Positions 1 through 64,000 of a stretch of 64,000 nucleotides of DNA are shown in pieces. This DNA is from Adineta vaga (lineage: Eukaryota; Animalia; Rotifera). Numbering within the stretch: position 1 is the stretch's first letter; every line of letters begins with the position of its first letter. The position numbers and the translations under genes were made by a program. The notes beneath the pieces are model-generated. The model was not told the origin of the DNA, ran no database searches, and worked only from the letters and a program-made list of their open reading frames with translations. The DNA is taken from NCBI GenBank assembly GCA_021613535.1, contig CP075493.1:10230001-10294000 (forward strand). Direction: 5' to 3'.

Positions 1-1555
1 TTTTTCACAATATGAGAAAGATATAGAAACGTCAGAAATCATATGAAACGATTGAATGAAACATGAGCAATGGTGAATGAAGAAGAAAATGAACGTAGGA
101 CTTGTCAAATTATTCTTCGCAGCTCACAACAGTATGACCTTTCCTTTGCTTTGCTTTCCTTTTCTTTTCTTTCTTTCGTTCTTCCTTTCACTCTCAACAC
201 TCTCGGTGTTCTTATTTGGACGTAAAAAAAAAGAATTGGACTAAGAATAAAAAAAAAGTGAGCGAATGGTACTATAAATGATGAATGTATTCATTAGAAT
301 GGTAAAAGAAGCAATTCTGAATCCTGTAAGACAAGATCTTCTTTATATATACAAAAGAAAGATAATGGATAAATAAGAATAATATGTTTTTAATGAATCT
401 CAAAAGAACCAAAAATAATATTAACTCAAAACTTTGTATTATTGAATGAGTTTCTAATTCTAATAAATAGATGTTTCGATATTCTTATAGTCTTTTCTCT
501 TCTACAAATGAATAATACTACCTGTTTGTCAAAATCGATAGATTTGAAACTTATTTGAAGCAAAAAAAAGACAACTATGTATATATATATAGAGTTAGTG
601 AGTCATTCAACAAAGTATCGTGCTTGCTTCCTTGACAGTCAATGAGAAAGAGAAAGAGAAGAGAGAACTAACATAGTAAAGAACAAAATGCTTATATTTT
701 TTTTCAATGGTTGATTGTTGAAACCAGTGAATAATAATACTCAGTTCGAAGGAGAACGGTTGGAAATCGAGTTCCAATCAAACAAACGTACTACAACGCG
801 CTCTATACATAATCGACAGAGTTCGCTAGTTTGCGTCGTAACTTTACGTTCCATACACTTTAAAAAAGATGAATAAAACTTTTGATGATACTAATATATT
901 ATTCGACTCAATTCGATCTTATTCTCCACCAATCTATACTTACTTTTCTCTATATTCCTTAGTTTTGGAATGGTATACACGTATATATATTTTAAACCAA
1001 TAATTTAGTAAGAAAAATAAAAAGTTAACTTATCCAATTATACTTTAACGCACTTCTATCTGTGGTTTACTCGTTAATTCTGCTGTACAAATCATAACAT
1101 TATTTTCATTAATTTAGTTTTATCACACATAGAAACTCATGGTGAAGATTATCATTTATTTGAAATACAATGACATATTCATTATGGCGTTCTTCAGTTG
1201 TAGCTCTTTCTTAGCACATTTTTGTTATACAAGGTCATTATCTTCTATTCCACATCTATAATTCAGTTTATAATTAAAGATAACGTTCACATTTCTTAAC
1301 AACTAAATTTTGAATAGAACCATCTTCAAATATACATTGTTTCAACTAGGTATTTTCATTGTATTTCTTTATGAAAGAATATCTTTTTGAATTGTTAATT
1401 CCACATTTCGTAAAGACATTACTATTCAAATGAATTGATCAGTGCCTTAGATCTGACTATTTAATTAAATGATTTTCTATTTTTGTAACTAAACTTTTTT
1501 CCATTGATCAATTACATTTGCATATTCATATTCCCCATATGGAAACAAGACACAA

Positions 1556-1586
<31 letters not shown>

Positions 1587-3839
1587 TTCGTGACACGGCA
1601 AGTAGTTTCACAGTTACCAGATGGTTGACGACGAAATTAAGAGTAACTCTATGCATACATATAACTCTTCTTCTTTTCATCAATGAGATTACCGATCAAA
1701 AACGAAACTAAAGTACGTCATCGATTACCACCTGTTATCACTTGTAATTGTTCAAGTTTGACCCACCCATTCATTTCTTTCCTTTTTTGGTCATCTTCTC
1801 TGGAGACATGTCCACATATATCACTTGTTCTTTTTCACGTCACAATTAAAAACGAAACTACTAGAGGACAATCTATCAAGGGACTTATCATTGTAATTCA
1901 GGTAGATTGATCGATGAGAGTACGTTCATTTTCTTTTTTCGTTCCATCTGATTATAAATGAGAACAAGAAAAAAAAAAAGCAAATTGTTGTTTTTTTCTT
2001 TTGTTTTTCAATGCTTCAAGCTATTCACCGGCACGATAATGATTGACACAATTTCTCTCATTCATTTTTCATCTAACACCGAATGTCAACAAATCTTGTC
2101 ATCAAATTTTATATATGTCTTATCTCAATAAGAATAACATCAATACGGAAAAAGAAAAACGATGGTAATCAATACGGTCGAACAATTATGATAAGCAATA
2201 GTCTCAAGTGTCATCTGAGAATACTCTCACAAACGGACAATGTCATATAGACATAGCAACAGTAGTCGTCAATCGATTGATGACGTGACGAAAATGAATG
2301 AATGCAAAGGGCGTGTTTCACTCCTCATCATCATCGTTTTCATCGTGACAGACAAGAAACAGAAATGAGATCAGAAATAGTTTTTTCTAAAAGAAAAGAA
2401 AATGTTCCATCTGTTCTTTTTCTCATTTAAACAAAAAACAGTTCAAAACTAGTAGTTTACTTCAAGCAAACATATCAGCAGACCGAGAATACACACACAA
2501 ACACATGCACATGCCTACACCTTTTGCTTCCGATCTGATGCGTAACAATGTATTAAAAATTGATTCGTTTTTCTTTTACCTATGCGGCTGCCTATGTTGA
2601 TCATTGCCTTTAGGGCAAGTACACAAGAATAATATTTCAGTTAATGAGAAACGGAAATCTTCCATCTCAACAAGTATCTAGTAAATATGAGATCAAAGAG
2701 GCGAATGATGAGTGCGACAGAAAGAGAGAAGAGAAAAAATAATTAACGCAAAAAGTTTTACTTTTCTGATCTATGAAAACAAACTGTTCTTAATATTTAA
2801 AATTAAGATTAATGAATTATCTTTTTGAACATTTAAAAAAACGGAGCGAATAGTATTGTATCCGTTTTTCCCGTTTCTTCCTATTATTGTATGCATCTAT
2901 ATATTCTTTATTTAACATGTAGAAAAAAAAGTAGCATAACAAAGACAAAGAAGAAAAGAATTGAATATAACGTGAATAGTTGATGATGCTTGTTGTGCAC
3001 CGTTCATTTGTTTAAATAGGCTTTTACGAGTATTAACTTATTTATATCATTTCTTTTTTCTTATTGTGCATGACAACAAAAAAGCGAAAGAATATTAGAG
3101 TTCAATTGAATTAAAGTAAGAGAGAAGATAATACTAGAAGAGAAAACGAGAGAGAGAGAGAGAGAGAGGAAGGGAAGGAAAAGGAGATGAAGAACATCCA
3201 ACTGATCGTCGCCTTGCGTGTCGCTTGCGCTTGGGGAAATCTTCTTCTTCTTCTCTCTTTACTCTGGTAAAGATGACTGACAGATGGATGAATAGAAAAT
3301 TTTTATTCATTGGTTGATGAGAAAATTGTTTGACCAATGAGAAAATTTCTCTTCATTCTCTAGCAGGTAAATTTTCTTTCTCTCATATTTAATCACAGAA
3401 AAAAAAATGAGTTCTTTCTCATTTTTTATTTATCATTAATCACTCACGGAATGAACGTTAGTAACACATAGAAGAAGAAGAAAGAAAAACTCATACTTTC
3501 ACCATCACAACCATAGGAAATGCAGTAGAAATAAAAACTAGGAATAACCATTATTCAACACATTGATTATATCTTTCTCTTTTTCTCCCTTTCTCTTGTG
3601 TGTTTGTGTGTGTGTGTGTGAATATTGAAAAATCTTCTGATCAAATGCATTTTTCTTCTTCTTTTTCTTTTTAAGTATGTATATATTTATTTATTATTTA
3701 GTATATACATAAAAAACATCAACAAAGATATATAATTAGTGAAGTGTGTCAAGAATTATTTCGATTCATTGATAATAATAATGAAATGTTAACAGACAAG
3801 TAAATTATTTATTGAAACAAATCAATAATAGAAATACAA

Positions 3840-5073
3840 ATGCTTAATAATACAAACATATCAGCTGTTGATCAAGCAACATCAAGTAAATCATCCTTTT
3901 CGAATACAACAAGTGGACTTATGAATTCAAATTCAATTGGAAATACGAATGGTCGGTATTCACCAAGTAATTTCTATCGAGCTGCAGCTGTAGCTGCTGC
4001 AACAAGTGATCCTAATAATCGACGATATATGCCTAGTACACCGGTATACATTTGTATTTTTATCAAAATAAGAAACAGCAACAACATATATTTCTTTTTC
4101 TAGTGGCCTAAATCAAATTGTTTTGGCGATAGTTTTAAATTTGAACCAAATGTATGTGTACAGAAAAGAAGATGTTCAAAAAAGTATTTGAAAATTTCTT
4201 ATTTTAGAGTCTATTTTGTCCAACCATTGATGATAATTTTCTTCGTCAAGCTGAAGCATTATCAAAACCTGAATCATCATCCCTTTATTACCCATCGCCC
4301 TTTGCTTGTTCATCAGCAGCAGCCACATCATCATATCATCTACGGGCAATGTTTATTCTGGTTCATCAACAATGGAATCTCATCTTTTATCTGATCATAA
4401 TCAACATAATCATCATTCGCATGTAAATTCCAATTTACATCCATTTTATCAACGTCAATATGCTGCAGCTGCTGTTGGTGTTTTACCTGGTATGGTTGTT
4501 GGCATGCATCATCACAGTGTTGTCGGTAGTCTTGTTCCATCTCATGAACTTGATGTTGATCCACGTGAATTAGAATTGTTTGCTGAACGTTTTAAACAAC
4601 GTCGAATTAAATTAGGTGTTACTCAAGCGGATGTTGGTCATCAATTGTCGAAATTAAAAATGCCCGGCGTTGGTTCTCTATCTCAATCGACTATATGTCG
4701 ATTTGAATCACTTACATTATCACATAATAATATGGTGGCATTAAAACCAGTTCTTCAAGCTTGGTTAGAATTTGCTGAAGCAGAAATGCGACAGAGAAAA
4801 AAAGATGAAATGAATGGCAATATGATTGGTTTAAGTGGACATATTAGTTCAAGTGGAAGTTTAATTGATAAGAAACGTAAACGTACATCGATTGCTGCAC
4901 AAGAAAAACGTTTTCTTGAATCGTGTTTTATTCAACAACAAAGACCAAGTGGAGAACGTATTGCCCAAATAGCAGATAAACTTGATTTAAAGAAGAATGT
5001 TGTTCGTGTTTGGTTTTGTAATCAACGACAAAAAAATAAACGTTTACGGTTTGCTGCTGGTCAATCAGCGTAA
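3840..5073 (+). CDS. POU4: Class IV POU homeodomain transcription factor (Brn3/unc-86/acj6 family); exons ~3840-4043, 4104-4151, 4208-5073; apparent 1-nt frameshift at ~4335
   Basis: POU-specific domain DPRELELFAERFKQRRIKLGVTQADVG..SLSQSTICRFESLTLSHNNMVALKP; homeodomain KKRKRTSIAA..KKNVVRVWFCNQRQK; POU-IV box-like DDNFLRQAEAL at the start of exon 3; GT-AG introns. Confidence 0.93.
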
Positions 5074-5392
5074 CATATATGAGTATTTGAGACCGAAAGA
5101 AGAAAGATCGAATAAGTCCGTCCATTTTAATGAGTTTATATATTCGTTTTTCTTTGTCGTTCTTTTTTAACTGTTGTCACTCTCTCTCTCTCTCTCTCTC
5201 TTTTTCTCTGATATTGTTGTCTCCTTTTAGCAGTTAATCTCTATTTTCTAGCACAAAGTGTGTTTTCTTTGTTCTATAACAATATTGATCAATTGGAATT
5301 TTATTCTATTTTTTATAGACAACGTATTAACAGCATTTATTCATCTAATCAATGAAATGTACAAAAGCCATATATAAATATATACACGTATC

Positions 5393-6112
5393 TTAAATAG
5401 AATTTTCTGTTCGAGGTGAATTTTGTTGCTGTTTTATTATGTGTTGAAGAAATTCAATGATAAACATTTGTAAACGTACATCTTGTGGTTTATTCGTTGC
5501 ATGCATACATGGTACACCAACTTTTTCTAATCTCGTTTGTTGTTCTAACATTTTTTGATCAAGATCTAAAACAATTTTCATATCGAAACGTTGTTGTTCA
5601 TCGGCAACTCTTTTTACAAATGCCTAAATGATTTTTAATTGAAGATCAAAATTTAAGAATAGAGAAATAAACATACATCAAATTCACGTTTATTTGCTGA
5701 TTGAAGAAGATTTAAATGTTGTGGTCTATCAGCACAACGAGCTTCATCTTCGGAATGTTTTCGAATTAAATCTAATTCTTGTTCTAAAGAACCTTCAACA
5801 GTTGTTACTTAGAGGTATATTTTCTCGTACCTTTTGCTTGTTTAACTAATTTTTGTCGTTCATTGAATAATGTTTTCTCAGTTCGTGTTTGTATCTCTTG
5901 TAAACTATTGATAATATCAATAACATTTGTATCAAGTGATACGGTTATCAAATTTTCAATGAGATTATCTTTTTCAAAACGTTCTTGTAATTTTCTAAAT
6001 GATTTATTCAACGATATAAAATCCTTTCTAATCAAACGTTTCTTTTTTCTTCTTACGATGGTAAATCATTAATCATTAGTTTTAATTGTTCTGAAATTTG
6101 TTGACGATTCAT
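5393..6112 (-). CDS. DGCR6: DGCR6/gonadal (gdl) family coiled-coil protein, multi-exon
   Basis: Exon peptides SLDTNVIDIINSLQEIQTRTEKTLFNERQKL and KIVLDLDQKMLEQQTRLEKVGVPCMHATNKPQDVRLQM parallel the DGCR6 family; ATG at 6112; short GT-AG introns. Confidence 0.8.
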
Positions 6113-6419
6113 ATCTTAAACACAAATATATCAATGAAACATATATATATATATATATATATTCTATTCAAAAATTTGTTAATTAATATTTATTAAAGTA
6201 TAAAAATACGTTATACAAATAAAAATATTCGTAAAACGAACAATTATGTTAGAAAGCAACGAATAATAAAAACAAACACTGTTGACATGTTAAGAAATGA
6301 GTTCACCGAAAGACTTAGATAAATTAGTAAGAAGTTAAAACGAAAGATTGCGAGGATAGGGTTAGAAAAAAAATAAGAGCACCAATTAAAGCAATTTGTC
6401 ATGCAAATCGTCAGATTTA

Positions 6420-9400
6420 TTAAAATTGTGTGTTCATGGTTTCATTGTTTGCTGCTTTATTTTGACGCTAAGGAAAAAGAATATGACTAAAACATGGACA
6501 CAAAGGAGTTTTCTCTTACTTCACGTCGTAGAGCTTGATTGGATTCAAAAAGACTTTTTGCTCGTGCAATTTCCACTTCATATGGAACATCAGGTATGGC
6601 GAAATCGATTGCAAATTTAATCGCCAACAGAATATGCTATAAAACAATCCTAATTACTTTCATAATTACTTCTACAAATCATATACCTCAGCTGCGATAA
6701 ATAGAAGAATATATTCTACATCCGTATACGTCGAAAAATAAGCACGAACTGACGGTTGCATAGCAATTAATGCTGTATTTGTAACAATTGCAATTGAACT
6801 TAATATATCAAAAGCATAATGCCAACTTCCAATATTACTAGCTGGTTGAGCAAATGGACGTTGATAAACGTAACAATATTTGAATGCATCAGCACGAAGT
6901 TCAAAAATGTTATTAATCAATCCGCAAATAGTTACCCAAGGAAATACCTGAAATAAATAAACAAATATTTTCAAAAAATATCTCAGAATATCTAAGAAAT
7001 TTACAGCAGAAAATAAAGCGATATAACCATATTGTTCGAAGATAGTTAAATAATCTCCATATGTTCCCTAGAAACGAAGAAAACGAATTCATATGTTCAA
7101 TTCTCACTTTCTCAAATAATGTTAATCATTACTTCAAATGGTGTTAAAGTTTTCGATTGTTTAATAACTTCGCTAACTTTTGTATCGACTGATCCTGTTC
7201 GAACTAATTGATTCTTTTTCACTCGTTTGAATATATATGGAAGAACTTGTTCAGTAAATTTTAATATAATAGCATTAATAATAACCAATGATGTAAGTAA
7301 CTAGAAGAGATTTTTCAATGAAGAAAAGTTCGTTTATCAAAACCAAAGAACTTACTTGAACAACATTAGCATAGTTAACATTGAAAAATGCTTGATAAAA
7401 TAACCCGACAAAACTGTTGACAAAAAAGAAGATGAATAGTTTCGATGTTAAATTATTTTCATAGGCAGTTTGAAGACGATGATTTTCTAAATAAAAACAA
7501 ACCTATATTGTTGACTAATAACCAAAGCAAGATGTTTAACATACCAAAATCTGTTAAGAATGTTGCTAGTTTTTTGTAGATTAATTTTACAGGAATAACT
7601 AGTAATGAATAACCAGTTGATGGTATCATACGTCTTACTTTCGTTTCAACAGGTATTCCAGAGTTAGTTAATGGATAATTTGTATTCGTACGTTCTTGAA
7701 TGCCATAATAAGTAAAATAAAGTGTCATTGCAAATACTAAACATCCCATAACAATTGGATAACTAACAAGATATTTCTTTATTTGTCGTTTCCATCTAAA
7801 AAATCTGTACATGGAAAGGAAAATAGATCACAGTTGTTAACATACGCTGGATAAAGTGGTTCTAATCTTCCTGTAATTGGTGATGGTTGTAATTCTCCAA
7901 AATAAGCTGGACGTGGTCGTTCAAATACTTGTAAATCAAGTGTACCCCATTGATAAGCTAATTTATTTGTTAAACGTTTCCATCGTTCCATCTAAATTAT
8001 CAATTTATCATTGATTTTGAAAGAGAAAATACGGATACATACAAATATTGTCCACCAGATAACATTGAACAAGCAGAAGAATGAATATCTAGCAAAATCC
8101 GAAATTGGCAAAAAACTAACCAAGACACCTAGAAGAAACGATAAAATTGTAGAGAATAGTTAGAATTAAAGCAGTTAAACAAGACGAGAATAGATAACAC
8201 TAATTAATTACGTATTTATTTTTAAAGATATTCATTGATTATGCCAGAATTTGTATTTACTATAAAAAATAAAACATTGTATCTTGCCAAACAATTAGGT
8301 CGTTTTCAAGTATGTGTTTTTTTACACGATTTACTGTCAAAACTACAGGTCACAGAAATATCATGACTCATTGTACGAAATATTGATAGGCAGTTATAAT
8401 GATATATTTTTTTGTTTTTATTACGCCTGATTGGTTTTGTTTTTTTCGCATACTATGTTCGATGATTGTTGATTATACCGCAAAATATATAACATAATAT
8501 CATTTCTTTTCTCATTCTACGCATGGCTAATGAGAGATATATGATTATATTCTCAGAATTAACTGTCAATGATTCATAAATATTATGAAAGAGAATATCT
8601 GTTAGAAAATTTTTTTTGTAATTGATATGCTTACCAAGAATAGATGTTGGTATGAGAGCTTTTGTATAATATTCCAAGAATGCAAAATAAAATGCAACAT
8701 TATCGCCAAAATAGTTTCGAATTTTATCTAAATAATAAATAATAATTGACATATTTTTTGAATAGTTTACTTGCTTACGAATATCTTGCGATTTAAATAT
8801 TGAAAGTTTCGATTTAAACCAATCATGTTCAAGTAATTTAATATCTTCTTTTTCATGTAATGGAAAGAAATTTACAACAAAATGCAGATCATTAAGTATC
8901 GCAACTAAATAAAACATGAAAATGAATAAAAGAGAAATCATTTGATGATATATTTCATTTACGCATAGTATCATTTTCAGGTGAAAATGATTTTGTTGGT
9001 ACACCTGGTACTGCATGTTCATTTTTCATTGGACGTAGATTTTGAATTTCTTCAAAGACAATTCGTTGCTTTTCAGATTTGAGTAGAATGTCACCAGGAT
9101 TTTCTAATTTCGAATGAATATGAGTAATTAGTTTAAGATAATCGATATTCACCTGAATTCTGAAAATGTTCAATATCCGCAACAAGAAATTCCGTTAGAC
9201 CTTTCGTTGTATCCCATTTTTGTATTCGTAGCTCTTCGGCGCCAACTAATAAACGTTCTAGTGTTGCACCGATAACAATCAAACTATTCTATACAATAGA
9301 CAAATGAGCTTTTTTCGAATGGAAATAAATAACAATGTTTGTTTTAAAATAGCTCCGAAATCTCAAAAAAAGCTTATTGAGAATTTCTAGTTCCTCTTAC

Positions 9401-9568
9401 TCGATTTTCGGTGTTCGACTCGAATCGAGCTAGTAATCCAGCACCTTCATCTTCATATTGATTTGCAGTTAATCGATGAATAATCCATTCTTTGGTTACT
9501 GCTGGTGTTGTGGGTGAGAGTTGAAGAACTACTAAAGGTTCAAAATCATCCTTCTCATCGAAAGACAT
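6420..9568 (-). CDS. ANO10: Anoctamin / TMEM16 family, ANO10 (TMEM16K)-like, multi-exon
   Basis: Motifs FFPLHE, DKIRNYFGDNVAFYFAFLEYY, ERWKR..LAYQWGT, PSPITGRLEPLYP, NNIFELRADAFK..QRPF..SNIGSW, IAIVTNTAL; stop at 6420-6422. Confidence 0.9.
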
Positions 9569-10242
9569 CTGTCTACGGACAATTTAGGTCGATTAAATAA
9601 AGGTTACAACGCATCAATATACGCATTAGCGATATAGCGAAAAACAACCACACGATGATTCATTCTTTTCTTTGATTAGTCGTAAATAATCCAATACGGA
9701 AATATAATCAAATTGAACTTAAGTTTCTTAATTTTATTGATAATCTAACTTATTTATACACATTCATAATGTTCAAATATTTCTTTCGAAATAAAATTCC
9801 TCCGATCAAATAGACGTTCAATCCATAGTTTACCCTTTCCAGGAAATCTTTCCATTGCACTTGCACATACATAAACAGAATTCATTTATCTTTAAATCTT
9901 TTTTTTTGTCAATGAAAATTCTGCATATGATGTTAACTTATATAAGACAGATTAGTCTGATTCATTATGAAAGATCAAACTTTTTGACTGATGCAGACTC
10001 GATGAATCAATCTACAGTCCAATGATGTAAAATGACTATTGAAGAGCATTTTGATTGTAAGACGAACAAACAACTACTTAATTTCACTTGTTTTCTTTCT
10101 TTCTTATTCGATTAAGTAGCAGTTTGTTCGTCTGAAGTCAGTGGGCTCATATGATTATTGATTATGAGATCTGAGGACTGTTAGAATTCGAAATTCAATT
10201 TATATTCTCATTTGGTTTTCGATTTTAGATTGACATCTGACA

Positions 10243-10938
10243 ATGAAACATAATAACGTCATCCCAAATGCTCACTTTCATAAAAAGTGGCAATTACATG
10301 TCCGTACTTGGTTCGATCAACCAGGCCGTAAAGTACGACGTCATCAAAAACGTTTAAACAAAGCTCAACGTGTTGCTCCTCGACCAGCCAAAGGTTCATT
10401 ACGGCCAGTTGTTCGTGGTACCACACGTCGTTATAACATGAAAGTACGTTCTGGACGCGGTTTTTCTTTGGATGAAATTCGTGCTGCTGGTCTTCATCCA
10501 ACCTATGCTCGAACCATCGGTATTTCAGTTGATCATCGACGACGCAATAAATCCACTGAAGCTTTTCAAGTAAATATCAATAAAAAATATTGAATTAATT
10601 AAAAAAAAATAATTTTTTTGATTTAGCTTAATGTTCAACGTCTCAAACAATATCTCGGTAAACTTATCTTGTTTCCATTGAACGCCGATAAACCTAAGAA
10701 GAACGATGCTAAACCTGAAGAAACCAAATTAGCTGTTCAACTTAAGAAGCAACGTGTTATGCCAGTTAAACAACGTGTTATTCGTGAAAAAGCTCGACCT
10801 GTCAACGATACTGATACGAAATTTCAAGCTTTTCAAGCTATACGTATGGCTCGTGCTGATGCTCGTTTAATTGGTCTACGTGAAAAGAAGGCTAAACAAG
10901 CAGCTGAAGACGAAAAGAAACCGAAAAAAGAGAAATGA
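10243..10938 (+). CDS. RPL13: 60S ribosomal protein L13 (eL13); intron ~10570-10626
   Basis: [68 protein letters not shown]. Confidence 0.97.
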
Positions 10939-11082
10939 GCATTTTCTTTTGTTTTTGTAACCAAATGTTTAGATTGAAAAGAATCGAAATAAAGAAAAAG
11001 AAGATCATAGTTCGCCGACGAAATCAATATGTCGGTTCGAGAAAAAAACTAACAAAAATCTTGTTTTGTTTTTATAGATTTC

Positions 11083-11973
11083 ATGAATCTTTTACTATCT
11101 CGCCATATTCTACGTCCTTCTTTTCTTTCAAAAACTTTTCTTCATAATTCTATTCTACCGTGTTTATCATCAATAAAACAGTTTTCATTATCATCATCAT
11201 CATCATCATCATCATCAACTAATAATCAGTATAACAAATCACAATCATCAAATAAGAATGATTTCGAAAAAGAATTTAAAAAATTTGAACGAAATGAAAA
11301 AAATCGTCGAGTTAATATTGCACTTTATATGAGTTCTATGGCAATTCTCATGCTTGGATTAACTTATGCATCTGTTCCACTCTATAAAATGTTTTGTGAA
11401 GCAACAGGATTTGATGGAGTTATTCGAAAAACTGACGATGAGGATATAATATCAGCAAATGTCAGACAATTACCTCAACGAATGGATAAAGAAAATCCGA
11501 TGATTCGAATACATTTTTCTTCAACACCTTCATCACTTTTACCGTGGACATTTGAACCTGAACAACGTGAAATTTCTATTCAACCAGGTGAAACAGCACT
11601 AGCTTTTTATCGCGCAAAAAATGAATCGAATCGACCAATTATTGGTATTGCAACATACAATGTTCAACCATCACAAGCAGCATTTTATTTTAATAAAATT
11701 CAATGTTTTTGTTTTGAAGAACAACGTTTAGAACCAGGCGAAGAAATTGATATGCCCGTCTTCTTTTATATCGATCCAGATTTTATACGAGATCCAAATT
11801 TACAAGGTGTTAATGATATTAGTTTATCTTATACATTTTTTGAAAGTAAAGGTACCGAATATCTTGCTTTAATGGGCGGAGATCCAGCAATGGCAAATAT
11901 GAAATTTAAACCAAGTGAAACATTACCATATGCACATCGACACAAAGAAAAGATCATAACAAATCCTTCTTAG
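11083..11973 (+). CDS. COX11: Cytochrome c oxidase assembly copper chaperone COX11 (mitochondrial), uninterrupted ORF
   Basis: YASVPLYKMFCEATG, PGETALAFYRAKN, YFNKIQCFCFEEQRL, MPVFFYIDP; basic Ser-rich N-terminal presequence and one TM helix. Confidence 0.96.
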   Translation: MNLLLSRHILRPSFLSKTFLHNSILPCLSSIKQFSLSSSSSSSSSTNNQYNKSQSSNKNDFEKEFKKFERNEKNRRVNIALYMSSMAILMLGLTYASVPLYKMFCEATGFDGVIRKTDDEDIISANVRQLPQRMDKENPMIRIHFSSTPSSLLPWTFEPEQREISIQPGETALAFYRAKNESNRPIIGIATYNVQPSQAAFYFNKIQCFCFEEQRLEPGEEIDMPVFFYIDPDFIRDPNLQGVNDISLSYTFFESKGTEYLALMGGDPAMANMKFKPSETLPYAHRHKEKIITNPS

Positions 11974-12099
11974 TTTTCTATGTGTATATAAATAGAATTG
12001 TTCTTTTTTCTTTTTATTTGTCTTCAATATGGAAACACATTCGAACGATGTATAATTGAAAATAAACATTTTCAGTCCAATTCGATTGTCAATCAGCAG

Positions 12100-12640
12100 A
12101 AAACTCTTTTCGTATTTGAATTACTCTCAACTTTGACTTATATGATAGTTTGAATGAATTACATGCTCAAAGCAGATATATCAAGTTTTGCTAAACAAGA
12201 TCGATATTGTACTATAAGAGATGTATGTATGTTATCAATTATGATTGCATTGAACTATTCATTAATGTTGTAAACGAAAGTATTCATTAACTAAGATTTT
12301 GTAGTGAGATGGATTGAAATCATAGAAATTTATTTTTCGAGAAAGCAGATTTTTAATTTTCGCAATTGAGTATACAAACTTATCATCGTTTCGTTTCATG
12401 TGTTCATCCACGTCAATCATTTCTTCTGATACCACTTATATTAAACGAACAAATTGTTTGGCAAACATCATTTTCCAATTCATTTAGTTTCTTCTATTTA
12501 TTCATTGTTTCCTACGCTATGCCAATTATTTTCATAACTATTTTACATGTTTCCATTATTTATTATTTGAGAAAATATTGACAAATTCATCGTCATCACC
12601 GTCTTACTGTTACAACATATTACTCTCATAGCTGCAAGAA
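12100..12640 (+). pseudogene. Decayed rhodopsin-like (class A) GPCR fragment
   Basis: Stop-interrupted frames give a TM3-like segment (QDRYCTIRDVCMLSIMIALNYSL.. then IQTYHRFVSCVHP) and a TM5-like segment (YLFIVSYAMPIIFITILHVSIIYYLRK). Confidence 0.45.
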
Positions 12641-12770
12641 ATTCTTGATGTTTAATATGTTATTGAATAAACAAAAACAAAACACCTGTCGCACGATATT
12701 TCAGTATATTATAAAATGATGGATAGATTTTTTTATTGTTTAAAGAAAAGAAAATCATACATTTGATAAC

Positions 12771-13994
12771 TTAATTCTTCTTACTAATTTTATTTAATGT
12801 TTTCCAACATAGATGAAAAGCTCGTGGTACATGATAACATCCTTTCCATTTTCCACCTTTTAAACTTAATAAAACTTCACCCTGTCGATTTAAATATCCA
12901 AATAATTCTCCACCTTCGGCATCAACAAAATGATCAATTGTATATTTTTGAACTTTATTCAACCAAGGAAGTAATTCATTCATCCGATCGGGTTGATGAT
13001 CAATTGCTTTAATCAATGCGATTAATGTCTCAAGATGAACCCACCATAATTTTTGATCCCATTCAAGTTGTTGTGGTGGCCGTTGTTCGATATCAAGAAA
13101 ATAGAAGATACCATTATATTTTTCATCCCAACTATAATTTAATATTTTCAATAATGTATCAATACAAATTGATGCTAATTGTTGATCGTTTTGTCGTTCA
13201 GCAATATCAAGTAAAAACCACATGGCTTCTATTCCATGTCCAGGATTTAATAAACGACCTTCGAATGAATCATTTCTTGATCCATCTTTTGCATTGATAT
13301 ATTCTAAAATTAATCCTGAATCGTTTTGACGAAATTCTTCGATGATTTCTTTGATACATTCTTTTGTTAAAGTTTGAATTAATTGTTTATCAATAAGATG
13401 TTCTAATTCCATAGCTAAATTACACATCATCATTGGTAAAGCAAAACTTTTTAATTGTCGAGGTGATAAAGAACTGCCTTTATTCCATTCACCTTTGGGA
13501 TTTGACCGACGTTTTTGTATATCATCAAATGTTTCTAGAGCAATCTGTTTATATTTTTCAGAATTCATTTTATCGATCTTTGCCATTTGACCAAATGCCA
13601 TTGAGGCAAAAACACTGGAAAATATATTGTATGGTTCAATTAATGGTTCACCATTTTGTGTTAATGAAAAATACCATTGACCATTAGTTGGATGGCGACC
13701 ATATTTTTCCAAAAATATTGCTCCATGTTGAGCAGTTTTCAACCATTCTTGACGTTCTTTATCAGAAACATTCAAGTCAAGATCTTGATATAGTTTTGCA
13801 AACATCCATATCTGTCGAGCTTGTAACCAAATAAATTTATCTGTGTCAAAAACTTTACCATCACGATCCAGACATGTAAAATAACCACCATATTCTCGAT
13901 CGATCGAATGACTAAGCCAAAACGGTATAATATTAGTAAGAAGATAATCACGATAATAATGTGACCATAAAGTAAAATCATAAGTCTCACTCAT
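12771..13994 (-). CDS. N-acylglucosamine 2-epimerase (AGE family), intronless, bacterial-type
   Basis: IIPFW..SIDREYGGYFTCLDRDGKVFDTDKFIWLQARQ, NPGHGIEAMWF, LEWDQKLWWVHLE, KGGKWKGCYHVPRA; single 407-aa ORF. Confidence 0.93.
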   Translation of the reverse strand: MSETYDFTLWSHYYRDYLLTNIIPFWLSHSIDREYGGYFTCLDRDGKVFDTDKFIWLQARQIWMFAKLYQDLDLNVSDKERQEWLKTAQHGAIFLEKYGRHPTNGQWYFSLTQNGEPLIEPYNIFSSVFASMAFGQMAKIDKMNSEKYKQIALETFDDIQKRRSNPKGEWNKGSSLSPRQLKSFALPMMMCNLAMELEHLIDKQLIQTLTKECIKEIIEEFRQNDSGLILEYINAKDGSRNDSFEGRLLNPGHGIEAMWFLLDIAERQNDQQLASICIDTLLKILNYSWDEKYNGIFYFLDIEQRPPQQLEWDQKLWWVHLETLIALIKAIDHQPDRMNELLPWLNKVQKYTIDHFVDAEGGELFGYLNRQGEVLLSLKGGKWKGCYHVPRAFHLCWKTLNKISKKN

Positions 13995-14637
13995 TGTTGT
14001 CCTGTTGTGCTTTTGAATAATGTCTTTAGATAAGAATCCTACCTCAGTTAACTTAGTTTGAGGTTATCTAAAACAAGATATCATATAAATGTCAATAAAT
14101 CCAGTAATGTTATACTGAATAACAGATAAAGATAGAAAGTCAGATCATACAGGCGGAAGTAGAAGACTGCTGCTATAAAAAGATTTGAATCAAAACGTCA
14201 GTGAACTATGATCTATATACTATCATTTAGTAAGTATAGCGCCATCTGACGGTAAGTTGATAAAATAAGTTCCGTATAACTATGGTGAACCATCTTCTTT
14301 TATGTATAATATTGTGTAAAAAAAGTTATTTCTATCGGAAAACGATGATGTGTTCTACTATATTCTAATCACATAAATATATAAAAATAAAAATAAAAAT
14401 ATTAAATAGTTATAGCCTTCGTACAAGCTGACGTTTTATTCAAAAGCAAGAATGAAAACCAATCGATGATAAACATAAAACTTCATACAGAAAACATCAA
14501 GCATTAATACAAATAACAAGAAGACACATTAAAGCAAGAATTAGATTTGAATAATTTTATGAATATGTAATGTGACTAAACTTTTATTTTTGATTTTAAC
14601 TAGAGTAACATACGAAAATACGTATATTATACCTTTG

Positions 14638-16945
14638 TCATTTTTTTTCCTCCTTTCTCGTTTGTACTAGTTGTATTCTTATATCCATAGCTGGTGTTTT
14701 AGGTAACAATACCATCCGTTCACGTTGATCCGTTTCTTCCTCGCGTTCTCTCATACTGCAACAAAAAAACAAATATATCCGACATTTCGTTTCTCTTCTT
14801 ACCTTCGTAATATGATCAAACATACACCAGATAACACTAACATCAACACACAGAACATAAATATTATGGACAAACTAAAATGCTAGAGATGAAAAGAATA
14901 AAATAAAATAAAATAAAATATGTGATATTGTTGATGAATCTTACCCATATGATGATACTAAACATGAAAACAAATCGTGGAATACGAAAATAGTTCATAA
15001 GAGTTGCTCGAACTACGAAAAGATCAGAGAATGAGTGAAATGACATATTTTAATGTTGTATTACCTGAATCAGGGAGATATTGACTTCGTAATAGACTGA
15101 TGGATGGCAAATAAATACCAACACATAGTTCAAACAAACATAAACCAATAAATACCAGTATTTGAGCCTAGAAAGTTTTCGATTTATATAAAAAACGAAT
15201 CATCAAGTATATTTATTCGGCACAACTTTCAACTTCGAAAGCAAGGATGACTATTTCACAGATATTATTAATTTCTGTAACAACTCCTTTATCTCAATAT
15301 TTATTAAACTAAGACGATAGTTTTCTTCTTCATTTCTCTTTTGTATCGAAATTTAAGATTCAATAAAAACTGAATATACTAACATTTGGTAAAATCACAG
15401 GTATACTCAGCGCAACAGCAGCCAATAGAATTACCACTCTACAGAGTCAAAAATAATATTTTAAATCAGAAGCAGAAATCATAGACATACAACTTACGGC
15501 AGATAATAATGAACATCATATCGTTTTGATAGTTCTTTGAAAGCAAATGCACCCATCATGTTAAATGTCTATTGTATATCCATGAATAATCATACACATA
15601 CAGATCACTTCATACAAAACGACATTCTTACCATAAATCCAGAAAACATGAAACCTAGCGGTAAAGGATCAGAAATAGCCCACACTTTGGCTGCTTCAAG
15701 TGCAGGTGTCCATTCGATCGAATAAATATAAATCGTTGCTTCAAAAAGACCAGTAATCAAACCAACTAACACCACACGAGGCTCTAAATATATCAATGTA
15801 TTTAGTCATCATCTGTGTTTTCCCAAACTACATTCGATATGGGAATACACTGACCATCACGAAGTATGTTAAAAGCAGTAATGAATGATGTCATTGGTTT
15901 TGCTTCTCGATCACCATAGTTTTCTGTCCACATCCACAATGTAAACAATATCATCACTATATAAACACCAATGGCAATGTCAAATGGTGCTCTACAAGAT
16001 AGATATTGATGTGAAAGCATGAGATGATGAGAGAAGTGAATATTTCGAGTCACTTCCGATTGATATCTAGTCACACTTACGCATATCCAAGTGATTCTGC
16101 TGTAAACTGAGCGATGATACCTGATGTAACTGCTGCTAATGTCGCACACACAACTATAAATGAGAAACAGATATAGATACATCGTATCTAAAATGATAAT
16201 ATGACTTACAAGCATTGCGTAGTAGATGTTTGAGTGATTCAGTGTCCAAACCATGCTAAGAAAAAAGACAAGATCAATTGCAAATTCATTCGATTCAATA
16301 TGAAAATAATACTTTGTGATATTCTTGTAACAGCCACACTTCGAAGTTTGTATTATAGAATGAGTGACCGATGCCACGAAACATACTTCCAATAATGAGG
16401 ATCGATAGAATGTTGAAATTCTTTAAAAAAATAGACGCGATGTAACTAAAATGCGTATGGAAGTAATATGATGATGATACTGACAAGTGAAAGGCAATGA
16501 ATCGCATAGAAGAGAGATGATAGAATACATGCTAGTCGACGACCACTAAATCCAAAAGAAGAAAGCATTGATAATATCTATTTGGTGAATATTCGTACAA
16601 ATAGTGAAGATGAAAATGCACTTACAATTTATCAGAAAGTGAAGATGCTACAGTACCAAGACATAGTGTAGAAAGATGTGCACAAAGATAAATGGATTCG
16701 ATTGTTGACCGTTGAATATTGTATGAACTAAGGAGAGCATAACGATAAGATGCTTGAATATTGTTACCAGCTGAATAAAAGAGAAAAAGAATATAATTAT
16801 AATATTTTAGACTGATTTTCGTGATGGAAATAAAGACGAATATACCTGCAGCAAGTCCATAGGCAATCAGATAGACTGCTTGAAGTTGTTGAAATACGGG
16901 TGAAGTTGAAGATGTATCAAATGAATGTTCAGAATCAATAGCCAT
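14638..16945 (-). CDS. MFSD5 / molybdate-anion transporter-like MFS protein, copy 1, multi-exon
   Basis: FQQLQAVYLIAYGLAA, APFDIAI..WTENYGD, LFEATIYIYSIEWTPAL, LPLGFMFSGFM, RATLMNYFRIP. Confidence 0.82.
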
Positions 16946-18063
16946 ACTATTTTGTAATATAATTGCTCCTATGTTAAGCTAGAAAAGTTATGTATGATCG
17001 TGCGTGACGGATTATTTCGTTGTTTTATATGGACGTATGTTTCGATTTGACAACCCTATTTACCATATAGTAGTGACCGTTCGATTTGGGTAGACAAATA
17101 TCTATGGATTCATATGAACGAACAAAAATTGTTACGAGGACAAAGTAGAGTGGGTCATTCAATATACTTTTGTTCTACTAATGTATTTGTATAAGTTACA
17201 ATGTTCATGCAGAGAATGATGGACTCTAAGGATTTATTGCATTTAAAATCAATAACACTGTGTTTTAAACAAAGTACTTTGAGGAAAAAATTGTGACAAC
17301 GGAGCTATTTCTCAACAACAAGAAGTAAGCGAGAGGAATACGAGCTAGAAACTCTTTTTGAAAATGTCATATAGCTTTTTGTCTCCTCCCACTCAAATAT
17401 AAGTAAGATGAAAAAAATAAAGAATACTTCGTCCAAGAACATATTCGAAAGAACGATTCTTTTCAGGAATAAATCCAGTAAAAATCTCAGTTGCAAACAT
17501 TTCTCATTTAATACTTTATTTAATCTACAATTCATATGCACGCGATCTTCGCACATATTAGTGAACTCATCACGTTCTTTCGCCTTCACTACCTGTAATA
17601 CTTTTCCTTTATATCGTATATTGTAGTACTAAAATGCCATCTTTTTCCTAGAACTATAGGCAAGTTAGTATTCAAGGAAATGAAATCATTGCTCATTATA
17701 TATTTTCAGACATTCGTTTTACTTACATGTCATATATGTATTTTTTTCAATCGATTCTTTTCTTTCAAGATTACAAAACTGTACGTGTATGGCAGTAACT
17801 TATAAAAAGATCAATAACAGTGACTGTGTTCATAAAAAGTCTTTGTAGCGTATCCTTTCCTTCAAAAGATAAGATTTCTTCTTGTCTATATTTCAGACAC
17901 ATCAATGTATTTTTAGGTTATCTTTTTCAACAGATAAATGTACTTATAGCTGATTGCTCTCTTACTGACATACAGATTCTCACTTAAACACAAATTAAGT
18001 GTCAATTTTTTTCTTTGCATTAACACACTATCACGACAAACAAACAACGTTTTTCCATTTCTT

Positions 18064-20238
18064 CTATTGTTCATTGAGAATATTGATTGATACACTGCGA
18101 TGATCAATTCCATTCCATAGTCCTCTCATTTGTGGTAGTTTTAGTTTTATACCTACAGATGGTGATGTAGACAACAATACCATCCGTTCACGTTGATCCG
18201 TTTCTTCCTCGCGTTCTCTCATACTGCAACAAAAAAACAAATATATCCGACATTTCGTTTCTCTTCTTACCTTCGTAATATGATCAAACATACACCAGAT
18301 AACACTAACATCAACACACAGAACATAAATATTATGGACAAACTAAAATGCTAGAGATGAAAAGAATAAAATCAAATATGTGATATTGTTGATGAATCTT
18401 ACCCATATGATGATACTAAACATGAAAACAAATCGTGGAATACGAAAATAGTTCATAAGAGTTGCTCGAACTACGAAAAGATCAGAGAATGAGTGAAATG
18501 ACATATTTTAATGTTGTATTACCTGAATCAGGGAGATATTGACTTCGTAATAGACTGATGGATGGTTCATAAACTCCAACACAAAATTCAAATAAAAAAA
18601 TACCAAAAAGAACCAATGATTGAACCTGAAAATTAGTGTATTATAAAGATAAAAAGCATTCAGTGAAATACTGACGTTAGAAAACATTGCTGTCATTGAA
18701 ACTGCGACTACGCCGAGCATGATTATCACTCTGAAAATTATCATCATACTAACACTATGATAGATCTCAGTTATAGAACTTACAGCATATATGAATGAAC
18801 ATCATATCGTTTTGATAGTTCTTTGAAAGCAAATGCACCCATCATGTTAAATGTCTATTGTATATCCATAAATAATCATACACACACAGATCACTTCATA
18901 CAAAACGATATTCTTACCATAAATCCAGAAAACATGAAACCTAGCGGTAAAGGATCAGAAATAGCCCACACTTTTGCTGCTTCAAGTGCAGGTGTCCATT
19001 CGATCGAATAAATATAAATCGTTGCTTCAAAAAGACCAGTAATCAAACCAACTAACACCACACGAGGCTCTAAACATATCAATGTATTTAGTCATCATCT
19101 GTTTTTTCCCAAACTACGTTCGATATGGGAATACACTGACCATCACGAAGTATGTTAAAAGCAGTAATGAATGATGTCATTGGTTTTGCTTCTCGATCAC
19201 CATAGTTTTCTGTCCACATCCACAATGTAAACAATATCATCACTATATAAACACCAATGGCAATGTCAAATGGTGCTCTACAAGATAGATATTGATGTGA
19301 AAGCATGAGATGATGAGAGAAGTGAATATTTCGAGTCACTTCTGATTGATATCTAGTCACACTTACGCGTATCCAAGTGATTCTGCTGTAAACTGAGCGA
19401 TGATACCTGATGTAACTGCTGCTAATGTCGCACACACAACTATGAATGAGAAATAGATATAGATACATCGTATCTAAAATGATAATATGACTTACAAGCA
19501 TTGCGTAGTAGATGTTTGAGTGATTCAGTGTCCAAACCATGCTAAGAAACAAGACAAGCAATTGCAAATTCATTCGATTCAATATGAAAATAATACTTTG
19601 TGATGTTCTTGTAAGATCCAAGCCTCAAAGTTTGTGTTGTAGAGTGAATGAGCCATACCACGAAATATGCTTCCAATAATGAGGATCGATAGAATGTTGA
19701 AATTCTTTAAAAAGAATAGACAACACGTAGTTAAAATGTGAATGAGATATATATGATGATAATGATACTGACAAGTGATAGACAATGAATGACATAGAAG
19801 AGAGATGATAGAATGCATGCGAATCGACGTCCACTGAAAAGAATTAGAGCAGTAGATTGATTTTCTTGAAATATTATGGCAATTCTGTCGAAACAAATAC
19901 TGTTGAATAGAGACTTACAATGTATCCGATAGTGATGATATCACGGTACCAAGGCATAAAGTCGAAAGATGTGCACAAAGATAAATGGATTCGATTGTAG
20001 ATCGTTGAAGATTATAGGAATGAAGGAGAGCATATCGATAAGGACCTTGAAGATTGTTGCCGACTAAAGAATTAATTGAGAAATGTATAAAAACTTGTTC
20101 TTTTATTCATTTGAAAAATATACCTGCAGCAAGTGTGTAAACAAGCAAATAGTTGGTTTGCAGTTCTTTGAATACGAATGGATTGGAAAAGGATGTATAT
20201 AATAAACCATTCATATTGTTAGGCAAAATAGTTTTCAT
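18064..20238 (-). CDS. MFSD5 / molybdate-anion transporter-like MFS protein, copy 2, multi-exon
   Basis: Same motifs as copy 1 plus GNNLQGPYRYAL and TNFEAWILQEH; ATG at 20238 (MKTILPNN). Confidence 0.82.
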
Positions 20239-20760
20239 TGTACTAAATTGTACAGAAATGAAGATAACGTATATTTGTAAAATGTAAATAATTCTTTTAT
20301 TTCTACGTATACTGATGTATTGATCGATCCTAAAATGAATAGACTACTTGTTCATTTGCCAGCATCCAAAGTAATAATGATTGCATGTGTGAGTTAATTA
20401 TCGTATTCTTTGATCCTACGATACGTGAATTTCTGACATATAGTTTTTTTTCAAATAGACGAATGATAAATGAACTCGATGCATGCAAAACTTCCACATT
20501 TTGAGTGTTTTTCTTAATACAAAGAATCTCTTAATCAAAACGTGTAGGTCAAACAATAGAATAAATTTCTAAGTAATACAAAGCAAATTGGATTAATTTC
20601 AATTACTCAATTCTATTCTTAGAAGAAATCTATGTTGAAGATGCCGTGTACAACAGTGAATAAAAATCATCATCGTTCGATTCGATTTGTACAAATTGTT
20701 TATTAAATAGTTCTTCAAGATTATCGAAAAAATAAAAAGAATTTGAAACTGAGCTAATTA

Positions 20761-22593
20761 TTATGTGTATGAATAGTGAGTTCGTTTGATTCGTTTATGA
20801 TTCTTATTGATACCTTCAGATGGATCGTCATTCTTATCAATTATGACTTCAATTGACTTACCATTGTTGCCAAGAAAGTATTTTATTCTTTTCTTATTCA
20901 ACCATTTGATTGTATCCAATATTGAATTTGGCAAAGAATTATTGTGATGAAATGTAATCGTCTGTACATGTTTGATATATTTGAGAATCAATTTGACTTG
21001 ATGAATGTCAATTGTGTGAATTTTAAGATGACGAATACGACGATAAGATACTATCGAACAGATGATTGGAATTCTCTCGTCGAAATCATCAATAATTGTT
21101 AATGTAAGTGTTTGAATATGGAATGCTTTCTCTAATAATTCTCTGATTGTTTCCGAACGAATGATAGATCCATAGTGTTCGATTAGCGAGATTTCATCTA
21201 ATTGAGAAAGATTTATTAATGTAGATAGACGAATAATTAAATCATCTGCACATTCATCATTGATGTACAAAATAAGTTTATTAATATTTTCCAAAGAACA
21301 CTGACGACCAAGTCTATTCTAGAAGAGAAACAAAAATACTAATAAATTTTTGACTGTGTCATAAAAACTAGAGTATTATTATTTCTACTCAAATTATAAT
21401 TTAAAAAGTCTTGGAAGTTAAGAAATGGTGTCACTTACATTCTTTAGTGATGCAGAACTGATGCGTAAAGTCCACTCTTGCTTTGTTCTTGATATGTTAT
21501 TACTTCTTATCGTCGTTGCCCAATATGCGATAGTTCCAGTAGAACGGTTTTCAAGAAACATCTCAGTTGAAAATATTGGTGAGTGAAGAGTGATGCTTGC
21601 AGAATAAATAGATTCCATATATCTAGCAGTAACAAACCATTGTTTCTTGTCGAGCCAAAATGCTGTACAAAATGGAACGAGAATTGATTCCATGTTTACG
21701 TTCTTCTCACTTGAATAAACAAAATAGAAATAGAATGTTTTAAGTAATGGTAGTTTTTCACCGATGAAATATTCCCATAGAAGAAATCGTTGAACAAAAT
21801 CAGATGAAACTAATGAATTCGTTTGGAATTTGAGATAAATAAGAGATGAAAAAAGTGATAAGAAAGATTCGAATACCTCAATTGCTTCAGGAATCGCATT
21901 GAGTGTTAATGAAGTCAATTGATAATATGGAATTCCTTGATCAATGGATATATTCCATTCATTCATCGCAAAAACCCGCAGATTTGTTGACTGACCAAGA
22001 ATATGAGATAATTGTTCATTAGTACATGTTTTAATTCTTAATTCATAAATTTTCCATTGAATGGGCCATGTTATTCGATTCATGATTGTATTTTCAACAT
22101 CAAAAGTTAATTTTCGAAGACTTGGCATAGCAATGACGGAGGACAGAAGTTCGATCGTATCATTACCAAGTAATTTTCTCTCCTTGATTCTGAATGAAAA
22201 TGACTTGATAGTATTCATCATAATGAGAGGATTAATAATTATATGCAAATCAAATTCATCGATACCACAAAGTGTCAATGATCGAAGTTGGTTTAATTCA
22301 TAAATAAAGACAGATCGTAAGAAGATTCCAATCATATTTACTTTATAAGATGTATTTTTCAGAGAAAGCGAACTAACATTGTTGGTTTGCAAAGCTCGAC
22401 ATAATCGAGAAATAGTTGTTTTAGATGATTCAGATGTAAATTTAATTGATAAACGATTATAACTATCAACAATTGTATAAAATCGTTTGCATACTGAACG
22501 AACTGAAAGTAGAATAAGTTCAGTATCAAGTTGATCAAGAATACGATGAACAAGTTCTACAGGTAATGTTAGAAAAGTTGCTGTCGATTCCAT
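20761..22593 (-). CDS. F-box protein with degenerate LRR-like body, 2 exons (intron ~21321-21437)
   Basis: N-terminal F-box FLTLPVELVHRILDQLD..SVRSVCKRFYTIVDSY; LRSLTL/LTSLTL repeats; PFCTAFWLDKKQWFV motif. Confidence 0.8.
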
Positions 22594-23068
22594 AAGTATC
22601 TTTACAATAGAATTTTTATTTTATTTGATGGAGAAAAAAAAAGAAACTATTTCGTAAGACAGTTGAAATAAAACACATGTGTAATTTCTTTTGATATAAG
22701 TAGAAAAATAGAATAATATATGAGTCATTCTACCGTAAGTTACACAAACACACATAACGACTATGATGAAATTTAATAAAGATCGAAATAACAAATATAT
22801 TCTTCTTTTTTTTTCCTAAAAGAAATATTATGCAAAATACAGATTATTTAAACTTTTAATAAACAGTGATTCTTAAAGAAGATATAGGTCAATCATTCAT
22901 CAACATAAACAAAAAATATTGAGAGATCAATTATAGCAATTATCTATTGACAACCAAATGATATTAGTGTGACATGTTTATTCATTTATTTTTGTTTATA
23001 TAACATATACAATGACAGAGAAGAAAAAAAAGAAGTCGGACGGAATAAAACATATAAATGTCTCGTCA

Positions 23069-26013
23069 TTAAACGGTTGTTACTGCTTGTTTCATTAATT
23101 TAACATTACTTAAATCTTCGAGATTGTCATCATCATCATCATCTATATCTGTTAAATTTGATATTCGTGTTTTTTCTTTTCGTAAATAATCTTTCGTTTT
23201 GATTATAAAGAAAATCAATAGAAAACCGATACATAAAGATAATAGTATTAAAATAAAAATCATCGAAATTAAAATATAATGTTGTCGAAGAAATGGAAAT
23301 GATATTAAATAAGAATCATTTACTGATGTCGATTGAGAACAATTTGAAGAAAATTGATCAAGATTTGAAAATGGTTGACAATGTATATAATCATCACATA
23401 CCAATGAATGATGAATACAAAATGATGTTTCATTTGATGGTTCACAATCAATATAATCTGTAGAACATTTATGATCAATTTTCATTTGAATGATTGTCCA
23501 TGTTAAATGAAAACCTTTCAATGATTCTTTTGTTTGACGATTTAATGAAATAAATTGTAATGTAAACCAATTTGATTTTGTAAATATATATGAAATCACT
23601 TCTTGTTGTCCACATAATTCATCAATACGTTCTTCACTTGAGATTCTTAAAACGGATGATTGACATCCTTGAGGAGGATCTTTTGTTTGTGAACCTTCCA
23701 TATCAAGAATAGTTAAATCAAGTTTAAATTGGTATCCAATTCTTGTACGATAGGACCATTCACAAATAATATTTTCGGGATAACCATGACTTGATAAATT
23801 TCCTGATAATTGTTCATTTTCATTTATATCAATAATTGGATCGAATGGATTTCGACATTTCGATGAAAAGAATGAATGTGTTCGATTAATAAATTCATAT
23901 CGTCCATCGAAACCTAAGCCTGTTTCTGTATCATTATTTGAACGAAAATGTATACGAAATTGTTCGATTGAACGATTTGTTAAATAGGGTGATGGATAAT
24001 TTCTATATCCACAATAAACGTAGGGATAAGATAAATAGGATAATGAAGAATATAAACGATATGTATAAGTTAAATTATCGGATGGACAATGAAGAACATC
24101 ATTATCAGCAATATTAAAATAATCATACCAGATAAGAAGACGAGAATTTGGATTAAGAATATTAAAATGAAATGTACAATTTGAATTGGAAAAATAATCT
24201 TGATCCGATGACCGTGGTGGTTCAAATTTTCCTTTTTGAAGAAAAAATAAACAATTAAAACATGAATTATTCTCTCCTTTTCTTACCATTTAATGCCCGT
24301 GATTGATAATAGTAAAGACTACAATCCGTTCGATTAGTTGGATCAGTTGATATTTGATGATAACTTCTAATAAATTTATATTTTGCTTGAAATTTTCCTC
24401 CATGAATCAATGATGGTAATAGATGACTTGTTTGACGATGATTCGGAATAAAAGATAATTTTAACAATGCATTCTGTGAAAGAAAACGTCCTTCAGGTTT
24501 AAAATGTCCACAAAATGTAAGATTATCTTTAAAATCAACTGCTTGTTGATAATAATTATTAAATGTCGAATTTATCAATGAATGAGATTTTGATGAATGT
24601 AATTGATAATCATAGATTCGACTAGCATTATAGATAACAAAGATTGCTAATTGACAATCGACATCAAATTGTTCAAATTCAATTTCAACATTTTCTAAAC
24701 CATAACGATCATCAACACCTAATAAATAGGTTGAACAAGATGTTTGTGGTTTATAAAAATTTGGCCAATTCGGTGATTGAATTAATCCATAACCTTGACC
24801 AAAAGATTTGATTGTTTGATCACATTCTGTTCCTGATATATATTGATTCGATTGATTTCTTGTAATAAAATCTAATTTTGTTAATGTCGAAAGAAATTCA
24901 TATTCAGCATAGAAACCTTTACGCCATAATAATGGTATTGATGCTTCATTTGATTGTATTTGTTCGTCATCAGTCAACTCTGCATAATGTGTGGTAATGA
25001 AATATAGTAATAACGAATTCTTTGTTGAATAAACATCTAATGGCATTGAATATGTTCCGCAAAGATCTGTTATATGATGAGGATCGATTTGTTCGGATAA
25101 AATTTCATCATCAAATTGATTGACTTGCTTAAAACCTGAGAGAAATCGTTGCAATTCAATTGAATGAAATGTATTATCATATATACGAATTAGATCTATG
25201 GCACAATGTTGAGTATTTGGTGTTTTAAATAACATTAAATCACGAAAACGTATATGAATACGTTCATTTGATTGACCAATAAATGAATAATTACAAAATT
25301 GCCACTAGAAACAAAAGAGAAAAACGATATTAATTGTTCAAACCTTTCTTTTTACCGGTGGATATGTTCCAGGATAGGTAGATGAAAAGAATTCTCCACG
25401 TTTTGATATCGATGAATTAAAAATATAATCACATGGTTCATGTATAAGATTGTCTTTATATCGTTGTGTAGGTATAAAACGAAATGAACCATTAAAACCT
25501 CTTTCAGTTTTTGTATCTTCAGTAAAGAATCCTAATAAAAGTAGATTTGTCACGGATATCAATAATGGTGGTTTATTTCGTCCACAAAAACGATGAAGTA
25601 ACTGATCATTGACTTGATTAAAATCTGTTAGATTAATAAATACATCGAGATAATCATGAGTACACTGAGGTGAAACACCACGAATTTGAAAAAAGTCAAT
25701 TTCAATAACAACACGATAATCTTTGGAAGCTGTAAATTGATAAAATAAAATTGTATCTTGTGGATAATTATTAGGAAAATTAGGACCTGAAAAAAACAAA
25801 ACAAGAATTACTGCAATCGAAAAAAAACAGAAGAAAATTTTTATTTAATCTACTTGAAAAAACACCACCATCCGATCCATATTGAGACATATTGAAACTA
25901 AGATATTGTGTTTCAACAGTCTCCAATGATTTATATGATGAATCTTCTTGACATTCGATATACCATTTAAATAATATCAAATAAATGTATAGAAAAATAA
26001 ATAAGAAATTCAT
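23069..26013 (-). CDS. Type I membrane protein with ~5 CUB domains, LDLa-like module and TM helix (SOL-1/Neto-like)
   Basis: Signal peptide; CUB starts GVFSSPNFPNNYP, GEFFSSTYPGTYP, GLIQSPNWPNFY, GKFEPPR, GNLSSHGYPENIICEW; Cys-rich CIHHSLVCDDYIHC; hydrophobic TM; C-terminal VTTV. Confidence 0.8.
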
Positions 26014-28080
26014 GATGAAATTTGATTAAAAATAATAAGATACATTTTGACGACATAGTTGCCGTCATTGATAAATGAAAAACATTCAATATATCATAGA
26101 AATCTGGATTATCAATACATAGATACGTATGGACGAATAAAATCTACAATGAAGACAATACCCTTCATGAATTGATTGATGTCGTAAAGAGTTTTGTGCT
26201 ACTAATCATCTCTACGTCTGTCTTTTCTTTCTAATGATATTCCTTGGATAGAATGTTTAGATATATTATACAAAGCATAGATAATTTGTACGATTGACTG
26301 TGTTTTATATAAACTAGAGGGAGAGAGCGAAAGAAGCTGGATGAAAATCACCTTAATGTGCTATCGACAGTCGTCAATATATGTTTCGCATTATATGAAT
26401 ATGGAAAGAAAAAGAAGGAGATGAAGTCTTTTCAAAGAATCATTTCTTTTTTTTTCGATAAGATAGGATTGTTGAAAAGAGATGCATCAGATGGAAGTTA
26501 TCATCTGTTTTTTTGACATTGAATTAAGATGAAATGTCGTCGATTGTCCTTAATCAAGACTACTGATTCTTATCAATAAGTAATTATAAAATATCAGTAA
26601 ATATCATGAAAAAAAGAAACTTTTCTGATACATAATTATCTCAAGATCGATGATTGATTAGTTGAAATATTTCGATAATGTATCATCAGACAGACAACCT
26701 ATTCTGTTCTTTTGTATACGTACTTACTGTCAGTTCTCACTTTGTTCATACATAAAATGATTGTGTATATTGTATACTGTCTATCATATCATATTTAGTT
26801 CAACTTTACTCGATATATTGAGTGATATGTATGTATATAGAGAACTTGACGTTATTGTTTTTCTTCTTCTTCTTCATCAAATGTTGTATGATTGGTTAAG
26901 TTAATATATATATATATATATATAATGTTCAGATGATATACTTACCTCAAGAGACAGACGAACACATGAGATATGAATTGTGTGATTTTTGTAAGTGACA
27001 CTAAAACGTTAGATTGTTATTTCAATACGATCGAGTTTTACATAACTCTTTTTAATGAAAAATTTGACTGGCTTTTTTTTGTTTAAAAAAAACATTGATC
27101 AATATGCATCATTGAGTACTTTGTTATTCATTGTGACATAGAAATCATTATCAAAAAAAAATATCTGATTGTTATAATGATCGAGTGTTGATATAAATAT
27201 CATGTTTAGTGTAACTAATGTATAGTGAGTCGATATTCTATGGTTGAATGAATGAAATACCCGCTAGTATACACGTATCGAAATCGATGTTTTGCTACTG
27301 GCTGAAAAATATTAGGAAAAAAGAGAATGAAATCATTCGAATAATCGCTTTGATCTTTTTCACGTCTGATAATCATACTTTTCATTCATTAGTAGACTAA
27401 ATCATATTCGATGAAGAATTGTTTTTCAATTCTAAACACAACACTTCTGTTAATGATATGATATGAAATCAATTTTTTTGTTTTGGAAAAAGAAGCAATA
27501 CGTAATGATTGAAAAAAGATTGAATATAGATCTTTAAAACGATTGTAAAAGGAAACTCTCTCATAGTGACATCTGATTAGACAACGCTCATTCGTCAACT
27601 TGAATACGATGGATCAGAATCATAAAAAAAAAGAATTTTATGTTCTGTGTTTTGCAACTAGAAACGAGAAAAGAAGGAGAAGAAAAAATCTAACTTTCAG
27701 TTTCTTGTTATTATCCTTGAATACCATGTGTTTACTTGACGATCGAGATATTTCTAATTTTTTTCTATTGTAACACGATTATTATCGCAGATCAAATGAT
27801 TCATTAGAAAGTCAATGTTCTAATCTTTATATTTATCCGTATCGATTAAATTAGTATATGACATTTCTTTTCATAATCTTTGTAGTAACGTATTACTAAG
27901 AATTCGATGAATTGAATAATATTTGTTTTTTTTCTACCTTCTTCTAAAAAGACACTTATAATGAAAATAAGCATTTTATTCATTTGATTATTTTTAAAGG
28001 TCATGAGAATATCTGTTGATATACAAGAAATTTTCCTTTGTCAACTACTGTTAATCTCACGTTAATATTTCTCGTTTTAG

Positions 28081-31000
28081 ATGGCACGCCATGATGATTC
28101 AGGCGGTGTTAGTGCATTAGTTCGGCACACAGCTGGCATGGCTGAATTAGCAATTAATGCAGGCCATCCTGATCGTAAACATAATGAATATTTACCATAT
28201 CCTGATAATAATTTCAATGATCCTGTTGACGAACGCTTTCAAAGAGGTTTGGTTGTTCTTTTTATTAAAAAAATTTGCATACTATGTGATTGTTTAGCGG
28301 ATAAATTTACTGTTGCACATGTATTTGATCGTAGTGGACGCACATTTGTTCCCAATGTACCTGTTCATGTTAAATCGATTGTTGCTGAACGTACCTACGC
28401 AGGTTTTACTGAATTTCTCAATCCATATTTGTTCGTATCAATAAATTCTACAAATCTCATTGATTATATGAAATATTTTTCGTTCTTAGATATTGTGTTA
28501 CCACAAAACATGGTCCATTTGAATGGACGATTTACAAACGTTATCGAAATTTTAATGATTTACATAAAGCTTTAGTTCAATTTGTTGAAGCTGAAACTAA
28601 ACACTCAATCAGTGATTTAGAAAAGTAAGTATTGACATAAGAAAATTGAACATAAGAAATACTGAAGAAGAATTGATTGAATAAATAATATATTTACTAA
28701 CTTAATTAATATAGATCAGCGAGGCGAAATGAACCTGTAAGATTTCTTTCGCAACGATCGTAAGTTTATCTGTTCTATTTTGTGTATAATAATTGTTGTA
28801 AAGAATCTGTTATTTATTGAATTCAAAGAAAAAATGTTCTTCTTCTTTTTAATTAGAGTGCAAGAAGAAGAAAATGAAAATCCATGTTTTCCGACACGAA
28901 ATGATCGAATGGCTTTTATTAATGATAGTATCGTTCGAGAACGTTGCGTACGTTTTATTTTTCCTAAGCAAGTGCATGACTCATATTTCCTTTTTTCTTT
29001 ATAGCAAATTCTTCTTGAATATTTAAATAAAATTCTTAAACATCCAAAATTTCGTAATCATCCTGCTACAGTAAGTTTATCGATTACTTTCTTTACTATC
29101 GTTTGATTATTCGATTTATTTGTAGCGTGAATTTTTCGATGTTAGTTGTGTTTCGTTTGTCTATGGTTTATCTAGCAGTATTAAAGAAGGTTATTTATTA
29201 AAACGTTCACATGATGATTATCGTGGACATAGTATTTTCTTTCGTTTACCATTCTTTTGTGATTTTTGTAAATTTCATCATGGTCGAAAGTATGTCTTTC
29301 AAAACTAAACATACCAAAATCTTCACTTGTTTTCTTTCATTTAGATGGTTTATTATTAAAGATTCGTATATAACTTATATGCGTCCAGACACTTATGAAG
29401 TGCGTTTTCCAATGTTAGTAGATCGTGCATTTGATATTCAGACGGGCTTTCGTCATGCTCGAACACCACATGGTATAAAAATTACTAATCTACAACGGTC
29501 ATTAGTTTTAAAATGTCGTAATAAACGAGATTGTGAAGAATGGACACAACATTTATTAAATTTAAAAGAACAAGCGAAAAGTTTTGTTAGTTCACAAGCA
29601 AGTCGTTTTAATTCATTTGCACCTATTCGACGAAAACAATTAGCTCATTGGTATTTTATTTAAGAAAATAATTTAGATGATGAAATTATTTCTTTTTTCT
29701 AGGTTTATCAATGGTAAATCATATATGGAATCTGTAGCTAAAGCGCTTCTAACAGCTAGAGAAGAAGTATTTATTACGGATTGGTGGTTATCACCAGAAA
29801 TCATGATGATGAGACCGACTGATGATGAATCATTTCGATTAGATAATTTATTGGGAAAAATAGCGGTAAGAGATTGATTTAAATGATGAGATTTGAATAT
29901 TCTGTATATGTTTCTTTTTAAGGATGATGGTATACGTGTTTATGTATTAGTTTTTAAAGAAATGTCATTTGCAATGGGTTTAAATAGTTTACATACGAAA
30001 CGAGCTTTGATCGGAAAGAGTAAAAAGGGATTTATTAAAGTAAGACGATATGAAATTCAAAAGAACATATTTGATACTTGGGTTTTTCAAGGTTATTCGT
30101 CATCCTGATCATTACCCAAGTGGTGGTGTTTTTCTCTGGTCTCATCATGAAAAACTAGTGATTATTGATCAGAAAATTGCATTCGTAGGCGGAATTGATT
30201 TATGTTTCGGTCGTTGGGATGATGATTTTATGCGGTAAATAAATTTCCTCTAGGAATAGAAGAGAAGAAAAACAAGCTTAAACTGATTCAATTATATAAC
30301 TAACATTCATGATTTAATGATCTAAGAGACCATATCACAATTAATTAAAATAAAGAGATTTTTAAATATGTTTTAGTCTTGTGGATTTGGGTGAAGAAAA
30401 TGAAACGAAATTAAAGATGCCAGCGGAAATTGAAGCTGATAAACAAGCAGCAGGTGGCAAAGAAACAGTTGAAGCAGCAGAAATGGTAACAACTGAAATG
30501 GCTGAAAATGCTGGTGAAAGTCCTGCAAAGGTAACGAGAAGAATTCCGAATCCGAGCAAGAATATTCAAAAGTATAGTCAGTATCTCGTAAGTGTAAAAG
30601 AGAAGAAGAAGAACTGAAACGATCTTAACTAACGAACTATTAAAACAAACCGAAACTTGCATCTTCAATTTACTTCTTTATTTGTATGAGACAAAAAAAA
30701 CGAGAGAGTGTGATGTATATTTAGGGTTCTGATCAAATGAGAACAACTGTAACTCCACCAAATAAAGGAAGTGACGATGTAAAACCAGGTGAACAAACAC
30801 ATGCAAGTGGATCTGGTCATCATATGAAAACTGCTGCGAAAAAATGTAATTAGTTTATTTTTCTATTTTTCTATTTTTACAATTTTTTCGTTTGCTTTTT
30901 TCTTCATAGGGATTGAATCTAAATTGTCAGGTAAGACTGAATCTTCTTTATCTCACTATATAAATACAAAAACAGGAGTGTTTCTTTCAAAACTAATCTC

Positions 31001-33742
31001 AAACTAAAATCTTGAGAAAACTATCTTATTTAGTTAATAGTCATTCGAATACTGTCTATCCCGAAGAAATTAATCGTAAGTTCAGTTAACAAATCAAATA
31101 AGATATTCGTTTGAACTAATAATATTTAGCAAACAAATGAATTTCATGGGATTTATTTTCTATACATGTGTGTGTGTTTGTGTTTGCACACTTAGCTTCA
31201 TATACTGATATGCTCTTCTTGTTCTTGAAAAACAATTGATCTTTTTCTTCTCCTCTAGGAAATGATAATGATGGAAATGAAAGTGATACTGAAAAGGGTA
31301 ATCTTCGCGTCTCTCGCAAACCACTAATGCGTACACTAACCAGTACTGATAATAAACTAACTAACAACTCTTATGAACAAGATTCTCAATCCCAACGAAT
31401 GTCCAATTGGCGTCATTCAAAAACGAATTTAAATCGTTTACGATCACTTGATTCATTCGAAGCCGGTCAGGATGATCATGCTGCTCATACTAATGCTGCT
31501 CTTCCTTCTAATCGATTTCGCTCGCAAAATGCTTTTAATAAATTTGTTCACCAGACCATAGATTTTGCACGACGTAGGTGATATTTTTTTTTGATTATTT
31601 TGATTTCATTAATCAATCGATTGTTGCTCACTAACAATGAAATAAAGAAAATGATTATTCATGTTTTTCTTCTCTCCTTCGATTACAGACGATCAAACAC
31701 AAAATGAACCAAAAGTGTTTGATGACGATGAAGGAGCTATTCGACGACAACAAAGATATGCTGGTAAATGGCGACGATTGGCAAAAGTAAATAATGCAAA
31801 ACAATCGAATATGTAATGAATCATTTCTTTGAATAGATCATAAGAAAAAGCAGCAGCGAAGAAGAAAATTCCGAAGATGAAGAAAAACCTGAAGAACCTC
31901 AATCTATCATTGGTCCATCACCTGTTATCGATACAAAACATCGCTATTTTATTGGAAAAGATTATTCAAATCCATATGAAAAAGATTTTGAAATTCTTGA
32001 AAAATATGCTGAAGGTAAGTAACAAGAATTTTTTATTACATAATATGAAATTATTTATCGGATTGATTTCTAATAGATTTTATTGATCGAAAAGCCGTTC
32101 CTCGAATGCCATGGCATGACGAACGAAGCACTTGTTGTATTTGGACAAGCTGCTCGTGATGTCGCCAGACATTTTATTCAACGATGGAATATTCATAAAG
32201 TATTTCTTAATGAAAATCAATTTCATGTGAAATTGTATCTTGATTTTCTTTTAGTGTGAAAAATTTCTTTATAATGATTCTTATCCATTCCTATTACCAA
32301 AGACTTATGATGATCCTGATGAATTACGAGTGACTAATTGGAAAGATTTTCTCGATGCTCCACCATGTAAAGTTGATGCTCAGTGTGTTCGATCAGTAGG
32401 GACATGGTCTATAGGTACAAGAACAATTGAATCATCGATACAAAATGCTTATATACAAATGATTGATGCAGCGAAATATTATATTTATATAGAAGTATAT
32501 TAATCTATTGATATTCACTTTAATTCTATGAACTGTTTTAGAATCAATTTTTTATTACCATAGCTGATGATGCCGTAGTTAAAAATCAATTGGCTGAAGC
32601 ACTTTTCCGTCGAGTATTACGAGCGCATGCGTTAGTACATTGAATTTCTTAATTTCAATAAATCGACTTTTTCTGTTTTAGTTCAAATGAAAAATTTCGT
32701 ATTTATATTGTTCTTCCTCTTTTACCTGGCTTTGATAATGTTAATGCAGTTCAAGCTGTACTCTATTTTATTATGCGTTCGATTACAAAAGGTGAACAAT
32801 CATTATTTAAACGATTGGAAAATGCTGGTAAATATATTTGACTATTTTGATCGATTCTGAATCTTTCTCGTTGGTCTTCAGGTGTACCACCAGATGATTA
32901 TATTAGTTTTTATGGTATGCGTGCTCATGATGTTCTAATGGGTGTTTTAGTAAGTGATGAAGAAGAAGAAGAAGAAGAAGGAATCGATGTTTTTATATTC
33001 GTCAATTTAGGTAACTGAAATCATCTACGTTCATTCGAAATTAATGATAATTGATGACCGCATGGCAATATGTGGTAGTGCTAACATTAATGATCGTTCG
33101 TTACTTGGTCAACGTGATAGTGAATTTGGTATTGTAATAAATGATCTTGAAGAAGAAGACGGTATGTTTAATGGAAAAAAGATACTTGTCGGCAAATTCT
33201 GTTCCAGTTGGAGAAAACAACTTTTTGCGTATGTATAAATTCAACCATGAAATTATTTACTTTTCTTCTTTTCGTAGAATGATGTTAGGTATTCAATTCG
33301 AAAATCCAAAAAATATCGATATTAATGATCCAACATCTGATGAATTCTATGATTATTTTCGTGGTGTAGCAAAAAAAAATACATTAATCTATGAAGAAGT
33401 TTTTGCTACATTACCGAGTGATCGTGTTCGACGATTTGATCAAGTTGGTCAATATACAGAAGTGCCAAAATTGAAAGATACTGATCCGATACAAGTTCGA
33501 TTTTGATTCTAATACTTTTTTGTTTTGTAAATAATCATTTTTTTTGTTCGTTTTCAGGCACAAGATAAATTAAAAGCCGTACAAGGTTTAGTCGTCGAAT
33601 ATCCATTGTATTTTCTTGATGATGAAAATTATTTACCAAGTCTTCGAACTCGTGAAGGTAACGTTTGATGCAACTGTTGGTTCGATTATCTAAGATGATT
33701 TTGTTTATTTTAGGTCTTGTTCCAAATGTTATGTGGACCTAA
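28081..33742 (+). CDS. PLD: Phospholipase D1/2 (PX-PH-HKD-HKD), many exons; apparent 4-nt duplication frameshift at 32121-32124
   Basis: [13 protein letters not shown]; HKD1 [28 protein letters not shown]; PRMPWHD; YIYIENQFF; HKD2 [22 protein letters not shown]; C-terminal VPNVMWT*. Confidence 0.93.
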
Positions 33743-33905
33743 TTTGTCTTTCTTATTTTTTCATTATAAAAGAATGAAGTAATATAATCGTATATATATA
33801 TATTTTTTTTCTTTTTCGGTGAGATAAATAATGAATTTGAGAAACAGAAAACTAAGTTATCTTGATTATTCTTCTTTTTACAAATCTGTGCTAGGTTGTG
33901 TTTAT

Positions 33906-34287
33906 TCAGTTCAATTTCCGTTTTCTGTGATTTTGTAATCTATTTTCGTTCCGTATATCAAACTTCATTTCATCGTTCTTTTCTTCTTCTTCTTTTTTTT
34001 TAATGTCGACTGCTCAAATCTTGTTGATGGTATGCTTGATTGTTACATAACTATATATATATATAAATATACAGACGAGGATATAAATAAATGTCTAAGC
34101 AATAATATGCTTTGTTTTGTAATTCAAAAAGCAAAGTAAAAAGACACAACAAAAAAGAAGAACACAGAAATGCTGTTTGGAATATCGTTTTAATCCTGTT
34201 TATTGGTATTCGTCGAAAGTTTTGGTCGAGTTACTGTTCGGAGCATTAAACGAACACGAATGACACCTAGAAAAGAAAAGAAAAGAA
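33906..34287. repeat. Direct repeat copy A (orphan last exon and 3' UTR of the AGPAT gene)
   Basis: Near-identical to 44364-44726; differs by a ~20-nt indel near 34069-34088 and a few substitutions. Confidence 0.95.
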
Positions 34288-34560
34288 GGGTGTGGGTGTT
34301 AGATAGATGTAATACTAACATCCTCAGACCAGAAGATCCTTGGATCCGTAGACCCGTGGACCCAAAGATATACATGAATGAATGAATGTATGTATGTATA
34401 TAATTATATAGGTAGAGAATTATGAAGACCCGAAGATATGAGCATATCAGAATTGATAAAGTAGGAAGGTATACATGTGTATATATACATAGGTAGAGAA
34501 TTATGAAGATCGGAAGACACGTAGACCCACAGTGTTCAAAAGTAATTTAGTTGAAAATAT
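34288..34560 (-). mobile_element. Candidate 3' terminus of an Athena/Terminon-type Penelope-like retroelement: telomeric seed, hammerhead half-core and short tandem repeats
   Basis: GGGTGTGGGTGT at 34288-34299; minus strand reads CUGAGGA-UGUUAG..CUAACA-CCCACACCC; two copies of ATAGGTAGAGAATTATGAAGA (~34408, ~34489); TGAA/TGTA microsatellites; inner boundary uncertain. Confidence 0.6.
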
Positions 34561-34925
34561 CCAATTGGCTAATACATTTTTCAGCATTAGTCGTGAATTA
34601 AGGTGACTCAATGAACATAGTACTTAAAATGTATCTGGCGATGGTTAAATGAAATGATTAGGATCGTGAAAAATGTTTTGAAGAATGGAGAGCAGCGCTA
34701 CCTAGACATGTAAGAATGGCTGTCATTCATTATATAAAAGCAATTTTTCTCTCGACCCGTATACCCACGGTTGTGTGAGAAAAGGATGTCCCTTGCGATT
34801 TTGAATTCAGAAAGAATTCAAAAAGACCATAGAGTCGGATATGTTCCCTCGTAAGTGAAAAAGTTTGTCTATGATAATATAGATTTATTCTTCGATTAAA
34901 AAAAAGAGAAAAAAATGAAATTAAA

Positions 34926-36201
34926 TCAAAGAACTTTCGCTAAAGCTAAAGCAGCTGAAACAATCGAACCAGCTGCAGTCATTAAATAAGCTGCTCTTTC
35001 ACAATTATTAACTCCAACGATTGATGAAGGACGAACCATAAAAGTAACTGTTGCAAGAAGACCATTACTCATTCCCATTAATGTTATTAAACCAAGAAGT
35101 AAGTAATTATCAGTTGAATGACGAAAAAATATAATTATAATAGATGCTGTTCTTAAAATAGAACAAATGAGACAAAAAGTTTTTCTGAAAAAAATCGATG
35201 AAGTTTAATAGCTATTGTTCGACCAATAAGATCTCCACTATTAAATGTGATAATAACAAATGGAGAACACCACCAATCTTTTCCAGTATCTCTAAACCAA
35301 CGAGTTTTTGTTACACCACATGGAATACCTGGCCATAATAATAAACTTATAAATAAAACATAAAATTGAACGAATAAATGAATTTTTAAAATTTTCGCTA
35401 ATCTACAAAATGAAAGTTCACCCTCAACAAGTTGTAATTGAACAATATTTTCATTTTGTTCACGTTGAAATGAAGCCATTGGTTGATTAACTCTTCCACT
35501 AATTGATGGAAGGTTAATTAAACGATAATAAACATAAATTGCAACAAAACATAAGAAAATTAAAACACCCATAAAGATATAAAATGATACTTGATCAACT
35601 TAACTTGAATCACTATGAGCAAGTAAAACAATTAACCGATTCAGCACGATTCGATTTTATTACAGTGTAATGTCGCCCACCGCTGGACGACATCGTGTTG
35701 AATGGGTTAAGCAAATAATTCTATTTGCACTAGCATTAAAAAATCCAGCTATACCCTAGATTGATGATTCAGTTAATGTATTCAATGCTCCAACAGCTGC
35801 AAACGCAAATATTAATAAATATTGATTTTTTTCTTGAGGTAACTAAGATTTCAATGATTATATAACCAATATAACCAGGTATAATACGTTTTGTAAATCC
35901 AAAATTATAAACACGTTAAACTAATTGAATTATACGAAGTAAAAACATAGCTGAACCAGCTGACACTGTTCCCCAAAATTCTGAATTAGCACGGGGAAAG
36001 ATATGGAGATAATAATTTTGTGCGGATATTAATGATTCATATCCCCATAAGACAACTTAAATTAAGAAAAAGAAGATAGCAATAGATTTTTCGATGATAT
36101 TTGATTAGATCAGCGTCGTCGTTTTGTACTACAGGAACCAATTCGACTATATTTATCTGTAAATTTTCTTTTCTATCATCTCTCATTATATCCATTTTCA
36201 T
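34926..36201 (-). pseudogene. Equilibrative nucleoside transporter (ENT/SLC29) pseudogene, apparently intronless
   Basis: LLWPG, ITFNSGDLIGR, LMGMSNGLLAT, ERAAYLM motifs; frameshift near 36043, stops, and a MITE insertion. Confidence 0.75.
35636..35706. mobile_element. 71-bp piggyBac-type MITE
   Basis: TTAA on both sides (35632-35635, 35707-35710); TIRs CCGATTCAGCACGAT / ATCGTGTTGAATGGG (13/15 complementary); excision restores ENT text ..NRIICLIVLLAH.. Confidence 0.8.
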
Positions 36202-36479
36202 ATCTAAAGAAGAAATGAATTTTTTCAGATGAACAAACTATCCTTCATACTTGCGAGGTAAATGATAAAGAAATATTAATATTCTGATGTGTTACAGAAA
36301 AAGAAATAATAATAATGAATCTCATATCTTATCTTTTGACCATCATTTTTATTGGAATTATACACATGACAAATAATTTCATTATTTTTTCGTTCTAAAC
36401 TAGGTCGAATCTTTGTTTTCTTTTCTCGATTCCGATGAAATTTCAGGATTTTTTTTCATGCGAAGAAAAACAAAGATAA

Positions 36480-37515
36480 AAATGCTGATATGAAACATTA
36501 TTGTTGTGGTGCAGTTAAAGTCCTTCTTTTGATAAACAATATTGATAGAGTTATTAAAATCTTCTTTATATTCCTTGAAATTTTATCCTATCTATTGACA
36601 GTTCATAATTTATACGATTTTATCGCCTTTTTAATTAGCTTTTCAAGTGTAATCGGATAAAATTGAAAAATTTTCACGGATGATACACAGATCCTGAACT
36701 TCATATTTAAAAAAATGACCTCCTTATTCTGTTTTAATGGTCAAATTATTAAGTCATATATCACTAATGCGTTCCAATAAATTTCATGCAAAAAGATGCA
36801 AACAATAATTATTTCTGATCAAAGTTTATTAAAGACAAGAGTAACATCGTTAAAGAAATCTATGAAAAAAGACAAAATTGAACTATTTGAATAGAGTTCA
36901 AGTTGATTTTCAACACTCAAGTAGTTCATATTGTCTTCTTCTTCCTACAGATAAAAACAAAAATGTATGTTCATCTTCTCAAACTTCTGATCATTTTCGT
37001 TGCTCTTGTTGTCGACGTTCTAAATGGAACAAAATGCTAATATACGATACAGTGCAGTTCTTGGCTTACCTGTTAACAAGCCTTGTAATTGTCCATAGTT
37101 TAACATCCGCTCCTGGCACTAGAATACAACAAATCGATCAGCATTTTTATTATCCTATTTTCAGTGTATTGAATTTATTTTCATCAATTATTGTACGAAC
37201 CTTATTCATGAAATGCAGATTGATATTGTACACTGTAACAGCAGTAGAATCTGGCTTTTGGACTTCTGCCACCATTGCCGATGATAAATCATTCAATTCC
37301 TTGTCAAGAGTATCAATCTGTTGGACCAAAAGTTCTATCTAAACATGAAAACAAAAACTAGAATCATGAGACAAATAATGGAGATATATCATGCAGTAAA
37401 ACAGAAAAATTCAAAAACAATTCTCAATATCAACTGGCATTTGTCTTTCCATATTCATGGAGATTCTTACTGGATCAATGGCCATTATTTTTATGATGGT
37501 GGAATGAGAATATGA
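36480..37515 (+). pseudogene. Decayed multi-pass membrane protein gene of unknown family
   Basis: Consecutive hydrophobic protein-like frames (HYCCGAVKVLLLI.., 36878-37342, 37321-37515) broken by stops and frameshifts. Confidence 0.35.
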
Positions 37516-38480
37516 TATTCATGCACATTTGTACAGATTTATATATATATATATCATCCCGTCATCAGATTAGTCGGAAACAAAACAGCAACGTTGAACA
37601 AGAAATAATGATAGAAAAGAAAGAAAGAAAAAAGAAAAGATAAACATCATGCGGACGAGCATTGTTAAGGTCATGCACAAAAAAGTTAGTCGAGTAGAAT
37701 TAAAAAAAAGTCGAATACCCTGTCCTGTCTAGAGACGAACAAAAATGATATAACAATCACAATACTCAATATATATTCATTTCGAGATACTTTACGTACA
37801 TTGTTTTTGGTTGCGATGCTGCGATATTGGACATTTTTTAATGTGATCAAGAAGTTTTTGATTGCAATCTACAAAATAGTACACTTTTAAACATCGATCG
37901 ATGCAAATGAAAAAGACAGAAATTAAGAAACAATTTCACATAATTTAACTTACAAAACATTTTAGATTACAATACCTTCAAAGAATTTTACACGAAACTT
38001 TCCCTACTGTGTGTGAAATCTCAAATAGTTTTACGCGAAACTTTTTTGAAAGTTTCGTGATTTTTGTAATACTCAAAAAGTATACTAACGTTCTTTCGTA
38101 TGTTATGATGCCTATTTTCAATCCAATATAGTATAATCGTATAAGTTGATATATAGTAGTAAATCGTTTACACGATGTCTTTGTTATTATCTCGTCGCGC
38201 CATTCGTTTTTATGGAAGTTCAGTGTTGGGTGAAGAAAAATTCCGAATAGATATCGCTTCACTTTGATTTAATCAAAATAAATTAGAAAAACGAAAATAA
38301 AAAATTTCAAATAAAAAAAATAAATAAAAGCAGAAAAAAATATTTTTTTCTGAAAAGAATAAAATGTTGAGGGTCAGTATCAGTAGTTACGATTTTATGT
38401 AATAATAATCTGTCTATGGAAGTAAAATAACTGATGATCTGAAATAATAAGTCGAGGATTAAAACAGAAAATCAAAAGAA

Positions 38481-41970
<3,490 letters not shown>

Positions 41971-41977
41971 GCATAGC

Positions 41978-42174
41978 TGTCATAATGTCATTATACTCGG
42001 TATTCAGAGCTGAGCGTCTCGATACCCAATAGGATAGCCAAATATACTTGGTGAAACGATCTCCTTACCGGATAACCAAACTATATCCTTCAGAACCTGA
42101 GGAATTTGAGTAGATTTGGTCAGACGATCTCGTTATCCGATAGTCAAACTATTTACTGTAAACGCTTTATGATA
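41978..42174. mobile_element. Candidate solo LTR or small insertion
   Basis: Starts TGTCATAA, ends TTATGATA (one mismatch from perfect inverted TTATGACA); flanks ATAGC / ATAGT resemble a 5-bp TSD; internal ~30-bp imperfect repeat. Confidence 0.35.
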
Positions 42175-43252
42175 ATAGTTGATTCGATACATGCAGTCAT
42201 TCTATGCCGCATTTCTCATTATTTTATTTAGGAAAAAAAACATTTGATGTTACTATTAATGAGAAAATTTGTTAATATAAAAAAATCAATCAAATATATT
42301 CAGTAAGAGTGACACGTTTAAGTGGTATTGTATTAATCTATCTATAATACTGTATTGATCTTTTCATATACATCATCAAAGAGTGACATGCTGTATAAGC
42401 CTCGCAAATATTGTTTTAAGTTCAAGTCATACTCAACTTTGTTCAGTACATGATCGAAGACCATCACTAATTATTGGTGAATCTATTTTATTTCCATTAA
42501 TCTCATTTAAAAATCTTTCGAAAGAAGGTTGTTTTGAATCAATTAATCCGAGATGATATGATGGATTTCTATCTATTGCACTGAACGTAATAAGAGTTCC
42601 ATCACCTTTATTCAAAAGAAATCTAACTTATCGTTATTGATCATCGTTACTTAGTATTTTTTTAATATCAACAACAAATGGAACAGAAATAGTTATTTGT
42701 GAAAAAAACACACATTTGATATAGAAGTACAAAAGAGATTTTAACATTTTCTGGTTTTATTGATTATTTAGAATCTTAATGAAAAATACTTTTCTAAAAT
42801 ATATTTTAAAAAATCCTTGTATGATTATTTTGTTTAGACCTATTCATAAAACGAAATGATCGAAAATGGTTTTTTGATTCGATTTGTGTCCAATGAATAA
42901 CTGTATTCGTCAGATTCGTTCATTCTTTAAACCATTTAACTAACTGAAAGCAGAGGTGTGAATGAGCGTCTCTTTCTTTTACTCTCACACCCGCACTCAC
43001 AATTTTTTATCGAACTGCTGAGTGTATCATATCAGTAGAATATTGACTGGTGCTTTTTGTTCTTCAGTGAAAACTGCATTTTTTTGCCGAGAATAGGACT
43101 AAGTATATTAGACAGTATAAGAGCAATATTGATTTTCTATTTAATTCAAGATTATAACGTGTGCTTTCTAACCTTCGAAGAAAAATATATTCTCAAACAC
43201 CATCTATATATAAGGAAATAGAAAAACAGGTACCATCACAACACTATATTTT

Positions 43253-44027
43253 TCCTTCATTTCATTCCAAACTATGATCACAACAACTATCCATTGTTTC
43301 GTGCTTGCTCTCGCCAGGTAACATACATTTCGTGCTTTTAATTTTTAAAACATTAAACGATCTTTTATTGTAGCTTGACAGGTTTGATATTTGCTTTATT
43401 TTACAAATTTAGTTATTAATTTAGTTATTCCATAGTTCTAGTAAATTCTCACACATGTAACGACAAGTCTCCATATGATAAATGTTCGGCGAATAGTGCA
43501 TGTGGCTGTTTTCATCCGGTATAGCTTGGTAATGGTGATAGCTTTTGCGGTTTTCTCTATGTGACTTGTTCTGAACTTGTTTCGTGCGACATTTCAAATA
43601 GTAATTGCTATGAGTCTGAATATATTTGTGCTCATCATCCTTAATGTCATGATCGTCCTGTTTGTTACCCGTACTTAATGACTACTTCTGAAATCTGTCC
43701 ACCGATTACAAGTAAGCGAACAAAGAGCTGTCAATTAATTGATGTGAAACTGTAGTTTTCAATGAAAATCCGAATTTTCTTGAGCGCGCTGTAGGATAAA
43801 CTGAAATACAATCTTTGTTTCAGTCTCGTCGATCTGTAGGAACGTTCTTCTTTCAAACTGTTAAGACTTGACTTAAAAACCATATTTAATAACTTGTGCG
43901 CCGTTCTTGAATAACGATAAAAAATCTACTGAAAAGCTTCTTCATATGAATGTTCTCTTTTGATGATTAATGACAAACATTACAACAGCAACAACAACAA
44001 CTTCGACTACAAGCATCACAACGACAA
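43253..44027 (+). pseudogene. Decayed secreted Cys-rich protein with Thr-rich linker
   Basis: Reads CSANSACGCFHPV*..FCGFLYVTCSELVSC..CAHHP*CHDRPVCYP..ICPPIT with two in-frame stops; followed by TTATTTTSTTSITTT and a GT donor. Confidence 0.6.
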
Positions 44028-44363
44028 GTGAGTGTTTCAGTTTCTCCAAAAATTAGAGAAACTTTGAACTAATAAAACCTTTGTTTGAGCGATTTATTTC
44101 TTATTTTTATCGATAGAATCTTTACTTAAGAAAGACTTCTCCGCGAAGTCAAACTTTTCAGCAAGAATTAAAACTGAAATTCGCCATAAAAAATATACTA
44201 GTCTCCTCTTTCAGAATCTATGTTTCGGTCCAGATAATAGTCAATCAATATAGCTCATATAAACTGAAATGGAACTCTCATAAACTAGTTTCTGAATGAT
44301 TTACGGTGTCGATATGGCTCCAAAGATTGCAGAGATTCTACTTAAAAACTATATTCGCTAACG

Positions 44364-44726
44364 TCAGTTCAATTTCCGTTTTCTGTGATTTTGTAATCTA
44401 TTTTCGTTCCGTATATCAATCTACATTTCATCGTTCTTTTCTTCTTCTTCTTTTTTTTTAATGTCGACTGCTCAAATCTTGTTGATGGTATGCTTGATTG
44501 TTACATAACTATATATATATATAAATAAATGTCTAAGCAATAATATGCTTTGTTTTATAATTCAAAAAGCAAAGTAAAAAGACACAACAAAAAAAGAAGA
44601 ACACAGAAATGCTGTTTGGAATATCGTTTTAATCCTGTTTATTGGTGTTCGTCGAAAGTTTTGGTCGAGTTGCTGTTCGGAGCATTAAACGAACACCAAT
44701 GACACCTAGAAAAGAAAAGAAAAGAA
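44364..44726. repeat. Direct repeat copy B (functional last exon and 3' UTR of AGPAT)
   Basis: Near-identical to 33906-34287. Confidence 0.95.
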
Positions 44727-46336
44727 ATGTATTAGTATAAAATATTTATAATTAATTTTGATCGTTCAAAGAAATTACTAATCATTTTCGGAGTAAACAT
44801 TTCTCGATTCTAATTCATCGCTAGGGAGAGATTTACCTGCAATCACAATGAGAAAAAAAATCAATTGTGAAAAGATCGATGCTGTTAGAAGAAATTTGAT
44901 AAAGAGATAAATCGAAGGTAGACCAATGAAAATTAAACAACAGAGTTCAATAATTAAATCTTGTTTTCGACGATGTAAATTCGTAGCTTTTGGATTTCCA
45001 GCACCATCAAATGTTCCATGTTGAACAAAATAATCGAATATTTTATCCTTTAAAATTCGAAGACAACATTCAATAGACAATCACCAACAAGAATTACTTT
45101 TTCCTGAAAAAGTTTATGAATAAATTCTGCAGCTTTTTTCTCATCATCGTATGGAATTTCTGTAATAGGTATACGACGAATGAATGATTCAGCAAGACAA
45201 CGTTGACCAACTAACATATTTGATAATTCAGGTGATTGAGGTGTTTGAAAAGCAACATTTATATCATAAACGGCCGTAACTAATCAATAGATAGAACTGT
45301 ATTTAAAAATAAAGAATTGATTTGACATAAAAATTCTTACTGTGTTTATGAAGACCTCGTATTAGAAGAGCAAAACCTTTTGTTCGTGGTAGAATATGAT
45401 GTTTTAGTTCAGGTAGACCTTTTTCTCGTGCAACCTTCATGCTATCGAGGCGTTTTTCATTTGTATAACGAGTTCCTTCACATGAGAGAAATAACTAAAG
45501 TTTAAATATAGACAATTATTTGATCAAAGAAGAATAACCTACAGTAAAATTATAATTTTTTGGAAAATCCTCAACAAGTCGTTGCATATCACGTTCGAGA
45601 ACAGCTTTATCGGAATCCCATTGACGTCGTAAGAAGATTGATTCCGTAAAATACCAACACCAACCAATAATTGGTAAAGCACGAAGTGAGCTTTTACCAA
45701 GAATTTTCGAACCCTAATGAAAACACAAGACCAATAAAAAATAATTTCCGTTGTTAACAAAATTTGATTACTTACTCCAGCTAATCCAAGTCTCTGTGTA
45801 ATAACCCATCCAAGTAACCAATCGACTTCATAACGATGATTTCCAAGCCAAATTGCATTTTCTCGCCGGAGATTTTCTAAATCTTCCGGTTTAATATAAA
45901 CGACAATGTCGGAATTAGACCTAGATAATCAGAAAACAAAATCAATCAATCTTTTTCTTCTCTCTTCCCCTAAACAACAGATTTAACTGCAATATCAGAG
46001 AAAAATTTCTCTTCTGATTAATTATCGAATCGATAAGAAATAAAAACTTACCACCACTGATAGATAAATGTCAATGCTATGAATAGATCAGAAAGACAAA
46101 TTCGATGACATAAAAACGAAAAGAAAATACTTACGACTCCAAATAACTGTTGCTAAATGATAATTTATTTGTCGATATAATGCACGATTAAACGGCCAAA
46201 TAAAAAAGGCAGAAAGTAATTGAAGAAGATTCACAAATAGACCAGTTACAAGAAATACGTAACCGAGAAATAGTTGAACGATAATTAGTCCTTTAATTGG
46301 ATGTCTATACGATTGATTTTCGATCGATCCGGACAT
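44629..46336 (-). CDS. 1-acylglycerol-3-phosphate acyltransferase gamma/delta (AGPAT3/4-like), multi-exon
   Basis: Catalytic NHRYEVDW (NHX4D), CEGTRYT, LPELKHHILPRTKGF, AVYDINVAF, FIRRIPI; 25-nt microexon ~46052-46076. Confidence 0.9.
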
Positions 46337-48607
46337 CTAGAAGTAAAAAAAATGGAAGGAGAATTTTTACTCGTCAGTTCTCTAACGATAATCATCATTT
46401 TTTCTTCTTTTTCTTTTTCTTCATCGTCTTCTTCTTCTTTAGCTTTATCTAGATCCATTAAAGTATTACCTGATTCTTCTTTTCTATCTAGAACAGTAGA
46501 TGAAATAAAAGAATGTTACCCTTTGCTCTTTTTCTCGTCCTTTTCTCTGTCTCTTTTATGGTGAAGAGAATATTCGTCACTGTGATTATCCATGCGGCGA
46601 AAACTTAAGCTTTTGCGATGTATTAATAGAATAGAAAGAGAAAAAGAGTTTACATAACCATTAATTGTAAATAACATCGTCAGTAAAATGGTCGTAGTCA
46701 TAGAATGAGATCGAATAAAACAAACACGAACGTAGAAGAAGAACATCATACAGAGACATATCCGTTTCTGCTCATGTTTATTTCTAATTAGGATTACTAT
46801 TATTAGATTCTAGTTACCCATGCACCAAAAAAATAGAAAAAGAAAAAAACGACATCCTTGTTTTACTTAAATATAAAATAGAAATACAAAATGTGTCACG
46901 TGTGGTAGTTCGATCAGTGGTTACTATTTCTGTCGTTGTGTTTCTTGTATTTTTTTTTCAATTGCTTTTTAACTGCATACGCGTTTCTCGTTCTTTTTCC
47001 TCTGATTAGAAAAAAGAACAGAAAGGGAGAAAAAGAGCAAAAACACAACGACTACCTTGTAAATATGAATCAATGTAAAAAATAACACAATGAAGAATAT
47101 AATTTCTTTACATTGAGACGATCGTAATATTATTTACTGTAATTGAATTATATCTTTTAATCATTTGTCAATAGAAATATTAGAGTTAATGGGTCATTTA
47201 TTAGAATAGAAATTATACGCTTGAAAACTTTCCTTAATAGAAGAAATTTGTTTTTTCATTCTGTGACAAAAAAAACAATCTGTTACTTATCCTTTATGTA
47301 TAGACAATCGATAGATGCCGTTTGCAGTTATCGAAAGCTTTCTTTTGTTTCAAAACAAATCTAAAGACGAAAATCCTCTTGACAAAATCAATATCGGAAG
47401 CCATTTTGTTGACCTATTCGATTTCTAATTCAGTATCTTTGTTAGGAAGAGACACGGAAGCTGATCAAACACAATTGAAATTCATTTTCAATTGTCGACG
47501 AGTATATCTAATCAATTAAATGAAATACACACGCATGTAGGCGGGCAAGCACACACACATATACATATATATATGTACATCCCAATTACAAACAAATCAC
47601 GAATGAATGACAAAAAAAAGAGCATTTTTTTTCGTTCTTCTTCAATTCCAAAAGTTCAAGTATACATATAAAATAATTTGTCTCACAATGAAATTGTACA
47701 TTCAACGACCTTTGTTTCGAAAACGAGGAAAGAAAATTGTTATTAATTGGTGTATAAAAACTAATCAAATAGTTATATGCACTTGTTTCATCTTTTTTAA
47801 TATGTAAGTAAATGAGGGATGAAACGAGAGTTTAACCTGGTATTTTCATATCGATATGAAACAAAAGAGTAAACTTCTATATCTTTCATATTCATTTTCT
47901 CCTCGTTCAATATCCTTGTTATCTTATTTATTTGACGTCTGCTCATTCTCATAAATCAAATTCATATTGCTCACATACTAGACTAACTCGAATATATCCT
48001 CATCGACACTTGCTTTTCTTCATCATTTTTATAGGTTCCAATCATCAGTCCACCATCTGGTTAGAGACTCATCATCTTTATGTGTGTTTATCTAGACAAA
48101 TATTCTCTCATCATCATTGTCGATGAGAAAGGAATTCTTTTTTTTTTCAAATCATATCAATCACAACCATATGATTGATTCTTGACATAGACAACACTTC
48201 CGTACATTAGAATTTGTTTATACAACAAAGGAAAGATCTGGATATGATCAATGAACATATATACACACACATCGACGTCAGGTGTCTTAATTTCTCTTTT
48301 TCTTTCATTCTTTTTATTAGATCTTCATTTACATATCGATTCACTCATTTTCAATATGGTCGGTCGTTCGGTAAGTTTTCGTTTCGAACGTACTTATCAA
48401 ATTATTCAAGCAAAGTGTGTGTGTGTGTGTGTGTATGGCGGTGATAGTTTAAACATACAGTTATGTGTGAGATGATTCGTTTCAAAGAGAGCGAGTATTG
48501 ATTAACATATAAAGTTGTGACGAAGAATAATTTATGAGCGCGAAACATTTTCTTCCTACGATTTAGTTGTTTTTGTTTGGATATTATTTTCGCTAACGAA
48601 ATTATTA

Positions 48608-48889
48608 ATGACGAAACGAATACATCATAAAAGTACAGGTGCTGTTGGAAAGCAATCGATTGCTCATCGTAAATTTGTTTCTGAACAACATACACAACAG
48701 AAACAATCTTATCATACAAAGAAGAAGAGATCCAAGTCTCATTATCGCGGTCGATCGCATGCTGCCAAAAAAACAACAAAACGAATACGTCACCGATCAG
48801 TTCATCATAAACGTGGTAAACATCATCATGAGCATCAAACTTCAACAAACGAAAATGCTAATCAAGCGTTTATTGCCAAGACAGTTTAA
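48608..48889 (+). CDS. Small, very basic Lys/Arg/His-rich protein; true start may lie in an upstream exon
   Basis: 93-aa ORF, about 40% K+R+H and only 3 acidic residues; in-frame hydrophobic stretch VFVWILFSLTKLL follows an AG at ~48566. Confidence 0.45.
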   Translation: MTKRIHHKSTGAVGKQSIAHRKFVSEQHTQQKQSYHTKKKRSKSHYRGRSHAAKKTTKRIRHRSVHHKRGKHHHEHQTSTNENANQAFIAKTV

Positions 48890-49212
48890 CAGTTCATTAT
48901 GTTCATATAAAGACTAATTGATTTTTTGACCTTCCTTTTACTCGAACGAATCTTAATACAACTGTTCCTCTGAGCTCAATGTTGATAATGATAGACACAT
49001 ATTTTGAAATTTACACAACGAAAAAAGAGAGAGAGAGAAAGGGATAAAGAGTTATTCATCGTTCTATTTATTCATGCTTCCTAGTGATTGGATATCGCCT
49101 TTCGAAACTATTCTTTTTTGTTCGCTCTCCCTCTCTTTCTCTTCTCTCTCTCTCTCTCTTTGCATAAAAGAAAAGAAAACATAGATCAGAAAGTAAAATT
49201 CATCGGATTACT

Positions 49213-50924
49213 ATGTCAGCGATCACCGATCTCTCAAACAGAATAACAGAAAGACTTGTACATAATATTCCAACGGTGATTACTCAAAAAAAGAGTGTAA
49301 GTATCTAGATGATTGATTTATATTTTTTATCGAAAATATAAATTATTACATTGATAAGACCAGACAAGGTTCATATATCACTTATGAAATGAGTCTATTT
49401 TAATTAAATTAGAAAAGAAAGAGAAGACTAAGGAATGCAATGAAGTAGTGAATCGTGATGCTCCTATAATTTTTCAAGTGTACTACTCATTTCAAATAGA
49501 ATATTGATATATACCTGTATGTAGCATATTCAGACTCGATCTAATTTCACTATCTAAACAAACTGAATGAGTCGAATCATGAGCGTATGTGGAATTTTTA
49601 TATTTATTACCCTTGAGGAAAAGAAGATTGTATATTTGTTTTTCTGTTTCGATGCTCTTAGAACTGCCGCCATCGTTTTGATCAGACATGATGATAACTA
49701 AAATAACATCTATCGATTGTAAATCATTTATGCTTAATTTGTTCTGTAGAAAAAAAAACGAATGTAAACTTAAATTCAAGACAAATTCTAATCTTGTTCA
49801 TTTATTTTCTCTCTTCATAGCCAATGACTCTTCAACGACACGATATCAAAGAACGTTCAGATGCTGGATCCTATAATAAGACTATCATTGATCTCGATGA
49901 AATCATTGAAAAATGGGTAAGTTCGAAGGTAGAATACTAATTTACATATTGAAAGAGTAAATTTGTAAGTAACAGGTGTTCATTGTGTCAGATGGGTAGA
50001 CATAATTTTAATGTATAATGAAATAGCAATGAAAAAATTCATTGCATTTAGGTATGGAAAATGTGGGAGTTGTCAAAACGTAATCGTGAAGATTCTAAAT
50101 ATCGTCGTGAAGAACTCGATATAAAATTAAATTGGAAACGAGTCAATTTTTGGCAATCCGAAGCTACTTTTACTCGTTCTGCTCAATTACGTATGCCAAA
50201 ATCACAAATATTATTTAAGACGCATTTTTCTAATAATACGCATTGTGAACAAGAATATTCCTTACGTGCTGAACGATCAACAATAACAACATTAAATTTT
50301 ACATTTACACGTGGTTTTACCAAAGAAAAAGAAGGTTCAATTTCCTTTAAATTACCGAATGAAGTCCTCGAAGTTGGTGGTGGTCTTCGACATGAACAAC
50401 GCGTTGAATATGGAAAGGATTCAACTTTCGAAACACAAATGGTTTGGTCAGCAGATTCAGCTATACGTGTTGCACCACATTCAAAAGCGAATGCTGAGTA
50501 AGAATTTTCGTTTATTCTGATGAAAATCTCATCAATTTTCTTTTTTTTTTAAAGATTATGTATTACCGAAGAAGAATATTCGGCTGACTTTACTGTCGAA
50601 GTTCGATTTAGTGGTCGAATATCTGCTATGATTAGTACGCGAAATAATACAGGTGGTTACTATAAATATATGGAAGGTGATGTAGCAACAATTTTTGCTG
50701 ATGCATTACGTTCAGGAAATGTTGGCTTTAGTTCTGGTCAATTCGAAGTTAACGAACAAACTCAAACAGTTCGAACAGTCATGCTAGGTAAATGTGGATT
50801 TCGTTATGGTATTGAACAATATGTGAATGTTGAACAAGAAAAATTAGCTGATCTTTCGTCTACAATGACAAATGAACCACCACCAAAATATCGACCAGTA
50901 TTTTCATCACATAATCTTTCTTGA
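49213..50924 (+). CDS. Aerolysin/ETX-MTX2-fold (LIN-24-like) beta-pore-forming domain protein, 4 exons
   Basis: LFKTHFSNNTHCEQEYSLRAERSTITT..; amphipathic hairpin GSISFKLPNEVLEVGGGL; WSADSAIRVAPHSKANAELCITEEEY; GT-AG junctions join in frame. Confidence 0.72.
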
Positions 50925-51046
50925 AAATGAAGAGGAGCGAAGAAAAGAAAATCGATCTGCTTGTTTTACATAATTTATTGTTTGTATAAAGTTTTGATTA
51001 AAACCAAAAAAAAACTAACTATAATAAATTTCTTTGCGAATGATTT

Positions 51047-51679
51047 TTAATTATCAACAGTGAAATATGTAGCAGCAAGAAGTCCAAGACGATTATCGGT
51101 GACGTATTTCTGAAGAGGAAAACGAAGACGTTGTTCACTTTCAATTTTATCTTCAGGAATCTTTTCAATCGATTGATAGAGAAAGAAAATATATCGATGT
51201 GGACCAGAACCAGCTGGAGGTGCTGGTCCTTTGTATGAATCTAGCCAAAAGAAACAACAACGAAATAGGATACGAATAGAAAAATTGAAACAACTATTTA
51301 CATATTGTTTGACCATCTTTAAGATCTTTATCTTGAAAATTAGCAACAAGCCAATGAAGAACAGGACCTTTTACTGCATCATCACGACTTGGTGCATCTG
51401 GATCAACCATAATCTAAAGTATCGAACACTATGATTTAATCTTCAGATAAATAATGTGAATATCTTTACCAACGTTCGATACGTTTTATCGTCGACATTT
51501 TCTACTTCTACTTTGGGTTGTGATTGTGTTTCATCCTTTGTTAAATGATTATTTCCATCGAGAATATCTTGTTCATTATATTCAACAGAAAATTCTTGTT
51601 TACGTTTGTGACGATCACCTTCAATTTCATTTAGATTTTTAAGTACATAAGTAACGTCAGGACTAACAGTTGTACTCAT
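51047..51679 (-). CDS. Phosphatidylethanolamine-binding protein (PEBP/RKIP family), copy 1, 3 exons
   Basis: ETQSQPKV, MVDPDAPSR, LHWLVANF, YKGPAPPAGSGPHRYIFFLY. Confidence 0.9.
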
Positions 51680-51913
51680 GTTTAATTGTATAAAAAGATA
51701 GCAAATTATCTAAAGAACGGAGTAAAAAGTGTCAGTTCTCCGTACGTTTATATATTCAATTCAGATATGTTCGATAAGTGCATTTCACGCACTAAATACT
51801 CTCTCATTACCTGCAATGATTGATCTTACTTGAGAAAGACAAAAGGAAGAAAAACTAAAACTATGTACGAGACTAAATGTTTATGAATTGTATTGTTTTC
51901 TTTTTTCATAAAA

Positions 51914-52550
51914 TTAACCAATAACTGTATAGGATGTTGTAGCAACTAATTCCAATTGATGATCAGTTTCAAATGTTTTTAAATGAAATTGTTTGCGTTT
52001 GCCCGAGTCACTAACAGTAATCGATTGACCATGCTTTGAAAAATCATTTGTTGCTGATTTATAGACTAGGAATATATATTGATGTGGACCTGTACCCGAT
52101 GGTGGTGCTGGGCCTTGATAGTCGGCTAAAGATTTAAAATAAGAAATAGAATCAAATTTATATGTTTGAAAAGAGAATCATACCAAGTGTTTTACCACTA
52201 GTAACTTGATTTCCTTGAAATCCTGCTTGAATCCAATGTAACCAAGGACCACCACGTTCATTACCTCGTTGAGGAGCATCTGGATCTGCCATAATCTATC
52301 GAACAAAAAGTTTTCATGTATATTTTAAAACAGTAATAACTTGAAAATTTACTAAAGTTAAATGAGGTTTATTTAAATCATTGTCGATATTGATTTGTAC
52401 TTTGGGTTCAGTTTGAGTATCTGATTTTTTCAATTCATCACCATCTTGGAATGATTTATTATTATATTCAATTACTAATCGATCATGTTGTTGTTTTCCT
52501 CTATTATATTGTTGACGGAGATAATCAACATCTGAACTAATGTTTGCCAT
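51914..52550 (-). CDS. PEBP family protein, copy 2, 3 exons (start uncertain)
   Basis: DTQTEPKV, MADPDAPQR, WLHWIQAGF, YQGPAPPSGTGPHQYIFLVY. Confidence 0.88.
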
Positions 52551-53023
52551 ATTGATTTCCGAATCCAAATCAAATGTATGTATTGATTTACGTAGTTTCA
52601 AAAGAATAGGAAAAGAATGAATAACTATAGGAAAAAAGAACGAAAGAAAAGAAATATGACTAGATGGTGCACTTCGACGATGATTGAAATTTTAAAATGA
52701 AATTTTTTATACAATTTTTGTTAGTTAAAATCCTATTATTATTCAGATTCATTGATAAAATAAATCATCGCATAATTTATTGACGTAAAAATATGAATAA
52801 AAATGACATATATGAAATCTACTTTGAAAAAAAATAACATGTATAATTTTGACTAGTAATGATCACCTGATTTCTGTTGAACAGTGAACATTATTTTTGA
52901 AATAATACAGAGATATTTGTTAATATTGAAATGGCGAATGATTTTGTTAGAAATTCCTTGACAAATTTATAAACATCCAGAATATTTACATGGTTAATCA
53001 GTTGCAAATATTTTCAAAAAATA

Positions 53024-54121
53024 TTATAGACGAGTTGATATAGATTGTTGATCATCATCGATCGATTCATGTAACATCTGACTATTTGATCGTGGTTGTT
53101 GTTGTCGATTTTGACGTATCTCGAGTAGAACTTCGGCTAAGGCAGCTTCTAATGATTGACAGAGAAGTTCATTATCTGTATCATCAGAAAGAATTTGATC
53201 GTCGTCGATGTCAAAATCATTATCAATGAAAGTTGTCACTGATGACGATGTAAATACACCAGATTCTGATTGATAATCATGATTTCTATGTGTATTATGA
53301 TAAAAACGATTACGTGCTCGACGAAAAATATTGGATAAATATCGATCAGCATGATTAACTGCTGATAAACTAAAGAAAACTAGTAAAATATGACGTCAAA
53401 CTAATCAACGAACATACTCATCCGTACGATCATCGTCCGTTGATGTTTTTAACCAAGTATCAATAGGATTTTTATCTCGTTGTTGTAATGATGATGTTTT
53501 AATATGACCACGATGTTCGACAAGAGTTGAAATATTTCGAAATAAACGTAATCGTTTTGGCATCGGTTTTGTTTCTTCGAATTCTGAATGATCTTTTAAA
53601 TGCCATTCAAGAAATTCTTCTTTAGAAATTTGACCATCTTTATTTGTATCCATTGCATCAAATGCTTGATTATGGAATAAATGTTCTTTCATTCCAGTTT
53701 TCGATTGACCGAGAAATTGTGCAGCGATTTTCTTTCGTGAATTAAATTCTTCTCGTGTTATATAACCTTGATTATGTATATCAAAAAAATTGAACAAAGT
53801 TTCAATCGTCCGTAAACGATTGGCACCGGTTAGAGCCGATAACGCATAAAGATATTCATCGAAATCTAACACACCATCATGGTTTCGATCATAAATATCA
53901 AACATCATTGAGAAGAATTTTTTACGTTGTCGATAATGTTGTATGCTTTTCAAAGGAGATGTTTTCGATTGATCTAATTTTTGTAGAGATGACTTACGTA
54001 AAAATGCAAGGAATTTTCGTTTTGAACAAAATCCATTTGGGCAATCACGCATAAATGTTTTACGAGCAAACTGTGTATCATTTTCTGAGAAACCTGCTTC
54101 ACCATCGTTTATTAAAGACAT
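53024..54121 (-). CDS. EF-hand calcium-binding protein, neuronal calcium sensor-like, with acidic C-terminal tail; 2 exons
   Basis: FMRDCPNG; EF loops DRNHDGVLDFDE, DIHNQGYITREE, DTNKDGQISKEE. Confidence 0.82.
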
Positions 54122-54734
54122 ATTGTTTTCTCGATGACAGGATGAGAATTATTATAAATGCAATAAAGTTATTTCAATATATATTTATATATATATATAT
54201 AATTTGAAAAAAAACAACTAAACATCGTAATGTATATTTTTTTATATTTTCTTTCTGATTTGTTTTGATATCAGATAAAAATAAGTGAAGCGAGAAGCTG
54301 CATTCTCATAGTAAATGATTGTATCTTTTTTCCATATTGTTTATTTTCCTGTTATTACATTATACGCGTGGTTTTCGTATGATTGTCGACTATTTTATTT
54401 TCTAACGTCATATTATAATGAAAGAAAACAACGTACATTAACCAAGGTGTACACGAACCAACACGAACATGTTCCTACTCGAAACAAATGTGTCATAGGA
54501 TATTAGATTCTTGTTTTCGATTCCTTTTATGTGAAGTATTCTATAGCGTCTTGACGATGTTTGTTCATTGATCTTCACCTCTCACTATTTGTTCGTATTC
54601 AATTTCTATCAGACAAATACATCTGAAGTTGTATTCGTCTGTTCGAATGATGAAGTTTTTGTTAAATATTCACTAAAATTAATTGCATACCAAAAGAAAT
54701 AAACAACAATGAACATTCATTATAAAATGCATCT

Positions 54735-55089
54735 ATATTTCATTCTCATAATCATATATCTTTCTTTCCGTATTCAACTACATACATACATACATACATA
54801 CAATCGCAGATGCTACAATAGTTACCCTATATTTATAACAAACCTTGACCATCTATATCCATTTTTCAAAGAAAAGAAAAAGAACCATCTCATACTGAAT
54901 ATTGACATGTATATTTGTACATATATGAGCTCATCTATACACCATCAGTAAACATTACCTCGTGTGCACAACTACCATACACACACACACACGCATATAT
55001 ATATATATATATATATACATTCATTCATATGTGAACGTGATTCTTATTGAGTATTCGGTTCTCTTTTTCGCATCACAATTTTATAATAT

Positions 55090-55123
<34 letters not shown>

Positions 55124-55259
55124 CTTTCAATGTTCAAATGACATGGCTCAAGGTATAACCATTACCACTTTGAAACTTAAGCATTTTTCAATACCTCCCT
55201 CTTTTCGTTCCAGTTTCTATGTCTAATGACCATCATCATTTGTTTCAATCAATGACTGA
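54735..55259. repeat. Segment duplicated at 63483-64000 (upstream region and start of the single-pass membrane gene)
   Basis: Near-identical sequence, differing mostly in CA/TA/CT/CAT microsatellite lengths. Confidence 0.95.
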
Positions 55260-56092
55260 CTTTTCTCTCTTCGATACGTATCTTGTGTATGCTTTGATTG
55301 GTACATTAATATTTATCGCATTCATCGGTGTATTAGTACTGCTAGCAGTATCATATTGTTGTTTGTACAGTTATTTTTGTTGCTATCGACGTCATCGTCA
55401 TTCGTCATATCAATTAAATGATAAAGTTCATCATGAGCGTGACAATCGAGAAAACAAGTCATGTTTACAATTATATGAAACATATCCATATCTAGTCAAT
55501 CAATATCCATTGAAAAACCACCATATCAGTACGAGTTATACAACAATCAACACAATTGGTAATGCTAGTTTAGTTCGTACCTCCTCTTCTCAATCAGGTA
55601 TGTTCAAAGATGAAACGAAGAAGAAGAAGAGACATGATATTGAATATTGAAATGAGAATGTTTTATTGTTTAGATTATGTGAAAACAGCAAATCATCATT
55701 ATGAAGTTTCTCGTTGGTCAACTCCATTCAATGAGTCGCGTTCAACAGTAGAAATAGATTCGAATGATGCTAGACTTTCTCCTTGCGCCAATATCTATGA
55801 AACAGTAGTTCCGATCAAGAATGCTTCTTGTTCTGTAGATCGTACTACGCCTATCTATGAAACAGAATGGACACACAATTTGAAGCAGCTGATCATGCCA
55901 CGAAAGCCATCATTTGAGGTTGTACCTATATCGACAATATCATGTGGATCAGTGCCTGATACTCATTATTTTCCACAACAACAACAACATCCGTATGACA
56001 AAGTTTTATCAGCTCGTGCAAAAGCATCTGATTCGATGCGACGAAATAAGATGCTGAAACGACTGAGAGACGATGCTGCTTTTTTGTATTAA
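55219..56092 (+). CDS. Uncharacterised single-pass membrane protein with Tyr-motif cytoplasmic tail; intron ~55598-55673
   Basis: TM YALIGTLIFIAFIGVLVLLAVSY followed by a Cys cluster and basic residues; repeated YET/YEV motifs. Confidence 0.6.
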
Positions 56093-56255
56093 CAGTTCAT
56101 TTAATTTTCAAGTTTTTCTTTCTTTCTTTCAATATTTACTGCTGATTGAACTAAATGAAAACCTTGAAAATGATTTATTTGAATAAAAAAAAAAGCACAA
56201 GTGGTTTTATTATAATATAGAAGCGAAGAAAGTTCATTGAAAGGCAGTTTTTTAA

Positions 56256-58507
56256 TTAATTGCTATGCAGCTTGATTGTTTGTGGCTGTCGAATACGACT
56301 GACCATACCAGAACGTTTATTTCTCATGATCCAACTTGGTTCAATCTCTACCATACCATTACACTTCTGTTCTCCATCTAACACTCGCAAATCTTCGATC
56401 ACACGTTCACTACCATAGTAACGATGTCGAACAGTATCATCTTGTAAACCGTGTCCCAATGTGACACATTCGATATCATTGATCCACATTGTATGTCCTT
56501 CGTCGCTTAATGCGAAACTATATACAGCTTCACATGGAATTGTTGTGAGAGAAGATACAAGTGAACATGGAAATATCCAATGAACACCATCGAGTCGAAT
56601 CGGATGCCATGGTGTGACCATCAGACCACCATCAAGCTAATGTATAGAAATAAAACAACAAAGTGGATGTTCAAGAGTAGATGAGAGATACATACAAGTA
56701 CGAATTGTGCTTGTGCATTGTTGCAAATAGTTCGAAGGACATAGTTGATAGTTGCACCATGTGGATAGAGACGATCATCACGTTGAAGATGTTTAAGAAG
56801 TTTGATTGTTCCATCAAAGAGTCGAACAGTGCATGAGCCATGAAAACATGGATTATTAGAGTCATTGAATGCTGACATATCGATAGCTGGAGAAGAAGTT
56901 GCAGTGCTTGATGAATAACCGTAACTTGTAGGTTTCGGTGCTGGTAAACCACAGAATATGTCATCCATTTCATCTCGAACAGAGTTGAAGAGTTCACCTT
57001 GACCATAATGTTGAACTCCGGGATCCTTAAAATTATTACATTGCTGGAGCAAATGAGCACCTAAAATAAGAACGGTTTGACTTTATGACACATGAGAGAA
57101 ATATATATATTTATATACATACGTGTGATACTTGGTAAATAATGAATACCCCATTTTTGAAACCAATCGAAGCGTGAAAATGCTTGTTTTACTTGACCAG
57201 TTAGGTCAGTAAGTAGATCAGTTAGATACTTGTCATCAGTTGCATCACGTCGTATTGCTTCTTCGAGAACTGCCAGGCTATGTAATACGTTTTGTTGATT
57301 TTCATCTGTTCGATTGGAACTTTCACGTAATGATTCGTAACCTCGACGAGTAATAGAAACAAATTCTAATCTATGCTTTTGTTGGTGCAATGTTTTCAAA
57401 TCGGGAGCAATCTGTGTAACTGATGTACATTGTTTATTTTTCGTACCATATGCAGATTGATAATCAAGAAAAATTTGCATTTGTTTATATTGATCTTCAC
57501 TCATTGGAATCACTACATTTCGAGTTTGACCAAAAATAATGGAACCGAAATAGAGGAATAGGCGATCATCATCTGATGACTAAAAGAGAACGATAACATG
57601 GAGCTAAGACTAGAAATTATGTTTAAGGTTATTAAATTAGAGGTTATCAGTTATGTCTGTAACTTTTTAGCAACGATTATTCTTATCGATGTGTTTTTAC
57701 CTTTTTGTCATTGTTTTCTGTTGTGAAATTACATACATAGTTCGATGTTCTATCAATTGCAGGTTGGACATGTCCAACTGTCAGTTTCAAATTAGTTCCT
57801 ACTGTTGTTAGAAGATTCGAAATTGCATTGACAAATATTGTACCAACAAAGGAACCATCTGGTATAAATGCATATGAACCAACGTTACCTATCTGTGCGA
57901 GATCTTCTAACAATTTGCTTTCTAAACTATATCCAAAACCAAATGTACTAATGGAACAGGTGAAGTTTGTTTTCTCTTTGTAAGCTGTTAATGCTGGTAA
58001 ATAGCCTTCGGGTGGATGATCACTTGGAACACCATCGGTTAATAAAAATAATGCAGTATTACTACCAGAAGCTCGTTGTCCGTTAGCTAAAACATCTAAA
58101 CCCGTTTTAAGTCCATCCCACAAGTTTGTTGTGCCTAACGTTTGGAGTTTTTCCAACTGATCAATTGACTTTGCTCGACCATCTTCATTCATTTCACGTA
58201 ATTCGAAGACAACTGCTGCTGATGAATGAAAGGTAACAACCGATAATCGATCATTTTCCGTTAAAGAATAGACTATTGTTTTAAGAGCATGTTTCACAAG
58301 ATCTAATTGAGATAAACCACTTGTTTCTTTATTATTTGCTCCTTGAATTTCAACAGCAGAGGACATAGAACCAGATATATCAACAACACAACAGATATCA
58401 CATGATGCACGAACACCCACACCTTCAGGTGGTTGTATACAAATATGTGCATACTCATCAGTCCAACTACTTGTCAATGTTAATTCAAATGATGATTCTG
58501 TAGCCAT
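56256..58507 (-). CDS. VWA-Vwaint-Hint (Vint) protein, copy A; U-box lost
   Basis: MIDAS DISGSM, LFLLTDG, TFGFGY; Vwaint [28 protein letters not shown]; Hint NPCFHG, VTPWHP, AVYSF, INDIECVTLGH. Confidence 0.88.
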
Positions 58508-59579
58508 ATTGATCGAAGGATTTACTTCCAATTGTTTTTGACGATATTCTTCGATGCTTGTAGATAATCTAGAATAAAACGAAGATCATTACGCGTCAGA
58601 GAAGCATTCGTCTATCAAATAAAAAATATTGAAATAATAATTTTATGTAAGCAAATGTCATTTTATATTAAATGAATCGCTATCAAAAGTATAAGTAGCT
58701 CAGGCATGGTGAAAAGAAGAGAAAAGAAACTGACGACTGTCAAACAGTGGCGTGTGTTTCAAATATGACGAAAACAAATACGAATGTTGACTGAAAATCA
58801 ACAAAAACATGTTTTTCTCCGCTGATAAACTCTTACATCAACTCTTTTACTTTTACTAAATAGAATTTTCTTCGCAGAATTCTAATCTAGGAGAAATTGA
58901 GTCTTAAAAGAGAATATATGAAACTTTTTCTTATTGGTGATAAGTCCAAGCTACCATATTCGTTGGACAAGGCATTAGGTAAATACGAATCAAATCACAT
59001 ATTTCATTTTCCAAGATTTCAATGTGGAGATAAAAAAGTGATTATATCTTTTTTTTCCATTTTGATAGGTAATCATACTTCATTAGCCTTTGAAGAATGA
59101 ATGGTATGTAAACATATACAATCTCGAATCTATCTTAAAATTGAGGGATAATATATATATATAAAATCAAGCACCAACGACCCAAAGCCACCTGCAAAGC
59201 ACCACTGACTAAATCTGAGTTCCAGCATTATGCGATTTGAATTCGTAAATAGTTGATCCAGAATAAATTCGTTTACAAGAACTAAGTAAGTAACCGAACA
59301 TGCTGTGAAATCCAGATGCATAAATAACTGATAATTACCGAAAACGATGACCATACGATGTTGAATATAAATTTGACACAAACTAATATTCATTGAATAA
59401 CTAGAATCTTCTTATCTCGTACTTTTACATAGCTCCATGATCATATAGAGAGTTTTTCATAGCTCTTCTCCAATTACATTACACCTTTCCACATAAATGA
59501 ATACTTTTATTACTTTTCTCTTATTCGTTTATGAGAATAGTTCTAAATAGCAACAACACTATTACAGGTTTTTTTCTTA

Positions 59580-62097
59580 TTAATCAGCAAGCAAGTTCAA
59601 TACTAGTGGTGACCGGATACGATTGACCATACCAGCACGTTTGTTCCTCATGATCCAACTTGGTTCAATCTCAACCATACCATTACACTTCTGTTCTCCA
59701 TCTAACACTCGCAAATCTTCCATCACACGCTCACTACCATAGTAACGATGTCGAACAGTATCATCTTGTAAACCGTGTCCCAATGTGACACATTCGATAT
59801 CATTGATCCACATTGTATGTCCTTCGTCGCTCAATGCGAAACTATACACAGCCTCACATGGAATTGTTGTGAAAGAAGACACAAGTGAACATGGAAATAT
59901 CCAATGAACACCATCGAGTCGAATCGGATGCCAGGGTGTGACCATCAGACCACCATCAAGCTGACGTATAGAAATAAAACAACAAAGTGGATGTTCAAGA
60001 GTAGATGAGAGTTACATACAAGTACGAATTGTGCTTGTGCATTGTTGCAAATAGTTCGAAGGACATAGTTGACAGTTGCACCATGTGGATAGAGACGATC
60101 ACCACGTTGAAGATGTTTAAGAAGTTTGATTGTTCCATCAAAGAGTCGAACAGTGCATGAGCCATGAAAACATGGATTATTAGAGTCATTGAATGCTGAC
60201 ATATCGATAGCTGTACCAGAATGTGCCCGTTTTGGAGCTGGTAAACTACAGAATACAGCATCCATTTCATCTCGAACAGAGTTGAAGAGTTCACCTTGAC
60301 CATAATGTTGAACTCCGGGATCCTTAAAATTATTACATTGCTGGAGCAAATGAGCACCTAAAATAAGAACGGTTTGACTTTATGACACATGAGAGAAATA
60401 TATATATTTATATACATACGTGTGATACTAGGTAAATAATGAATACCCCATTTTTGAAACCAATCGAAGCGTGAAAATGCTTGTTTTACTTGACCAGTTA
60501 GATCAGCAAGTAAATCCGTTTCATACTGAGCATCAGCTGTATGCTGTTGGATTGTTTCTTCCAAAAACTGAAGATTATCTAACACTTCTTTTTGATGATC
60601 ATTAAATTGAAGGAGACCTCCGCGTAGTATTTCATAACCATGACGAATATATTGAACAAATTCTAATCTATGTCTTTGTTGATTTATTATTTTGAGATCG
60701 GCTGGAACATGAGTGACTGATTTACATTGTCTGCTCTTTATGCCATATGGCGATTCATAATCGAGTAAAATCTTCATGGTTTTATATTGATCTTCTTTCA
60801 TTGGAATGATAATATCTTTGCTTTGACCAAATATAACTGAACCCAAATTAAAACAAGTACATGTATCAGATCCATAAAATAATCGTTGGAAAGAAGAACG
60901 CTAAAGTATAATAAAAGATATGTACTTTCGAAAGACGCTTTTACAATAATTACTCACTTTTTCATTGGATATTTCTGTTGAATAATTGCATACATAATTG
61001 GACGTTTGATCGATTGCTGGCGTGATATTTCCAACTCAACTTCAGATTAGTTGCTGCTGTGGTCAAAAGATTTGAGATCGCATTGACAAATATTGTACCA
61101 ACGAATGAACCATCTGGTATAAATGCATATGAACCAACGTTACCTATCTGTGCGAGATCCTCTAACAATTTACTATCTAAATTGTATCCAAAACCAAATG
61201 TATTGATGGAACAAGTAAAATTAGTTTTTGTTTTATATGCAACTAACGTTGGTAAATGTCCGCGTGGAGGTTCAACATTTGGACAGCCATCAGTCAGTAG
61301 GAAAAGTGCAACATTACTTCCGGATGGCCGTTTATCTTCAGATAAAATATCTAAACCAGTTCTTAATCCATCCCAAATATTTGTTTGCCCATCGTCAATC
61401 AGTCTTTCAAGTGCTGCTAATGCACTTGAACGACCATCACCATCCATTCGACGTAATCGAAATAGAATTGTTGCATTGTTTGAGAATGAAACAATTGATA
61501 ACCGATCATTTTGTGTTAAAGAATGAATAATGGTCTTTAGTGCATGTTTCACAAGATCTAACTGAGATAATCCAAATCTTTCTTTATTATTTGCACCTTG
61601 AATTTCAACCTCATTTGACATAGAACCGGATGTATCAACGACACAACAGATATCACATGGTGCACGCACGCCAACACCGTCATGTGGTCGAATGGATATA
61701 TTTGTATAACCATTAGACCAACTACTTGTCATTGTTAATTCCAAAGATTGATTATTGACAGTATTAGTCGAAGAATTTCTTAGTATAGTTGTTGTTACTG
61801 TTGATGGATTATTTTCTTCCAATTGTTTATGATGATATTCTTCAATACTTGCACGTAATGCACGATTTGGTCGAAGATCATTTCGAGTTACAGGCGTACG
61901 TGTCTATTAATCAATTTCTTACAGGAATATGTTTGATTTAGGTAAAAATACAGACTTACGATAGGTGAAGTTGAATGTTGTGTAAGCCAATTCTCAATTG
62001 CTGATCGTTCATAGCTATTTCCATCAGGATCAATGACAGGATCAGTCATTATTTCATGAGTTATTGGACAAATAAAACTGGATGTTACATCTGACAT
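59580..62097 (-). CDS. U-box-VWA-Vwaint-Hint (Vint) protein, copy B; apparent 2-nt deletion frameshift at ~61036
   Basis: U-box FICPITHEIMTDPVIDPDGNSYERSAIENWL..SPITR..LRPNRALRASIEEY; VWA DTSGSM; same Vwaint and Hint motifs as copy A. Confidence 0.88.
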
Positions 62098-63482
62098 TTC
62101 TTTATTATTGCAATAACACTATATTTAGAAGAAAAGTAAAATAGAATAAGTACCGTCAAACTGCGAAGAAATCGGTAAATATATATATATATATATACGT
62201 ACGCAGAATTTTGATTGACGTTAAGTAGAGAATTATTTTTGTTCTTTTCCCTTTTCTTCACATTTGAATACTTGTCATGAAACAACAATTGACGTAGAAT
62301 GACGAAGAAAATAATTATAGGGCAAAAAAATATGATGTCATTCAATATTTATGTTACTAAGTGACGATTTTCTTTTCAACACTATAATGAAATATTCACG
62401 TGCAACAAATTTGATTTGTTTTGTATTTAGAACTAATCTTTTATTTCATTTCAAACTACATCTGCCACTTTGAAATGAATTTCCGCAAAAACATCAAACA
62501 ATTGATTAATCATATTTTATTAACGAGAAGAAACAATTGTAGTTTCATTTCTTTGCACTGATTAATGATTACTAACGAAATACTGATCATATTCCGATAT
62601 GAGGTAGGAGCGAGAGTGCTGTTTTTGATTGTAATATATAAAAAGTAAAATTCTTTTCCCATAAGAATTGTTTCCTATTTTGTTCGACTGACTTTTTAAC
62701 AATTTCAAATGTATCTTAGATCCATATCATACGCAGGATCGTATGTCTCTTTTTTCTTTTGTTCATTTATAAATATTACTAGAAAAAAATATCTGTTTCC
62801 TCAGATTGTATTAGGCAGTTGAAGTAGTTTCAAATAATTTTCCTTTGTCTACATCATTCTTCTGCTTTCTCTATATTTCTTTCAGAATATTCGTTTTATT
62901 TTGAAACGATTTACGTAGACTGCTTTCCTGTAAAGAATCAGAATGTGCAGCATAAATGGTACATATTTGTCATGAATATTATCTAATATGAGCGAAACGA
63001 AATCTGCTACGTTACTTACTATGCTATTACGTTTGATTCGATCTGAATTGTTCAATGATGATTGTAGATGCTTGATATATTTCCAAGCACAGATCATCTT
63101 ATAAAACTGCTAACCATCAGCCAAGAATTCAGATTACAACCAAAAACTATAAACCGATATGTGAGGGGAGTGAGTTTATTGCATGATGAGAATGAGATGG
63201 AACACACACACATAAGTAGAAGATACTGCTTTTATATACTATCTGTGATCACATGTACATGACTCAAAGCATCCGATCCATATACACATGACTCATGAGT
63301 TATCATGGCTGAAGGCCATGAAACGATAGGATGACCAGAAATCCATGACAGGTATTTAAGAGTTTCCAAAAAAATTGATCTGGCGCTTTTTTTGTCGTTG
63401 AAACGAAAATTAAGAATGGTTGCTATCGTTTCACTCAGATATTAGATAAACAACGACAAATATTCAGTATAAGAACGCGTCC

Positions 63483-64000
63483 ATATTTCATTCTCATAAT
63501 CATATATCTTTCTTGCCGTATTCAACTACATACATACATACATACAATCGCAGATGCTACAATAGTTACCCTATATTTATAACAAACCTTGACCATCTAT
63601 ATCCATTTTTCAAAGAAAAGAAAAAGAACCATCTCATACTGAATATTGACATGTATATTTGTACATATATGAGCTCATCTATACACCATCAGTAAACATT
63701 ACCTCGTGTGCACAACTACCATACACACACACACACACACACGCATATATATATATATACATTCATTCATATGTGAACGTGATTCTTATTGAGTATTCGA
63801 TTCTCTTTTTCGCATCACAATTTTATAATATTACTCTCTCTCTCTCTCTCTCTCTCTCGTTCTTTCAATGTTCAAATGACATGGCTCAAGGTATAACCAT
63901 TACTACTTTGAAACTTAATCATTTTTCAATACCTCCCTCTTTTCGTTCCAGTTTCTATGTCTAATGACCATCATCATCATTTGTTTCAATCAATGACTGA
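63483..64000. repeat. Second copy of 54735-55259; includes ATG at ~63956 of a second membrane-protein gene copy running off the window
   Basis: Direct sequence match up to the window end. Confidence 0.95.

Follow-up and report, generated by a model that had tools for sequence, protein, structure and literature searches.

Bdelloid rotifers can withstand massive breakage of their chromosomes, and their genomes contain a large amount of captured DNA. Retroelements that attach to telomeres have already been described at chromosome ends. In Adineta vaga, the genome is organised in six chromosomes, of which chromosome 1 is homoeologous to chromosome 4, with the telomere unit (TGTGGG)n and a mean heterozygosity of 1.7% (PMC8494291). 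The closest described structures are the 3' termini of Terminon/Athena elements, which are Penelope-like retroelements deficient in endonuclease and carry short telomeric repeats in reverse complement, (ACACCC/TCACCC)n, in a position that allows pairing with G-rich 3' ends (PMC6431247, PMC8557442), and in Terminons these C-rich repeats lie immediately downstream of a ribozyme fold (PMC6431247). Moreover, neotelomere and Athena scars, in which TGTGGG repeats and Athena-related sequence stand directly at break junctions, have been published for A. vaga breakpoints, and the scars at deletion breakpoints were interpreted as transient capping of broken ends (PMC13564844). Two further arrangements are relevant, namely head-to-head interstitial telomere fusions such as human 2q13, and Penelope-like insertions, which often carry an inverted 5'-truncated copy, so that both outer ends are 3' ends (PMC8557442).

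The window, that is, the whole stretch of DNA analysed here, comprises 64 kb of chromosome 1 (10,230,001-10,294,000) in a genome of 100.8 Mb in six pieces, and the coordinates of its features are collected in the table. A sequence-only reading had placed the end of a homology at 34287 and the start of a telomeric repeat at 34288, and self-comparison found both to be exact to the base. From the first base past the left direct repeat (DR1), the plus strand reads GGGTGTGGGTGT at 34288-34299, which is two perfect TGTGGG units, followed by a spacer and by ACATCCTCAGA, in which the second arm has decayed; a G-rich tract, a spacer and a C-rich tract therefore stand on one strand. The minus strand contains, in order, CTGAGGA (34327-34321), TGTTAG, the 12-nt TATTACATCTAT, CTAACA and CCCACACCC, and so the letters described earlier for this strand, a CTGAGGA with a 6-bp hairpin, a 12-nt loop and C-rich repeats, are all present. 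It ends in ...CTAACACCCACACCC, which abuts DR1 and places reverse-complement telomeric repeats at the 3' end, next to proximal DNA. The TGTGGG tract runs in the direction expected if the left-hand DNA had been extended at its 3' end, and this polarity fits attachment to a break, as had been proposed. The assumed telomere unit is likewise borne out by the literature (PMC8494291, PMC7943196), and TGTGGG arrays are also present in the genome sequence, mostly towards chromosome ends. A telomeric 12-mer in any phase occurs once in the 64-kb window, at 34288, while about 0.004 would be expected from base composition. The seam lies between unrelated DNA, with the DR1 copy on one side and a rearranged repeat and a foreign block on the other, and at 10.26 of 18.1 Mb on chromosome 1 its position is mid-chromosome and gene-dense. 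The window seam comprises just two repeat units, and its fold is weak (z = -1.1 and -2.5); there is no outer leader on the DR1 side, and a degenerate CCTCAGA is found on the other side.

Features of the window seam, its flanks and related palindromes (window coordinates unless a chromosome is named)
Feature	Position	Strand	Description
G-rich arm	34288-34299	+	Two perfect telomeric units GGGTGTGGGTGT; C-rich arm when read on the minus strand
Family core, 22 nt, GTTAGTATTACATCTATCTAAC	34298-34319	-	5-bp inner stem GTTAG/CTAAC with 12-nt loop
Decayed second arm	34320-34330	-	Minus strand TCTGAGGAT, contains CTGAGGA; plus strand ATCCTCAGA, a degenerate ACCCTCAAGAT
DR1, left direct repeat	33906-34287		382-bp copy of 44364-44726; left part transcribed as phospholipase D 3'UTR
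DR2, right direct repeat	44364-44726		Contiguous with the AGPAT gene, minus strand, 44781-46336
Block between the direct repeats, 10.1 kb	34288-44363		Mosaic; absent from the homoeologous region on chromosome 4
Foldback/MITE-like arm pieces	34331-34518		Inverted relative to canonical copies; internal 53-bp duplication 34384-34436 / 34465-34517
Other half of the same foldback/MITE-like repeat	34515-34836		Includes terminal inverted repeat 34804-34830
ENT-like transporter gene	~34.9-36.1 kb	-	In the block; split by introns
Tubulin-tyrosine-ligase-like (TTL-like) gene	~38.3-42.0 kb	+	In the block; split by introns
L082, L084, L088	Chromosome 1 at 17.40 and 16.16 Mb, chromosome 3 at 17.06 Mb		G-arm/spacer/C-arm palindromes

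The two direct repeats differ by 6 substitutions (1.66%) and 21 gap columns, which comprise one 20-bp and one 1-bp indel. To the left of DR1 lies a phospholipase D gene on the plus strand (Pfam PLDc), and a contig from one probable RNA run, at 32542-34079 of the window, represents its mRNA with five GT..AG introns of 49-63 nt; the last exon on this contig is 33712-34079, and the 3'UTR runs into DR1. To the right of DR2 lies an AGPAT-type acyltransferase gene on the minus strand, and the stop of its last long reading frame lies about 52 nt short of DR2. The duplicated segment may be 3' or intergenic DNA shared by these two convergent genes.

The block between the repeats is genomic DNA with intron-bearing host genes and not a retroelement copy; a processed, RNA-derived 10-kb insert was considered, but it does not agree with the split genes that lie on either strand of the block, and was discarded. 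On the chromosome 4 homoeologue, the counterparts of window positions 33743 and 47887 are just 857 bp apart. A genome search assigned the flank next to the seam (34331-34860), which was considered as a pLTR, to a rearranged foldback/MITE-like repeat dispersed over chromosome cores, and a pLTR is thereby ruled out. This family, for which loci L002-L020 were compared, is about 600 bp long with a 27-nt terminal inverted repeat, and at least 18 copies of it, 73-79% identical, are scattered through the genome, mostly at mid-chromosome positions; the inverted arm at 34331-34518 is without its terminal repeat. Elsewhere the block contains repeats and, at 36884-37482, 600 bp that are 93% identical to chromosome 1 at 10,832,676-10,833,275, about 570 kb away, a much higher identity than the 71-79% that the neighbouring block genes show to chromosome 4. 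These genes, the ENT-like (34929-36102) and the TTL-like (38263-41969), match chromosome 4 at 0.56 and 0.63-0.64 Mb, respectively, about 1 Mb from the counterpart of the window flanks (1.59-1.62 Mb), and neither has another copy on chromosome 1.

The first 33-43 bases of the segment from 34288 occur many times in the genome. The 22-nt core has at least 105 genomic matches at up to 3 mismatches, compared with 3 for a reversed control, and the sister variant GTGGGTACTACATCTATCTAAC contributes 43 further copies with no more than 1 mismatch. An alignment was made of the 30 best family copies, to which the consensus, flank and box counts refer. Their consensus is a palindrome composed of ATCTTGAGGG(TGTGGG)n, GTTAG, TATTACATCTAT, CTAAC and (CCCACA)n/(ACCCAC)n CCCTCAAGAT. 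The spacer TATTACATCTATCTAAC is invariant throughout the seam family, and around this fixed 17-nt centre the arms, which measure 7-40 nt, vary in length and truncation from copy to copy. The constant outer leader ATCTTGAGGG / CCCTCAAGAT is found on 8/30 left arms and 12/30 right arms, and some copies have defined ends, ATCTTGA... and ...TCAAGAT. Full family copies fold as strong hairpins (z = -4.6 and -4.8), and no target-site duplications were seen around them. Unique DNA lies directly outside both arms in about 17 of the 30 copies, and thus the palindrome is the sole shared unit, set between unrelated sequences; the remaining copies fall into a few flank families, one of which is a larger foldback. 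Most family copies lie within a few Mb of chromosome ends, to which the window copy is an exception. In the distal 3 Mb of chromosome 3, seam copies are present on both strands in about equal numbers, so the spacer has no fixed orientation to the chromosome end. A full-text literature search with the 17-nt spacer sequence gave no match, and no description of a palindromic unit with a fixed spacer was found in the literature, whose coverage here was partial; short interstitial telomeric stretches in subtelomeres have already been published (PMC2861651).

On the minus strand at 34298-34311, the stem top and loop of the GTTAG subfamily spell TAGTATTAC, the nonamer of circovirus and nanovirus origins, and one variant reads TAATATTAC, which is the geminivirus form. 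Terminons have been reported to carry Rep genes (PMC6431247). A rolling-circle origin is nevertheless considered improbable and the match is taken as a probable coincidence, as the larger sister subfamily, GTGGG, reads GGGTACTAC at the place of the nonamer, and a search of the genome for Pfam Viral_Rep, run without a positive control, gave no match.

The arms of the seam can be compared directly with the Terminon/Athena 3' tips of the same genome. About 10-30 nt past the genuine hammerheads of this genome stand ACTCACCC...(ACACCC/TCACCC)n...CCCTCAAGAT, in agreement with the published order of fold and C-rich repeats. The C-rich arm and the outer motif CCCTCAAGAT, which also terminates the seam family consensus, are the same as this tip, which argues that the seam arms derive from that tail. 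The two structures differ in that the window seam has no hammerhead before the repeats and no reverse transcriptase or Terminon ORF after them, and in that the seam has a G-rich inverted arm before the spacer and the window copy is mid-chromosome. A hammerhead fold just upstream of the C-rich repeats was absent at the window site according to Rfam, a pattern scan and a custom model, no reverse transcriptase domain was found among ten long reading frames scanned singly in the block, and no Athena body, hammerhead or ORF lies close to the window seam. Of the sequence-only reading of this site as a retroelement tail and break scar, the match of the C-rich arm to the Terminon/Athena tip has held up, while the hammerhead, the pLTR and the element body have not.

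Head-to-tail addition of a Terminon does not predict a G-rich inverted arm upstream on the same strand. Instead, each flank looks onto an inward tail, which is the arrangement of a head-to-head fusion and also of the inverted twin structures that are typical of Penelope-like insertions (PMC8557442). The inverted twins differ from the seam in that its centre is the fixed 17-nt spacer and not an element body. Head-to-head interstitial telomere fusions of the human 2q13 type share the arrangement of a G-rich and then a C-rich tract along one strand, while the seam arms are far shorter (7-40 nt) and the seam centre is a fixed spacer rather than eroded telomere. The scars of PMC13564844 come from clipped reads of experimental lines, whereas the seam is a fixed palindrome in the reference genome, with a constant spacer common to about 150 loci. 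Three palindromes (L082, L084 and L088) with the arms ATCTTGAGGG.../...CCCTCAAGAT and other spacers of 12-30 nt were observed 25-90 nt upstream of genuine Terminon hammerheads. One divergent copy of the window-type spacer lies 117 nt upstream of a hammerhead.

We consider it probable, for the whole reading including the repair that it implies, that 34288-34328 belongs to a dispersed family of head-to-head telomere-repeat seams, which arose in break repair and join unrelated DNA. The exact junction, the sole telomeric 12-mer of the window, the arms that copy the Terminon tip and the lack of the block on chromosome 4 all speak for such a seam. Counting against it are the two repeat units, the decayed second arm and the weak fold of the window copy, together with the right end of the block (44363/44364), where no seam was found; furthermore, a small mobile unit would likewise account for a spacer that is fixed in about 150 copies. 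Such a seam would start from a double-strand break, which may have been at the fragile foldback repeat, because three further rearrangement points lie within 250 bp. The free 3' end would then be extended on a C-rich template resembling the Terminon tail, with reverse transcriptase and telomerase both as candidate enzymes, and the tailed end would subsequently be joined tail-to-tail to another tailed end. This joining would have stitched in the 10-kb block and duplicated the 382 bp, in an event carried by one homologue only, and a 382-bp duplication with allelic-level divergence would fit the ends of two homologues broken at staggered positions. An insertion here and a later loss of the block from the other homologue, through annealing of the 382-bp repeats, are equally possible.

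The scenario of the sequence-only reading, in which the break healed into a working telomere with telomerase repeats and an Athena/Terminon end added to it, remained a chromosome end for a time and only afterwards came to lie inside a chromosome again through fusion with other DNA, shares much of this evidence, since it also accounts for the polarity of addition to a 3' end at a break and for a C-rich arm that matches Terminon tips, and neotelomeres with Athena fragments are on record at A. vaga deletion breakpoints (PMC13564844). We nevertheless regard it as unlikely for this locus. The repeat is limited to two units, neither an Athena body nor a hammerhead or ORF is near, and intact genes flank this mid-chromosome site on either side. 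Moreover, a stereotyped palindrome with a fixed spacer at about 150 loci points to a templated unit and not to independent telomere growth and erosion. Instead of a neotelomere, a short templated tail may have been made and joined within one repair episode.

Much less probable still is a miniature mobile element, SINE- or MITE-like and about 50-80 bp long, that inserted alone, its place at the homology boundary being secondary. One spacer common to about 150 copies, the defined ends ATCTTGA... / ...TCAAGAT of some copies and the subset of copies within a larger foldback family would all be expected of such an element. However, the window copy begins precisely where the 382-bp duplication stops, and it adjoins a rearranged repeat; a chance hit on that boundary in the 64-kb window has a likelihood of about 1 in 10,000. 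In addition, full copies are without target-site duplications, and their arm lengths and truncations vary as expected of junction products.

The short-read data bear on the reality of the junction and on the number of homologues that carry it. Contigs of three short-read DNA runs (2013, 2015 and 2022), which stand under one organism label and may be from the same strain, were placed on 32500-37500 together with the one probable RNA run. The 2013 and 2022 runs share an identical unitig of 138 nt (34178-34315) that spans the junction, with 110 letters to the left and 28 to the right of 34287/34288, the latter below the 31-letter bridging rule, and the unitig 34291-34826 comes next in all three runs; the unitigs break at the seam because its words are repeated in the genome. 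The junction is real, as observed in these short-read unitigs. An apparent second haplotype, a contig that joins 34072 to 34897 via 35 other letters, was discarded as a low-complexity misplacement, since the 35 letters belong to chromosome 4 (11.914 Mb), where a (TA)n run and an A-run enclose them.

Depth over 34178-36933 is about half of that over the phospholipase D region in the 2013, 2015 and 2022 contigs (16 vs 29.7, 18-21 vs 33 and 57-71 vs 110), and therefore the block is probably on one homologue only. At sites 34208 and 34233, the DR1-type letters have depths of 15.7, 15.3 and 57.3 in the three runs and the DR2-type letters have 29.4, 31.4 and 93.2. These depths fit three repeat copies per diploid, with DR1, the block and DR2 on one homologue and a single DR2-like repeat on the other. 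The ENT-like gene may also be present on one homologue only, and the same is perhaps true of the TTL-like gene, given that neither has another copy on chromosome 1 and that depth is about half over the initial 2.6 kb of the block. An assembly artefact that joined two haplotypes or repeats, which would suit both the half depth of the block and a DR1/DR2 difference of 1.66%, near the mean allelic divergence of 1.7% (PMC8494291), has a negligible probability, as the junction-spanning unitigs are identical to the reference in the independent 2013 and 2022 sets at the depth of the adjoining unitigs, and full depth for DR2-type with half depth for DR1-type letters fits three real copies per diploid genome.

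The sequence-only reading had further proposed a hammerhead half-core at this site. The window resembles the type I hammerhead of Penelope-like elements (RF00163) only in the heptamer CUGAGGA and the hairpin of 6 bp that follows it, and differs in that it has no GAAA, helices I and III, cleavage site or covariance score, and in that the heptamer is not conserved in the family. The GAAA half is absent, as had been stated, with CCCACACCC coming directly after the hairpin in place of a GAAA box, and neither helix I or III nor a cleavage triplet was found at the window site. A CTGANGA within 30 nt occurs in 1 of the 30 family copies, which is the window copy itself. Before GTTAG the other copies carry telomere-type repeats, GGGTGT, TGAGGG or GGATGAGGGT, where the window has the decayed and shortened TCTGAGGAT, and the heptamer goes back to a TGAGGG-type repeat in the G-rich arm that has degenerated.

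Genuine hammerheads are present in this genome, with an RF00163 match of 33.6 bits on chromosome 3 and 23 copies by pattern search. They have the order (helix I) CTGATGAG TCC-CTTTAGCAA-GGA CGAAA (helix III) (helix I), and look wholly unlike the window sequence. Rfam gave no hammerhead in the window at the gathering threshold, nor around the site at E <= 10, and a whole-genome RF00163 search placed no ribozyme at the window site. Similarly, the complete CUGANGA..GAAA for which a search of other copies had been proposed was found in none of the 30 family loci, either by a pattern scan for CUGANGA, helix II and GAAA, which did find the controls, or by a covariance model; the same scan gave a single low-complexity match in the window, at 39999. 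The covariance model (R1), which was built from 21 genuine hammerhead copies of this genome, found nothing at 34288-34330, its best match in the window being elsewhere with E 0.59, and it gave no significant match on the 30 family loci, while the control L070 scored 64.7 bits. No hammerhead lies within 1.5 kb of the 30 best family copies. A hammerhead at the site was thus rejected by Rfam, the genome-wide RF00163 search, the pattern scan and the custom covariance model. With a heptamer conserved in 1 of 30 copies, a telomeric consensus at its place and no model match, the half-core is a coincidence, and the CUGAGGA of the window is, judged from its letters, a chance product of TGAGGG-type repeat decay with no predicted ribozyme role. 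That it is a decayed, once functional hammerhead of a Penelope-like element is extremely improbable, despite a CTGAGGA followed by a 6-bp hairpin, and a false lead is thereby removed, namely that of a ribozyme remnant at 34288-34330.

Compared with the telomere-attaching retroelements already published from chromosome ends and the telomere or Athena traces known from experimental breakpoints, this locus adds the same kind of scar in a gene-dense chromosome core, in a stereotyped palindromic form with a fixed spacer common to about 150 loci, and as a seam defined to the base at a structural variant that is apparently on one homologue only. It might even be speculated, as a tentative and rather unlikely extension of the break-repair seam, that the seams are products of a dedicated end-bridging reaction, in which a small hairpin RNA of the Terminon 3' tail would be copied onto a broken 3' end, followed by a jump to a second tailed end. 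The putative RNA would consist of the 17-nt spacer and the C-rich tail, perhaps with a defined 5' end, and an Athena-type reverse transcriptase or telomerase would do the copying. If true, bdelloids would use a retroelement-derived templated linker to stitch DNA fragments together, and would thereby have a means both of capturing genes and of surviving the shattering of chromosomes, and the half-depth, probably hemizygous, mid-chromosome copy would be a recent, testable product of it. Filled and empty alleles of this seam probably coexist in the laboratory strain, and therefore the choice between a templated tail with joining and a true neotelomere becomes testable.
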